Shown here: positions 1 through 64,000 of the stretch, piece by piece
Position numbering within the stretch: the first letter of the stretch is position 1
Layout: each line of letters starts with the position of its first letter
Notes under the pieces: generated by a model
Seen by the model: the letters and a program-made list of their open reading frames with translations, nothing else
Database searches by the model: none
Told to the model about the DNA's origin: nothing
Assembly (NCBI RefSeq): GCF_011745625.1
Contig: NW_027191471.1
Location: 248,001-312,000, forward strand
Length of the DNA stretch: 64,000 nucleotides
Direction of reading: 5' to 3'
DNA from: Cladosporium halotolerans
Taxonomy: Eukaryota
Made by a program: the position numbers and the translations under genes

Positions 1-1187
1 TTCCTGCCTCCTGCTCTCGGCCCCAAGGCCGTCCGCCACTATGCCCCTACAATGCAAAAGACCGTCGAGAACGCTTTCAACGTCTTCGACCAGCTCGATG
101 AAGAGGGCAAAGCCTGGAACGTCTACCACTACATGCTCAAGCTTGGTTCTCAAGCAGTCGGCAAAATCACCCTTGGCATGGACTTCAACCACTTCTCCTC
201 GCCCAGAGCCTACCCCGATGAGATGATTCGCATCATCGCAGAGTCTCTCGAGTTGAACAAGCAGATTGCATCCAAAGGTGACTGGTACGCTAAGCTGCCC
301 TTCGGTCCTCCTCAGCGACTGAGGAACCTGGCCGACCGCATGATGGTTCTTGTCGGCGAATCGATCAAGAGGGCTGAGAGCAGCGGCGCACACGATCTGC
401 CTCTGCAGGATGCCGCTCTGGAGGCATCTAACATGGTCGGTAAGTACACACGCATCATCTCCCGTCCGCGACATAGCAGACACTAACCCCAAGCACAGAC
501 TACGCCATCCGCGCCACCGACAACAAGGGCGACAAGCTCCCCCGAACCAGCCTCGTAGAAGCCCTCGTCGTCGCCACCGGCGCCGGCTTCACAACGACCA
601 GCTCCCTCCTCTCCTGGCTCATCTACGGCCTCGTGACCTACCCCGGCATGCAAGAGCGCCTGCTGCAAGAACTCGTCGACGCCGGCGTCGACGAGAACAC
701 CCAGTTCAACGCCGACGTGACCGACGCCCTCCCCTTCCTCGACAAGTACATCAAGGAGACCCAGCGCCGGCACAACCCGTCCTTCCAGCCCGCGCGCACG
801 GCCAAGACCGACCTCATCCTGCCCGGCGGCTACCGCGTGCCCGCCGACGCCGTCGTCATCCCCGCCCTGCACCACATCCACAACAACCCGGCGCTCTGGG
901 ACAACCCCGCGACGTTCAACCCGGACCGCTGGGACACGGAGGCGGTCAAGAACAGGCACAAGGCGGCGTACATCCCGTTCGCGACGGGCAAGCGCATGTG
1001 CATCGGGTTCAACTTCGCGCTGCAGGAGGTCAAGATTTTCCTGCCCAAGCTGCTGTGGAGGTACAAGTTCGTGCGCGAGGAGAGCGGCACGATCGAGTAC
1101 GATCCGATGTTCCAGCTGATCCGGCCGAACAACCTGTACGTGCGCGCGGAGAGGCGCGTCAAGTGGCCGCCGCGGTCGGAGGCGTGA
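1..1187 (+). CDS. Cytochrome P450, 5'-partial, stand-alone (no reductase domain), possibly CYP505-clan/CYP541-like; exons <1-439, 499-1187
   Basis: Intron 440-498 (GTAAGT...CTAAC...CAG) joins the frames to give MVDYAIRATDNKG. Motifs: I-helix GAGFTTTS, ETQR (ExxR), FNPDRW, heme motif FATGKRMCIG. Confidence 0.93.
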
Positions 1188-1761
1188 GGTGGTGGATGGG
1201 CATCGTTCGGGAGGGCGGAGTTTGTGCTATAGTGTATGATACCACTTTTGCTTGTATTAATCAGCTTCCATCGGAGTTTCTCCTTGCTTGTGTCTCTGAA
1301 GTATTCCATTCCTATTAAATCTGCGTTGGTAACGTCAATGGGGGCTTTGGCATCACGGTTTTCCCATTTCTCTGTTGCAATCACATTTCTTAAGATGACT
1401 GACGTGTCTAATGACCGTGTATGAGTGACTGCCAGATTCACGGCAATGAAGCGACTTGTTGAGAATCCGTTCTCGTAGAGAGAAGCGAACGCGGGTATAA
1501 AAAGAACTTTGAGATCCATGAAAAGGGTGAGAGATGGTAGATGCGATGAAGATGGGGTCAGAACAATTTTTACCATGTCCGAGATGGCATTATTAAGATA
1601 TTACGAGATGTAGATGTATGCATGTACTTTCTTCGTGGCCGCCTCAGCGACCTGGCGCGTCCCAAATCCTGCCCACCCCGTCGTCCAATCGCAGTGGTAT
1701 CAAAACCCCCAAAACGCCGCGCTAAATCAATCGTGCAAAACCTTCAGAGATCGACCACTGA

Positions 1762-3672
1762 TCACTTCCTGCTAGCCCTGCTCGCCTTCGAGCCCGACCG
1801 GCTCAGCATGCCATTACCCGTGCTCTTGAAGCTCTCGCGCGTGTTGACGCGGTCAAGATCGAACGGGTTGCCCTCGTAGCTCATCTTCCTCGTGACCTGG
1901 TGCTGCGGCCTGCTCTGCGTGGGGCGGATGGGCGCGAAACCCTCCGCAGCGCGCGGCTCGGACTCGTACGAGTAGTCGAGCGCCTCCTGCTCGGCGGACT
2001 CGCGGCGCTCGGCGTCCTTCTTCTGCGCGTCGATCTTCTCGTCCTCCTCGGCGCTCGAGCCCGCGACGGTCGCGGCGTCCTCCTCCGAGTCCGTTGCGGC
2101 GGCGGCGTTGGCGGCGTCGGACTGCTGCTGCAGCTTCTGCATGAAGGCCGCGGACTGCGCGGCGTACTTGCAGCTCTCGCGGATCTTGGGGCCGTACTTG
2201 TAGAAGAGGAAGGGCATGGGAACGCAGGCGAGGGCGAGGAAGGCAGGGATCGTCGAGGCCCAGTGGATACCGAGGTTCTCGTACATCTGCGTGGTGAAGA
2301 GGGGGAAGGCGGCACCGAAGAGGGAACGCAGGACGGAGTTGGCGGCGAGCACGGAGGCGGCGAAAATGGTGTATGCGTCGATGAGGTAGTTCATCATGCC
2401 GAGGAAAATGAGCACCATGCCAAAGCCGAAGGGCACGCCGGCCAGAATAGATACAATCCAGTGGATGCGCGGGTAGTTGGTCCAAGCGAACCAGAAGAGG
2501 CCGAGGGGAACAGCGACACCGCCGAGCATGATGGGCGGGATGCGGGCCTCGGGCGGTGCGAAGCCCTTGTATTCATCGCTGATCTTGGCGTAGCGCTTGT
2601 TGTCCCAGACACTGTAGGCAACGGCGATGATCATACCGACGGCGACACCGACGAAGGCAAGGCCACCGATACCAGGGCTCCAGCCACGGTTCTGCTGGTA
2701 GACGATGGGGAATGCGCCGAAAAGCATGTAGAGGGTACCGTAAATGATGGCCATGTAGATGCTGATGAGGAGGACGATCGGCTCACGGAAAAGGAGGATC
2801 CAAGGGCGGGAAAGCGAAGTCTTGAAGACCTGGCCGAAAGTGGTGGGGCCCTGGTCGACATCTCCACGACTCTTGTACACCTTGCCGGTGCGCTTGGAAA
2901 GCTCAGCAGCGCGCTTGCGGAGGAGGACAGGAGCGTAGGTCTCGGGCAGAAGGAAGCAGCCCATAAGCCACAGAACACCGGTGAAGATGGCCATGACGCC
3001 TTCAACCCAGCGCCAACCGACGGTCTCGCCAACGAAGCCACCTACGATGGGACCGAGGACCGGACCCATGAACGGGGCAGCAGCGAACAGAGTCATGGCA
3101 AGACCACGCTGCCTTGCCGGGAACATGTCGGCAATGACACCACCCGCGTTGGTGAGAGGCGAGGATCCGAAAGCACCAGCGAAGAACCGGAGAATGATGA
3201 GTGTCTGAATGTTCGTTGCGCCGGCAGCACCTGCGTTGAAAGCAGTGAGGACACCGTAGGTGCCAATGTAAAGGACCTGACGGCCAAAAAGCTCAGAAAG
3301 AGGTGCCCAGAGGAGAGGACCGATGGCAAAACCGAGCACGAAGAGTGAGATACCGAGGGTGAAGACTTCCTGGCTGCATCCGAATTCTGCAATGACCTCG
3401 CGCGCACCGCCGGAGTACGCCGAAGAGACGAAAGCAACCGCGAGGGTGGCAATCGCGACGAGCGCTGTGATGCTCCATTTCTTGAACTCGCTGTAAAGCA
3501 TGGGGTTTCGAGGGTCGTTCGGGATCCAGTTGACAACGAATGGGTCCTCTTCCGTTCCAGAGCCTTCGTACTTGTAGTTCTCGACTTCGGGCGTTATGCC
3601 GGCATGCTTGAAGACTTGCATGAAGTGTGTGAGCTGGCCTGGCTTGCCAGATTCGACATCCTTTTCTGCCAT
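1762..3672 (-). CDS. MFS drug:H+ antiporter (DHA1 family)
   Basis: 636-aa intronless ORF with about 12 hydrophobic segments and DHA1 motifs WIPNDPRNP, WAPLSELFGR, LPETYAPVLL, PPEARIPP. Confidence 0.93.
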   Translation of the reverse strand: MAEKDVESGKPGQLTHFMQVFKHAGITPEVENYKYEGSGTEEDPFVVNWIPNDPRNPMLYSEFKKWSITALVAIATLAVAFVSSAYSGGAREVIAEFGCSQEVFTLGISLFVLGFAIGPLLWAPLSELFGRQVLYIGTYGVLTAFNAGAAGATNIQTLIILRFFAGAFGSSPLTNAGGVIADMFPARQRGLAMTLFAAAPFMGPVLGPIVGGFVGETVGWRWVEGVMAIFTGVLWLMGCFLLPETYAPVLLRKRAAELSKRTGKVYKSRGDVDQGPTTFGQVFKTSLSRPWILLFREPIVLLISIYMAIIYGTLYMLFGAFPIVYQQNRGWSPGIGGLAFVGVAVGMIIAVAYSVWDNKRYAKISDEYKGFAPPEARIPPIMLGGVAVPLGLFWFAWTNYPRIHWIVSILAGVPFGFGMVLIFLGMMNYLIDAYTIFAASVLAANSVLRSLFGAAFPLFTTQMYENLGIHWASTIPAFLALACVPMPFLFYKYGPKIRESCKYAAQSAAFMQKLQQQSDAANAAAATDSEEDAATVAGSSAEEDEKIDAQKKDAERRESAEQEALDYSYESEPRAAEGFAPIRPTQSRPQHQVTRKMSYEGNPFDLDRVNTRESFKSTGNGMLSRSGSKASRASRK

Positions 3673-5913
3673 GGCGGCAGACGTTTCGTGTGGTGATGTA
3701 GATCAGATAGAGTTGTATGCAATGCTGTTTGTTAAGGTCCTGAGATGGATGATGGGAGCCCACGGGATGTGATAGCAACCCAGGTCGTATGATGCAATGG
3801 TGCCAGAGTCCAGTGTCGATCAGAAATTGGCGGGTCGAAGGCGAAGAGAAGGCGAATGGAATACTTATTGCAGTATGCAGAGACGGAAGAGAGTGACTAA
3901 GTCCGTAACCCCACCTGCGTGCTGATAATAATAATCGGGCTAGAGTTTTCCATGGCGGCGAGGCGGTCGAATTGTGCTATCGGGCCCGGGTGCTGAGGGC
4001 GTAGGGCCGAGGCATGTTGTGGCGATCCAGCGTAGCAACCGAGCCGTTGGCTGCACAAAACGCCCACCACGCAATTATGCACGCGCGAAGTCGGCGAAAA
4101 CATGAGAAAGTGCCGATGGTGTTCTCTCATTGGCCATCGAAAAGCTTGTCTCCCGCTTAAAGACTTGCCGCATTTCCGCCGGCAGAGCTCTATCCCAGAA
4201 TGTCGCTGGCCCCGGGCACGACAGGCCAATGCTGCATCGGGGCTGATCTGAGCCGAGCTGGCCCTTTCAAAGCAAGCCTCGCGTCTGCCCTTGTCGGACC
4301 TTCCTTCGCTCCAAACCCTACCGCTGTTAACAGGAGTTAAGGCCTCTCGCCCAACCAATTCTTATGCAAGCCACATCATCGTGCTTTTTCGGCCGGAAAG
4401 TCTTCAAACTCTGTCGTGCTTACAGAAGCTTGACCCACGTCACCTCCAGCCAAGACATCAAATATCGTCTTTTTTCGACCTGCGACGTTTCATCGCGGTC
4501 TAGATGGTGTGAGGAAAGGCCGGGGGGTGGAGCATTCCCCTTCTCCACTGCCCACGCGAGATTGTTGGGTGTCGGCCGTTGCCCTTAACGCCCGCGTTGA
4601 AGCGAGGCTCGGGGCCGCCGACTGATGAGCGGTGTCAGTGCGCCGACGCACGCGGCACCGAGTCAGCAGCGCATTATTTCTGATCTCTCCGCCAGATCCA
4701 ATCTCGTGAACTCGGCCGTGTCGCGATGTCCCTGGGCACAGACTTGCAGCCTTGTGGTAAGGTGCCACCTGCACAACGCCTCGCACGTGGCGTTTGCCTC
4801 AAATCGTTAGAGCACGGAGACTGCCTTGCATTGCTTGGCATGGCCTGTGGTATACTTCACACAACATTCGCATTGCTGTTTCTTGTGACCGAAAGTGCGT
4901 GAAGTGAGAAGGTGCTGATTATCGCGTCAGCAAGGATGAGGTTGGCACACAGCTTGCTTCCGGGAAGCCTCAGGCAGGCTTGATCCCAGCGTGAAGTAAC
5001 AAGTCTCGACCCATCTTCGACTTCCCAGCCCAAGGACATCTGGTGAAAGTACGCGCGATGACACGACCGTTCTCTCTTATGTATTCCATCGAGGAGTCTG
5101 CTCGGCATTTCCCAATATAGGAAACGAGATGGCCGCTCCGACGACCTTACTGCTACCACTTGGTTTGCATGCCCACACAGTCAGCCCACAGCAATGATGA
5201 ACGACGATGGTGTGATCAGACATGTCGGAGTCGAGTCCTCGCCTTGGTATTGCGACAAGGTGGTGGCTCAGTCGAAAGGGGCGGAGGCAGCTTTTTGGCG
5301 ACCTTGCCAATCGCAGAGTGCCGTTCAGCCGCTGCCTGGAAGGATCCGGGCCGCACGGTCCTTCGTAGCTTCTTTCACTATGCGATATACGAATGGGCCA
5401 ATCGCAGCTCGGCACGGACAGAGAAGTTCGGACTGCTGTGTAGGAACAGTCGTCTACTGTCCCACTCGCCGGACCGTGGACCATTGGTTCGGTGGGGTGA
5501 ACAAGGGCAGGGCGGCCGCAGTTTTGCGAACTCGCCTCTCACCGTCCTAGATTTAGACTTCGTCTGACATTGATGCTGCGCCGACCTCATCCTTCCACGT
5601 CGGTAGGACGACGCGGCCATTGATCGATCAAGGTACAAGTATCTCCTGCGTCTTCCCCGAAAGTCAGTCAGAGCAAGACAATCTCAAGAAAAACAAACTT
5701 CCCAGACTTCAGGCGTTTCCGGCTTCGTTTCTGGCTTCACTCAGGCCCTGCCACTCTGCCAGTATCTTTGTTCACTTGCTCTCTACTAGAATTTCTCACC
5801 AGGACTTTCCATTCGATTAAGATTCTATTCACGAACCTCCGGCGCCGTCATCACTACCTATCGAGTCCAAGGAAAACAATCTCCTACTAGGTACCGAGCC
5901 AACCTCTTTTTCA

Positions 5914-6939
5914 ATGGCTATGGATCCATACGCCAACTGCAACCTCTCGATCCCAAACTATCTCTGCACCCTCGAGACCTGCTGCCTAGCGCAGTCGCCC
6001 TTCACCTACCGCGTCTCTTGGGGCGGCAACCTCTTCTTCACCATATTCTTCGGCGTATTCATTATTCCTCAGCTCGGCCTCGGAATTTACTACAAAACAT
6101 GGGGCTTCATGACCGGCATGATCTGCGGCCTGGTCCTTGAGGTCCTCGGCTACGTCGCGCGCCTCCTGATGCACGACAACCCCTTCAACGGCGACGCCTT
6201 CCTCCTGTACCTGTGAGTCTTCGATCGAGAGTTTCCCCCCTCCACATCACTAGAGACTAACATCCCCTCTCTCAGCATCGCCCTAACAATCGCCCCCGTC
6301 TTCTTAACCGCCTCCATCTACCTCACCCTCTCGCGCATCATCAACCTCTACAACCCCTCCCTCTCGCGCCTCGCGCCCCGCACCATCGCCCTAACCTTTA
6401 TGACCTCCGACTTCCTCTCGCTCGTGCTGCAAGCGACCGGCGGCGGGATCGCCGACACAGCCGACACCGAAGACCTCAAAAACACCGGCATCGACATCAT
6501 GATCGCCGGGCTCGTGCTGCAAGCCGTCTCGCTCGCCGTCTTCCTAGGCGTGTGGGCGGACTTCGCGCTGCGCGTGCGGCGGCGGGGCGCGGCGCAGGAG
6601 CAGTACGCCGGCGTGCGGTCGCGCGTCGCGTTCAAAGTCTTCCTCGCGGCGCTGCTGGTCGCGACGGTGGCGATTCTGGCGCGGTCGATCTTCCGCGCGA
6701 TGGAGCTGTGGGAGGGGTTCGAGGGGGAGCTGTGGAACAACGAGACGGACTTTCTGGTCTTGGACGGCGCGATGGTGGCGCTGGCGGTGCTGTTGCTGAG
6801 CGTGCTGCATCCGGGGCCGGCGTTTGGGAGGGCGTGGCATGAGGCTGGGTGGTCGTTGAGGTCGAAGAAGGGTAGGGGGGAGGCTGCGCCGGCGGGGAAG
6901 GGCGAGTCGGGGAGTGAGCTTGAGTTGAGGACGGGGTAG
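5914..6939 (+). CDS. RTA1/Rsb1-like 7-TM protein; exons 5914-6212, 6276-6939
   Basis: Intron 6213-6275 (GTGAGT...CTAAC...CAG) joins LEVLGYVAR...FLLYL to IALTIAPVFLTASIY. Also FMTSDFLSLVLQATGGG, RSIFRAMELWEG and LHPG. Confidence 0.92.
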
Positions 6940-8153
6940 GTGTTTCGGATGTTTGGGTTTGCGATGTTAGCGTAGTGGAAGGGATGGCGGTGCCGATGGT
7001 TTACCAGAGATGCGTTGACACTCTTTGGTCTGATATACGATTGGGAAGGCTCGAGCGGCAACCGGCACGATAGAGGGTTTGATAATGTTTTCCGTAGACG
7101 GTCTATTTACACAACGAGCCTCGAGGTTTGAAGAAGAGAATCCGCAACTGCTTTTTGATTACCTGCGCCGCCCATGACTGTCGAGCAACGCCACAAGAAG
7201 AGATGCCGCGAGAGCGCACACGACGAGTGAGTGGAGAAAGCGAGAGGCAGTCCGTGATTACGCGGAAGAATTGAAAAGCAAAAGTAACATTGTTTTGTTG
7301 TCCCTCGATGGCGAGGGCTCTTTGGGGAATAGAAAAGAACCAAAAGCCAAGTTCAAAACACAAAAGGCACGATCAATCGAGCCCAGGAAAGCAACAAACA
7401 CAAAGTCAGAAGCGTGCTCCAGCCGCTATGCATCACGTGAAGAAAGTAGGCAAACCCGAGCCGAAAGGAAAAGCAAGAGAACTCATGAAGCAACGCGTTC
7501 AGCCAAAGCTGTTCCATCCTCCCATTTTTCACGTTGGCAGCAGGTTAATCGTCAGACGAGCGATTGCCGTTGGGGACATCGATCCGATATGTCTCGTCCA
7601 GTGCAGCGCGCCGTTCCAGTAAGATACTCGGTACCTTTCGCTGGTGACGACGCCATTGTTGATCGCTAGAGTCGTAAGAGAACGCTGCCACTTTCGCATT
7701 CCTTATTTTTCCCAGGTTTCCATTCCATTAGCGCCGTTGCAAATTCCGAACCTAGTCGCCTCTGCCATAGAGGGACATATCTATGCCATGCGTTACGCGT
7801 TGAACCAAGGGGAAACAGAACACGTGACCAGGCAACGTGGTCATTGCTTTTTGGTGAACGCCCGCTTTTGCCCAAAAGTCCATTGCAAACAGAACGCCAG
7901 AGAACGCCCATCCGGCTGAGCGGACCGTTGATGAGTGGTAAACAGAGAAGCATCCACAGTGAAGTTGCAAATTAGGCGACGGGTTGTCGCATTTGAAGAA
8001 GAATTCCGTGTCCCATATAACATGCTTCCGAGCAATGTCGTGAACGCGGACACGCTGAGCTTTCGACGGATAGCGAATCGTTCAAAGCATGGCTGTGAAT
8101 CAATGCAAGCGCAAGTGACAGTGACAAGGTCAAGCCACTGAATCGTACGACGT

Positions 8154-11100
8154 TCAAGCATCAAGCTGCTTCTTCAAGTCTTCGTCCAGGATGTCCGAGA
8201 GCTTCTTGCGGTTGCGCAAGTTGAGTGCACCATTGCGCCAGGCAGCCTGCAAAGACTTGAACGCCGTGCTCTCCGCCTTCGGGCCCTCGGCCTTGATAAA
8301 GTCGACGTAGTCCTTCACCACGCGCGTAGGGATCGCGTTGGCGCTGTTGACAGCCTCGCCGTAGTACTTGACCAAGTTCTTCTGGCCTTCGAACGAAACA
8401 CGCTCCTTAGCATCGGCGTCGGCGTAGTATTTGAACTCGCTGTACATGCGATTATTGAAGTTGCGGATAAGGAAGTGAGACCAGAACTGGTACAAGACCT
8501 TCAAGTCGTAGGGGCAGGTACCAGTAGCTGCGTGGCTACGCTGCTCGAAAGCCTTAAGGCGAAGGTGGACGTACGGCTCCGGGGTCAAATCCGAGGGAAG
8601 AGTGCCAACCGGGTGCTCGGTGTCCTTAATCCAGAAGACTGTAGGGCCGGCAGCACGCTCAGGGGAGCTTGCAGCAGAAGGGCTGGTGCCGCGAGACTGC
8701 AAGGGCGATGCAGCTCCATTGACGACGACCTCGCCATTGTTGGCCGCTCTCTGCCTGGCCATCTCGCCCGCAATGCTCTGCTGGTCGATCGAGCCATTTG
8801 AGAAAGTCCGCGATGCAGCATTGTGGTAAGGCACACGACGGCTGCTCAACCTCACGCAGACAGTTAGCTGCTCGAGCTTGTGCTCAGGGAAAACGTCAGG
8901 CTCGGCGTCCGCATTGTTGTTGCTCAAGAAAGCGTTGTGCACGTTGTTATCGAAGGCAGGTGCCTTGTGAGCACGACCGCGCACCTCCTCGCCATAGATG
9001 CTATCGGTGTTCTGAGAGAAGAATGCGCCGCGAGCAGCGCCATTCATCATGGCGTGGGCATTATCGCGACGGTCACCGGGATGAGGCATGCTCATCGGGT
9101 GGATGAGACCGCCATGAGGGTTGAAGTTCATCTGGCCATAAATGGCAGGAAGGCGCTGTTCAGGAACATCCAGCTGCTTGGGTCCTTCGTGACGAGCAGC
9201 AGCGAAACGCTCATCCATGGGCAGGATGAACTGCTGGTAATCCTGGCTCTTGCGCACACGCTCTTTGCCATCCTCACCAATGCGAATCTGCACAGCCTCG
9301 GACTGCAAGCAGACCTGCCTGAGAAGTTCACGATCCTGAGTCAAAGACTTGACACGGTTGAAGCTGGCGATAACCTCCAGGTAGACGAAACCCTGAGAAT
9401 CCATATTCTTGCGCAGGAACATATCCTTGAGCAGGTTGTCAATGGAGAAGTAATATTCGACCTGCGCGGTGACGACGCTGAAGAGGTAGTTCGGGTCCAT
9501 CATTGGGTTGTAGGGCATGGCGGACATAGGGTAGCCGTTGTAGTCGAACATGCCCTGACCGTAGCCATGCATGGGGGCAGGATAGGGCGGGTACCTGTTG
9601 TAGGAGTTCTCCACAGGGAACGACTGTGCACGAGAGTTGCCACGCCAGCCCGCGCGACCAGGGCCAGAGAAGCTGCCTTGGTGGTTTCCGCGAGGAGCCT
9701 GGAACGAAGGCGACTGCGGCACGCCGAAGGGAGAGGCTCCAGTGAAGTCGGGTCCTGGGTTGCTGTTGGCGAACGCGTGAGGTCCGTGGTGGCCGTTGAC
9801 AAACTCGCGAGAACCGCCTCTGCCACGGCCGCCACGCTTAGCGCCACGTCCACTGCCGTTCCAGTTGCCTTCACGAGTAGGCGCCTTCTCAAGAGGTGTG
9901 GGACGCGCCGCCTGGCCGTCGCGGTTCTGCGATGCACCTTCGCCCTCGTCGGCCTTGGGGCCTCTAGGGATAGGCTCAGGAATAGTCTCGCCGTCCTGTC
10001 CATCCGCGACGTTTGCCTCCGCCTTCGGCTTGTTGCTGCGCTGAGGAACAGGCTTGGCATCGACGTTAGAGGTGTCCTTGCTCTGCTGAGCAGCGGCCTT
10101 TGTTGTGCTGCGCGTCTGAGAAGAAACGCTGGCGTTGCGCTGAGGCTTGACAGGAGCGTCTTCAGCAGTCTCTGTGCGCCCATTGCGGGCCTCCTCTCCC
10201 GACTGCGCAGTATTGCGAGATGCAACGCCATTAGCGGAGCCTCTGAAGTTACCGCGGCCGCGAACGGCAGCACCACCACGACCACGTCCCTCACTGTTCC
10301 CAGGTGCACTGCGAGTGCTCCGTTCGCGCATGCTAGGCGTCTCCCAGAGAATGTTTGGTACGACTGGCACAGGCTTCCACTCGGGCTTCTTGCGGCTCTT
10401 GCCGCTAGATCCGCCCTCCTCGTTCTTCTCTTCACTGTCCTTCTCAGGAGCTGGCTTGCGCTCCTTGGGCTCCTGCACAGTTGCCGTGTCAGGGGTGGGC
10501 CACGAGATCTCATCCTTGACGGGCGGCGGCGCGGAAACGTTCGACCTCTCATCACGAGTGGCTGGTCTAGAGTAACCTGGGACGTTGACATCGGCGCGCT
10601 GCGGGCCATTTGATGGCTTGGCGCCTTGACGGGAAGCAAGGCGTTGCTCCTCAGAGCGCTTGCCTTGCGATGTGTTCGGTCTCTTTGCCTCACCATTGCT
10701 GGCCTCGGACGACGATTGGGTGGAGTTGTTCTTCTTCTTCGACTCAGTGCGCGGACGCTGGTTTTCCTTCTGGGCCGTGGCTGGCGAAGCGACTTCGGCT
10801 GGCTTGGGAGCGCTCTGCTGGACTGTGGCCAACTTGGCCTTGTTCTCTTGAGCGCGCTTAGTCCATGGGTTCACGGTGGGAGCCACAGCCTCGGTGAGCA
10901 CGACCGGCTTGGGCGGCGGTGCGGGTGCCTCCTCAGTCTTCTCGGCCTTGCTCTTTCTGCCCTTGTCAGAAGTCTCACGCTTCTGAGAGCCGCTCTGACG
11001 CTCGGCGCGCTCAGCGCGCGCAGTGATCCATGATCCGGACGTGGATGCCTCAGTCGTTTGCTGCGTCTCTGATACTTGGGACTTGGCGTCCCAGCTGGTC

Positions 11101-11486
11101 TGAGAGGAGCCGTTGTTCGCGGACGATGCGTCGTCGTTCGAGGTGGCCGAAGCGGCGAGATCTGGCGACGACACGCCTGAGCTTTGCTGGGCCTTCTCTT
11201 CGGCTTTGGCGCGCTCGACGACGCTCTTCAGCTCAGAAGGCTTATTCCTGTCGTGTGACTCCTCATTCGACTGGGTCTGCTTGTTGTCAGACGCGGTGAA
11301 GTCCATGTCGTCCGCCCAGTTGCTGGAGGATCCGTTCTCGAGGTCCGACATGAGGCCGGTGGCAGGCGTCGCTGCGCCTGATGTAACCTTGCTCGAAGGT
11401 GCTTGCGAGGTTGCTGTGGAAGCACGGCCCTTCGCTGCCTGTGCATAAGAAAAGCCGCCCGGGCTTGAAACCCCAGGGCCGGCCAT
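8154..11486 (-). CDS. La-related RNA-binding protein (LARP1/Sro9-like) with La motif and C-terminal DM15-like domain
   Basis: La motif QVEYYFSIDNLLKDMFLRKNMDSQGFV...FNRVKSL, RGG-rich tracts, DM15-like LYQFWSHFLIRNFNNRMYSEFK. First ATG is at 11486; the ORF-track start is non-ATG. Confidence 0.9.
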   Translation of the reverse strand: MAGPGVSSPGGFSYAQAAKGRASTATSQAPSSKVTSGAATPATGLMSDLENGSSSNWADDMDFTASDNKQTQSNEESHDRNKPSELKSVVERAKAEEKAQQSSGVSSPDLAASATSNDDASSANNGSSQTSWDAKSQVSETQQTTEASTSGSWITARAERAERQSGSQKRETSDKGRKSKAEKTEEAPAPPPKPVVLTEAVAPTVNPWTKRAQENKAKLATVQQSAPKPAEVASPATAQKENQRPRTESKKKNNSTQSSSEASNGEAKRPNTSQGKRSEEQRLASRQGAKPSNGPQRADVNVPGYSRPATRDERSNVSAPPPVKDEISWPTPDTATVQEPKERKPAPEKDSEEKNEEGGSSGKSRKKPEWKPVPVVPNILWETPSMRERSTRSAPGNSEGRGRGGAAVRGRGNFRGSANGVASRNTAQSGEEARNGRTETAEDAPVKPQRNASVSSQTRSTTKAAAQQSKDTSNVDAKPVPQRSNKPKAEANVADGQDGETIPEPIPRGPKADEGEGASQNRDGQAARPTPLEKAPTREGNWNGSGRGAKRGGRGRGGSREFVNGHHGPHAFANSNPGPDFTGASPFGVPQSPSFQAPRGNHQGSFSGPGRAGWRGNSRAQSFPVENSYNRYPPYPAPMHGYGQGMFDYNGYPMSAMPYNPMMDPNYLFSVVTAQVEYYFSIDNLLKDMFLRKNMDSQGFVYLEVIASFNRVKSLTQDRELLRQVCLQSEAVQIRIGEDGKERVRKSQDYQQFILPMDERFAAARHEGPKQLDVPEQRLPAIYGQMNFNPHGGLIHPMSMPHPGDRRDNAHAMMNGAARGAFFSQNTDSIYGEEVRGRAHKAPAFDNNVHNAFLSNNNADAEPDVFPEHKLEQLTVCVRLSSRRVPYHNAASRTFSNGSIDQQSIAGEMARQRAANNGEVVVNGAASPLQSRGTSPSAASSPERAAGPTVFWIKDTEHPVGTLPSDLTPEPYVHLRLKAFEQRSHAATGTCPYDLKVLYQFWSHFLIRNFNNRMYSEFKYYADADAKERVSFEGQKNLVKYYGEAVNSANAIPTRVVKDYVDFIKAEGPKAESTAFKSLQAAWRNGALNLRNRKKLSDILDEDLKKQLDA

Positions 11487-13382
11487 TGTAAAAATTTTGA
11501 GCGATACCGCTGGCACTGGAAGTGCGATACCTGTGAAGTGCCCGATCCGCCGCTGCTTGTCCGCGCTGCCTGTGGCTACCACAACCTGCACGCAAAAAGT
11601 AGAAAAATGTTTACTTTGAGGTCGGCAGATGCGCCTAGCTCCTTTCTCTTTTCCCGGAGAGGTCACCGGAGCCCTCCCCGATGTTGATGCTCGTCGTGTG
11701 TTCGCGGTTGTGCGTATGATGCGGTTTCGTGGTGAGGTGGGTGGTTGTGCGTGGAGCGCGCGACTTCGCTCGGGCTCGAAATTCGATGCGGCTCAGTGCG
11801 ACGCGAATCGCGCGGTGAAGGGAGATGTGGTTGCAACGACGCGCGCGAGATGGCGGCGGGAGAGAGTCTGGGCCTGGCTACGTCTGCAACGGCGATTGCT
11901 GTCAGCGAAAGCGGTGCAGGCGAAGCGGTGCTGGGCGGAAGAAGAATCGGTATGGACAAGGAGGACGCGGGGCGGAAGAATGCGTGTGGTGAGGGAGAGT
12001 GTTGGTGTCGCGGCGGCGAGCCGGCGAGGAAGCGTACCTGGGCAACAGATGCGGTCGTGCCTTCCCAACTTTACTGCCAACGTCTGGAAGCCCAAGGCAG
12101 GGTGTCCGAATGCGGCAGGAGGCCTCCGCGCGAATATACGGCGGGGAGCTGAGGTGGTGCTGGGCGGCGACGCTGCACGGAGACACGACGGCTGCCGACG
12201 GCGATATTCGACAGGTGCGTGGTGTGGTGGGTGGGCGGGCGAAGGTGAGGTATGCGCAGCGTCGTGGTGGTGTGTGCCCGCGATTAAACCACAGCCCGGC
12301 GTGCGGTGCCTGTGCGAGTTTTTTGAGACCGTGCTCCTCTCTGCCGCGGCGAAACAAGAGAAAGTCAGCCGTCACTCCGTCGCGCAGTGGGGCTTCTTCC
12401 CCGAGCGCGAGTGCGAATCTGCCCGATTTCCCGCGACCTGGCAACGGCCCCAGGTGTGCGTCGTTCGCAGTTAATTAATGCGCGCGAGCCGGCGCCGCCT
12501 GGTGATCATTCGCTACGGCGGGCGTGTGGGCAAGCCGTTTGATGAGCAAGCAGGCACAGCAAAGCCCAGCAAAGCCCAGCAGAGCCCGTCACAGCACGCA
12601 TTTGAAGCGGAGCTTAGGCGGAAGCCCAGCCCTGCTACCGGATGGTTTCTCGCTGCTCGTCCCACCTCTCTACTGCTGCATGTCGACGGAAAAGGCTCGA
12701 TCCGCCCGCCGTCCAAAAATTCAGTCGGCTTAGCTGAAAGACCAAGGCGAGGTCCACGGCGAGCTCCAGCAGTGGAGGATCCGGCCGGCCAAGCTTGTGC
12801 GAGCCACCCGCTCCTCACTGCCTTCCATTCGACCCGAGGTGCGCTTCTCTGCGGGCACTCGCCAAGCGCTGTGTGTACGTAGGTGGAGGGTACAGATGAG
12901 TGCATTCAATAATTATCCACCTTTCACCCGGTCACGTCCCGTCGCGCTTCAAGAATTCACGAGACCCACGTGAGCACGCGACATCATCCTGCATGAACTC
13001 TGTCGTGGGCAGCGCAAGCACTACCGATGCGAGAATGAACTATGGATGACTGTGAAGAAAGGCCATCAATGCCCGTTTGAAATACTCTTCTATCATGCAT
13101 TTCTGATCTCTCTTTCTCTCTCTCAACGCTCGATCGGAACCCTGTCAGCCCTATCGGCCATGCGGATGGACGTTCCCTCTCTACCCGGGCCGGAATGGCA
13201 ACGGAATTGCGCACGTGCTGAGTTGCATACTCGTCTAAATCCGTTGCTTTGAATCCGTTCCTAACCCTTCCGAGTATGCCAGGATGATTCGTTGCGACCA
13301 ATCCAACAATGCTAGTCTACAAAGTCGGTTGCTGCCCTTCAAAATCGAGCAGCGCCGCTGTCCAGCCAGGTTGCGGCTTCAC

Positions 13383-15171
13383 TCACACCCACAAGTAGCC
13401 ACGGCATTTCTGCGCACCGCAATTGCAAGGCCGCTTGTCTGCATTATTCGGATCTTTCACAGCTTCCTGCCGCTTCCGGAGCACGTCCTCTTCCTCCTCC
13501 TCGTCTTTGTCCATGTAGTCAAATGTCAGTTCCGTGCCAGCCGGAATGTCCGTGTAGGCAAAGAATGCCAAGTTATAGACCCATGTGTCGTACTTGTTCT
13601 CACTCACGGTGTATTGGCGACAATTCGGCTCGCATGAGTGGTTGATGAATCGCGTGGCATTGCCCATATACTGGCCGTCGACGACATAGTATGTGTCTTC
13701 TGTGGGCGCTGAGTCGTCGCCCACGAACTTGTCCAAGCTGTACAGGTAGCTTCCCTTATCGACGTCGGCTTTCGCCTCGCGTCGTGAAGTTTCTTCGTTC
13801 GTAAGAACTTCGCCCAGGTAGACGTCGATGAATTCTCCGGTGACCAAGTCCTCGTTGCAATACACTCCCCAACCGCGGTTCGCCGTCTTGAAGATCGTGA
13901 GATCAACATGCCGACCTTTCTGCACGACCCGAGTCTTGCACACCTTGCCGCAATTGCAATTGATGTTACACTCGTAGATAGGGTGCCGTTGCTCGCGATA
14001 GAACGACTGCAGCACAGGCGGGCGGCCCCCGCTCGGCATCAAGTAGGGAAATCGTTTTGGCAGTCCAGTGAGATCAACCATGTCCCCGGAGTCTTTTTCC
14101 TCGAGGTACTGTGCGTATCGCAGTGGGTCCTTCATCAGCTGGGTCTCGTCCACTGCAGCGTACTCAAGGCAGTCGCAGAGCCTCGTATACTCGCAACCGC
14201 AATAGTGTGCCATGTTGGGCTTGCAGGGTTCATCGCAGCCGACGTAAGTCTCTGGATCCGAAGCGCTCACGCCTTCTCGAAGCACGAATTTGTCGATGAA
14301 GTCGAAGTCCAGTGAGGGTGTGGTCGTGTCGACTTCATTTCGTAGGAATACACCCTTCACATGCCGGAGCTTCTCCATGAAAGCGTTGCGAATTGCCCGC
14401 TCTGCCGCGATAATCGGCCCAGGTGTTGCGGCAGCATGATCCAGCATTTCTCGGGTTGGCAGAGTTGCCGTGTTAATCGTCACGACATTTGCAGTTTTAG
14501 ACTGTTGATGTTAGCAATTTTCAATTTCCTGGGCGAAGAAACGAAATCACTCACCTTCTTCGCATACACCCTGCCCTCCTTCTTCTGCAAGATGCCATTG
14601 TAGACGGTGACGCTCCGCCAGTCTTGCTCATCTGCATCGGATGTGACAACATCGTTACTCGACAGTGAAGACGAACGGCTGACGCCGAGGTGTGACGGGA
14701 GTGGTGTGAGCAATCCTGTGTTTGAAGAGAGAAGGCCAGCAGTTGACGCGTTGTCACGTGACAGGCCAGCTGATCCAGACGCCTTGCGTTTTAAAGGCCT
14801 TGCTTCAGCCGTGAGAAATTCATTACGCGTGATCGTGGATCCAGGCGCGGGCAAACCCTCGGTATAGGCTTGCACAAAGTGAAGAGCTGATATGAGCTCC
14901 TCCAAAGGGTGCCATGAGGCGATCGTGCGAGGTGGGACTAACGGCTCCTTATTCGTAGTCCAGCGCACTAGAAATTGAGCTTTCTATCCTAGACTGTTAG
15001 CAAAGGATATGCAAAAGCCTGGATACAACTAACGTTGTCTACTTCTCGATGGCAGATTATCTTCGAGATATTCTGAGCCGGTACCCTATGGGTGGCCCGT
15101 GCACGCGTTCTCTCGGGCGGTAAGGGGTGGTTTCCAGTGGAGTTTGCTTTCGAGACGCGATGAGTAGACAT
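13383..15171 (-). CDS. clr4: Histone H3K9 methyltransferase (Clr4/DIM-5/KMT1); exons 15171-15034, 14983-14555, 14501-13383 (~561 aa)
   Basis: Cys-rich pre-SET (IYECNINCNC...C), SET motifs RGWGV, RFINHSCEPN, ELTFDY, post-SET CNCGAQKCRGYLW. Introns 14984-15033 and 14502-14554 have GT/CTAAC/AG signals and keep the frame. Confidence 0.92.
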
Positions 15172-15650
15172 CGCGCGAGGCCCGTATAGGGCATACGTAG
15201 AGACGCTACGGATTATCGAGAATTTCGGTAGCGTGTATAGAGGCGCTCGAGGTAGTTGGTAACAGAGAGCTTAGAGCGCGTCGGTAGTGAAGAAGTCCCT
15301 ATAGAGCGCTAAGCCTAATCTTGCTCAACTTGGCTAACATATATATGACACGTGATGCGTCTTAATAAGGTCTTGTGATCAACCTTCAAAACCTGCTTCC
15401 ACTAGATACTAGTAAGACTTACTATTTCTCGAAGCATCAGGCTATAAATGTTCGAAGGCAGGCCTATTGACTGCGTATAGTTTGTTCGATGTCTTCTGTC
15501 GTGGTCAAGGGCCTTATGATGGTCCGAGCGTTCGACGTCGGCTTTTAGATTAAGCTTATCGCTCTAAACGCCGCCTAAATTTTTGGACCAGCAACGTCAA
15601 GACCTGCGAAGACTGTATTCTCCGATCGCAAAGCACAACGAACCACTGGT

Positions 15651-16443
15651 ATGGCATCCGAAGCACAGCAGGGCTCAAGCCCATTCATCAAACAGCTCGC
15701 GTCGAGCAGTAAGTCCCCGCAGGTCATGCGCCCAGCGCTGTAAGTGTCTGACACCTTTGGTAGATCGAACGACTCGCGACCGCGCCCTCTCTGCCCTCCG
15801 GACATACCTCAAGCGCAATGCGCCTCTCTCAGAATCCGAATGCCTCAAGCTATGGAAGGGTCTATACTATACGATGTGGATGTCCGACAAGCCGCGCAAT
15901 CAGCAGCAACTAGCCCGAGACCTCGCTGCGCTGCTCCATGTTCTTGCGACACGAGAAAACTTCCTCACTTTCTTGGATGGCTTCTGGAAGACGATGTCGC
16001 GTGAATGGAGTGGTATTGATGCGCTACGGATGGACAAATTTCTGTACCTTGTGCGCTGCTACGTCCAGGAGGGCTTTCAGTACGTGAGACGGGCGGGTTG
16101 GGATGCGGAGCTTGTGGAGGCATACACGGGCATCATGGGCGCGACACCCTTTGAGGCACGGGACGTCAGAATTCCGAACGGGCTGAGATACCACGTGATT
16201 GATCTGTACGTGGATGAGCTGGACAAGGCGGACGAGGACAGTTCTGCGCCTGTGGAAAGCTTGATTGCGCCAATGAAGAAGATTGGCAAGGAGAGTCCGA
16301 ACAAGACCACCAGAAAGCGCGCGACCGAGGCGCTTGACGATGCGAGACTGGATAACTGGAAGCAAAGGAGGGAGATTGCCGATCAAAGCGAAGGGGAGGA
16401 CGAGGAGGAAGAAGATGGCGAATTTGGCGGCTTTGACGATTGA
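15651..16443 (+). CDS. RRP1: Rrp1/Nop52 rRNA processing protein; exons 15651-15708, 15764-16443
   Basis: Splicing intron 15709-15763 gives SPFIKQLASSNRTTRDRAL. Also KLWKGLYYTMWMSDKP, REWSGIDALRMDKF and an acidic tail. Confidence 0.92.
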
Positions 16444-16972
16444 TTCGTTCGTCGGGAGAATTTTCTTACTACCCTACGTCTCTTATTTCTGGACCGCTCC
16501 CCCAACCACTTCGGCATCTCAAAGCACCTCTCATATAGTGCTTGCGTCGCCAAATTGCCAATTTGTGCCGCGGGCCTGACTCCAGCGCCAGAGCATCGTC
16601 AAGAAGCTCAAGTTCTTCCTCGGACGGGAGGGCTAGCTGCAGACACACGGCAGTGTCGTCTTGCATTATCCGCCCTTCGTCGTACCCATGGCTTTCGAGC
16701 TGCCCGTCCGAATCAGTACGAACGAGGAGGATAAGGTACATGTACGCAGAATATGCATGCAGAATGTGCCAGGAATATCAGAATAGTAATACCGCCATTG
16801 CCACAATGTCCAACTGCATAGCCATGTACTCTCCTTCAGTCATCGTTTTCGCGTCTTAAAGCGTCTTCGGGGTATCATTTCTTGAAGCAATCACTTGAGG
16901 TCTTCAAACAGCCATCCTCGAGCAATGTCTACCGCCTCACTTCCGCCACCTACTCCTCTCGTGAGATCAGCT

Positions 16973-17522
16973 TCAATTCCATTGCCTGGCTTGCGCGCCT
17001 GCATCCGCATCTCTCGCGGCAACGTTGTCGCGCGCGTTCTGCTTGAGCGTATCGGATTGTGTCTGGGAGCGTTGCGCATCGAGCTGCTTGCCAAGCTTGC
17101 CCTTGGCAGCACCACCTTGCGATGCCTTGGCGCGTTCCTGGAAGAGAGAGCATTGTCAGCTCTTCATTTGTACCTATGATCGTGACCCAGAGTGTATTGG
17201 TCGTGGTCTTTATGTTGTCGCTTGTTGTAGCCCGTGCGCCTCAGATCCAGGCTGTCGCAACCATCTTCCTAGGCTCCAGCCTGCTCTTCTTGGGCTCCAT
17301 AGAGTGTCGGTATGTACGCACCTCGGCGGCTTTCGCGGCGGCTTCTCTTGGTGAAGACTCGTTGGGTGCTTGCGAGCTCGACCCTAACGTCCGGCCTCCC
17401 GAAGGCGCCGATGTCTTGTTGCTTGTGCCAGTTTGCTTGGGCCGAGCCGCTGGTGTTGAGCCGACTGTGCGACCCTCACCGCTGAAGTTCTTGTCTGACG
17501 GTTTGCCGCAGCAATTGCCCAT
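16973..17522 (-). CDS. Small (121 aa) predicted N-myristoylated/palmitoylated protein, SVIP-like; exons 17522-17322, 17137-16973
   Basis: MGNCCG N-terminus and two GRT(V/L)G motifs. Intron 17138-17321 (GTGCGT...GCTGAC...CAG) joins REAAAKAAE to ERAKASQGG...ARQWN*. Confidence 0.8.
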
Positions 17523-17823
17523 GACTGACTGACGTGTGATCCTTAGAGATATTGGATATGTCGAGAACAAAAAGTATGTAACGTAAGTCAGGCAGGGTCC
17601 TTGAGCCCAAGTGGTGGTGAGTGACGTCGAAAGCCTCTCCACATGATCGGCGGCGCAAGCTGCAGCTCGTGCCTGTGCCTCGGTGAAAGGCTGGCCGAAT
17701 GAAGCTTAGGCCCGCTGACGGGCACCAACAAACGGACTTTCTGAATGTAAACACATCCTCACTTTGCCAAATTTTCTGCTCTGCATCAGCATTTTTCGCG
17801 CGGTACAGTTGTACCTCAGCGCA

Positions 17824-20205
17824 ATGGTGAAAAAGAAAAAGGAGGCTGCCGCGCCACACGCAGCCTCCGGCCTCGTAATATGCAGGAACAAGTAAGCATG
17901 TGCCGTGTTTTTCTTTACATGGTTCATACCTCCTCTCTCCTCTCCCTCTCCTTTCTCTTTTGCAGTTACAAACAAATCTAACAATGCGAAAGACACTGGC
18001 GGTACATCGCCGCCTTCACTGGCCCATGGGTGCGGTTCTCGCCCGAGATCTTAGCCTCGCTCGCTCATCAGAACTACACCATGCCCGCGCCGCGATTGAT
18101 CGATCCCGCAGTGTTTTATGACGTAGTCAAGATCCGCAGAGCCGTTGACGAAGCTTCCATGGACTCAGTGCGCGCAAACAATGGTGTCGCACACCCAGAC
18201 GGACGTGGGGATATCTTGTTGAGCAAGGAGCGCGTAGGCAAAGTTCGCCAGAAAGCCGTGCATTCGCTTGCGAAGGCATTTGAGCTGGATGAAGTAGCAG
18301 CAAGCGTGGCAACGATGCAAGCTACGAGCACAATGGAGGACGTCGCAAGCCACGTTCTGAAGCGGGATGCGCATAATTTGGGTGCGTAGCTGCCGCACAA
18401 CGTCGAGTAGAGAGGAGCCACACTCTCTTTCGGCGCAGAACGCAGGGTTTGGGTTGAACGACGTTACTAACTGGCTCATAGACGCCAAGTATGTCCACTT
18501 CTTCCTCGAGAAGGTTCCCTCGCGCGCGATGGCACACTTCACCCCATTGGACCCGTTGAACGAAATTCTGTCTGCTTTGCCAGTCGAGCTGCAAGCACCG
18601 CCTCTAAGGACTAGAGCGTTGGCTCGTACATTCAAGCGACAGTGGGAGGGCGCGGTGCTGGATCTGACGCAGGCTTTGGGGATTGTCGAGGATACGAAGA
18701 GGTCGCACAAGCCGGATCAGCAGCAGCTCGAACTTGCGAGCAAGATGCGAGAGGAGCGGGAAGCCTGGAACACGGGATCTAAGGATTGGAGGTCGGTGCC
18801 GCAGCTGAAAGATGAGGAACAGCCAAGCAGTCTGGAAGCGCAGCTTTTGTTCGACAGGGCGGAAGCGTACCTGGCGCTTGCGTGCCAGAGCGTGCCCGCG
18901 GCTTTGGAAGGGCTGAAAGAATACCAGGCTTTCCAAGGAGACGACGAAGTCGATGATGCGCACCATGCGCAGGCGCAGGCTGTCAGGCTGGAGGCCAGGA
19001 AGAAAGTCAAGGCATACGCCAGACGGGCTTTAAAGGACTATTTGGCATTCCTGTCGAACTTCGATTACACGCCAGGCTTGTCCATTGATATCACGAACGA
19101 GATCATGCGCCGCATATACGACCTTGCAAACGGCAACAAGACGCAGACCCCTCTCCCGAAGGATAGATTTGTCGAAGTGAATAGCAGCGCAGACGAATTA
19201 AGCCAGAGCGGTAGAGCCAGTGGCAATGATAGGAACAATTCTGCACTGGTAAAACACCAACACCCCAAACAGGACCCCCCTGAGCTTGGCGAAAATGGCT
19301 CGCCGAAGTTTTCAGCCCCAAAAATATATCCCTCAAACGCCCTTTTCGCCGAGAAACCTCTTCCAGACCTACCTCGCTTCCCTGCAAGAGATACCACTAC
19401 TGGAGAGAAATCTGACCACGAAGCTCTCGGCTTCTACGAAGCCGTCACTTATCATCCGCTTCTCAATGAAGCCCTACACTCCCTCCTCCTCGCCCACGCT
19501 TTGTTGCAAACCAGCCCGACTGAACATCTTCGACACGCCCACAACGTTGCCCGTCTCGCTCGCATCGCGGATGGCTACCCTATCTTTCAGCCCGCCCGCA
19601 GTCCCGCCCGCTCCGACTGGACCGAGATTCTCCGTCGCGCGAACAATTGGATCGGCCTTGGGACGCCCTGGCAAGAGCTCTGCACACCAGAGCCTTTGCC
19701 AGAGACTGCGGGTGGCTGGGTAGAGAGACCATCTTCGACCTGGTCTTCGAACGAGCTTTTCCCGTCAGCTGCTCGTTCTTCAGCGCCGGACGTCAATGAG
19801 ACATCGAAGCAGAAGCGTGAACGCATCAAGCAGGAGAGCATTGCTGACGCTTTGTCCGACGACCGGGTCGTGGATGACGAGAGTTACTATCGTGCCGTGC
19901 GCGCGCGCGAGCGCCGCGCATTCGAAGACGAGGAAGGTCTCTCCGGGCCTTTGAAGGACAAGACAGACTGTGATGGACGCCAGGCGCGCAATGACATTGT
20001 TGACGACTATCTCATTAGCACTGAGAGGGCTGAGGCGATTGCGCGCTGGATTAGAGAAGCACCGCTGTCGGTTGGGGACAAGAAGAAGAGACCCGCTAGG
20101 AAGAAGAGGCCGGCTGGAAATGGTGCTGACGAAGTTGCCGATCGGGTCCAAGGACTCACTATCAATGAGCGGATGGGTGGTGGAAATGCTCAGTTGAAAG
20201 CGTGA
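17824..20205 (+). CDS. Conserved fungal protein of unknown function (helical/TPR-like); exons 17824-17891, 17993-18381, 18482-20205
   Basis: Introns 17892-17992 and 18382-18481 give a continuous frame: LVICRNKHWRYIAAFTGPW...IDPAVFYD...DEVAASVATMQ...YVHFFLEKVPSR...DGYPIFQPARSPARSDW. Confidence 0.82.
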
Positions 20206-21129
20206 GCGTGCACATGTGGCTCGTTGAATACTGGCCACTAATGATACCAACATAGAACGGAATGCAAAACTTGGACATGCACATGCATAGTCCGCCTCAA
20301 TTGGGGAACAATTTCTGATTGGTGATATGTCTTAAACTTGATATTGATTCATTCTATCGTGGGGTATCATGATGTCCATCTGTCCTTCCAACGCCGCCCG
20401 GGGTCACCACAAAGAGCTGGACTCAAAAGAAAAACAGGCCGTAGCACCGCTAAACGATTGTATCAGAGTTTCATGCGCCTAGACGTGCCTCGTCTCGCTC
20501 CTGACGGGCACGTAGCTCTTTGATCACAGCCTACAATACACGTCAGTCCATCTCTGAAACCTCGAATGCCTGATCGACTGTTTCCTTACCGCGAGTGCTT
20601 CAGGATTCACGCCATTTTCGATCAGGGACACGCAATAGCTGAGAGATTGCCGGTCGAGATCAGTATTCTGATAGAAATGTCAGGAAGTACGCGTCGTATC
20701 ATTGAGGGGTTTGCTTGGTACTAGGAGCGTGGAGATCTCGTGCAGAATGTCGATTGTCTCGCGCGCAGCGCGTTTCTTCGCTTCGGGATCGTTCATAGGA
20801 GGCATTGTCAAGACGGTCTTTGGTTTCGAAGTTTATGGCTTGTCTTAATCTACAATAAAAGTATGCGCACGTGTTGGGGTGAAGTCGCGCGGTGTAGTGC
20901 TTGTTAGCTTTGTGTGGGGTGGTCAACTGTAAGGAGCTACCGGCGGACCTTCACACCTCGCTCCTGGACGCTGGTTGGACTCGGCCCTTATGTTCAATCC
21001 ATCCTGAATAATTATTGGGAAAGATTCTTGCTCGCAGGCGAGCAGCTGTATTACCATTTCTGATCATGCGTGGATAAGTTGATCTAGCTTTGAATCGCCA
21101 CGAACCATCTTCTGCGGAAAGCTCCTGAG

Positions 21130-24100
21130 ATGGACGACTTGCCAACCGACTACACGGAACACAATCTTCCGCTCGTCCTTCTTTCTGGACTCGGTGATGA
21201 AGACGTCGTGGGGGGCGATGGCGGTGGTCTCCCTCGTCAGGGAAGTGGTACGAAGCTGGTGATTCAGACGCCGGAATGCGAGGGAGAAAGGGCGCGCCAC
21301 CTTCTGCAGCAATTCGTCAATCGTGATGGAAGCCTTCTGGCTTGGAACTCCAATGCTTTGCCCGGACCCACTGGCACTTTAAGATTCCGCATGCAGGCAA
21401 TCGGTAGGGTAAGTATGCTTTTCGTCAGTCCACGCATCGCCAAGGCAAAAGCTCACGCCCCGACAGGATTACACCTTGCCTCCCCGGAAGGCCGCGCCTC
21501 TGGCACAGTCCCCGTCGACAGAAAAGCCTATCAATCGATCAAGGAGCCCTTCAAAGAGTGCTGAGTTGCACTCGCCTCTCTCACCACTCTCTCCTGGTTC
21601 TCCAATCTTCCCGGATGGCGTCTTCACGCCCTTATGGCTCGCCAAACACCAACGCCAAATTCCAGCTGTGTTCGTGGCTTTCTTTGATATCAAAGCAGAC
21701 GACAAGCCTGCTAGCGATGACCAAATAAAGACCGACATCAATGCGGTGCGGGCGGCAATAAGCCGCTCTGGGTTCAAGACTCGCTTCGCTGCTGTGCTCC
21801 TTAGTGACAAGAGCATCCTGCATGCTGCCGACCTCGAAGATCGCTTGGCCAGCATCCGGCGCGTCACCAACTTGGATTCGAAGACTTCGTTATTCTTCAT
21901 GCCGCCGGTTTCTTCTCAATCAGAAATGGGCGCCTTTGTCCAGGGTGTGCTTTCCGCCCTACAACCATCTGTCATCGAGTACTATAGGGATCTTACCAAG
22001 CACGCTCGTCGGAAGAAAACGCGAGGCTCAATACCCTTGACAGCAACGGCGCCTGCCTCTCAATCCTTGTCTAACGTTGGTTGGAATGTCCGATACGAGA
22101 TGAAGCAGGGTGTCTTTGCAGAATTCCGCCAGGAAATGGATGTTGCAGAGCGGCACTATTCGCAGGCAATCGAAGACCTGTTCAATCCGGAAGGTATCTT
22201 TGAGACGACTCCTAGCTGGTCTCCGCGATGGGATGAGGCACGACTACTCTGTGACGCCCTTGCGTTACGCGTTATTAGATGTCAGCTCTGGAACAATCTG
22301 ACTACCGGCGCGGCCCAATCTTGGTCCAACTACAGGTTGCGCATGAAGGATCTCGTTGATCGTCGTGGTAAGGGTTCTCAAACATATGGTTGGGAAGCCT
22401 GGGAGTCTCGATGGGCAAAGGTGATGGCTGAGCTCACCCGTCGAGCTGACCTGCCTGCTCTTCGCAACCAGACAAAACAGTCGCTCGATGATATCAGTGA
22501 ATCAGCAGGGCTTGGAACATTTGCTGCTCCCGAGAAAAGCCTCTCGACAACCGAAAGGTTGCCTCCGTTTACCTTGCTCCATCACGCCGGATACTGGCTT
22601 CGACTGGCCATCAATGGGACAAGATCACGATGGCAACGAGCCTTGACGATTCCTGCAGAAGATCGCTCTTCGCCAGACGGGTCCCCCGCTTCTGCTGTAG
22701 CAAAGAGATCACGCGCCTACGACACTTACCTGGTGCCACCTCCACACAAAGAGTTCCCCTTACCAGAGAAGCAAGGCATAGACCACGTTACCATCATCAC
22801 TGAGTTGTCAGAACACGCCATCCGCGAGTTCAGTGGCAAAGGTCAGAATCGCATGAGCGAGCAAACCAAGCTTGACGCAGGACGCGACCTAGTCAATGCT
22901 GGCCGTTTTGGAGAAGCCATGACATACCTGCTGCCGCTATGGGAGAATTGTTCTTGGCGCAGTGATGACTGGCATTCATTATATGGCGAGCTCCTGTCTG
23001 AACTTCATCGCTGTGCCAGACACACTGGAAACGCGGGACTCGTTCTCAAAGTGACGTGGGAGCTTTTGGGTGCCGGTCCCGCGTCGCAGCAGAACGAAAA
23101 TCTCGACATCATTCGATGCATCGATGATATGTCCGATGGCACAGCTGCCTTGTCCGTGCAGTGCAAAGATCGAGAGATTTTGAGCCCGATCACAGCCAGC
23201 TTTGCATTTACGAATAAACAAGGCTTTGTCGGCGAGCCTTTAGGTTGTCAGCTCACTTTAATATCAAAAGCACATCAGGATACTGGATCACTCGCCTTGA
23301 GTAAAGTCGAACTCGTCATCGACACTGTCAAGAGGATTGTAATCTTTCACGACGGCGAGAAGTCTCCTGATCAAGTCAATCGTCTTCGTCTCGAAAACGC
23401 AGGTGACGTGTTCAAGACAGCCACCAATCTTGCTTTAATGCCACATGAGCGCCGGGTCTTCAATCTCGCGTTGACATTGAGGGAGGCACAAGCTGTCAGA
23501 CTACAAGAGGCCGTCCTTGTCCTGACCACAGACAAGTTCGATCTACGTCACAGCTTTGCAAGCGAGTCGCTCCTTCAGACACCGATTTGGCAATTTGAAT
23601 ATGATGGGGAGCTTGTTCCGTCAAGCCTCAATCGTGATGAATCGACGACGGTGGAGGTGCTACCCAAGCCTCCCAAGATCCAGGTCCTCCTGCATGGCCT
23701 CCACCAGCAACACTATGTCGGTGAGCAAGTGAGATTGCAAGTGGAGTTGGTCAATGGTGAGGCAGACAGAGCCAATGGCACAATCCGGCAACGCGTCGTC
23801 GCCCAAGACGACATCGTTTTGCCGTCAAAATGGATGCGGGCCGGCAACATCGAAAATGACGACCAGCTCGTTGCAGCGGATGATGCTGTGGAACAGAAAG
23901 TTGAAAAATTTCAACCCTCTCAAGTTATGAAACTTGACTTGATCGTCGATGCGCCCACTGAGCCCATCGCGCACACTTTGACATTCGATGTCGACTATAC
24001 CCTGGCTTCAGAGCCAAGCACACCTCTCAGGAAGACCCTCGTGGTTGAGCTTGCCTACGCCACTCTGTTTGAAGCGAAGTTCAACTTCGGCCCATTGGTT

Positions 24101-24880
24101 CATTCCGAGCCGTGGCCAAGCTACTTTGACCCGGCATTGCTGTCAGCCTCAGACGACGAACCTTCCGGCATCCCACAGCGGTGGAGGCTTGGAAGCCAGA
24201 TCACATCAGTTGCCTCCGAGGATATTCACATCAAGGGTGCGGAAATCGTAATTGACCGAATAGCGAACGATGCCACATTCAAAGTACTGGAATCGAGCGA
24301 GAACAAAGATCAAGTTCTGGCGCCAATTGCAAAGACCGAAAAATCGTTTCAGATTCTAACACAGAAGTTTTCGCTCGACGACCGTAGACCGACAATCTTG
24401 GAACTCTCTCTCGCCGTGTCTTGGGCCCGAGATGCAGACTCTGCTACCAATACCACGAGAGTCACTGTCCCACGCCTCAACATGCCCTCGTCAGAACCGA
24501 GAGTGCTCTGTGTTGCTGCTGTTTCCGAGCAAGACACCTCCGACATTCTTCTGCAATACTACCTGGAAAACCCGTCAACTCATTTCCTCACCTTCGTCGT
24601 GACGCTAGAAGCAAATGATGATTTCGCGTTCAGCGGCCCGAAGCACAGGACCTTGAGTCTGGCGCCATTCAGTCGCCACCTGATTACGTACAACTTGCTC
24701 GTCCACGGCAACCGAGAAGAAATTAAGCTTGCTGATGGACAGGGTCGCTGGATCTGGCCGGTTCTGCAAGTCTTGGACTCGTATTTCCAGAAGTCTCTGC
24801 GTGTTCTGGCTGCTGGTCCTGGGGTCCGTGTTGATCCTCAGCGCGGGTTGGGCGTCTGGGTGCCTGCGCCAAAAGCATGA
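21130..24880 (+). CDS. TRAPPC11: TRAPP III subunit TRAPPC11 (Gryzun/foie gras-like); exons 21130-21408, 21467-24880
   Basis: Intron 21409-21466. Characteristic segments HNLPLVLLSGL, HSPLSPLSPGSPIFPDG, EYYRDLTKHARRKK, GWNVRYEMKQGVFAEFRQEMD, LENPSTHFLTF...FAFSGPK. Confidence 0.88.
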
Positions 24881-25068
24881 GAAAAGCAGTCTTGCAGAGT
24901 GATATCCGTTACCTGGGATTCCACTGTCATTATACATGAATCAATACTGAACTAGAATGTATCACGTGATTCTAGTGTCACCTTCGCAGCCCTCCGCGGA
25001 ACTCATGCGCGCATTGCTGCCCCGCACTCTCCTCCACTTCCAAACACACCAGTCAGAAGTTACGAACG

Positions 25069-25842
25069 ATGGACGTCGAGGCACAACAGGCTAAGTTCGC
25101 CATCCACCAGGCATGTCGCGAGGGACAAAGTATGCGGCCTTCGCCACATTATCTACTTCATCTAAACTGACCGAATAATTCAGCCAAACTCGTCGAATCT
25201 CTCCTAAACGCCGACCCTAAGCTCGTCTCCCGCCGCGATGATGATGACCGGCTGCCCTCGCACTGGGCCGCTTCCTACAACCGCCTGGACATCGTCGAAC
25301 TCCTCGCAGATCGCAAAGGGTTTGACATCGACGCCCAAGATGGCGCAGGCTGGACCGCCCTGATGATGGCCGCCAGCATCAAAGACAGCGACGCACTGCT
25401 CGACTTTCTGCTCGGCAAGAATGCCGACGTCGACGAAAAGACCAACAACGGCCAGACGGCGCTGCATTTCACCGCTTCGAAGGCAAATCTCGACGCTGCT
25501 AAAAAGCTCGTCGCTCATAAAGCTTCCGCCCGCGTGAAGGACAAGCGTGGACAATTACCGCTGCATCGCGCCGCGGCGGTGGGGAACGTGCCGATTGTGA
25601 AGCTAATGCTAGAGAATAAGAGCCCGGTCAATGCTACGGATATTGATGGGTGCACGGCGCTGCACCACGCCATTGCGGAGGGACATGGTGATACAGCGCT
25701 GGTGTTGCTGAAGGCAGGCGCGGAGACGGACAAGAGAGATTCGAACGAGCGGTTGGCAATTGAAATGGCGCCGGATGCGAAGGTCAGGGATTATGTACTG
25801 AAGTACGCTGAGGAAGAAGGGATTGAGATGAGGCCTTCGTGA
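25069..25842 (+). CDS. NAS6: Ankyrin-repeat proteasome assembly chaperone Nas6/gankyrin (PSMD10)-like; exons 25069-25129, 25184-25842
   Basis: Tandem ankyrin repeats (GWTALMMAAS, GQTALHFTASK, GQLPLHRAAAVG, GCTALHHAIAEG). Intron 25130-25183. Confidence 0.82.
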
Positions 25843-25975
25843 TGATGCGAGCCATTTCCAACTGAAGGCATGTGGCGCGCCAGCTCGCAGGTTCTCCGAC
25901 GCAGGCTAAGCCTTAGACAGTTTGGGAGGGATGGTAATACGGTATCCTGCTCAATCATTTGAGAGATACCATCAT

Positions 25976-26175
25976 AGGCGTTCAAAAAGACTTCCAGTGG
26001 TCGAAATACGAATTCTGGGTGCTAATGTCTACGATAGATCTTGTGTATGTGATATTGGCCGGAGAAGGTTCGGTAAGGCGTTCAAAAAGACTCTCTGTGG
26101 TCAAAATACAGATTCGAAGTGCTACCGTCTCCTATAGATCTCGTGTGTGTGATATTGGCCGAAGAGAATCAGGAA
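25976..26175. repeat. Diverged 100-bp direct tandem duplication (2 copies, ungapped)
   Basis: AGGCGTTCAAAAAGACT...ATAGATCT..GTGT.TGTGATATTGGCC recurs exactly 100 bp apart; about 78% identity by hand alignment. Confidence 0.9.
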
Positions 26176-26423
26176 AGAGGTGATAACACAGGCTTGCGGA
26201 CAAGTGGTGTCAGGGAACGACAGTGGCCTAGGTATGCACTATGGGAGGGAAAGGCTTCGATGGAGACTCGTGGGAAAACTGATCTGAAAGCTACGTACTC
26301 AGGGACTCTTCAGCTGTACCTGCACAATCTTCTCACTCTCTGGCTAATTTCACATCTAGAATCATGTTTCAGAGCGAACCAGCTCGGCCGCCACTCAGTC
26401 TCCATGCATTCCTCTCTTGGACC

Positions 26424-28135
26424 TTACACCAGGAGAGCCGCCAACCCCATCGCGCCACCCAGAACTCCCGCTGCAGCTCCAAAAACCTTGTCTGCCATTG
26501 CTTCAACAGTGACAGTAGAGGTGGTGGCTTCCGGTGGATTTTCATCATTTGTCTCGCTCGGTGCCTCGGTCGGTTCAGGCGTGGCTTCCGGAGGCTCGTC
26601 GTTGGTCTCGCTCGGCGCTTCAGTCGGCTCAAGCGTGGTTTCTGACGAGTCTCTGTCGCTACTCTCACTCGAGGGCTCAGTCGGCTCGGGAGGGGTGGTA
26701 CCGATGGTGAAGGTTGCGGTGATTCCGTCTGCTGTCGGCTCTGCCGGTGACAAAGTCGTCACGATGTTTACTGGTACGTTAGTCAGCTCCATCGTGCCTT
26801 GCACAGTGACGGCAATGAAGTTTGACACACTCGGCGAGTGGGTGAAAGTGGATTCGCCGAGCATTTCACTCCGCGTGGATTCGTGGTGCAAGGTGACGGT
26901 AGTGGTGTTGGGCTCTGCTGGTGGGCGGGTGGAGGTGGATCTGGTGGGCCTCTTGCTCGATGCACGCGTGGGCCGGACAGTGACGGTGGTTGTAACGACT
27001 CTCACAGGCGATTTTACAGTGGTAGAGGTGCGCAGCTCCTGACTCGATGGGTCCCGTGTGACAAAAACGATCTCGATGATCGTGCCTCGCGTTGGAATAT
27101 CCACGCTCGTCGGAATGACAACACTTGGAACAACCACGTTGTTTGGGAGCGGTTTTGTCAACTCCGTCACTGTCTGCACGACAGGGCTAAGCAGACTGGT
27201 CCCAGAGACTGCAGCTCTCGGAGGTCCAACATTCGACACCAGCGGCAGACGCGAGCTCAAAGGTGCCGAAACCAGGATCGTTGAGACGACCGTCTCAACC
27301 GCTGGAACGAGAGGGATATCGCGAGATTGAACACTTCCAGCGCTAGCTTTCTACGCCGGTATCGCACGAGAGCTCGGGGGAGGCGTGTGAACGGTAGGTG
27401 GGGCAGCCGTCTCGTTCTTGGGGCTAGGGGAAACGGGGGAAAGAGAAGAAGCACATGCCGGCCCAGAGTCGACCGGACGAGGTTGCGTACCAGATTGTAG
27501 TTTGAAGTTGGCGCAGGTGAGGCGCGTCTTGTCCGCTGCGTGAACGACGACGCTCAGGTTGCCGACAAACGCAGGGGTGCCCTCAGCGGTCGAGATGTAG
27601 GCGTCAACGTAGCTGCCGGTTTCACATGTCAGCAAGAGTCTGATTCCTGAACAAGCAGCGGAAGCAAGATACTTTGCCGCGAAACTAGGTCCGTTCATCT
27701 TCCCATGCTTGCCAGACAGATCGCCGACCTCGCATTTGTCCGGCTGGCTCGGATCGCAGGGCGGAGTGTCGGTGGCGCCGTACGGGTCCAGGTGAGAACC
27801 CGCGGTTGTACAATTGAGGCCGGCGACTGGGCATTTATGAATGTGGTACGCTGCGCAGTCGTCAGCATTCGTGTTTGAAATTGCAAAGAGGTGATCAAAT
27901 ACTGACTGAATGGCCCTCCTTTGTCCGGCAGCCCGGAGATCGAAATCTGGACATTGGCACCGGTGCCGTTGGCATTGCTGTTCACAGCTACGGCGCCGCG
28001 AATTGCGCTATCACTCTTGTCCGGCAGTATGGCGATGTACTGCATGCCGATAGGATTGTCCTCGACGACCGGAGCATCTTCTGCAAATGCGAAGGAGAGA
28101 GCGGATAGGCCCAGCACCAGGGCGAAGGAGCGCAT
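26424..28135 (-). CDS. Extracellular Cu-only superoxide dismutase (SOD5-like) with Ser/Thr/Pro-rich stalk and GPI signal, interrupted by an in-frame TAG at 27353-27351
   Basis: Signal peptide MRSFALVLGLSALSFAFA. Introns 27851-27906 and 27613-27672. Motifs YHIH, GSHLDPY, CEVGDLSGKHG, SVVVH...RLTCANF. The same frame continues after the TAG to a hydrophobic C-terminus (GAAAGVLGGAMGLAALLV). Confidence 0.85.
26521..26631 (-). repeat. Coding tandem repeat in the SOD stalk (2 x 18-19 aa, EPTEAPSETNDE(N)PPEAT)
   Basis: Visible in both the translation and the DNA (about 54-57 bp unit). Confidence 0.85.
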
Positions 28136-28871
28136 TTTGGTGACCGGGAAGCGGTGCAGGATGATGCAGATGAAACGAAGGAGGCTCTCCCAGTACAGGG
28201 CGATCGAAGGTGAAGGTTTGCTCAGTTGGAATGCGGGCAGATTGTCAGGTCAACAGCAGCAAGCGAGACTTGCTCGAACTGGCCGCTACGGACGAAGGGG
28301 TAGGAAGATGCTGAGCAGGAATGTTGAAGGGCGGCAACACGGGTTGGTGACAGGGTGATGAGATGCGGTGATAAGTGAGGATGATGATGAGGATGAGGGT
28401 GGAGGAGAAGAGGTCGCAAACGACCAAGCTGGCTGTGTCTAGGCAATAAACAAACGCCGACAACCACGCAGGTGACACCTTGGCCTGAGGCAGGCGCCCT
28501 GCGTCACAGCGACGACCTGCAGGAAGCAACCAATCGCTCTGCAGGAACGGACCAATGCTGAAACGCCACTGCAGCCGCGGCCAGAACAAATTGACCAGGA
28601 CACGTTGGCCAGGTGACATGGGCGCGGAGTGTGTCACATACAATCGTGTGGCTTGGACTTGGCATGAATGCCTGATGTCTGCTGAAGTACTGCTATATTG
28701 ACTGATCAGCTGCCTTGGCAAGAGTGTTCCTCTTCGAATTTTGTTGCGGTCCCTTTGGCCCTGACATCCTGCCTCATGGCATCCTGGTTTCCTTCTTAAC
28801 GGTAGATCTGAGTGCGTGCTCAGCCATCCGAATCGCTCCCGGGGTATACTGCCATAACGTCTTCCACACTC

Positions 28872-30800
28872 TCAACCGTCTTGCTTCTGCTTCTTGACAG
28901 GAAGAGCAGGGACCTTAAAACCCTGCGCATCTGTCTTTGCCGGCGTGCCACTCCCACCAACTTGCGTGAAAGTGCCGCCCCTAAACCAGCGGTCTTCGTC
29001 CGCCTTCCTCTTTCTCGTCATTTCCTCTCTGACCTTCGGGTCCACAAGTTCGAGACCCTGCACTGGTGTGAACGCAATGGTACTGGCAGTACCGCCCGAA
29101 TTGCCGACTTGTGTCCTGGTCCCTGAACCGACGCCTGCGGTTCTTAGCCCGGCGTTCTTCAACGTAGTCGAGTTGCTGAGACCACCACCGAACCCGCGCA
29201 GAGAGGTTGCTGTACCACTGGTCGCAGGCGTAGCGCCTCCCCAACCGGGGTTCTTTTTGCTGAGCTTGGCGCGAGTCTTGTCGTCGACCTGCATCGAACG
29301 GATGCGTCCGTCGTCTTGCGCGCCAATCATACCAAGTCCCTTTGTGCTGTCGCCAGCGCCGTATCCCACCTCGGCCTCTTCTTTGCCAAAAGCCATACGG
29401 TTCTGAGCCTTGCGTAGATCGGTCATTGCTGTTGCTTCCTTCGCCTTTCGTGCACGACGTCCTCCGCGTTTACGCGCTGGCTTCTCATCTGGAGCAGGCA
29501 GAGCACGCACGCCCGAATTGGGAGGCGCTTCTGAGAGCTTGTTGATACGCTTCTCCACCTGGTCATAGAAAGCCAAGCCTTGTTCACCGTTTGGCGCTTC
29601 GTGTGCCTGGTCAACACGCGCCGCAAGTACTACCTTCGCACTGAGAATGCGCATGGCTTGCGTCTTCAGGTCCGATGGCACCGCGCGGATGATCTCGTTG
29701 TTGAAAAGGAACCCCTGGTGGCGGATTCCGGTGTTGGTAGCCAGACCGATGGCTGAAGTGTTCTTTTTGCTTCCAAGCGGGGCAAGATTGCAAGCCGGTG
29801 TCTTCGCCAAACCAGTAACGCCTCCCGCGTAGTTCAGAAGTTGCGCTGCAGTAAGTGATCCAATGAGTGTTGTGAGGTTGGGCGCGAAGATGTTCATGCG
29901 TGATCGCACATAGTCCGTGAGAAGCTTCTTCGCTCTATCCAATTTCAAAACCATTTCGCAGGCACGCATCACTGTCGCAAGCTCGGTTTCCGAAAGGGGT
30001 TCACCTCGCGTATTCGTTGCTTCGACTGTGACAACCATGACTGAAGGTCCGTCAAGGACATGTCTGAGCGTCTGTCCCACCAAGTTGTCCTTGTTCTCTG
30101 AAATGGTTTTGATGTTGTCCATGGGTCCATTGCCGATTATGGCTACAGCTTTGGCGTAATCCAGTGGGTTCTGAATCAGTGTCTCCAGCTCCGGGAAGCG
30201 TACGGAATAATGGTCGCGAATAAACTTATGCACGAGGATAATCTCGCTATCGATGCTCGTCGAAAGCGTATTCGACTGAGTCAAGAGCTTGTACTCTGGG
30301 TTATCCTCGATGCTGCCGATGTTCGTGGTTTGTTTCTCTGAGGGAAGAGTCCTGTAGTGCTCGATTCTCTGCAAGCAAAAGGGTCGCGTTAGGGCTATAT
30401 TCAATAATGTAAACGACGGGATTTCATCTTCGTCTCGCAAAGGGGTGGGCTTGCTTACCTCCATGACCGGCTCCAGCTGCTTCATCAACCCAGCAACACT
30501 CCGCACATCCGACACACTGGACAGCTCGAGCTTCTCAATACGCGCTTTCGCTTCTTCCTCGTCTTCTGCGTCCTCCATGTTCAGATGCGACGGCGCAGCG
30601 GTATTCGAGTCCGCCTCCTCGTGCTGTTCTTCGTCGCCGTCGAGCTCCATGTGACCTCCAGCGGGCGCAGCCGATGGCTTGAAGGCACCGTCTTCTTCCG
30701 AGTAGCCATGGTCGGCGAAAAGCTCGCCGTTCTGCTGGTCGTCCTCGCCTTCATCGCCGCTCTCAAAGTCGTTCAAAAGATCCTCGGCCACAGTTGTCAT
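28872..30800 (-). CDS. PRP31: U4/U6 snRNP protein Prp31; exons 30800-30459, 30368-28872
   Basis: NOSIC/Nop domain (HKFIRDHYSVRFPELETLI, APNLTTLIGSLTAAQL, LAARVD) and C-terminal RKRGGRRARKAKE...TDLRKAQNRMAFG. ATG at 30800; 90-nt intron 30369-30458. Confidence 0.95.
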   Translation of the reverse strand: MTTVAEDLLNDFESGDEGEDDQQNGELFADHGYSEEDGAFKPSAAPAGGHMELDGDEEQHEEADSNTAAPSHLNMEDAEDEEEAKARIEKLELSSVSDVRSVAGLMKQLEPVMEVSKPTPLRDEDEIPSFTLLNIALTRPFCLQRIEHYRTLPSEKQTTNIGSIEDNPEYKLLTQSNTLSTSIDSEIILVHKFIRDHYSVRFPELETLIQNPLDYAKAVAIIGNGPMDNIKTISENKDNLVGQTLRHVLDGPSVMVVTVEATNTRGEPLSETELATVMRACEMVLKLDRAKKLLTDYVRSRMNIFAPNLTTLIGSLTAAQLLNYAGGVTGLAKTPACNLAPLGSKKNTSAIGLATNTGIRHQGFLFNNEIIRAVPSDLKTQAMRILSAKVVLAARVDQAHEAPNGEQGLAFYDQVEKRINKLSEAPPNSGVRALPAPDEKPARKRGGRRARKAKEATAMTDLRKAQNRMAFGKEEAEVGYGAGDSTKGLGMIGAQDDGRIRSMQVDDKTRAKLSKKNPGWGGATPATSGTATSLRGFGGGLSNSTTLKNAGLRTAGVGSGTRTQVGNSGGTASTIAFTPVQGLELVDPKVREEMTRKRKADEDRWFRGGTFTQVGGSGTPAKTDAQGFKVPALPVKKQKQDG

Positions 30801-31089
30801 CCTGAAAGATGTGGCGCGTAGCGCGCTACGTGAGAAATGGAGAGTCGCAGGTTCGAGAGCACCGTATCTAGAGAGGTATTTCTCAAAATAGTGCGTTGCA
30901 CGATGTTGTGGTTGCGAGCAGTTCGAATCGCGAAGTATGATGTAGGAAGCTTGAAGCCGCGAAGCTTGGCGCGCGACAGCGTTAAGCATGTGAACGCTCT
31001 CACGTCTTCACCAGAATCTTTGATCCTCCGTCGCAACTGCCACCACAACCCATTATCTGCACTGGGCCGAGCTCCAGCACTTCAACACC

Positions 31090-33120
31090 ATGGAGTCCTC
31101 GCGTGGCCCTCCAAGGGTCAAAAACAAGGCCGCTGCGCCGCAACAGATCAGCGCCGAGCAACTTCTTCGTGAGGCCGTCGACAGACAGGAACCGGAAGTT
31201 GAAAAGCCTACCCAGCGTTTTGCCGATCTAGAGGAGCTCCACGAGTACCAAGGACGAAAACGAAAGGAATTTGAGGACTATGTTCGCCGAAACCGCCTCA
31301 ACACCGGCAACTGGATGCGCTATGCGGTCTGGGAGCTGGAGCAGAAGGAGTACCGTCGCGCGCGGTCTGTGTTTGAGCGTGCCCTGGATGTGGACCCGAC
31401 GAATGTGCAGCTTTGGATGCGATATGTCGATTCTGAGATGAAGGAGCGCAATATCAACCATGCGCGAAACGTCCTCGACCGTGCGGTCACAATACAACCG
31501 CGTCTGGATAAGCTGTGGTACAAATATGTCTACATGGAGGAAATGCTGGGCCAGATCCCGAACGTAAGACAGGTCTTTGAGCGATGGATGAGCTGGGAAC
31601 CGGATGAGGCGGCTTGGTCGGCGTACATCAAGTTGGAGAAGAGGTACGGCGAGTACGACCGTGCGAGGAATATCTTCGAGCGCTTCACGATTGTCCACCC
31701 CGAGGCACGAAATTGGATCAAATGGGCGAGATTTGAGGAGGAGAACGGCACATCGGATTTAGTGAGGGAGGTGTTCGGCATGGCGATCGAAACCTTGGGC
31801 GACGACTTCATGGACGAGAAGCTTTTCATCGCCTACGCCCGGTTTGAGTCGAAACTGAAAGAGTACGAGCGTGCACGTGCGATCTATAAGTATGCCCTTG
31901 ATCGCATGTCACGTAGCAAAAGCGCCATCCTGCACAAGCAGTACACCCAGTTCGAGAAGCAGTTCGGTGATCAGGACGGCGTTGAAGATGTGGTACTGAG
32001 CAAGCGTCGCGTAATGTACGAGGAGCAAGTCAAAGAGAATCCCAAGAATTACGACGCTTGGTTCGACTACGCAAGGCTGGAGGAGACCTCAGCAAACCCC
32101 GATCGCGTGCGCGACGTCTATGAACGCGCCATCGCCCAAATGCCACCATCGCAGGAGAAGAGACACTGGCGCCGCTACATCTATCTTTGGGTTTTTTACG
32201 CGCTCTACGAAGAGCTCACCAATCGTGACATGGAAAGAGCAGGCCAGATCTACCAGGAATGCCTTAATCTCGTGCCTCACAAGAAATTCACCTTCGCGAA
32301 GATCTGGATCCTCAAGGCACAGTTCGAGCTGCGACAATGGCAGCTGGACCGGGCACGTAAGACGATGGGCATGTCCATCGGTATGTGTCCGAAGAACAAG
32401 CTTTTCCGAGCCTACATCGAAATGGAACTTAAGTTGTTCGAGTTCACGCGCTGTCGGACGCTTTACGAGAAGTGGATTGAATGGGACAGCGGCAACTGTA
32501 CTGCATGGATCAAATTTGCGGAGCTGGAGCGCGGACTGGAAGATTACGAGCGCGTCAGGGCAATCTTCGAGCTTGCTGTCGTCCAGCCGCAGCTCGACAT
32601 GCCGGAACTACTATGGAAAGCCTACATTGATTTCGAGGAGGAAGAGGCCGAGTATGAACGCACTCGGGGTCTGTACGAGCGTCTGCTGGAGAAGACCGAC
32701 CACGTCAAAGTTTGGACTTCGTACGCGCACTTCGAGATCAACGTGCCTGATAACGACGTCGAAGTCGGCGAGGACGAGGAAGTGCCTATTTCCGAAGCTG
32801 CGAAAGCACGTGCGAGGGCCGTCTTTCAGCGCGCGCACAAGCTGTACAAATCGAAAGATCTTATCAATGAACGTGTGGCATTGCTCAATGCTTGGAAGAG
32901 CTTCGAGGATGCGCACGGTAGCGAGGAGGACAAGGCGGCAATTGCCAAGCAAATGCCGAGAAAAGTCAAGAAAAGAAGAAGACTGGACGACGACTCCTTC
33001 GAGGAGTACATGGACTATGTCTTCCCGGCCGACGATGCAGGAGCGGCGGGTATGTCCAAGCTTATGGCAGCGGCACAGGCCTTCAAGCGCCAGCAGCAAG
33101 AGACTGCTTCGGCGTCGTAG
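31090..33120 (+). CDS. CLF1: Pre-mRNA splicing factor Clf1/Syf3 (crooked neck, HAT repeats)
   Basis: [23 protein letters not shown], many HAT repeats ([11 protein letters not shown]), [24 protein letters not shown]. Confidence 0.96.
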
Positions 33121-33393
33121 TATGTACTGCAGCCATACAGTTCACATTCTGCGCAGGGCATCTGCTCTCGTACTAAAGAACCAGTCTCACTCTCGTCACG
33201 TTGTCAGGGGCCCAATCTCTTGTCAAGTCACACGATTTACTTCAACAGCTTACCTTTTAGGTCAATCTTATCATACAGCATGCGTAGGCCTACTAAATTG
33301 ATGGATGTCCGTCACCAATGTCATTTTTCGATGATTAGAGTATGCTTGGACATCTCAGTATCCATGTACGTACTGATTCCGAAGGCAAAATTG

Positions 33394-34025
33394 TTATAGG
33401 AGCATTGCGACAGCGCTAAGCAGAGCAGCAGTCCCGGCAATCGCCGCTCGTTGGACATTTTGTGCGCTCCATCTCGCAATGAGACCCAGAACCTCCCCAT
33501 CATTAGGCGCTTGAAGCTGTCCCATCGCCTTGCTCTCGAGCGCCATAATACCTGGCCACATCACAACTTTCGTGAAAGGCACAATGCAAGGCGCCAGGAC
33601 TGCTGCTGCGCCGTACAGCAGCGACTTGGAAACCAGCACGTCTGACTTGACATTCCGATCGGAACGTCCTTGTTAGCGAAAATGATCTATTCGAGGCATC
33701 GGAGAATACGCATACATTGGTAAGCGAGGAAGGCGAAGCATCCTGAGCAGATGATCGCAAAGGGCGGCGCAGCTGCTTTGCCGAGATGGAATGCTTTACT
33801 CCATTGCAGGGCCAGATGTGCCCCCGACACCGGTGCCGCTTGCAATGCCGGGACGGTAGTCGTGCTGAAGCTTGCGATATAAGCTATGAGTGGGTGGTTA
33901 GTAAACACGATGATGGTTCAGACATCTGTAATAAGAAATGGGCCGAGCATACCCGTCAAAAACGAGGCGCTCGATAAGCCGAGGACTTGTGCTGCAGGTA
34001 CAAAGCTGTGAAGTCGGGCTTCCAT
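33394..34025 (-). CDS. DUF1772/anthrone-oxygenase-like small membrane protein; three exons, second acceptor uncertain
   Basis: MEARLHSFVPAAQVLGLSSASFLT, intron, AYIASFSTTTVPAL...LALQWSKAFHLGKAAAPP, intron, LYGAAAVLAPCIVPFTKVVMWP...LIARWSAQNVQRA. Confidence 0.72.
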
Positions 34026-34430
34026 TTTCGTGAGGTTCCTGATGTCCGGAATTAAATATCGACGAATTGATCAGGAGCAAAGCTGCGGCAATCAGAGCTG
34101 ATCGGTATATATCTCGTGGGTCTACCTGAAGGATTCGGGTGTCCAGCACTGACTCTTGCCAACTCGCGGTTTTGCCCGGTTCAGGTCTAGTACGTGAGGA
34201 TCTGTGCTTATTAAAAGTCGAACCATCCTGGTATCCTGACTGTTTACCTTGCGTATCATCACAAATATGGCCATATCCGAACCATACAATCGAGGAAAAC
34301 GTTTTGAAGAGCACCGCGGTAGAGATTGCCATGTACCTGATATAATTCATGCGGACACTATTCGGGATAAGATGGACAACGACATTTCGGTATGCTACCA
34401 ACTTTACTGAACCGTTCAGCAATTGGGTGT

Positions 34431-36318
34431 CTAGTAGCTATACCTGAAGCGCCTATCTTCCTTGTCTGTGAAATCAGTCTCCGGCGTACCATTCTTGTCC
34501 AGAATCACACCGTCCGTGGCGATGTTAGACGCATCCGCTCTTCTGTTTTCATCAACAGCCTGGTCGCGATTCGCATTATCGCGTTTGCATAATAAGCGGT
34601 AGGCAAGTATGGTGATGAAGAGGAGACACCAGGTCACGATGGCCGTCACAACACCGCTAAAGTATCGAGGTGGTTTAGTCCACAGTTGCGGCGAAGCAAT
34701 GCAGCCAGCGCAGTAGCCGATGAAAAACATCGCGTTCACAATCGCTCGCTTTGTGTTTCCTTTCGAGTTCGAAGCGGTGAGCGATAGAAGTGGTGACATG
34801 ACGGCAGTAATGCAGGAAGCCTATAGTAAGTCGAAAGTCAGCAAATGCGATCGATGTAGCTGATGGAAAGCAGCATACTCACCAACCAGGCGGAAACAAT
34901 CATTCCCCAGCCAGCATCAAGTGACAACTGCATGAGTAGCACGTTCCCAACGAGTGGTGGAATGATCAAGGCCATTGTGACGAGGGTCCGATTGTTTGGG
35001 AAGATCCAACAGCCAGCCACGCCAATCCAGAGAAGAGCTACTTGCACTGCACCAGACGGAGCTGTGAAGAGCATAGTCTCGTACCGATCATATCCGATCG
35101 ATTTGATAACCAAAGAGGCAAACTGAAAGTTTCTGATCAGCATCGTTTGGTTAATGATCGCCATTGATACGAGCACGTTGGCTTACCGTGAGGACTGGAG
35201 ATTGCATTGTAACCAGAACACCAAAGGCAAAGACAAACCAGGCTTTTGGGTCAAGAAGAGTTTCTCTCAATTGACGAAGGGAGAACTCTGTTTTGTCTCC
35301 ACCTTCGCGATCTCTGGCCATCCTTATTGACAATGTTTCTTTCTCGCGTGCGGTCAGGAACCAGGCATCCTTTGGTCCAGTGGGCATCAGGAAGAAAAAC
35401 AGCACGCCAGTACCACATGTGATTGCTCCACAAATGATAAATAGCGTCCTCCAAGGTTGCAAGGGCAGGGATTGGTTCTTGCCAATACCATACATAAGCA
35501 GACATCCGATGACTTGTGCAACGCCGTTCATGGAAACCCAGAGCCTGGAGATACACGCTGTCAGATTGATCTTCCCCTTAGATCTCCATGACCTTCTCGG
35601 CACTTACGCTGTCCGAGTGGCATGCTCCTTCTTCTGATACCAAATGGATGTAATAGTGACGAAAGCCGGTGACACGGCACCTTCGGAGAATCCGAGCAGG
35701 AATCGGACCGCTGCAAAGCTGGCGAAGCTTTGGGGCGCTGCAAGGCACATGCACATACCGCCCCAGATGATCCTGTTGAAATGTCAATCCTTCAGCCTCT
35801 GTTGAGCGTTGTGCTTCGATCTCTTACACCGTAGCGCCAACGAGTTTGGTCAAAGGGAGCTTCGACATGAGATAAATGAACGGATATTCTGCCACAAGCT
35901 GGCCTGTTGTAAATTGATCAGCCTAGATACTGGCAGGTGATTCCAAAGTTCGTCAACGATTCGAGCATACCGACGTAAAAGATCGAGGAACACCAGGAGT
36001 ATTGTTCAGAGGTCATGTTCAAGTCGTCGATAAGACCAAATACCTGGGAATATTAAGCGCAATCCAAGCGATCTCTGGCACACCTATACTTACAGCAGCG
36101 TAACTCAATGATTGCTTATCGAGATACTGGAGTAAGAAAACGAAACACAGAAAAGGCAGGATCACCAAGTCGATCTTTCGAACGACTGCCCGCTCTTCTT
36201 CAGGACTGATGAAGCCTGCCGTGTCAAGCTCGTGGCTTTCGTTCGGCACATCGTAGCCTTTCTCAGCTGGAATCATGCTGTCCTCCGCAGCTTCTGCTTC
36301 CTTTTCAATCGCAGGCAT
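34431..36318 (-). CDS. MFS allantoate/dipeptide permease (Dal5-like, ACS family), 6 introns, frame intact
   Basis: VVRKIDLVILP...LQYLDKQSLSYAA, QYSWCSSIFYVG, RFLLGFSEGAVSP...IWYQKKE, SNSKGNTKR, DFTDKEDRRFRYSY. All introns are GT-AG. Confidence 0.92.
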
Positions 36319-36803
36319 GATACCCGATCCTGTTGGAGTGTCTTGAAGTTATGTAAACAGTGTCGTCAGTGACCAAGAGCTGAAAGTCCTGGCTCGAACG
36401 ACGATCAACCCTCATCGTACGACATGCCGACCGGACTTATATGTGGACGAGTAAAGTAGATAGGAACAGGCACGGACTGCGATAATGCGACGACCCCAGA
36501 ATCTATCGCGTGGTGATAGACCATGAAGTGAAGGCGCATTGCGGGGAAGGCTTATCGCCCCACTGTTGTGGCAGGTAGCCGACGATTGTGACCGGTATCC
36601 GATGGCGAAGTGTCGGCAAGCTGTCTCTGGCGGTTTGCAGGTTGCCGATCATGGAGCAAGTTGCCGACGTGCTTATCGTCTGTGTCGTTATATGTACCAT
36701 ACCATTCAACTGCTTTGGAAGCACAATCTCGTGACTTCCTTCTCGGACGGTCATCTATCACACCAACTCTCACAACCCGTTCAATACCAAAGACTCGAAA
36801 ACC
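36319..36803. promoter_or_regulatory. Divergent promoter of permease and amidohydrolase with clustered HGATAR (AreA-type) and SYGGRG (CreA-type) sites
   Basis: HGATAR on either strand at about 36458, 36480, 36503, 36514, 36552, 36673, 36755. SYGGRG at 36494, 36541, 36558. Confidence 0.55.
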
Positions 36804-38139
36804 ATGGTTTCGAAAGCTGACATCAAGCCTTGGCTACGTCCTGGAGCGGGATCATTCATCCTGCATAATGCCACAGTCGTCGACGTTGCCAACGGAGTGA
36901 CCCGGGACGCACAGACTGTGTGCATCGAAAACGGCAGGATCACATCTATCAGCAAATCTGAGCCTTCGATACTATCCAGCCGACCGGGAACGAACGTGAT
37001 AGATTGCACTGGCTTATATCTCTGCCCAGGCCTCATCGACAGCCACGTCCATTTGATCGCTGTCCCCGGCTTCAACGAACTGTCGCAAGCATTTGGCAAT
37101 CCCGAATCTGTGAGCCTCCTCCGCCAACCCTATGTCTGCGCGCAGATGCTCCACCGCGGCTTCACGACTGTGAGGGACTGTGGCGGCGCCCATGCTGCGA
37201 TCAAAGAAGCGATCGAGGATGGCGTCTTCCCAGGCCCGAGACTGTTTATTGCCGGCCATGCGTTGTCTCAATCCGGCGGCCACGCCGACTTCAGAAACAA
37301 GCACGACCACTCTGCGTGCTGTGGGGGAGCTACCACCGGCCTAGGTCGTGTCTGTAATGGCATTCCACAATGTATGCAGGCAGTCCGCGAGGAGATCCGA
37401 TCTGGTAGCGACTTTATCAAGATCATGGGTTCCGGCGGTGTGAGCAGTCCCACAGACAAGATCGATCATCTACAGTTTACCGGAGACGAGATTAAAGCGA
37501 TGGTACAGTGCGCCAAGAATGCCGGCACTTATGTCACCGCCCATGCATACACTCCCGAGGCCATACAGCACTGCATAGAAAATGGCTGCAAAGGCATCGA
37601 GCACGGAAACTTTCTGAATGAGGAGCTCGCTGCATTGATGGTCAAAAATGATGTGTTTCTCACGCCCACTCTGATCACTTACGATCAAATGGCTTCATCG
37701 AAGTGGCAAGGGTACCTTCCGCCTGAGTCTCAGTCGAAGAACACAGAGGTCCTCGATGCTGGACTCCGAGCATTAGGAATAGCGACCAAGGCAGGAATCG
37801 ATATGCTTCGGGACAGACCTCCTGGGACCCCTCGGTGCCGCTCAGACTCATGAGTTTGCACTTCGCGCGAGAGTTCAATCTCCAATTGAAGTACTGCGCA
37901 GCGCAACCTTGAATCCGGCGCGCATGTTGAGACGAGCAGATACTCTGGGCCAGATCAAGGAAGGATTCGAGGCGGACGTTCTATTCCTGAGTGGAAACCC
38001 GCTAGATGACGTGACCATTCTAGATCGACCGGAAGAGTTCGTCAAAGGCGTGATGAAGCAAGGTCGTATTTACAAGAGCAGATCGGGTTCTCTGATCGAA
38101 GATGGGCAGCCTCCAATCCGCATCATGGCCTCGCTCTGA
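36804..38139 (+). pseudogene. Metal-dependent amidohydrolase (prolidase/Xaa-Pro dipeptidase-like), frameshifted at ~37800
   Basis: PGLIDSHVH, GFTTVRDCGG, IKIMGSGGVSS, AHAYT, IEHGN. The sequence GCA GGA ATC G ATA TGC TTC GGG ACA GAC puts ICFGTDLLGP...SATLNPARML...GQIKEGFEADVL in another frame with no intron signals. Confidence 0.8.
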
Positions 38140-38188
38140 TTGTCTGTAGATCATGTACGGACACCAATACTCAGAGATTGAAACTGGT

Positions 38189-40657
38189 TCAAGACCCGGA
38201 AAGCCCCAATGCCTCAAGACCTGTTAGCTCCATCAGGAAAGCCTCATTCTCGACGTGAAGGAAGGAGAAGAGATCACGATCGACCTGGTCGGTTTGTGTC
38301 CACGCAGCATCTGTCAGGATTTCTGATATGCCATCGCCACGAGTGTTTGTCGCAGACTGTCGCGGAGTACCATCCAGGGTATAAGGTGCTTGGTCTGCCG
38401 ACAAGGGCAGCTGAAAGGGCAGTGCGAGACTTCCTCCGAAATCGGGTATCGTGCCCTCAGTCGCCGAGGGGTCGTCACGTCTACCGTTCGAGGCGTCACG
38501 TTGTGATGCTTGCCGTGACAGCCATTGCGCCCAGCCATCGAAGTCTCGCATTCGAGATGGCGATCTAAGCATAGTCTGGCGGCCTCTCGTCTCCGCATCA
38601 TGCAGCTTTTGAGACGCTTCGTCTGCAATGGCTTGCAGAGCTTCCATGAAGCTGACCCCAGTGACAGCGGTCGTGTGTTCGCCTGCCATTTTACGTAAGC
38701 ACTGGAGTCCGAAGGATATGTTCGCCTCATAGCAAATATCGCGTTCGACGATACCAGCGATCAACAACACCATCGTGGCAATGCTGCATCCTTGGAAGTC
38801 GGTAAACGATGACCTGGTCAACTTGCCGCTGGTACAGATTTGTCCAAACATCACAAGCATTTTTCTCGCGGCTTTCATGCAAGACCTTGAGAGCTGCTCA
38901 AACTTGGTCTCGGTCGAATCTAGATCAGGGCCGCCACCCAACGCGTGGCGGAGGCGGTTCCGCACGATTGAGACGACCTTGTATTTGCCCATGGCAATCC
39001 AAGCAAAGTAATAATTCAGGTGAAGGTGGAAAGTGGCTCGATAACTCGGGGACGCCGCGGATACATCTTCCATCCTTAGTGCGGAAGGCAATGCTCGTTT
39101 CCAAGCCTTCAAGTCAAGTCTGGCTTGGATTACATCCTCTTGGTCCATGGTCCACAGTCTGAACGCAGTCAACAGTCGCACACGAAATCCTCACCAGTAG
39201 TAACTTACGATGTATCTGCAAGTCTGTTCAATATGATTGTGAGCCGCACATTCGCAGTCTGGTGTAGTGAGTTGTCGAAAATTTGGATATCGTCAAGCTC
39301 TTGCAAAGGGCGCGGCAGCTCGACTGTGATGATTTTAGGGTCGACGGATCTAGGCCGATTGAGTTTCACAGTCAGAGTCCTATATGTGCCGTATTAGATT
39401 AGGACCTCAAAGGATCTGATCCGGAATGCTTGCCTTTCTAGAGAAAAGACTGCCCACCAAATCCGGCTTCGGACTTCTCTTTCTCGTGCTGACAGATTCG
39501 TGCCTTCTGCATTTACATGCATATCGAGAGCAATAGCTTTCCTCAAAGCGAGACCTAGATGCATGTGAAGCGATCCGGTGGCGCGGCCTGGCAGCAGATA
39601 CACCCCGAGAACGAAAGGAGCCTGCACCGATCGAAGGCTCGTGGACTCGTCGAGATCAGGTACAAGCAATCGGGCCTGCTCGTAGAACGCTCGCCCTGGT
39701 TCATCGCTGGCTGCATGGATCAGTGAAGCTGATCCGTTTAGCCTCGTCAGCGTCGTCCATTGGCTCCCCAAAGCGAAAGTCGCAAGTGCCAAACAGATGA
39801 ATCCAGCATCGTAGCGAAGGTTAGACGTAGGATCCGAGTCAAACCCATCTATCTCTGACAAAAACTCGGCCTGATCAAAGTAGAAGAACGAATCGGTACC
39901 ATGCTCAATGCAAACAGAGAGTAGATAGTTCGCAACAGCGCGGGGAGGAAATGCATCGACCGCATGCTTCAATCGTTGAAGCTCAGCAGGTTGCAATCTG
40001 TGAGCGTTTGGCATTTGCTGATCTTGTAAGCGCTACCAATCTCATGATTTTGACGTGAGACTCACTGCTTGTTGACTTTGAGGGAAAACACTATGTTGTG
40101 CTGTGGGATCAGGATCCAGGGAGAATGACTCCCGAAGCTTGGCTAGGAACCCAGGCCACATGAATCTTTCCGCTTGACCTGGCCACAAATCAGCATTCAG
40201 AAGAGCCACCGATAGCGTTCAAGACATCACTAACACGCATCCGTGGACAAGCTAGTAGCTGGTGTCGTGTACATATCCGCTGGCGTCGCCATTGTCGTTG
40301 CCATCGTGGTCCTTTGACTCGGAGATGCTTCCACTTCTATGCTGTCCTGCTCAACAGGTCCAGTCGAAATACTTATGGATCAAGTCAGTGGGAATCATCA
40401 TGGATCGGTATGCGCTCCACGCCCACCGTTCGTATTGGCACACAAGAGAGCCTCTGATGCATCTTTGACAACCGCCCGGGGCGATTCGAATGCATTTGCT
40501 TTTCCGCGACTTGCATCGTATACATCTGGACAGGTGTGAGAGGAGCTTAATGGGTAGTACAGCTCAACGGCCAGTTCCTCGCGCGATCTTACGCTTCGGC
40601 TGAACGTTTGCGGTCGCTGTCAGGTACCCGACGCTGCCGACGTGGGCGTGAAGCCAT
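38189..40657 (-). CDS. Zn(II)2Cys6 transcription factor with fungal-specific TF middle domain, about 6 introns including one GC-AG
   Basis: After splicing intron 1: CIRCKSRKSKCIRIAPGGCQRCIRGSLVC (C-x2-C-x6-C-x7-C-x2-C-x6-C). Middle region LGLALRKAIALDMH...REVRSRIWWAVFSLER. Confidence 0.88.
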
Positions 40658-41126
40658 TCAGTGATGTCGATATTGCTCCGTCTTGGAGGGCCGGATTTGT
40701 TCGAGGCTTGTCAAAAGCCGCAAGACAGATTCAAGTCATTTGCTCGTCAAGGATGTGGCGCAGAACGACATGATGTTTATCTCTCTTTATCAGCAATGGA
40801 GACGAGATACAAGTGGTCTTCCGATATCGAGATTCCGGCATCGCGGGGAAGCCAAGCCATTGGGCTTCCTAGGATGTTGCTGAACGGGTTGAGGAGAGGA
40901 ACACATTTCACGCAGCAACGTAGAAAGCCAATAGTGTAGAGAATCAGTTTTAATGAAACTGCATATATTGATATTCCATCAATGTCCAAAGTCTAAACCA
41001 AGAAGAAAAGAAGAACAGGACTAGAACACGAGAACCGATTTTTTCAAGAAACACCGTACCCTAATCTGGCCAGAGAACTGCTGCTGGCGTTTATATTGGT
41101 CTGTTGTTGAAGTGGCCAGGGCGCGC

Positions 41127-42105
41127 TCAGCACTTGAGCGAGAAGCCCGGCTTGAGAGAGCGGTCGGCGTTCATGGCACCCCAGTGGGTCTCGTCAGAGG
41201 CCTGGCCGTTGTCACCGGTGGAGTGGGGCTTCCACGGCTCATCAAAAGCCTCGAAGTAGAAGGTGTTGACACCCCAGTCGAGGGCACCGCAGCTGCGGGG
41301 CATATTAGTTTATTTGTTGGACTACGCTAACATCAGGATCAACTTACACAGCGGAGTGGTAGTAGTCAGCAGCGTTCTTGGTGCCGGCCTTGGCGTTGGA
41401 GTAGTCGTCACCACCGTCGGTGGGCCAGCCAGTCTCGCCGTTCCAGAACTCGAAGCCGTCGAGGGAGCCAGTCAGGTCCTGGATGTGGCCAAGAGCCTGC
41501 TGGATGTCGTCGAAGTAGGTCTGGACAGCGCCGTCACCGACGTTGTCGCCCTGCCAGTAAGCGAAGGCGTTGGCGAGGATGAGCTTGACACCACCCTTGA
41601 TGACAGCGTCACCGGTGCCGTCAGCCCACTTGTTCCAGCTGTCGGCAGTACCGATCAGGGTATCAGGGAGCGCATCTTGAATGTCGTTGATCTTCTCGAG
41701 GAGCTGGTCACCGTTAAGGTTGCCGCGGTAGAGGGCCTCGGAGCCGACGGTGACGGCGTAGACCTGGTCCTTGAACTTGGGCACGTACTCGGTGAGAGCG
41801 GCCTTGTCGGCGTTGAAGCTCTCATCGGTATCCGGCCAGACGCCGAGGATCACCTGGAAACCCTTGCTCTTAGCCGCGGGGAGGATCTGCTGGGCGGCGT
41901 TGCAGTCGCTGGCAGCGTAGCCGCGAACGATCTTGCTGCCAGTGTTGGTCGCAATAGCATCGAAGTCCTTCTCGTAGTCGGCCTGGTACTTGCAGCTGCC
42001 ATCAGGGAGCTTGGTGCCAAGGGAAAAACCGAGCTTGCCCTTGGAGGCGGCGAGGGCTGTCGGGACCGCCGCGAGAGCGAGGGAGGAAAGAGTCGCGACG
42101 CGCAT
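41127..42105 (-). CDS. BGL2: GH17 cell-wall beta-1,3-glucanase/glucanosyltransferase (Bgl2/Bgt1-like); exons 42105-41348, 41292-41127
   Basis: Signal peptide; VGSEALYRG, ADSWN, NAFAYWQG, GETGWPT; after intron 41293-41347, FYFEAFDEPWK...ETHWG. Confidence 0.92.
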
Positions 42106-42684
42106 GTTGATGATTATTCCGTTCGGTAAGGTGGAAGTGTTTCAAGTAAGGATGTCGCGGGAATGAATTGGCACGTTGGCGGCCAATTCACGTGCTGTAT
42201 CAAGGAGTGAAGGTGGTATCCAAAGGAGTGTTGTAAGAAAAGACAAGGATGACCCAAGATGAAGGAAAGATGGGGTTCTGGAGTGATGTTGAGAATGGTG
42301 TTGTCCGCACTACAGTTCGAGGCCTTGCCCCTGATTTAGCGCCGCAAGCCGCGCGCCATTCACTTGGCAGGTACCGTACGGGGTAAATGATGACACATGC
42401 GCCACGCGGAGAGGCTTGTGAAACCTCGCGTTGAAGATCCAACGGCTGTGCAGAAATGAACATGAGGTACATGTTTGTCGGTCCAGACTCATGAGCAGGA
42501 AACCGAGTCAACGTACGGCACATTGCTTCGACAAATGCCAGTGGTTCATTTACGCTTGAAAGTAGACAGCTTTGATATAATGCGGTGTGTTAGTTCTTAG
42601 ATTTGGACATGAATTCACAATGCATTCAGGGTATCTAACCGTAGTTCACATATAGCGTACAAATTCCTGGCGCAGATCGTGCTC

Positions 42685-43810
42685 TTACATGAGATCTTCC
42701 TCATTCAGTTTCTCGCCTCGCCTGCTAGCAAGATACACTCTCCCGCCTTCGTACACTCCCAAGTACAACCCGCTGCCCATGAGGGTCCAGACACCTCTCA
42801 AGGCTCCGCCTCTGAACAAGCCCTTGACACCCGACTCCGCCATGATCTCTTTGGCGATTTGGATGCTTCCCTTGCTTGAGACGGGCTTCGTGACGTTTTT
42901 GACTGTTTCCTTAACAGTCTCTTTCGCCGACTGGACCGTCTTGCCCGTCGCGTCTACCAGCGCTTGTTGTCCATTTTGACCAGAAGGCTTCTGATCCGCG
43001 GCCGCGCTCTCAGCAGCCGCCAGCATGATCCTGGTCTTCACCACATCGACCGGAGTCGTGATCACAGACGCGATGCTGCCAGCTGAGCCCGCGCTGGCGG
43101 CTGTGACCAAGCTACTCTCGTAGATGCTGTTCGTTCTCAGTCCACGCTCTTCTCTGTACCTGTGAATAGCCGTCCTTATGCGCTCGAACATCGGGAACTG
43201 AATAGCAGTCATGGGAAGGTTGCGACCAGCAAGAGCAGTGTAACCCCTCCAGAGCGCCAGAGGATTGCTCTGGAAGCGTTTCATGGTCTGCACGGTAGCG
43301 TTGACGCGTGGGCGGTCGGCGCTGGAGTTGTCGACCATCTGCGCATTCTGCTTAATCACCTCTGCTGGCGTAAGAATGGCGCATGAAACCAGTTCTGCGG
43401 TTGCAGACGCGGCCGAGTGAACCAATGGCTGTGGGAGCAAATGCCCATTGCCCCACGCCGGGTTGTGATCGCTTAGCACGGATTTGACGCCCTCGTATGT
43501 TGTAAAGAAAGCTCCTGCTTCAAGAAGATCATTGTTAGCCCGAGAGACTATCTTATGAATTCGCATAGAACTTCTTACAGGATGGCAGGGTGGCCAGGAT
43601 TACACTTCCCACGCCCTGGTAGACGCCACGGAACATAGAGCGGCTGACCTTGGAGTCGACGCCATTGGTGTAAAGCCTTTTGTAATCTGGGCTTTGAAGA
43701 CGAGTCTTGATAGTGTCCAGTGGGTAGACGAGTAAGTCAACCGTAAAGGCCGCGAAAGCACCCGCTATCCAAATGTCGGTGTTGCGGGCATTGCTGATGT
43801 CGGCAGACAT
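42685..43810 (-). CDS. Mitochondrial carrier family protein (SAM carrier/Pet8-like); exons 43810-43579, 43517-42685
   Basis: Three carrier signatures PLDTIKTR, PAEVIKQN, PVDVVKTR. Intron 43518-43578. Confidence 0.88.
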
Positions 43811-44338
43811 TTACGTCTGCTGTGGCAACTTCTTGTGAAGGCGACGAAAACAAATGCAAGTCTCGAGTACGCACGCGTACTGTACAAGAAAGGAAGACGA
43901 TGAAGAGTGCAAAAGACGAAATCAGATCTGGAGATAACACAGAAGATTCTCATGCATGCGAATGCGTCTTCATGCAGCTTCATGCAGCTCGATTACGTCA
44001 CTGTGTCCAACGCCGACGCGACGCGGTTTTTTATAATCAGCCGAGCGTCAGCAGGACCTAGGAGTATACAAGGGCAGCGAGAAGCAAACTCCAGTGTGAT
44101 GTGCTGCGACTAGGCTCATGTCTCTGTCACAAGGCAAGGTGAAGTAAAGCGCATTCAATCGAGGTGTGTTGTTGCATTTCACGTCCCCCCCAAGTGAGGT
44201 CAAAAGGCAGGTACGAATGAGTCGCTCTTTCCATTTCGTTCATTTAGAAGCCACTGCAGTTGTAGTCCAACTGTTTTCTGTCCTTTTCCCCGTACATCGC
44301 TTCACAGACCCCACAGCACATCACTATCGACCGCAACT

Positions 44339-46554
44339 ATGGATGAGGAGTACGAACAAACAAATGCGCAGGAATGGCAGACCAACACCCCTAACCGGCT
44401 GAAGAAAGCAAACCCGCCGCCAGACTCGAGTAAGAAGCCAGCGTATGTGCAGAGATCTCCTCCCATGAAGCCTCAACAAACGCAGGCTACCGCTCGCCGC
44501 AACGACAAGCGCAATCTCAGAACTGCAAAGCCAGCCTGGCTTGTCGCCGAAGGCGTGAAGCAGCGTCAGACAACCCGGCAAGAACAACAGCAGCAGCAAC
44601 AGCAAGTTCTCCTGGTCGACCTCGGTGACGACGTCGAGCACTCTGCCGAAGCCGCCTGGCGTCGCCATGAGCCACCTCTCGCAAGCATATCTGTTCCTGA
44701 TGAACTTGTTTGGAGAGATCAGCAGCACGAGGTGATCGCTCGCAAGTTCGGCACCTTTGTCACTAGCCAGGATCGTTCTGGCACGGCTGGTGCAATAACC
44801 CTTCATATGTGGGGCGAGCCCGACGCAGTCAGACACACAAGACAGGCCATTCATGACTGGGTGCAGAGGGAGTCCCCGTCAAAACATGTGCTAGGAAAGT
44901 GCACATTCAGCAAGACCAGATCCTTCCTACCAACCCAGCGCCGTAACGAGGAGAGGAGATGGGCCCGTGAAGTCAAGCGCCAGCGTTTCCGACAATTGCC
45001 GCCCCTTGGAACGGTTTTTGGCGCGATTGGCACGTTCTACTGGCATATGCAAGAATACCAACCGCACGAGGTGCTGGGAAGTAACTATGAAGCTCTCGAC
45101 CCCATCCGCATGGAATGTTCCTGTTACGTCGTCTTTCAGAAGTCCATTCCAGGCTTCGAAGTAATGGGCGGCATTGATGATGTGAAGAACGCTCTTATAC
45201 GCCTGCGCAAAGCGTGCTTCCAGATTGCCGCACGACAGATCGCCCCAGTGAGAAAATATTTCTTGCTTTTCGACGATGTGAATGGAGAGATACCAAGTGC
45301 CGTCGTGCTGCACGGGTTTGAGCCTCTGAAGGTTATCGCAACCAACGGCAGTACCGTCCAGCAGCCGCCCGCCAAGTCCCCACGCAGTGGGAACGTCAAT
45401 GAAAATGGCCCTACAGAGCAGGAAGTCCTGACAAAGAGCATCCGGGACGTCAAAATCGGTGGAAGATCCATCATGCTTATGCTGGCCAAATTACACTACT
45501 ATCGTGGACACATCAAATTCCGCATCCGCCTCGGAACGTTCCTTGCCACGCAATATATGAGTGCAGAAGACGACACCTACGAAATCGATGATTTCCAGGA
45601 GATGCTGAAGCAGTCTCCTTTCAGGGGTGAAGTCACACACGAGTATGTATTCCCTTTGCTTCTGGTATGAATTTTGAAACACAGATCTAACATGGCTACA
45701 GGATCGGGAAGAAGCACAGCGAAGACACAGCCCTCAAGACCCTCCAATCTGCGAACGACGTACTGTTTCCTTGCGACAGCACGGTCCGCTCCCTCATTGA
45801 AGTCAAACCGATCTACACTGCAACTTTCGTCCTTGCAGACAGCGCCGGTGATATGCGCCTGGATATCTCATGGTACGAAATGATGGACGGGAAGAAAACC
45901 ACACTGGAGCCGCTATCCAGACGTTGGACACGTCTCGATCGCGATACGACTTCGGCGACCTCCCTCTTGGACATCAGCCTCATCAACCTGAACCGCGGCT
46001 GCGCCTGGCAGTTCGACATCCTCGCCGCGCAGGTCGTGGAAGCCAACCGCATGAGACCGGAGTTCGAGCACTTCGCAGACGGCGTTCGCATCAACTCCGA
46101 GATCGCCCTGAAGCAGCGCACCGATCAGCCGTTCGTCAGATGGAGCCCTTACCCTCGTGTCAAGAAGATGCAGCAACGCGTGAGCTATCAATTTGGGGTG
46201 GCGAACTCCGACTACACTCTCGAGCTCTCCCGCTTCCAGGACCGGGTTTTCACCAACAAGTCTGCCGTGCCTGGAGACGTCAAGTCGCTGACTTACGAGC
46301 CGAGGTGGAGCTTGGAGGTTTGGCACAGCGAGTGGGACAAGCTACTGACGATGAACGAGCATTTGAATGTGGGTGCTATGGCAGATTGGGAGGATGGTGT
46401 GAATTTTTGGTTTCCTGAGGATGATGTTCCGGGCGAGTTTGGTCAAGTCAAAGGGGAGAAAGGATTTGAGCAGCTGATATCGAAGTTGACGATGATCGAA
46501 GAGCTGGTGCTCAAGCCGGACTCGGAGATGTTTGGCGGCATGGATATTGGCTGA
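44339..46554 (+). CDS. Fungal protein of unknown function (~718 aa); exons 44339-45642, 45702-46554
   Basis: Intron 45643-45701 (GTATGT...CTAAC...CAG) fuses the 443-aa and 233-aa ORFs. Contains a polyQ tract and globular segments (EALDPIRMECSCYV, YYRGHIKFRIRLGTF). Confidence 0.78.
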
Positions 46555-46731
46555 CACCAGATTGGTGATGTGGCAACGGCACTCCCCGTCAACTCATGCC
46601 TCCGAACCGCCAGAGTACGGAAGATGAAGTTTGCAGGTCGAGAAAATTCAATTGAAGTGGTTTCAACAGACCGTGATTCATGGAAAAGGAAAACCTGAGT
46701 GTAGATTACAAGTAGCCAGCCTCTAAGTATC

Positions 46732-47785
46732 TTACACAAGCGTCTCCGCCCTTCTAATCATCTCTTCGTACACCGTCCACGCCAACGCACTGCTCAGCGC
46801 CTTCCTCCCAATCCTCAAGCTCAGCCCATCAAACATACTCCTCAGCCCCTCCTCGCGCAGCATCATCCCCGCCGCCTGCACCATATTCCCATACTTGGCC
46901 GGCATAAGCTGCAAGCGCGTCTTGATCGCATCGAACGGATTCGTGATCGTCGTCGCCGACACAGCAGCCACAATGCCCGAGACAAAATTCGTCGACGCCG
47001 CGCTCGTCGCCGTCGCCGCCCCTCCCGCATCCCCAAACACAGCTCCTCCTCCCCCCTCCATCGGCACCGCCCGCCTCTTCAACTCCCCTACCCTCGCCTT
47101 CGCCTGCTCATAAACCAGCACGTACAAGCCCGCGTACGGCGCGTCGCGCACGGCCGTCGCTCCAAACCCAGCGAAGAACCCGCGCACGCCCTCAGAGGCT
47201 ACAATGTGCCTCGCGGCGCCGGCGAGCGAGGTGTAAGAGTAGTACGAGCTCTCGTAGCGCACCTTCAGCACCGTGACGGGGTTCATGATGAACCCGGCCG
47301 CGACGCGCGCCAGAGCGCCAGACGACAGGTTCGCGATGTTGCTCAGTTTCGGCAGGGCCGAGGACGAGGCGGCGGAGGAGGTCGCGCCGCGCGCGGCATA
47401 GCTGCGCATGCTGTTCAGCATGCCGAAGTAGAGGGCGGAGCCGAAGCCGGTGCGGATGACGGAGGGCGTGGTGCCGCGCCAGAGCTGGCGCACGGGGTTG
47501 GGGCCATTGATGATCTGGCGGAAGGCTTGCGAGAGGGTGGAGGAGCGGGACTGCTGGACGCGGGTTTTGAGCAGGTCGGCGGGCTGCAGGAGGAAGGCGG
47601 TTGAGCAGCCGGAGCCGAGGCCGGCTAGGAAGTGGAAAGCTGGTGGAGAGAGTCAGTTTTGGGGGGTTTTTGGGGGTTTTTTGGTAGGTTCGTGAGGTGA
47701 GGTGTAGTTTCTTGGGCAAACATAAGCAGAGGCAGTCGAACATACCAGCAGACGCCTTCTTCCGGTCCTGCACTCCATTGGACAT
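46732..47785 (-). CDS. HEM25: Mitochondrial glycine carrier (SLC25A38/Hem25-like); exons 47785-47746, 47639-46732
   Basis: After intron 47640-47745: [10 protein letters not shown]...[12 protein letters not shown]. Also [64 protein letters not shown]. Confidence 0.9.
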
Positions 47786-48469
47786 TGCAGTCTTGTCACT
47801 CAAGCCTTCATGCTGCAGAAAACATAGAAGGGTATTCAAGGAAGCATCCTCGGTGAGTCGTGAGCGGGATAAGTCGTTTGTATGATCTTTAGAAGGATGC
47901 GAAAGCGTCCCGACTCGCTCGCGCTCGCGTCAAAAGTTCCCCAGGGCGCGTGCGTCATTGATTTGCCCTGACCGTCGTCCATTGGAGTCAAAGCGCCGGA
48001 AGCGAGAGGACGCAGCTCCGGGCGAGTCAACGATACCTAAGATTGGAAAAGACCGGGTTCACAGGATTGCATAAGAAGGTGCATACATGGAAATATTACA
48101 GTGATGGTATTACGACTAGTCGAGTTATGTAGGTAGGTAGATAGACACGCATATACGAGCAGTAAGACTCTCAGGAAAAACAAAGGAAATAAAGTGCAAG
48201 AAAAACCGCGACTCGGAAAAAAACTATCCACAAGATCCAGTCTGGGTATATCGCAGATCAAACAACAAGTGGCAGCGAATGATAATAAAAGAATCCAAGG
48301 GCCGAAAATGGGACCTCGAGGCCCGGGTATCTTTGCGCCAGAGAAATGCACAAAAGCGACGGAGATGTGGCGGGTAGGCGCAGCAACTCCTTCTCTCACT
48401 CTCTCCTCGATGGGTCAAGAACAAAGGAAATGGGGTGCACTAGCGAGTGCAAGAGGATGAAAGGCTGGC

Positions 48470-51400
48470 TTAAGCACCCTCTTCCTCGGCTCCAGTAACG
48501 CTCTCGGGCTCGTCCAGCTCGTCTTCCAAGCTACGGAAGGCGGGCGGCTGGTCGTCTTCGACGTTGTCCAGATCCTCGTCACCTTCGGCATCCGGCTCAA
48601 GCTCGTCGTCGAAATCTGGGATCTGGGACGGCGCATCTTGCGCGTCGTGATCGTAGTCATTGGCTGCGAAGAGCTCCGGCGGGGTGCTAGGGTGGTCCTG
48701 CTCTGTCTCGACGTCGGTCACGGGCTGCTTACCCTGAGCCTTGGATGAGAACTCAGAGGGAGCAGGCTCATCCTCTTGGCGAGAAGTCGCACGCGAGAGA
48801 GCGGGCGCAGGAACCGAGCTGGTAGCCTCAGGTGCCGGAGAAGAGCGCAAGTTGGTAGCCGGGGGTGTCATCAGGCCGGCAAAGGAGGACGGAGGGGCCC
48901 GGGCGGAGACGGAAGGCCTAGAGGGCGTGTTGGAACGGGAAGGCGCAGCGCTGCCGCTCTTGGACTGCTGTTGCGACTTGAGCGTGTTGCTCTCCATACT
49001 GTTGCGCCACTTGTTGAACAAGCTGGTCGCTTTCGGTGTCGCAAAGCTTGTGAAGCTAGCCAGGGCCTGACCAGGCAGCGAGCCGCTTTGGCCAAAGCGT
49101 TCCTTCTCCTGCTGCTCCATCTGCAGGTTGGCACGGATGCGGATAGCAGTGTCGCGAACAGTGTCACGGTCGAATGTCGGGCGAGAAAGGGCATTGATGA
49201 GCTCAGTCAGCTCCTCGCTGCGAACGCCGAGAAGTTCGCGAAGCCAGGCGATCTCGGTGTCGCGCTCCTTGATCTTCGCAGGCCCTTCAGTCTTCGCCTT
49301 TTGCTGCAATTGCTCGATGCGTGTCTCGCGCTCCTGGAGCTGCTCCTGCAGAACCAAGATGGACTCGCGGAGGGCTTGTGGGGAGATCTTCTCAGGAATA
49401 GTGCTGCGAGCGTTCGGCGTCGGAGAGTTCTTGCCCTGGGCGCTCATAGCAGCTGCTTGCGCAGCAGACTTAGTGACCTCGAGACGCTCCTCCAGGTGCA
49501 GGACTCTGTCCTGGAAGTGCTGCAGCTTGGCATCAGCAAGAGTGAGGCGCTCGTTCAGGAAGTACTCGGAGCGGTCCTTGTCCTCGACCGCGTGGCGAAG
49601 CGCGCGACTGTGCTGGGCCTTCAGGTCCTCAACCGCAGAATCGTAGTTGGTCCTGGCCTTGTCGAGCGCGACGCTGTTGTCGTGGTTCACCTTGCGGAGA
49701 GCCTCACGCTTCTCGTCAGACTCAGCCTCGAGCATAATAGCGTGGCGCTCTTTGGCGGTGTCGGCATCCATGCGAACGCTGTCCAACTCAGCGCGCACCC
49801 GAGCGAGCTCGCTCTCGTACTCAGCGCGAACAATGTTGACCTGGTGGTTCGCCGCCTCGACATCCGTCTCAAGAGACATGCGGGTACGGTGGATTTCAGC
49901 GCGAGCGGATTCCCTAGCATCATGGTAATCGCGCTCCCAACGAGCAGTGAGAGCCTGCTGTTCCTTCAGCTCAGCCTGCTGCTTGCGAACCATCTCATCG
50001 AGCGACGCCTTCGAGGAGCGCATGTGGTCGAGCGAAAGCCTTGCATCCGTCGACTCCGCAGCAACAGCCCGCAGCTCACGGGCTTCCTCCTCGAGCGCGG
50101 CCCTCTCGCGCATGTGCACGTTGTTCTGCGCTTCGAGGACCTCGCAGCGAGCAATGTAATCCTCCTCTCTCGCGCGCCAGCTGGCCTTCTCGGTCGCCAG
50201 CTGGCCGGCAGCGGTAGCCATGTCGGAGTGCAGCTTCTCAAGCCTGCGGCGCATGCCATTGCCGGAGTCCTGAGTCTCCTCGAACTGGCGTTCAAGGCCA
50301 ACAATGGTGTTCTCAAGCTCCTCGCGCTCACGCTTGCCACCCTCGAGCTCCGCCTGCAGGCGGAGCTCGAACTCATCGCGCATACGGTTGCCGGCCTCGC
50401 GGGCAGACTGCAGACGCGATTCAAACTCGTCACGCACACGGTTGTGCGCCTCGCGCTCGGCCTGGAGACGGACCTCGAACTCTTCGCGCATGTACTTTCC
50501 AGACTCGTGATCCTTCTGCAGACGCAGCTCGAACTCCGTGCGCTCGCGCTTGTTAGCCTCCTGCTCGGCTCTGAGACGCTGCTCAGCCTGGACGGTAGCA
50601 TTGGCGAGCTCCGCCTTCTCGAGCTGCGCAGCCTCATGCTCAGCAAACGCACGCTGCTCAAGATCGGCAAGAGACTTCTCAAGCCTCTGCCTCTCCTGGT
50701 CAGCAGCCTCCTGCTGCGCAACGAGGCGCTGCTCCAGCTCGCTGACGTTGCTCTCGAGCTCGTCGCGCTCGGACTTGTTCTCGTCGATCTCCTGGCGCCA
50801 CCTGTGGCTAGAGGTGCGGTACTCCTCGAGCGTGGCCTGCATGGCCTCGTGCTCGGCCTCCATGCTCTGGCAGCGCTCCTCGGCCTGCTCGTGCGCCTGC
50901 TCGGCGGCCTCGGCGCGCTGGCGGAGCTCCTGGCGCTCTTGCTCGAGAGCGTGGAGTCTCGCGTCGTCGTCCTGGCTGGACTCGCGAAGCAGTCTGAGCT
51001 CCTCTTCCGCCAGCTTGAGCATACGCCTGACGTCGGCCTCGCGAGCCTCGGCCTGCTGTCTGTTGTTGGCGTCCTCAAGCGCGTTGGCAAGAGTCTCGTC
51101 GAGGCGGTTCTTCATCTCCTTGACTTCGCGCAACGATTCCTGCGAATCCTCGGCAGGAGGCGCGATCTGCTTGGGCTGCCTGTTGACGGCCTCTTCGACA
51201 ATGAGGCGGATGTCTTCAAGCTCAAGGCTGGCGGAGGCGGCCCTCGCGAAGGAAACCTTCATGTCAGCAAGCGCAGAGTGCAGGTCTGCGATGTCGTGGT
51301 ACGACTGCGAGGAGGCCGGAGCCTGCTCGCGGATCGCTTCAAGAACGATGGACTTGATCTGGCCCAGCTTGAAGTCGCGGCCGCGGGAAACGGGACGCTG

Positions 51401-54400
51401 GCGCTGAGAGTCATTGACGTCGTCCTCATCGTCCGCATCGCTTTCCGCGATGGAGGAGCTTCGAGGCTTGAGCGTGAGCTGCTGGTCAACAGACCTAGCG
51501 CGCTTGGTGACGGTGTTCTGGATGGCGCGAAGGCTGACCTCCAGAGGCTGAAGGCGGCGGTCGACGACACGGCCAATGACGCTATCAATGTGGCTGTCGA
51601 AGAACATGCTGCGCTGCTGAAGTTTGTCTTCATCAACAGGCGACAGCAGGCCCGACCAGTCGCTGTGTGCCGTCTCGTCGAGTTTGTTGAGACGCTGCGG
51701 TGGCCATCCGTTCATGCCCTGGTGCTGTTCGCCACTGTCGCTGCGATCGTGAGCGGTGAAAGATGACTCGTTGTGATTCTGGTAAGGAAGCTGTTGACGC
51801 TTGGGGCTTGGGCTGGGTGCATCACTACGGGGCCAACCAGGGATGTATGTAACGCCCTTGGGAGGCTGGAGGTCAGGGCTGCGAGAAGGCGAGATAGTTT
51901 TTGACGGACTCTCGTTCGGGACAGTCTCGACCTCGTTCATTTGCTGCATGATCGCATCGATTTCATCGAATGTCGGCTCGCCACGCGGCTCGTCGCTGGT
52001 CTCCACGCTGTCGGGAAGGTTGTACGGCCTGAGCGGCTCCGACAGAGAAGGCGTAGTATCACGGTCTGTAGGCGCCTCCTCATGCGTATTAGCCGCATGG
52101 ACGGGCACAGCAGGAGCAGGCTCGTCTTCGACGATCTCGCCTTCTTCCAGCTCGCTGATAGATTCCTGCGGAACATGGGTGTTCTTGACAGGAGACTTGG
52201 CTTGCTCGAGAGACGACTGTGGGCCGTGGAACACAAAAGGCCTGGCCATGGCAGAGAGCGAGCTGCTCGACTTCTTGTGGCCTTTCTGGTAAGTGGATGG
52301 AGCCGCAGCTTGCACAGTTTTGTTGGCATTCTGCACGGTCGCTTCTGGCTCAAGTTCCTTGTTCGAACGCTTGGGGGAGCCCTCGGGGCTTCTTGCGACG
52401 GGGAACATGTCCGCTGGCTGCGTCGGGACGACAGGCGTGGGTGTAGGTTCGGCGAACTGAGGAACTTCATCTCCATCGCTGCCGCCGAAAGCGCGTTGCC
52501 TCTTCTGGCGCTCGTCACCGCGCTTGAGACGGCCTTCATCGTCCTCAACTTCAGTGCCGGAATCAGCATTTGCCTTACTAGGCTGGAGAATGGGCACAGC
52601 CTTGGACTTCTTGGTCGGCTTGACGATCTCCGGAATGGTGACCTTGCCAAAGATCTTGCCCTCGTCAGAAGAGCCGACTTCCGTGCTGGTCGGCTGGAAT
52701 GCCGGCGCATCCACCTTGAAGGACGGACCGCTGGCGGAGAAACTGAAGCCCGAAGAGGGCACAGTTGAGGAGTTGCCGGGCTCGAACGTGACCGCAGCAG
52801 GGTTGAAATGACCGGAAGACTTCTGCCTGGAGTGTGTCGTTGACGTCGCCGAGGGAGGGGCAATAGGCTCCTGGGCTGGTTCCGCGCGGAAGGAAAAGGA
52901 GCTCGCGCCCGGTTGGAACTCTGCGCTGGGGTTGAAGCGGAATGAGGACGCAGGGGGAGCAACGGGCGGAGTAGGCGCAGGTGGGGCGATGATGTTCGCG
53001 CGGGTGCCTGTCTTCCTGTGGCCACGAGCTGCCTGGGCCACGACGAAGTCACCACCAAGAGGGTCCTTCTCCTCGACAGGCGTTTCCTCCTCCTCGGCAG
53101 CAGGCTTGAAATCGTTGATTTGAGGGTGGAAGCCATTCGTCATTGGGGCTTGCGATCCGAACTGGCCGAAACCACCGAATGGTCGAACCTCATCTTCTTG
53201 ACGACGCTGCTCTGCCTCCATGACCTCGCGCTCCAGGCCCTCGCTGATGTTGTGACGATGGCCTCGGGGCGTCGGGATTGCGATCTCATGACCGGACTGC
53301 TGTCGCTTAGCAGGGGGCACGTATGGCTGAGGGTCCGATAGTTCTTCTTCGTCCTCATCCTCGGGCAGTTCCGGCAATACAGGCTGGGGTCCAATGCTCA
53401 GACGACCAGTCTGCGGAGAGAAATTCCTCGACATAGACGGCACTTGCACAGACTGCGAGTAGCCATGCTGTCTGCGCCTTTGGTCGTCAATCATGCCCCT
53501 GCTGTAATCTGAAGTCGATTGCGGTAGAACCTGGTTGGTGAGCGGTGATCCAGGGCCGCGCAAGCCACCAAGCTCGTTGCGCAAAGCCGTGACCTGCGCA
53601 GGAGAGCCGATACGAGGAAGCTGAGATTGTGTGATAGGCGAGAAGTTTCCAAGACCAGGAAGCGGCGCTTGACGGGGCTGGTCTTGTGCTTGCTGACTAG
53701 GTGATACGAATCCAGGGAATGCACCGTGGAAGGTAGAGTGACGGTGCATGTGTCCAAACGGACCATTGAGCGGCGAAATTGGAGAAGCCATGGACATTGT
53801 GTGAGAGTGGCCACGGATCATGCCGGGGCGGCCGATACTGGCGGCGGAGCCAGTCGTGAGCGGCGGCGAGAATGGCAGAGGTGGGTACTGGTTTGAGGAC
53901 TGGCGAGACATGTCCTGCGAAGGAGGCGCCGGCGCGGGTTCATCGTCTCCCATGCTCACGCCGAGAGCCGCAAGCCTGGCTTCCGTCAAAGCCTCCATGT
54001 AATCGGCCCAAAGCTTGCTGTTGGGCAGCTGCACTTTGTGTTCTTTGTTGTCGAGCATATGCTGCTTCATTTCCGCCTCATCTGGCCACATTGGCTTGGC
54101 ATGCATAGACATGTCATCTCCAGGGATCACGTAACTAATGTCGAATCCACTTGTGTCGTAGCCCTCGTCTTCAAACCCCTTTAGTCTTTGCTGGAACTCC
54201 TCATTGCTCATGGGCTTCATCAGCCCAAGCGCATCGTAGTCGAGTTTCGGAATCGAGATGATACAGTTTTTTCCGCGCCAACTAACGCGTTTCCTAAGTT
54301 TGGGCGGCGCCAGTCGCGTGGGTTCCGGAAGTGGTTTCACCAGGTCTGCCGGATTGCGCTGTTCAGATTCGCTCTTGCTGTGCTCGTTCTCTGAGACTTC

Positions 54401-55363
54401 GATCGACGGTGGCTCTGTTCTCTTCTCTGGGGCGACAGGCTCTGCGGCTGTGTTCTCTGCGCCACTGTTCGCCTGGTCTTGAGTTGTGTCCTCTTCGGCA
54501 TTCTCGTCATCCGCCGGGGGCGCAGGCAATGGCTTCTCGTCGAAGTAGCCGGGATTCTTCGAATCATGCATCGCAGACATCTTTGCCGGCGATTCGTCCT
54601 CAGACGGGGTGGCAGCCCACCGCGACGCCTGCAAGCCAGCCATATCCGTGACCTTCTCCTCTTGAAGAATGTTCCAAAAAGACTGCTGATCTAGCGTCCT
54701 GTTCTCTTCCCTTGTCTTGTGACCACGCGGCCTGCCTCGAGAGCTCGCTCTAGAAATACTAGGGTCTCTGCTTTGAGAGTTGTAGTCCGATCCTTCGCCC
54801 CACCAGTGATCCCTCGCTAGCGGTTTATAAGGTACTTCTGCCCAGCGCTTTGTTCGCGAGCGTGGCGTGTGATCGTTGTCCTCTTCGAACGGGCCTGCTG
54901 TCGGAACGTCGAGCAGGGATGGGCGTGTGACGGGGGATGGCGGGTCGTTGAATCTGCTCGGGATCAAGTGCTCTAGACTGAAGCTAGGACCTGGCGAGGA
55001 GTTTGTGAAGCGGTCGCTGTACTCTTGTTCGGAGACGGCCGTACGGGCTGAGCGCGACAGAAGGGATGGGGAAAACTGATACGGCGATCCCCAAGCTGCG
55101 GTGTAGTACTCAGAAGCGTGATCCGGAAGCTCGGATGCTGGACTGGGCTGGCGGGCCCGGTTGTGCGCGGGAGTCCTGGGTATCTCAAGATGGGTGATGT
55201 CCGATGCAACACTGATGTCGTCTGATATCTTGACAGAGGCGGCGCGTGAGCGGGACGATGGGCGGTGTTCAGAAGGTGATTCCGGGGCTAGGACGAGATC
55301 ATAGCTGCCTGAGGGCGATGATGTCGGCGACAGTCTGGGTTTGCTTGCCGAAGGGCCTGCCAT
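48470..55363 (-). CDS. Very large (up to 2297 aa) protein with a disordered N-half carrying PAM2-like motifs and a long C-terminal coiled coil; no myosin motor
   Basis: Uninterrupted ORF with strong codon bias. The E/R/Q/L-rich helical region spans about aa 1400-2080. The start codon is uncertain (55363 or 54643). Confidence 0.85.
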   Translation of the reverse strand: MAGPSASKPRLSPTSSPSGSYDLVLAPESPSEHRPSSRSRAASVKISDDISVASDITHLEIPRTPAHNRARQPSPASELPDHASEYYTAAWGSPYQFSPSLLSRSARTAVSEQEYSDRFTNSSPGPSFSLEHLIPSRFNDPPSPVTRPSLLDVPTAGPFEEDNDHTPRSRTKRWAEVPYKPLARDHWWGEGSDYNSQSRDPSISRASSRGRPRGHKTREENRTLDQQSFWNILQEEKVTDMAGLQASRWAATPSEDESPAKMSAMHDSKNPGYFDEKPLPAPPADDENAEEDTTQDQANSGAENTAAEPVAPEKRTEPPSIEVSENEHSKSESEQRNPADLVKPLPEPTRLAPPKLRKRVSWRGKNCIISIPKLDYDALGLMKPMSNEEFQQRLKGFEDEGYDTSGFDISYVIPGDDMSMHAKPMWPDEAEMKQHMLDNKEHKVQLPNSKLWADYMEALTEARLAALGVSMGDDEPAPAPPSQDMSRQSSNQYPPLPFSPPLTTGSAASIGRPGMIRGHSHTMSMASPISPLNGPFGHMHRHSTFHGAFPGFVSPSQQAQDQPRQAPLPGLGNFSPITQSQLPRIGSPAQVTALRNELGGLRGPGSPLTNQVLPQSTSDYSRGMIDDQRRRQHGYSQSVQVPSMSRNFSPQTGRLSIGPQPVLPELPEDEDEEELSDPQPYVPPAKRQQSGHEIAIPTPRGHRHNISEGLEREVMEAEQRRQEDEVRPFGGFGQFGSQAPMTNGFHPQINDFKPAAEEEETPVEEKDPLGGDFVVAQAARGHRKTGTRANIIAPPAPTPPVAPPASSFRFNPSAEFQPGASSFSFRAEPAQEPIAPPSATSTTHSRQKSSGHFNPAAVTFEPGNSSTVPSSGFSFSASGPSFKVDAPAFQPTSTEVGSSDEGKIFGKVTIPEIVKPTKKSKAVPILQPSKANADSGTEVEDDEGRLKRGDERQKRQRAFGGSDGDEVPQFAEPTPTPVVPTQPADMFPVARSPEGSPKRSNKELEPEATVQNANKTVQAAAPSTYQKGHKKSSSSLSAMARPFVFHGPQSSLEQAKSPVKNTHVPQESISELEEGEIVEDEPAPAVPVHAANTHEEAPTDRDTTPSLSEPLRPYNLPDSVETSDEPRGEPTFDEIDAIMQQMNEVETVPNESPSKTISPSRSPDLQPPKGVTYIPGWPRSDAPSPSPKRQQLPYQNHNESSFTAHDRSDSGEQHQGMNGWPPQRLNKLDETAHSDWSGLLSPVDEDKLQQRSMFFDSHIDSVIGRVVDRRLQPLEVSLRAIQNTVTKRARSVDQQLTLKPRSSSIAESDADDEDDVNDSQRQRPVSRGRDFKLGQIKSIVLEAIREQAPASSQSYHDIADLHSALADMKVSFARAASASLELEDIRLIVEEAVNRQPKQIAPPAEDSQESLREVKEMKNRLDETLANALEDANNRQQAEAREADVRRMLKLAEEELRLLRESSQDDDARLHALEQERQELRQRAEAAEQAHEQAEERCQSMEAEHEAMQATLEEYRTSSHRWRQEIDENKSERDELESNVSELEQRLVAQQEAADQERQRLEKSLADLEQRAFAEHEAAQLEKAELANATVQAEQRLRAEQEANKRERTEFELRLQKDHESGKYMREEFEVRLQAEREAHNRVRDEFESRLQSAREAGNRMRDEFELRLQAELEGGKREREELENTIVGLERQFEETQDSGNGMRRRLEKLHSDMATAAGQLATEKASWRAREEDYIARCEVLEAQNNVHMRERAALEEEARELRAVAAESTDARLSLDHMRSSKASLDEMVRKQQAELKEQQALTARWERDYHDARESARAEIHRTRMSLETDVEAANHQVNIVRAEYESELARVRAELDSVRMDADTAKERHAIMLEAESDEKREALRKVNHDNSVALDKARTNYDSAVEDLKAQHSRALRHAVEDKDRSEYFLNERLTLADAKLQHFQDRVLHLEERLEVTKSAAQAAAMSAQGKNSPTPNARSTIPEKISPQALRESILVLQEQLQERETRIEQLQQKAKTEGPAKIKERDTEIAWLRELLGVRSEELTELINALSRPTFDRDTVRDTAIRIRANLQMEQQEKERFGQSGSLPGQALASFTSFATPKATSLFNKWRNSMESNTLKSQQQSKSGSAAPSRSNTPSRPSVSARAPPSSFAGLMTPPATNLRSSPAPEATSSVPAPALSRATSRQEDEPAPSEFSSKAQGKQPVTDVETEQDHPSTPPELFAANDYDHDAQDAPSQIPDFDDELEPDAEGDEDLDNVEDDQPPAFRSLEDELDEPESVTGAEEEGA
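50312..50551 (-). repeat. 54-bp (18-aa) coding tandem repeat R(T/E/D)EFExRLQ within the coiled coil, 4-5 copies
   Basis: RTEFELRLQKDHESGKYM / REEFEVRLQAEREAHNRV / RDEFESRLQSAREAGNRM / RDEFELRLQAELEGGKRE / REELEN. Confidence 0.85.
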
Positions 55364-58075
55364 CCCACGTGTCAGTTGTTGGGATGTTGAGTACCGGATG
55401 GTAGTTTGTGCTCCATGTGCTCCTTACCTTCCAGATTGGCGTCAATGCCGAGCGACCGGTGACCGCTCGCGGACCCTTTCTTGCTCGACACCTTTGCAGA
55501 TCGATCCTCGCAGCGCGTAGGCTATGCTCTTGCTCCGTCGTGCTCGACACGACAGGTAATGCTCCAGAAATCACGCTCCACAAACGAAAGGTGGTGCTCG
55601 ACGCGCCTTGAAAGGAGAGACAAGCGCGACCAATCAGCAATACAAGCCAAACGGCATAATCCAAGCAGCGCGAAAACGGGACAAATACAAGCTGACGGGG
55701 ATGGCAATAGCGACGATCCAAGCTCGGCGCCCTTTCTCTGGGTCGGTGAGGGCTCCAAAGAAGGGTGCAGATGCGGTGTCTGGCGAAAATGTTACAGGGG
55801 GCACGGCCGCCTTGGGATTCGGGGGAGACAAATGACGGAGGGCAGCGCACGGTGCCGCGGACGGTGAGCTGCTCATTTGCCAGCGGAGGAGAACGTGTCA
55901 TGCCGCCGCCAGCAGCCTTGGGCTGGCACGCATGCAGTGTGCGGCAGTATTGCTGGTTCTTGCCTGCAACACGATCGGATGTATGCACACTTCGGCCATC
56001 TGACATCGGACGAACACGACGTGAAGACGGCATTAATGTACGCCTCGTCACGTGAATTCGCGAATTGGCTTCTCCTCAAGTCCGGTACGGGCGGGTGCAG
56101 GGATCCAGCTGTTCTTTGTTGATTTCAGGGACTCTTCGGCTGCGGGGCGCGTCTGGCCGATCACACCGCTGTGTGCAGGTTTTGTGAGGGTTAGGGTTGG
56201 GGTAAGCCACTTCACATGAACAATAAAGGCCTTGGGCGTCGGAAGGAAGCACGTGTGGTTTTTGTGGACGTAGATGCTCTGAAAATAAGTCGAGCAATTC
56301 TTTCCCCTCGAAGTGTCAGGTATCTGGCTTTTTGAGGCTTGACGCCAACTCACCGTCCCATCCCACCCTCACCAAATCCCAAATCAGCATTCGCATGTCC
56401 GCCCTCAACATCCAAATACGCCGGAACAGCATCATACTCATCGCTTTGGAGATCGCGAAGGTTCTGGACGATGGAATTGATTACGTGAGAACTCCAGCGT
56501 GATCAATGGTCAAAATGATAGGTCATACATCTTCGTTCATATGTACATCTTCAACGACCGTACCTGGAGCTCAAAGCGTTGGAGTACGTACGCCTCAAAC
56601 GCGCATTTTTATAGCTGCGCCTTCAAAAGAAACGCCACGGCCTTTCGGAGCTCAAACATTGGCTCATCACATGGTCTGAAACGCAACTTTGACGCGTGGT
56701 ACGTCGAGAAAGAAGGCTCTGTGTCCAAATGCCGGCTGCAGACCGCCGAAGCACTCGAGTACCAGCCTGCACGGGTAGGGCGGCGTACGTGGCGAGTCGA
56801 AGCCACGCAGTGGTTCCACATGTAGAATCATATTTTGGCGCTATGAGCCATGCAAACGTACCTGTGCTGGTTTACAAGCCGCTGCAGGTACGATGATTGT
56901 TGTGTGATAAGAAGGTCTCAAAGTCCACCCCCCGTGAAGCTTGTGAGGTGCTTGAGGTTGCGGCACGGAGCCATTGCCCACGAATACAACTCAGTTCCCT
57001 TGCGCGACTTGGAGAGACAACGCTGACGACTAGCCATTGCAGTGTCACGCAGGGTGATTTCGTAGGTTTGCTCCATGTTCGACGGAGGCATGCGAGGGTC
57101 ATCTTGGTATGCTCAAGGTGATGTCTCTGGCGTCTCTTGCAGTGTGGCGACGGCGATGTCAAGGACCGGCAACTCTTCCATGTGAGTCGTGTATCACATG
57201 GCGACTAAGGTAAACGCAGAGAACAGGCACGACAGGAGGCGAAATGCAATGCTGAAGTTAGTTGCAGATGGATAACTGTCCTGCGTGATCGGGTACTCCG
57301 AGGACACAGCGTCATACTCGGACGCTCATGCTAGTTCCAAACGGAGATTAGAGCAAAGGAGATACTCGGGTGTAGGCTGTCGTAACGGCTTGGAATATGT
57401 TGTGTGGCCAAACGAACCATGCAATGATGTTTTTTGCTGAGCCGCAGGAGCAGCTTTTCTCGGCCGTACAAGCAGCCAAGGAGGGCGTGGGGCGAAGCAC
57501 CGGGATGGCTTACGTCGGTCGTTAGATAGCGCACGTGATAATGCACAACGAGCTTTGTGCAGACGAAGACCCGCTAAATGTACGATACAGGCATACGATT
57601 GGTCTATAGTCAGCATGCAGCATAAATCTGCAACGGGCAAAGGAGCCGTCGCCGATCGGTGGCTGAAGGATACCGAGGCACAAGCTTTAGTGCCTGAGCT
57701 AACGGGGCCACGGACTGGCGATTGACGACAAGAATTGTGTCCCATCGTCTCGCTTGCGACACTCGCGGCGCGGAATGCCCACCACACGGACAAGACGGCT
57801 GAGACATCTTGCTCCGGCCTGCCATCTGTGCTTATAAGGCCTTTTTGCCAGCAACGCTGTAGGAGAGCTCTCACATCATCCCCGCTTGACTTCACGTGTT
57901 TGTCTCACAGCAGTGGCGTCAGCTCTGCTCAACCGCCCCACGATCCACGACGTGCTGACTACAGATCAACACCGCTCTCTGATCCATAACCACACAAGCA
58001 GCCTCCTTCAACCTCCTCATCGCCGCTGCTTACCCCTGACTGCATCACCCTCGCGCCCCAGCGCCTATCACCGGC

Positions 58076-61000
58076 ATGGCTACCATCGACGAGAGGGACA
58101 CCGTCCCTATTCCTCAGCCACGCGGCTACCCTCTGGTTGGTAACGTCACAGATGTCGATCCCGAACAGCCCATAGCATCTTTGATGAATCTCTCGCGCCA
58201 GTATGGTATGTCTGGTCTCAAAAATGGCTTAGTGGTTTCACCTGCTGACAGAGCTTAAGGCGAGATCGTATCCTTGACACTGTTCGGCCAGCGCCGTATC
58301 TTTGTCAACACGGTCGAGCTACTCAACGAGGTCTGCGACGAGAAACGCTTCACTAAGTCCGTCTCAGCTGCCCTCGGGGAGCTTCGTGCTGGTATTCATG
58401 ATGGCCTTTTCACTGCCCACCACGGCGAAAAGAACTGGGAGATTGCCCATCGCACCCTGGTACCCGCCTTCGGACCCCTCCACATGAAAGACATGTTCGA
58501 CGACATGAAGGACCTCGCTTCTCAGCTTGTCCTGAAATGGGCTCGCATGGGTCCCACTTACTGCATTCCGGCCGCCGAGGACTTCACCAGACTGACTCTC
58601 GACACTCTTGCGTTGTGCGCCATGTCTTACCGCTTCAACTCATTTTACAAGGATGAAATGCACCCCTTCATCGATGCTATGGTCAACTTCCTCAAGGTCG
58701 GTGGTAGCAAGACCAGACGTCCCAATGTAATGGCACCCTTCTTCCGCGCCGAGGATCAGCAATTTGACGCGAGCATCAAATACATGCGCGACTTGAGCGC
58801 AGATCTTGTCAGGCAAAGGCGTGAGAACCCAACAGAGACAAAGGACCTGATGAACGCCATGATCAATGGCAAGGATCCCAAGACTGGAGAGTCCCTGAGT
58901 GAAGATTCTATCATCGACAACATGATCACATTTCTCATCGCCGGGCACGAGACCACCTCGGGCTTACTCGTAAGTTATTGATTCAGCGATTCAAGCCATC
59001 TCATGCACTCACTCACTGGAAAATAGAGTTTCTTGTGGTATTACATGCTCAAATCGCCCGAAGCCTACAGGAAGGCCCAAGAAGAAGTCGATACCGTCAT
59101 CGGAAGACGCAGCATCCAATACGAAGATCTTAACAAGCTCCCCTACATCAACGCCATGCTTCGCGAGACTCTCCGCCTGCAGCCTACTGCACCCGGCTTC
59201 TCGGTTACGCCTAAAGCAGAGGGTGGCGAGATCATCGGTGGTAAATACCACGTCAAGAAGGGAGAATCCATGCTGGGTGTGCTCCACTGCGTGCACCGCG
59301 ACCCGGCGGTGTATGGGGCAGATGCAGAAGAATGGAAGCCTGAGCGTATGCTCGATGAGAATTTCGAGAAGCTCCCTCCCGGCTCCTGGAAGCCGTTCGG
59401 AAACGGCGCGAGAGCGTGCATTGGCCGTCCCTTTGCATGGCAGGAGGCTCAGCTCGTTGTCGCCACTCTGCTCCAATACCTCAACTTCCATATGGACGAC
59501 TCCAGCTATGATCTGCAAGTCAAGGCGACCCTGACGATCAAGCCCAAGGACTTCAATGTCCGTGCTACCCTGAGGGAGGGATGGACAGCGACGAAGATCG
59601 AGCAAAACCTGTCTGGATCTATCCGTGGAGACAAGGAGGACCGCCACAGCTCCAAAGCTGCCGCGCCCGAAAACGACGCAGGCATCCCCTTTACTGTCCT
59701 ATACGGAAGCAACAGCGGCACTTGTGAGGCGTTCGCTCAGACTTTGGCGGCCGATGCGGCGTCTCATGGCTTCAAAGCGAGCAAGGTCGACAGTCTTGAT
59801 TCGTTTGCCAGGCAGAACGACCCTCCTAGCGAGCCCGTCGTCATCGTCACAGCCAGCTATGAGGGAGAACCCCCCGACAACGCGGCACACTTCTACAATT
59901 GGCTATCCACCCTGCCGGATGACAAGAAGCTCAACACCTCTCACGCTGTGTTTGGTGCAGGCCACTCGGATTGGAACGCCACTTTCCATCGTGTACCTAC
60001 TGCGGTGGATGAGATGCTTGCGAAACACGGTAGCAAGACTATCTGCCCACGTGGTGGCGCCGATGCCGCTAAAGGAGACATGATGAGCGACTTCCAGACC
60101 TGGGAGGATCAGGTGCTGTGGCCTGCAATGAAGGAGGCCTGCGGCGGCAAAGACGCCAGTCTGGAGGCCGAAGCGTCCGTGGGATCTCAGAATCTCAGCG
60201 TCGAGGTCACTAGTCGCCGCGCTTCTCATCTTCGAGCTGATGTCAGTGAAGCTAAGGTACTCGCCGCCCGTACTCTGACTGCACCTGGTGTGCCGGAGAG
60301 AAGGCACATTGAGATCCAGCTTCCTTCAGCGATGACCTACCGAGCTGGCGACTACCTCGCCATTTTGCCATTGAATCCGACCGAGACAGTTCATCGCGTG
60401 GCCACTCGCTTCGGTCTGCCCTGGGATAGCATGTTGACCATCACCTCTAAGACCAGCACCGCTCTGCCAACCAACAGTCCTATCTCCGCCCATTCGCTGT
60501 TCTCCGCGTACCTGGAGCTTTCCCAACCTGCTACCAAGCGCAACCTTGCTATGTTGATTTCAGTGGCCACCGAGAAGAAAGACAAGGAGGCCCTGGAGTC
60601 TCTTGCCTCTGATGAGAACTTCACCAACGAGATCACTGCCAAGCGTGTCTCGCTCCTCGATCTGCTCGAACGCTTCCCGGACCTCCCTCTCCCGTTGTCG
60701 GCCTTTATCGCCTCTCTGATCACGATGCGCGTGCGCCAGTACAGCGTATCCTCATCTCCGCTCAGCAACCCCAACGTCACGTCGCTCACGTATGCCGTCC
60801 TTGACAAACCAGCCCTGTCAGGTCAAGGACGCTACATCGGCGTCGCAAGCCACTACCTCTCGAAGCTCAAGCCGGGCGACATGGTCCATGTCGCTGTCAA
60901 GCCCTCTCACCAAGCTTTCCACCTGCCCGCCAAGGGTGAGGAGACCCCCATCATCATGGTGGCCGCCGGCACAGGCCTGGCTCCCTTCCGTGGCTTCATC

Positions 61001-61417
61001 CAAGAACGCGCCGCACAGATCGGTGCAGGCCGCGCTCTCGCGCCGGCACACCTTTACATCGGCTGCAGGCACCCGGAGAAAGACGAGCTGTACCGCGAAG
61101 ACATGAGCCGCTTCGAGAAGCTCGGCGCCGTCGAAATCCACCGCGCCTACTCGCAAGCGCCCGAGCACAGCAACGGCTACAAGCACGTCGACGACGTCTT
61201 GCGCGCCGACAGGGAGCTGCTAGGCCAGCTCTGGAAGGATGGCGCCAGGGTGTATGTTTGCGGCAGCAAGGGTGTTGGCGACGCTGTCAAGGACATTGCG
61301 ATTGAGCAGCGCAGGCAGTGGCTTACGGAGCAGGGCGAGGATGACAGCCAGGAGGCGGCCAACAAGTGGTTTGAGAGTATCAGGAACGAGAGGTACAGCA
61401 CTGATGTTTTCGATTAG
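58076..61417 (+). CDS. CYP505: Self-sufficient P450/NADPH-P450 reductase fusion (CYP505, P450foxy-like); exons 58076-58205, 58260-58969, 59027-61417
   Basis: FLIAGHETTSG, ETLR, PFGNGARACIG, flavodoxin LYGSNSGT/TASYEG, FAD RQYSVSSS, NADPH AAGTGLAPFRGF, C-terminal RYSTDVFD. Introns 58206-58259 and 58970-59026. Confidence 0.96.
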
Positions 61418-62181
61418 ACTTGATGAGTTAGATTTTCGGTTTCTAGGTTTATGACGGCCTTTGTGTACGATTTTGGCATTGGTATAAATAATGCTTTCGT
61501 TTTTTTCGGCTTTTTCCGTTGGATTCTCTGCCTGAACAATTTCACACGTTTATCTGTATCAGGATTATCATCGGCAATGGTATTCTTCGCTTCGGTCCTT
61601 CAATGGCCCGAAGCAGTTTGAGTAGTTCATAGCATTATAAAGGTCCCCATTAACGCGTCGAAGTCATCGAGCCGTGACCGTGTCGACCAAACGCCATCGT
61701 CGACTTGGTTTCTTCTCCCCCAGCAGCGCCCGACGCCGAACAACTGAGCTACACTACCGACCAGCATAACACCAACATCCACTGGAAATAACAATAGACC
61801 ACCTGAATTCGTCGGCCATAAGACCCATACCCGCGAACGATCAGCCCGACCGTGCCGACCTCGGTGGAAGGATCGACACTCCAAGCACCCCGCGTTGCGC
61901 CAGGTGGGGTCCTGAGCTCACGCTGCCTACACATAACCGAGCGGCAGCAAGACCCAAGATGAGGAGTAAGGCAATGGTTCCCACTGCGGTAGCTGGCTGC
62001 TTATTAGAACAAGAGAGAAGGGTCGGTGGGACGGAGAATAGCATCTTTCCTCCCCTCACTTCGACTACCAACTGCAATACGAAGTCTCAATCATAAATAA
62101 ACAATCCAGTCCAAACGTACCCCACCACTACGATCCTCACTCTCCCCTCCGAACAATACTTAAGAAGCAGCAACAAACAAG

Positions 62182-63055
62182 ATGTCCCAAGGCAAGCTCC
62201 ACCCCAAAGTCGCCATCGTGACCGGCGGCGGCGGCGGCTTCGGCAAGGGCATCGCGGCCACCTTCCTGCAGCAAGGCGCGAAAGTGATCATCGCGGACTT
62301 CGTCGAGGACGTCGGGCAGAAGACCGCGAGCGAGCTGGGCTGCGAGTTCGTGCGCGCCGACGTGACGAAAAAGGCGGACTGGGAGGCGCTGGTCAAGTTC
62401 GCGGACGAGAAGTTTGGGCGGCTGGATGTTGTGGTGAATAATGCGGGCACGACGTATAGGAACAAGGTATGTGGGACTTGGACATTTACATAGGAGGGAT
62501 TGGGTTTATGCTGATGGACTTGGACGAACAGCCGACGAACGAAGTGACGGACGAGGACTTCGACAAGGTCTTCACGGTCAACGTGCGCTCGATCTACTAC
62601 TCGGCCAACGTCGTGGTGCCGTACATGCAGAAGAAGGGCCTCGGTGGCAGCTTTGTCACAATCGCATCGACGGCAGGCATCAGGCCTAGGCCTGGGTTGA
62701 CATGGTACAATGCCTCGAAAGCGGCGGTGATCAACGCGACGAAGACGATGGCGGTCGAGTTTGCTGGTGACAAGATCCGCTTCAACAGTGTCTGCCCTGT
62801 TGTTGGGCTAAATACTGGATTGTAAGTTGATGTCGATGCTCGGACAGTTGGGTCGATACGTCTGCTGACGAGACTTGCAGGTCTGATCTTTTCCTTGGCA
62901 AGCCGGAGAACCAGGCCAAGTTCATGGCGACTGTGCCTCTAGGACGGGGCTGCTCGCCGGAGGACGTTGGCAACGCCTGCGCGTTTTTGTCGAGTGAAGA
63001 GGCTGCGTTCTTGACTGGCATTGACATGCCCGTTGATGGTGGAAGATGCGTGTAA
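62182..63055 (+). CDS. Classical short-chain dehydrogenase/reductase; exons 62182-62466, 62532-62821, 62881-63055
   Basis: TGGGGGFG, NNAG, YNASK (YxxxK), C-terminal VDGGRCV. Two canonical introns. Confidence 0.93.
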
Positions 63056-63166
63056 AAGTAGTCAAAGTAAATGATTCGTAATGTTGAAATGGAAACGCTT
63101 GTTGGCAAGATAGAGATTGAATTACTAGTATTAGCCAAGGTGTACCGTCCTGCAAGCTTCAGTGGA

Positions 63167-64000
63167 CTACGACTCCCCCTTCATCCCATTGAGATACCCC
63201 TTCAGAAAGATAGACGCTGCCATCGCTCCCGGGTCTGGCGGTGCTGAGCCCGCATCGACCTTGTCGCCCACGTAAGTCGCTGTAGTCCGAGTTAGCCAAT
63301 CTGTCCCGGCGTTCACTGGTAACCTCCAACTCACCTCTGCCAAATTTGGCCTTCATTCCAGCCGTGCTCTTTGCACCCTCCTCAGCAGCCGCCACAGCTT
63401 TTTCAAGTCCCTCCTTCTCGAACGTCTCGCAAAACGGAATCAGCGTATCCATTACCGTCCTCCCGCCCTTCCTCGCACTCGTGTACCCCATCAAATTCCT
63501 CAGCGCCCCACCAGCCGCCTGACCCGCCACTTTCTCATCGACCACAAACCCAGACCCAGCTTCTGCAGCCGCGCGCCTCAAATTCGTCGCAAAAGCCGCA
63601 ACGGCAATCGCGATGATAGCGCCAAGCGTGCCGCCGATCTCCTCAACAGCCTCGTCAATCTCGTCTAAAATGTGGAAGATCTTGCCCGATTTGCAGAGGC
63701 CCGCGTCGACTTGCTTCAGGATGCCCTGGCACATGCCCACGACCGCCTCGCCGCAGTCGCCATCGCCCATTTCGATGTCCCACTTCGTGATGTCGGGTTC
63801 GGCGGCGATGGCGGCGCCGCATGCGGCGCGGAGAGCGGATTCTAGTTTTGCGGCGTCGACGTTGGGGCCTTGAGCTGGGTCGTTCGCGGTCTTGCTGGAT
63901 GCGGCATCGTTCGAGGACGGTGAGAGGTCTTGAATGTCGCGGTAGCCGTTGCGAGGCCATGCTGGTGCTGTCGTCTCGGCGTCCAGGAGCTTGAGAAGGT
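63167..64000 (-). CDS. Dihydroxyacetone/triose kinase family (DAK2/DhaL domain), 5' part outside window; intron 63280-63334
   Basis: EPDITKWDIEMGDGDCG, GGTLGAI, ARKGGRTVMDTL, MKAKFGRATYV, PPDPGA. Confidence 0.92.

Follow-up and report, generated by a model that had tools for sequence, protein, structure and literature searches.

Each of the described fungal genes for Cu-only SOD gives an enzyme which is either GPI-anchored or secreted, the anchor having been lost in Aspergillus, as stated in the available part of the source. Among animal Cu/Zn enzymes, a single extracellular SOD gene has been found to yield both a free and a membrane-bound product, namely sod-4 of C. elegans, where this is achieved by alternative splicing, and Sod3 of Drosophila; a third form gated by a stop codon is not described in the available part of that source (PMC5987716). 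A C-terminal targeting signal hidden behind a stop codon is known from the fungal peroxisomal isoforms of PGK and GAPDH, which show dual localisation (PMC9549241, available part). In Sordariomycetes, stop codons in PUK1, AMD1, FgBUD14 and DBF2 undergo A-to-I editing by Tad2-Tad3-Ame1 at sites located in hairpin loops. In FgBUD14 this editing is combined with alternative splicing of the intron bearing the site (PMC11156358), and annotators have placed an invented intron over the stop in such genes (PMC4817773). In Neurospora crassa, the OLD-ZAO antiviral module targets UAG codons in hairpin loops and corrects them to UIG without being tied to the sexual stage (PMC12754623), with OLD mainly editing the adjoining zinc-finger gene.

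The gene analysed here lies on the minus strand of a stretch of 64,000 nucleotides of Cladosporium halotolerans DNA, called the window in the following. It resembles Candida albicans SOD5 (4n3t) and Fusarium oxysporum Sod5 in the domain, the Cu ligands, the E/D pair, the lost Zn histidines, the short loop VII, a putative signal peptide and a putative GPI-type tail. In contrast to the fungal Cu-only SOD genes described above it has both transcript forms, with and without an anchor, and a long stalk gated by a stop. With the edited genes of Sordariomycetes it has in common a conserved in-frame UAG, a U at position -1 and a coding frame behind the stop; the layout is similar to that of FgBUD14, and annotators have likewise put introns over the stop. 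Here, however, the host is a Dothideomycete, the gene is well transcribed in the runs seen, and edited RNA was not seen in the contigs. The pairing register of the hairpin is conserved, but it dominates the ensemble in only two of seven sequences. The unedited product is a complete enzyme, so that editing would alter location and reach instead of switching on a function or shortening the half-life. PGK and GAPDH add short tails, whereas about 290-310 codons and a GPI signal follow a UAG-A in the present gene. As for OLD-ZAO, deaminase domains of the OTT_1508 type exist in this genome, but the SOD contig holds none of the six matches.

The enzyme and its splice forms

Judged by its sequence, the encoded protein is a fungal Cu-only SOD of the SOD5 type and a predicted enzyme. 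The domain matches Candida albicans SOD5 (PDB 4n3t) with an E value of 5.4e-28. In this alignment the Cu-binding histidines H79, H81, H96 and H160 correspond to H75, H77, H93 and H153 of SOD5, E117/D120 correspond to its EVGD signature (E110/D113), and the stretch from H160 to C169 aligns gap-free, giving a short loop VII without an electrostatic loop. The disulfide cysteines C90 and C169 are conserved, the Zn site is absent with not a single histidine from H96 to D120, and the matches to Cu/Zn SOD stop at residues 160-163. Sequence and hydropathy indicate extracellular features, namely a hydrophobic N-terminus and a C-terminal tail. The GPI-type signal of the last exon reads as small residues, spacer and hydrophobic tail, the latter with a hydropathy of 2.1 that is comparable to other SOD5 tails. 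The features of the gene are as follows; the signal peptide was judged by eye.

28135, minus strand: start codon ATG
27907..28135, minus strand: exon 1 with start codon, putative signal peptide spanning roughly residues 1-18 and the opening portion of the SOD domain; from the sequence, identical in P0001
27851..27906, minus strand: intron 1, 56 nt, with branch site GCTGAC and CAG; joint in X20 and X21
27673..27850, minus strand: exon 2 with Cu ligands H79, H81, H96 and the E117/D120 pair
27613..27672, minus strand: intron 2, 60 nt; joint in X20 and X21
27491..27612, minus strand: constant part of exon 3 with fourth Cu ligand H160, C169 and the end of the SOD domain
27485..27490, minus strand: donor A (G|GTACGC, phase 1), opening the 720-nt intron 27490-26771; joint 26770/27491 in X20 and X21
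26831..27490, minus strand: alternative 660-nt exon extension with a 46-codon linker, the TAG and 173 stalk codons; X20 record 3 and X21 record 9
27351..27353, minus strand: conserved in-frame TAG terminating the 222-aa anchorless form
26427..27350, minus strand: Thr/Ser/Pro-rich stalk frame after the stop, 308 codons, matching no Pfam family
26771..26830, minus strand: intron B, 60 nt, between donor B, which is weak (A|GTGTGT, phase 1), and the common acceptor; joint 26770/26831 in X20 and X21
26771..26789, minus strand: branch site CTGACTAAC and CAG acceptor (phase 1), common to both donors; from the sequence
26424..26770, minus strand: last exon with acidic Glu/Pro/Thr short stalk, GPI-type signal and TAA; from the sequence and P0001

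The strong donor at 27490, the branch site CTGACTAAC with its CAG at 26771 and the second donor at 26830 had not been listed in an earlier note on this DNA.

RNA evidence came from contigs of the near-identical runs X20 and X21. No run listed by the search was recorded as RNA, and the spliced joints of these two are the sole ground for treating them as such. Run X1 gave one 34-nt partial match, and the alignment of X4, which stems from a distant relative, stops at 27485; the stop codon is reached by neither of them. In both near-identical runs two donors are joined to the single acceptor at 26771, which constitutes an alternative 5' splice-site switch, and the 660-nt extension is an intron in one form and kept in the other. 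Form A uses the strong donor A; the 720-nt splicing takes out the TAG and results in an enzyme of 291 amino acids with a short stalk and a GPI-type signal, identical to the NCBI model P0001, which would be anchored. In form B donor A is skipped, and splicing of 60 nt, or none (intron B is also found unspliced in an X21 contig covering 26742-26860), leaves the TAG in place and predicts a 222-aa enzyme without anchor. This product would be secreted since the signal peptide is present and the anchor absent. Both forms exist as RNA with high confidence. Contig depth for the TAG-bearing form and the form-A joint was 38.8 versus 24.9 and 46.6-54.7 versus 51.7, all of them rough figures. A phase-1 donor is found at the place of donor A in six of seven related loci and shifted 12 nt on in the seventh. 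The loci L004, L008 and L011 have ACTAAC and a phase-1 CAG at the place corresponding to the common acceptor; donor B is not conserved in these three.

It had been proposed earlier that one gene gives a secreted and a wall-anchored SOD, with the stop as the switch between them. The two transcript forms bear out the first part at the RNA level, but the usual anchored form is independent of the stop because the 720-nt intron removes the TAG; the stop would gate only a third form with the long stalk. The 66-nt stretch 27367-27302 (GTGCGA..CCAG), which had been suggested as an intron around the stop, is indeed present and in frame and lacks a CTRAY branch site. Its joint occurred in none of four runs, two of which (X20 and X21) extend over this stretch, and neither its donor nor its acceptor is conserved, which speaks against its use.

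Conservation of the stop codon and the stalk frame

That the catalytic frame closes at the TAG (27353-27351) and is followed by a stalk of about 308 codons with a GPI-type tail was confirmed in the spliced frame. The stalk frame runs to the TAA at 26426-26424 with the hydrophobic tail at its end, and is composed of 17% T, 12% S, 12% P, 12% V and 8% E. No ATG is located near its start, as had been noted before, the first Met being codon 163 after the TAG. The 193 codons from the TAG to the last acceptor were free of stops in only 10 of 5000 dinucleotide shuffles, which contained 5.24 stops on average.

Ten related loci were collected at first, and L006, L010 and L013 were left out of the stop count as they end before the site. 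All seven loci reaching the site carry a single in-frame TAG at the same place, never TAA or TGA; these correspond to six distinct loci because L008 and L009 are nearly identical. They span two Cladosporium clades as well as Rachicladosporium-like and Peltaster-like branches, and two NCBI proteins of other genera with 215 amino acids (P0022 and P0024) terminate at the same place. The contigs of X20 and X21 both contain the TAG and cover 26831-27520 with no differing letter and no gap. A recent nonsense mutation or a sequencing error in this strain, for which nothing speaks beyond the appearance of a single genome and the fact that X4 and X1 do not cover the site, is refuted by these two RNA-derived contig sets, the seven loci and the two NCBI proteins, with hardly any doubt left.

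Behind the TAG an open frame leads to a GPI-type tail after 290 codons in L008 and 293 codons in L011, and in the remaining five loci it stays open as far as the contig reaches, while the two alternative frames carry stops in 13 of 16 cases. Selection was measured in four close relatives (L004, L005, L008, L011) and not on the window's own branch. In all six pairs the stalk showed a dN/dS of 0.16-0.35 (Fisher p 1e-7 to 8e-16) at a dS among the compared loci of 0.4-0.8, the linker ahead of the stop had a dN/dS of 0.25-0.53, and every internal gap in the stalk alignment was a multiple of three. The excess of third-position changes starts within the first 30 codons after the TAG, ahead of the first Met, and in L011 also ahead of the first in-frame acceptor at +265. 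As the stalk is under selection at the protein level, readthrough or editing is called for, and as no splice route around the stop is conserved, a long-stalk form is probably made by decoding of the UAG. Decoding of the UAG, whatever its route, appears likely from these comparisons.

Other explanations for the open frame were tried and rejected. A changed genetic code with TAG reassigned is contradicted by the TAG which terminates a 698-codon HAT-repeat (Clf1-like) frame at 33118 and by another long frame ending in TAG at 61415. Reinitiation at a downstream ATG does not agree with the first Met at codon 163 or with the coding pattern of the relatives, which precedes the first Met, and the product would have no signal peptide. 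The TAG as a splice acceptor does not fit the frame of donor A, and the upstream phase-0 GT sites are not conserved donors.

Further searches were of limited yield. In a first metagenome scan for window-specific peptides none of 315 candidates was confirmed. A profile search of representatives, of which the best 150 of 1473 were considered and two new proteins examined, gave no further usable orthologue. At the protein level, none of 10 + 6 long-stalk proteins has Trp at the place of the stop, 45-60 residues past the CANF motif.

Editing as the proposed route past the stop codon

In the proposed scheme the UAG of part of the form-B transcripts is decoded, which, as suggested by selection on the frame, would yield a form C, a GPI-anchored enzyme with a long Ser/Thr stalk of 511 amino acids in total, or 531 if intron B is kept. 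The three proteins from this gene would thus be free, anchored and long-tethered, and the likely purpose would be a choice of location for the enzyme: unattached, close to the membrane, or farther out in the wall. Most likely the UAG, in its hairpin loop, would be edited from A to I under certain conditions, and the resulting UIG read as Trp; the deaminase would be of the Tad2/Tad3 or the OLD type. Editing might occur in a stage or under a stress unsampled by the two RNA runs, or at a level which contigs drop. The whole scheme with three forms and editing as the route is given about an even chance. The A-to-G mismatch at the TAG that the earlier note had asked for was seen in neither the X20 nor the X21 contigs; this excludes only majority editing in those samples because contigs drop minor variants.

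A UAG in a hairpin loop is the preferred target of fungal editing (PMC11156358, PMC4817773, PMC12754623). One candidate structure was noticed initially by eye:

27343..27359, minus strand: candidate anticodon-arm-like hairpin with 7-nt loop N-U-A-G-N-N-N and 3-5 bp stem, weakest in the window itself

Support for this hairpin is modest. Pairing was found in 26 of 28 cells (92.9%) in seven sequences, whereas slid controls gave 7-64%; one of the changes is two-sided, and all four pairs are formed in five of the seven sequences versus 1.9% of background TAGs. RNAalifold recovers the hairpin in the four close loci, and the window's loop equals the loop of the genome's tRNA-Ser(AGA) at six of seven letters. 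A shuffle control was not significant (98/500), and synonymous recoding with the same amino acids matched the observed pairing in 30-44% of the draws per locus. In the local ensemble the arm is dominant in just two sequences, L007 and L011 (0.95+); its value is 0.24 in L004 and about zero in L005, L008, L012 and the window. The A that would be edited is predicted to be paired in the window and L008. Folding z-scores of the whole stretch were not significant in any of the seven sequences (-1.44 to +0.87), synonymous sites around the stop showed no clear dip, and the purine at +3 preferred in Fusarium editing (PMC11156358) is present in only two of seven sequences.

A second looped TAG was found in a kinase of the NDR family, where a single in-frame TAG (218333-218335 of contig C175) separates 493 and 436 codons. 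The position corresponds to Phe in NDR1 and Cbk1 in an alignment without gap at this place, and the TAG lies in a predicted hairpin loop with a stem probability of 0.88. Tyr is a usual readthrough residue, and the kinase site would accept Tyr too. Of seven kinase matches fetched for an internal TAG, six have a branch site nearby and were set aside as intron-like.

As to the machinery, the genome contains six OTT_1508 deaminase matches, five of them without stops, eight matches to the dCMP-deaminase family and three to DUF726, the last being candidates for Ame1. The five scanned frames neighbouring the SOD gene belong to the TRAPP, ankyrin, Prp31 and HAT-repeat families or to none. In nine stretches around OLD-type matches no gene with a long frame, a TAG and another long frame was found at thresholds of 100 and 150 codons, and the OLD lead was therefore not confirmed. 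It also counts against editing here that genome-wide mRNA editing has been reported only in Sordariomycetes and Pezizomycetes (PMC11156358), and that Tad2-Tad3 by itself normally requires a whole tRNA. The broader idea that Dothideomycetes, with Cladosporium and its relatives, edit mRNA at UAG in anticodon-arm-like loops, as a localisation switch on top of alternative splicing, can be put forward only tentatively. If true, it would, together with the kinase TAG, mean a stop-correcting editing system in a class for which the literature search found none. This search, mostly outside subscription journals, listed no publication that deals with the present gene, with editing of Cladosporium mRNA or with a GPI signal gained by readthrough.

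Alternatives to editing and meaning of the locus

Programmed translational readthrough, where a near-cognate tRNA would decode the UAG in a few % of passages with the RNA unchanged, would yield the same three forms and is a less likely alternative. It requires no special enzyme or sexual stage and is an established route to dual localisation in fungi (PMC9549241, available part). All the conservation evidence for form C fits it equally, as does the lack of an edited letter in the contigs, and in the four close loci the next codon is always ACT. The stop is, however, followed by an A in six of seven sequences, and the context matches neither UGA-CUA nor UAG-CAR-YYA. These two are leaky stop contexts, the former being that of PGK and GAPDH readthrough. 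The ribosome would unfold a hairpin that has the stop at its centre, so that such a structure would hardly serve as a readthrough signal, while behind the stop there is neither a conserved or covarying structure nor a synonymous dip, and no tRNA with a CUA anticodon occurs in 50 scanned tRNA loci, a part of the genome's set. With the UAG in a candidate anticodon-arm-like loop and a kinase with a similarly looped TAG, editing is favoured over leaky termination.

A splice form that is rare or confined to one stage and lacks the stop but retains the stalk, e.g. by a 189-nt route from donor A to 27302 or by the 66-nt intron, is improbable. A phase-1 CAG does follow the TAG, the distance being 19 nt in L004, L005 and L008, 34 nt in L007 and 49 nt in the window, but these acceptors are not preceded by a branch-like site, and no phase-1 YAG is found until +265 in L011, which shows the coding pattern over that stretch, and +298 in L012. 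The public models P0004, P0023 and P0065 bypass the region with predicted introns, yet public models conflict mutually, and P0002 leaves the frame to evade the stop. Although there are two RNA data sets only and contigs drop rare forms, such a joint is present in neither X20 nor X21, and splicing would leave unexplained both the agreement of the frames before and after the stop and the constant TAG, a terminator shared by just two of the window's 24 long frames. Still less probable is it that form B is mainly an unproductive transcript bound for decay which tunes form A, with little secreted enzyme made and the stalk frame either kept by a small leak or a slowly decaying relic of an ancestral long form. 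Form B may be a decay target since its stop precedes a splice junction by 520 nt and the normal stop by 867 nt; a stop well upstream of a junction is the usual decay-prone layout. Stop-free long-stalk models occur in Friedmanniomyces and Elasticomyces, so the long form is probably ancestral. Against this reading, contigs with the TAG equal the form-A joint in depth by the rough figures above, the linker ahead of the stop is itself under selection, and a relic would not retain a dN/dS of about 0.2 and triplet-only indels at such a dS.

Which classes past Sordariomycetes and Pezizomycetes edit their mRNA is an open question according to reviews (PMC11156358), and for this question the locus offers one nucleotide (window position 27352); the gene is well transcribed, and the moulds that carry it are common and can be cultured. 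Should readthrough be the route instead, an extension of about 300 residues ending in a GPI signal would far exceed the known short tails of fungal peroxisomal proteins. By either route, one extracellular SOD gene could supply secreted and wall-bound pools. The public annotations of this gene family conflict, with lengths of 215, 291, 555, 630, 693 and 698 amino acids, and the layout of splice sites and stop accounts for these differences.

Two RNA forms of the SOD gene

By its sequence the SOD domain of the window is a Cu-only SOD of the SOD5 type, because its top PDB match is C. albicans SOD5 (4n3t, E 5.4e-28), H79, H81, H96, H160, E117/D120, C90 and C169, including the Cu-site residues, are present, the Zn histidines are absent and loop VII is short. 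The gene has the following features:

28135, minus strand: start ATG (from the sequence)
27906-27851, minus strand: intron 1, with GT, GCTGAC branch site and CAG
27672-27613, minus strand: intron 2, with GT, GCTGAC branch site and CAG
27490-26771, minus strand: intron of 720 nt, phase 1 at both ends, with donor A (G/GTACGC, 27490), branch CTGACTAAC and CAG at 26771 (splice-signal listing)
27353-27351, minus strand: in-frame TAG, closing the spliced frame at 222 aa

Ahead of the TAG the spliced frame contains a hydrophobic leader and then the SOD domain. Behind it 308 further codons are open in the same frame and end in a hydrophobic tail, the earliest methionine being codon 163 of this stalk frame, and the lack of a stop across the 193 codons from the TAG to the last acceptor was matched by only 10 of 5000 shuffles.

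A run search listed 24 sequencing runs, none recorded as RNA, and the contig sets of four (X1, X4, X20 and X21) were aligned. X20 and X21 proved near-identical to the window and must be RNA-derived because they carry joints at introns 1 and 2. Both contain two joints sharing the acceptor 26771. The 720-nt joint (form A) has exact GT-AG ends, a short side of only 29-30 letters and depths of 24.9 (X20) and 51.7 (X21), the 60-nt joint from donor B at 26830 (form B) has depths of 38.8 and 46.6, and an X21 contig spans the 60-nt intron unspliced at depth 27.2, all of these being single figures per contig which give only rough proportions. Positions 26831-27520 are covered without a gap or differing letter by the X20 contig with the 60-nt joint and its X21 counterpart; the TAG therefore occurs in processed RNA, and both majority editing and the base error considered in the earlier note are excluded. 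X4, from a distant relative, continues unspliced past donor A, its alignment stopping short of the TAG, and X1 gave no usable information.

The gene has two RNA forms, and the choice of donor determines if the message carries the stop. The form A product is 291 aa long with a GPI-type end and is identical to the public protein P0001 (C. halotolerans WHR41_05876, 291 aa). Form B and the unspliced form encode 222 aa without such an end, or 511 and 531 aa, respectively, if the TAG is decoded. The TAG before an open stalk frame in a SOD5-type gene, as described in the earlier note, was thus confirmed, also in RNA, and its idea of anchored and anchorless enzymes from one gene gained two RNA forms. 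These arise by choice between 27490 and 26830 and not by the proposed 66-nt intron across the TAG, as joints for this or for a 189-nt intron were absent from the X20 and X21 contigs covering the site, which lose rare variants and do not connect distant exons.

The stop in relatives and the frame behind it

Public proteins of this SOD family have mutually inconsistent lengths. P0022 (Cryoendolithus antarcticus) and P0024 (Oleoguttula sp.), each of 215 aa, end 11 residues past PPTV (12 in the window frame), their cluster mates P0004, P0023 and P0065 (693, 699 and 630 aa) skip the stop stretch in differing ways and read on into a long stalk whose tail is hydrophobic, and P0002 departs from the frame at the stop stretch. 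A metagenome scan with an alignment of family proteins yielded ten loci, three of which end short of the site. All seven reaching it contain one in-frame TAG 48-55 codons past the [TS]CANF motif, which refutes a recent nonsense mutation as formerly considered; since L008 and L009 are nearly identical, six of these loci are distinct. Past the TAG the frame is open to a GPI-type tail for 290 codons in L008 and 293 in L011, and to the contig end (130-320 codons) in the others. In a SOD-domain tree, L004-L006, L008 and L011 fell with Cladosporium sp. NU13 (99/95), L007 joined the Rachicladosporium group (94/77) and L012 grouped with Peltaster at moderate support (88/77); the stop is therefore not confined to one genus.

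Form A is probably conserved in these relatives, because synonymous divergence drops to 0.12 at donor A and 0.06-0.19 at branch and acceptor, compared to 0.35 overall. Donor A has the same position in six of seven loci and is displaced downstream by 12 nt in L012. L004, L008 and L011 also share the branch site and the phase-1 acceptor; donor B was not conserved among the related loci compared. Friedmanniomyces and Elasticomyces have long-stalk proteins with no visible stop, known from models alone that may hide one; they suggest an ancestral long form and a later origin of the TAG, kept because it added a secreted form. P0078 and P0074 of Elasticomyces elasticus are near-identical save for a 62-residue block starting directly after CANFTIP, which is the donor A position; this family may share the donor, or a hidden stop.

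The region from the TAG to the branch site, spliced out in form A and part of the trailer in form B, was tested in four close loci, so that selection was measured in relatives and not on the window's own stalk. All six pairs yielded dN/dS of 0.16-0.35 (dS 0.41-0.80; Fisher p 1e-7 to 8e-16, the pairs not being independent), as compared to 0.09-0.19 for the SOD exon, 0.25-0.53 for the linker before the stop and 0.31 for the last exon. Changes were 2-4 times as frequent at third positions as at positions 1 or 2, and every internal gap was a multiple of three. By these sequence criteria the frame is coding, and something therefore translates it.

Routes past the stop

A splice form dropping the TAG and keeping the stalk would explain this without recoding, but is a weak candidate: the first in-frame YAG comes only after 265 nt in L011 and 298 nt in L012, L011 differs from others over these codons at 41, 40 and 33 third positions versus 6-13 at positions 1 or 2, the nearer acceptors of other loci have no branch site in front, and the RNA contigs use none of them. 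Reinitiation was rejected for want of an early methionine and a signal peptide, and a changed genetic code because TAG serves as an ordinary stop at other places in the window. With these routes weak or failing, it is likely that the UAG is decoded in some way.

Readthrough of the unedited UAG would yield the long form and leave the RNA unchanged, as in the contigs seen. It ranks next after editing and appears rather unlikely, since UAG-A is not known as a leaky context and no downstream readthrough signal was found. In fungi readthrough is common for dual targeting, according to the part of PMC9549241 consulted. A-to-I editing is the favoured route, with about even chances. The lack of A-to-G at the TAG in X20 and X21 excludes majority editing only, as contigs drop rare variants. 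In the consulted parts of PMC11156358, PMC4817773, PMC12754623, PMC11087585 and PMC13123824, fungal editing by Tad2-Tad3-Ame1 and by OLD deaminases favours UAG in hairpin loops and yields Trp. OTT_1508, dCMP-deaminase and DUF726 families were found in the C. halotolerans genome, which is permissive only. Six OTT_1508 (OLD-type) matches (L067-L072, on G000:C663, C691, C527, C105, C95 and C128) all lie on small contigs (6-50 kb), one holds stops, and no long-frame/TAG/long-frame gene was found beside them at the thresholds used.

An anticodon-arm-like stem was first spotted by eye. Each of the seven distinct sequences allows a fold in which the stop fills positions 2-4 of a 7-nt loop closed by a short stem, in the register of U33-A34 of a tRNA anticodon arm, and the window loop GUAGAAA is one letter off the tRNA-Ser(AGA) loop CUAGAAA of the same genome. 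Pairing was found in 26 of 28 stem cells, versus 7-64% with partners slid, and all four pairs in five of seven sequences, versus 1.9% of 838 background TAGs; in L007 one pair is changed on both sides and a second swapped to A-U. Against the arm, a shuffle control gave 98/500, and draws that preserve the amino acids match the observed pairing 30-44% of the time at each locus. Only L007 and L011 have the arm as the main fold of the ensemble, and the window's ensemble lacks it. The modelled hairpin is a candidate signal for editing, a lead rather than proof. Ten near-identical tRNA-like elements of variable length (L054-L058, L060, L066), called Asp(ATC) by ARAGORN with a poorly paired anticodon arm, probably represent a repeat family derived from a tRNA instead of genuine tRNAs.

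Proposed function and a second candidate site

Donor choice selects form A, predicted to be GPI-anchored on a stalk of ~100 residues, or the stop-bearing form B. The latter would be secreted, because a F. oxysporum Sod5 reporter that has a signal peptide and lacks the GPI signal is released into the medium (PMC7960929, part consulted). Some form B would probably be recoded to an anchored enzyme on a stalk of ~320-340 residues, which could reach further out in the wall. Compared with what a reading of the sequence alone had indicated, the locus shows more order, with two RNA forms and a conserved TAG before a still-coding stalk, and would be a candidate mRNA editing site in a Dothideomycete. 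Each component is already known by itself: SOD5 enzymes, animal SODs whose free and bound forms arise by splicing (PMC5987716, part consulted), stop-correcting editing and readthrough targeting. Genome-wide editing reports concern Sordariomycetes and Pezizomycetes (parts of PMC7306014 and PMC13431901), and the parts of PMC10041177 and PMC10776026 consulted held nothing on Dothideomycete editing or SOD genes. Neither this combination nor a Dothideomycete candidate editing site was found in the literature searched, which leaves out most subscription journals; supplementary tables could list such sites, and that of PMC11087585 was covered in part (30 of 60 Dothideomycetes rows plus one).

A second recoding site in the C. 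halotolerans genome may be present in an NDR-family kinase:

L085:1834-1836 (G000:C175:218333-218335), plus strand: single in-frame TAG inside the kinase domain of an NDR/PUK1-like kinase

This TAG is flanked by 493 and 436 open codons, aligns without insertion to a Phe of NDR1 and Cbk1, and no splice signals were found at it; UAG decoding would therefore be needed there too. It lies in a predicted loop on a stem of probability 0.88, and the four outer pairs of this stem have the same register as in the SOD gene. Identity with the PUK1 site was rejected, that site being in subdomain IX and reading Trp-Trp in this kinase.

In the Peltaster-like SOD (L012:3165-3290; P0068, P0081) Gln replaces the fourth Cu histidine (VVQF), and this SOD is therefore probably inactive. 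Since the TAG, stem and long stalk are all retained in L012, a role beyond catalysis is possible for the stalk forms.

In the last exon two near-identical EPTEAPSETNDE units (26630-26530, minus strand), absent from L008 and L011, are by sequence a recent repeat in the short stalk. An open frame of 321 codons antisense to the stalk (26077-27042, plus strand) most likely just shadows the coding frame. By eye, an imperfect direct repeat with two copies of ~85 nt at a spacing of 100 nt was seen at 26160-26076 and 26060-25976 (minus strand). It lies in the trailer that separates the SOD gene from a convergent ankyrin gene, where an X20 contig reaches through to 26000.

What the first reader, a model, noticed from the sequence alone, without database searches (positions are those of the whole stretch)
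52226..52950. Four clustered PAM2-like motifs plus a long coiled coil: an Upa2-like mRNA-transport scaffold in an ascomycete?
Seen: SSFRFNPSAEFQP (~52908-52950), SGHFNPAAVTFEP (~52775-52820), PSFKVDAPAFQP (~52688-52726) and SSLSAMARPFVF (~52226-52265) lie in a disordered region N-terminal to a ~700-aa coiled coil. Known: PAM2 motifs (xxL[N/S]xxAxxFxP) bind the MLLE domain of poly(A)-binding protein. Ustilago maydis Upa2 is a >2000-aa protein with four PAM2 motifs and a C-terminal coiled coil that acts in endosomal mRNA transport; as I recall, that machinery is thought to be largely absent from Ascomycota. Inference: this motor-less protein may be an overlooked Upa2 homologue or analogue linking PABP-bound mRNPs to a dimeric scaffold. 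Upa2's C-terminal GWW motif is not present here.
Basis: partly seen in the sequence, partly recalled or inferred. Interest (0 to 1): 0.7.

Follow-up and report, generated by a model that had tools for sequence, protein, structure and literature searches.

The report
PxdA endosome tether carrying PAM2 motifs
This gene is the counterpart of PxdA, a known fungal protein that lets cargo ride on moving endosomes, and its floppy middle carries a conserved row of short peptides of the kind that dock onto poly(A)-binding protein, which suggests a testable way for messenger RNA particles to attach to it.

Summary
The four motifs are real and lie in one 2297-aa ORF on the minus strand. The protein is the single-copy orthologue of Aspergillus nidulans PxdA (AN1156), the early-endosome hitchhiking tether (BLASTP E 2e-100 and 4e-40), in a Cladosporium-like fungus. 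The motifs are conserved: 366 of 367 full-length family members (a redundant set) match the PAM2 pattern, and PxdA itself has four at the aligned sites. They are canonical PAM2 (Pab1-type), not the Rrm4-type PAM2L. Most likely the coiled coil holds the endosome while the PAM2 row binds poly(A)-binding protein on mRNPs, which a 2026 preprint shows hitchhike through PxdA by an unknown link. Binding is inferred; co-folding gave only weak support. It works like Upa2, but homology to Upa2 could not be tested here: GWW is absent and published BLAST searches found no link. Not new: a 2026 preprint notes 'PAM2L' motifs in PxdA in one sentence, and this scan reported the same reading twice on other genomes, which is where my PxdA lead came from.

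The parts
48470..55363 (-). pxdA orthologue, longest ORF from the first ATG, 2297 aa (P0001); no intron inside the coding stretch downstream of 55356
   Evidence: BLASTP to AN1156 E 2e-100 and 4e-40; single copy in G000; one run contig spans 47972-55762 with a single joint
55357..55427 (-). 71-nt GT..AG intron that contains the ATG at 55363; when it is spliced out, the first in-frame ATG is at 54643 (M241, 2057 aa)
   Evidence: joint seen in contigs of runs X1 and X16, not in X15; translation of the spliced form
53936..54310 (-). conserved N-terminal block (aa 352-476): beta-hairpin plus helices, non-compact; partner unknown
   Evidence: AF2 pLDDT 82, pTM 0.37; no fold match
54278..54295 (-). 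RKRVSW (aa 357-362), resembles a PP1-docking RVxF/W motif (consensus recalled); only partly conserved
   Evidence: 165 of 367 keep a strict RVxF-type match, 286 a looser one; lost in many Pleosporales
52889..53005 (-). PAM2 site 1 (aa 787-825): degenerate here, canonical in most orthologues (e.g. AN1156 aa 829-841)
52775..52813 (-). PAM2 site 2 (aa 851-863), ELM match; aligns with AN1156 aa 876
   Evidence: co-folded with MLLE
52691..52726 (-). PAM2-like site 3 (aa 880-891), relaxed match; aligns with the ELM match at AN1156 aa 913
52226..52264 (-). PAM2 site 4 (aa 1034-1046), ELM match; aligns with AN1156 aa 1108
48881..51232 (-). region equivalent to PxdA CC1-3 (AN1156 aa 1466-2116 = P0001 aa 1378-2161)
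50330..50782 (-). lineage-specific coiled-coil insertion of about 147 aa, with 54-bp (18-aa) repeats at 50318-50491
49100..49174 (-). endosome-association patch (aa 2064-2088 = AN1156 aa 2034-2058); R2075 corresponds to the arginine of the R2044P allele
   Evidence: record numbering appears shifted by one against the papers; inferred

Best explanation
The gene encodes the PxdA orthologue, a two-ended hitchhiking tether. Its C-terminal coiled coil (CC2/3, with the conserved arginine patch) holds the early endosome and serves peroxisome hitchhiking; this is shown for A. nidulans and inferred here by orthology. Its disordered N-terminal half, dispensable for peroxisomes, carries three to four canonical PAM2 motifs that bind the MLLE domain of poly(A)-binding protein (inferred). 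Several weak sites, doubled if the coiled coil dimerises (inferred), would grip mRNAs coated with several Pab1 molecules, gather them into larger particles and carry them on moving endosomes. This is the job that Upa2 does in Ustilago.
For: Orthology; my profile search also recovered SMAC_05260, a listed PxdA homologue. Motif conservation: 322 ELM matches in 121 Dothideomycete-range proteins against 4.6 expected, and 213 of 213 anchored matches within one 330-aa zone; 108 of 109 full-length 50%-cluster representatives have at least one and 98 at least two; 117 of 117 Eurotiomycete-range hits have at least two; present in Sordariomycetes and Leotiomycetes. Pfam PAM2 passes its cut-off of 20 bits in A. 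unguis (27.3) and A. egyptiacus (25.4) and just misses in AN1156 (19.9). The genome has a Pab1 with a normal MLLE and a DipA-type gene. Co-fold of MLLE with aa 843-895: weak support, score 0.39 against best control 0.01, runs agree in at least 82% of contacts, partner pLDDT at least 51; the mark was reached by 51 of 78 solved and 2 of 108 mismatched pairs, but at 0.60 or under by only 5 of 78 solved and all 4 passing mismatches, and MLLE-PAM2 complexes are solved, so it may reflect memory. Literature: FabM-positive SsdA mRNPs need PxdA and DipA to move, and are fewer and dimmer without them; the link is unknown. The N-terminal half is dispensable for peroxisome movement.
Against: No binding was measured. 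In Ustilago all four Upa2 PAM2 motifs and the Upa1 PAM2 bind Pab1 yet are dispensable for transport. SsdA movement also needs DipA, so the attachment may run through DipA. The preprint tested SsdA, not FabM, in pxdA deletion in the sections I read. P0001 itself has no Pfam PAM2 hit, site 1 is degenerate and 40% of family matches have F in place of the L at position 3. Some orthologues keep only one match (Botrytis, Monilinia, Xylona) and one has none (P0244). The PxdA pull-down analysed only one excised band, DipA, so it says nothing on FabM. Nothing was tested in this species.
Confidence: 0.62

Rival explanations
1. The motifs bind Pab1, but mRNPs attach to the endosome mainly by another route (DipA, the coiled coil, the conserved N-terminal block or SsdA). 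The PAM2 row is redundant, or it regulates translation or poly(A) turnover of the cargo by competing with other PAM2 proteins.
For: PAM2 motifs of Upa2 and Upa1 are dispensable, and Upa2's essential parts are an N-terminal effector region (aa 339-599) and GWW. dipA deletion also stops SsdA movement. This protein has a strongly conserved non-PAM2 block at a similar position, aa 352-476.
Against: Motifs are kept in nearly all orthologues across several classes. Ascomycetes are reported to lack Rrm4, which removes one redundant route known in Ustilago.
Confidence: 0.27
2. The phenylalanine/proline heptad repeats are not MLLE ligands. They are aromatic stickers for condensation or ligands of another domain, and the PAM2 match is incidental.
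For: Many orthologues expand overlapping 7-residue FxPxAP repeats that fall outside the strict consensus. The co-fold pass is weak.
Against: The anchor sites follow the full PAM2 consensus (L/F3, N/S4, F10 in 99%, K/P8, E9 frequent, though the pattern itself fixes positions 3, 4, 7 and 10), and Pfam PAM2 passes its cut-off in two Aspergillus orthologues.
Confidence: 0.1
3. PxdA and Upa2 are hidden orthologues: one ancestral Dikarya endosomal mRNP scaffold, too diverged for BLAST. This is an evolutionary rival to convergence and is compatible with the best explanation.
For: Same size class (2121 against 2236-2297 aa) and order of parts: a conserved region near aa 340-600, a PAM2 cluster at aa 834-1216 against 787-1046, a C-terminal coiled coil, C-terminal endosome targeting. 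Reported ranges are complementary. Songster et al. allow that a diverged U. maydis homologue could have been missed.
Against: No GWW in the last 200 aa of any of 367 proteins. No N-terminal PAM2 as in Upa2. Upa2 targeting needs Rrm4 and GWW, PxdA targeting needs CC2/3. BLASTp negative. My N-block profile hit only 304 clusters in all, with only the best 150 visible, and a word-based search listed 58 hits of which all named ones are Pezizomycotina; both tests are insensitive to this question.
Confidence: 0.22
4. It is a myosin II heavy chain, as databases label the family.
For: UniRef and NCBI names.
Against: No motor-domain or myosin-tail Pfam hit and no PDB match better than E 0.1.
Confidence: 0.01

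Closest known systems
PxdA (Aspergillus nidulans AN1156; A. fumigatus Afu1g11450; Sordaria SMAC_05260), early-endosome hitchhiking tether; family carries Pfam PF26916/DUF8275
   Same: Homologous along its length (36% over 645 aa in the coiled coil, 26% over 1001 aa N-terminal), same layout, conserved endosome patch arginine, PAM2 sites at aligned positions, single copy, DipA-type gene in the genome.
   Different: Coiled coil longer by about 147 aa than in other Capnodiales-range orthologues; PAM2 site 1 broken by an insertion; the first ATG lies in a spliced intron; untested in this species.
Upa2 (Ustilago maydis UMAG_10350), multi-PAM2 scaffold of endosomal mRNPs
   Same: Size, four PAM2-type sites with a central cluster, disordered N-terminal half, C-terminal coiled coil, role on early endosomes in mRNP transport (role of PxdA).
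   Different: No GWW; all sites central, none at the N-terminus; endosome binding by coiled coil, not by Rrm4-dependent GWW; also tethers peroxisomes; no sequence homology shown.
Upa1 (U. maydis UMAG_12183) PAM2L motifs that bind Rrm4 MLLE3
   Same: Endosomal adaptor with MLLE-binding short motifs; the term PAM2L was applied to PxdA in one preprint sentence.
   Different: The PAM2L pattern [DE][DE]FxY is absent from P0001 and AN1156 and not enriched in the family (7 against 6.8 expected); no FYVE or ankyrin hit in P0001.

Membership tests
PxdA | Sequence homology to AN1156 in both coiled coil and N-terminal region | tested here: met
   E 2e-100 and 4e-40
PxdA | One-to-one orthology (reciprocal best hit) | tested here: inconclusive
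   single copy in G000; no search of the whole A. nidulans proteome was possible
PxdA | Long N-terminal region, about 600-aa tandem coiled coil, short C-terminal tail | tested here: met
   boundaries map to aa 1378 and 2161
PxdA | Conserved CC3 patch with the R2044 arginine | tested here: met
   arginine present in 16 of 16 aligned proteins, P0001 R2075; one-residue numbering offset inferred
PxdA | Moves with early endosomes, binds DipA, needed for peroxisome hitchhiking | not testable with these tools
   DipA-type DUF2433 gene present; cell biology needed
PAM2 motif (PF07145 / ELM LIG_PAM2_1) | L/F-N/S-x-x-A-x-x-F-x-P/F pattern in a disordered region, conserved in orthologues | tested here: met
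   sites 2 and 4 full match, sites 1 and 3 relaxed only in this species
PAM2 motif (PF07145 / ELM LIG_PAM2_1) | Pfam PAM2 score over the cut-off | tested here: inconclusive
   no hit in P0001; 2 of 6 orthologues pass and AN1156 scores 19.9 of 20
PAM2 motif (PF07145 / ELM LIG_PAM2_1) | Binds the MLLE domain of poly(A)-binding protein | tested here: inconclusive
   co-fold weak support, 0.39 against control 0.01, possibly from memory of solved complexes
PAM2L (Upa1 type, Rrm4 ligand) | Acidic stretch followed by FxY | tested here: not met
Upa2 | Multiple PAM2 motifs, central cluster | tested here: met
Upa2 | C-terminal GWW motif | tested here: not met
   absent from P0001 and from the last 200 aa of 367 of 367 proteins
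Upa2 | Sequence or profile homology to UMAG_10350, including the effector region aa 339-599 | not testable with these tools
   no Upa2 sequence could be fetched; published BLASTp negative
Upa2 | Co-occurrence with Rrm4 | tested here: inconclusive
   only one MLLE match in G000, in Pab1; Rrm4 MLLE domains score poorly in profile scans, so they could be missed
Myosin II heavy chain | Motor domain | tested here: not met

The most novel reading that the evidence does not exclude
PxdA and Upa2 are the two surviving branches of one ancestral Dikarya scaffold whose original job was to grip Pab1-coated mRNPs on early endosomes through a PAM2 array. Ascomycetes then did not lose this machinery: after losing Rrm4 they kept the scaffold, anchored it by its coiled coil and added peroxisome hitchhiking.
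Probability: 0.2. Interest if true: 0.75.

Novelty: new member of a known kind. Interest (0 to 1): 0.42.

Why it matters
How mRNPs attach to endosomes in filamentous ascomycetes, which lack Rrm4, is an open question stated in a 2026 preprint. Four mapped, conserved Pab1-type motifs in the half of PxdA that peroxisomes do not need turn this into a direct test with strains that already exist (the N-terminal deletion, tagged FabM and SsdA), and would separate the mRNA and peroxisome functions of PxdA. It could also explain why loss of PxdA changes development and secondary metabolites more than loss of peroxisome hitchhiking alone. The surprise is limited, because the PxdA laboratory has already remarked on such motifs.

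Tried and rejected
Fetching Upa2: the published paper is not held, one supplement search found nothing, another paper's supplements could not be read, and bioRxiv supplements are closed; these unseen files may list Upa2 motifs and orthologues. The three homologue searches and the one representative search could not reach basidiomycetes in their listed rows; only 150 of 304 hits were visible. PDB sequence searches found nothing useful. The AF2 model of the N-terminal block matched no fold (Foldseek no E under 0.001; VIA best Z 2.9, rmsd 9.9, 56 aligned); this does not show the fold is new. ESM Atlas: the N-block gave only leads under 0.9, among them a cluster with PP1c_bdg in 29% of members; a full-length orthologue gave the DUF8275 cluster and two clusters with PAM2 in 19% and 31% of members, taxa not recorded, so they cannot be called Upa2. 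A PP1-docking role for RKRVSW was considered and kept only as a lead. No RNA holder listed on record. A genome-wide PAM2 family scan scored a single candidate elsewhere and is uninformative. The FYVE and RNB scans (6 and 3 matches) were not resolved into Upa1-like or Ssd1 genes. P0179 was picked as a possibly basal member but its closest named relatives are Venturiales, so no Pezizomycete or Orbiliomycete orthologue was knowingly checked for the motifs.

Full report
Observation. The four peptides lie in one minus-strand ORF, 48470-55363, 2297 aa from the first ATG (P0001), at aa 806-818, 850-862, 880-891 and 1034-1045. Sites 2 and 4 match the ELM PAM2 pattern (recalled); 2000 shuffles of the N-terminal 1250 aa gave 0.026 matches on average and never two. 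Site 3 matches a relaxed pattern. Site 1 as written is one residue short; alignments show it is the tail of a conserved site whose front half is interrupted here by a 12-aa proline-rich insertion. There is no GWW. Pfam finds nothing in P0001.

Family. A search with aa 340-720 gave 255 hits, 120 listed; the named ones are Dothideomycetes, the closest Cladosporium fusiforme, and databases call them 'myosin class II heavy chain'. There is no motor domain. A look-up of earlier scan notes pointed to PxdA, and I tested this. The first 400 residues of AN1156 in Songster et al. 2023 (PMC10295486; passages, methods section, part 1 of supplements 1 and 3) share several blocks with P0001 by eye. A profile of the N-terminal block found 304 clusters at 50% identity, 150 listed. 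One is SMAC_05260, a PxdA homologue in that table, and an Aspergillus-like hit led to AN1156 itself (P0307). BLASTP gives 36% over 645 aa (E 2e-100) and 26% over 1001 aa (E 4e-40). The CC1-3 boundaries map to aa 1378-2161 and the endosome patch to aa 2064-2088, with the arginine in 16 of 16 aligned proteins; the record has it at 2045, and the same one-residue shift fits two of the three nonsense alleles. The gene is single copy, and the genome has a DipA-type gene and one MLLE protein, Pab1.

Conservation of the motifs. In the 121 proteins of the first search there are 322 ELM matches against 4.6 expected from shuffles, 118 of 121 have two or more, and 213 of 213 matches that could be anchored fall in one zone of about 330 aa. 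Of the 129 new representatives, 109 were at least 1700 aa (20 shorter fragments left out); 108 of 109 have a match and 98 have two or more. All 117 new hits of the Aspergillus-centred search have two or more. AN1156 has four, at aa 829, 876, 913 and 1108, aligned with the four sites here. Pfam PAM2 scores 19.9 bits on AN1156 (cut-off 20) and passes in 2 of 6 orthologues scanned. Sordariomycete and Leotiomycete members carry one to six. Over all 367 full-length proteins, a redundant and related set, 366 have one or more and 351 two or more; the PAM2L pattern [DE][DE]FxY occurs 7 times against 6.8 expected and never in P0001 or AN1156. Against: one representative has none (P0244), Botrytis, Monilinia, Sclerotinia and Xylona have one, and 40% of matches have F at position 3.

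Binding. Co-folding the genome's own MLLE domain with aa 843-895 gave weak support: 0.39 against a best control of 0.01, runs agreeing in at least 82% of contacts, partner pLDDT at least 51. Passes at 0.60 or under came from 5 of 78 solved pairs and all 4 passing mismatches, peptides are untested in the calibration, and like complexes are solved, so this adds little.

How it most likely works. [quoted passage not shown] Shown here: the dispensable half carries a conserved PAM2 array. Inferred: the array binds Pab1 MLLE domains, several at once, and so grips and clusters mRNPs on the endosome (0.62). Taken step by step, I put orthology to PxdA at about 0.97, MLLE binding at about 0.85, and a measurable part in transport lower, because the PAM2 motifs of Upa2 and Upa1 bind Pab1 but are dispensable (10.1101/455378, sections 5, 9, 11, 23; PMC4466420, passages).

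Relation to Upa2. It works like Upa2 in size, layout and probable role. Membership is not shown. GWW is missing in the tails of 367 of 367 proteins; Upa2 is reported for Basidiomycota (10.1101/467787, part 1 of 2; PMC7550108, passages) and PxdA for Pezizomycotina only, by BLASTp, with a stated caveat. I could not obtain Upa2 for a profile test. The complementary ranges and matching layout keep hidden orthology at about 0.2.

What is in print. Searches for PxdA with PAM2 (5 papers, 3 listed), PxdA with Upa2 (4 papers, 3 listed) and PxdA with MLLE, Pab1 or FabM were run on open-access full text only. [quoted passage not shown] Two other listed papers (10.1101/418079, PMC8004493) I saw only as search listings. 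In passages of PMC12852828, PMC11572963, PMC9249222 and PMC8399174 I saw no PxdA-PAM2 link. What this analysis adds is the positions, the breadth of conservation, and that the motifs are of the Pab1 type, not the Rrm4 type.

Verdict. A real feature of a known protein, glimpsed in print and twice before in this scan, with a sharp and cheap test. New member of a known kind; interest 0.42.

Noticed in passing
window 55357-55427 (-): A 71-nt GT..AG intron removes the ATG at 55363 in contigs of two runs. The spliced form has short upstream ORFs at 55657 and 55302, in-frame near-cognate codons at 55518, 55491 and 55434, and its first in-frame ATG at 54643, although aa 86-230 hold blocks conserved as far as A. 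nidulans. Long and short isoforms or a non-AUG start are possible; both keep the PAM2 sites.
   Followed up: partly
window 50330-50782 (-): The coiled coil has a 125-175 aa insertion in the 17 closest, Cladosporium-like relatives, built from different repeats in different species, against a fixed 48-aa spacing in the more distant ones printed; it would lengthen the tether by roughly 20 nm (0.15 nm per residue, recalled).
   Followed up: partly
window 53936-54310 (-): A conserved 125-aa block, locally confident but non-compact in AF2 (pLDDT 82, pTM 0.37), starting with an RVxW-like hairpin; it looks like a segment that folds on a partner and sits where Upa2 has its unmapped effector region.
   Followed up: partly
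window 53240-53290 and 53880-53920 (-): Further short invariant motifs in the disordered half (PTPRGHRHNIS at aa 697-707, MSRQSS at aa 485-490 and repeated RxxS sites) may be kinase or 14-3-3 sites (inference).
   Followed up: no
P0285, P0289, P0296, P0417 and other hits: Several Aspergillus and Sclerotinia gene models fuse a GH17 glucanase domain (PF00332) to the PxdA N-terminus, and Zymoseptoria and Pseudocercospora models fuse a Zn2Cys6 gene; probably merged neighbours in annotation, which hints at conserved gene order.
   Followed up: no
G000:C35:329182-329208 (+): Another ORF of 824 aa in the genome passes the Pfam PAM2 cut-off when neighbouring hits are summed (21.3 bits); not identified.
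   Followed up: no
window 46732-47652 (-), 58259-61414 (+), 31024-33117 (+): Neighbours read by eye as a mitochondrial carrier, a P450 fused to its reductase and a crooked-neck-type splicing factor (labels recalled, not scanned); no link to the finding seen.
   Followed up: no
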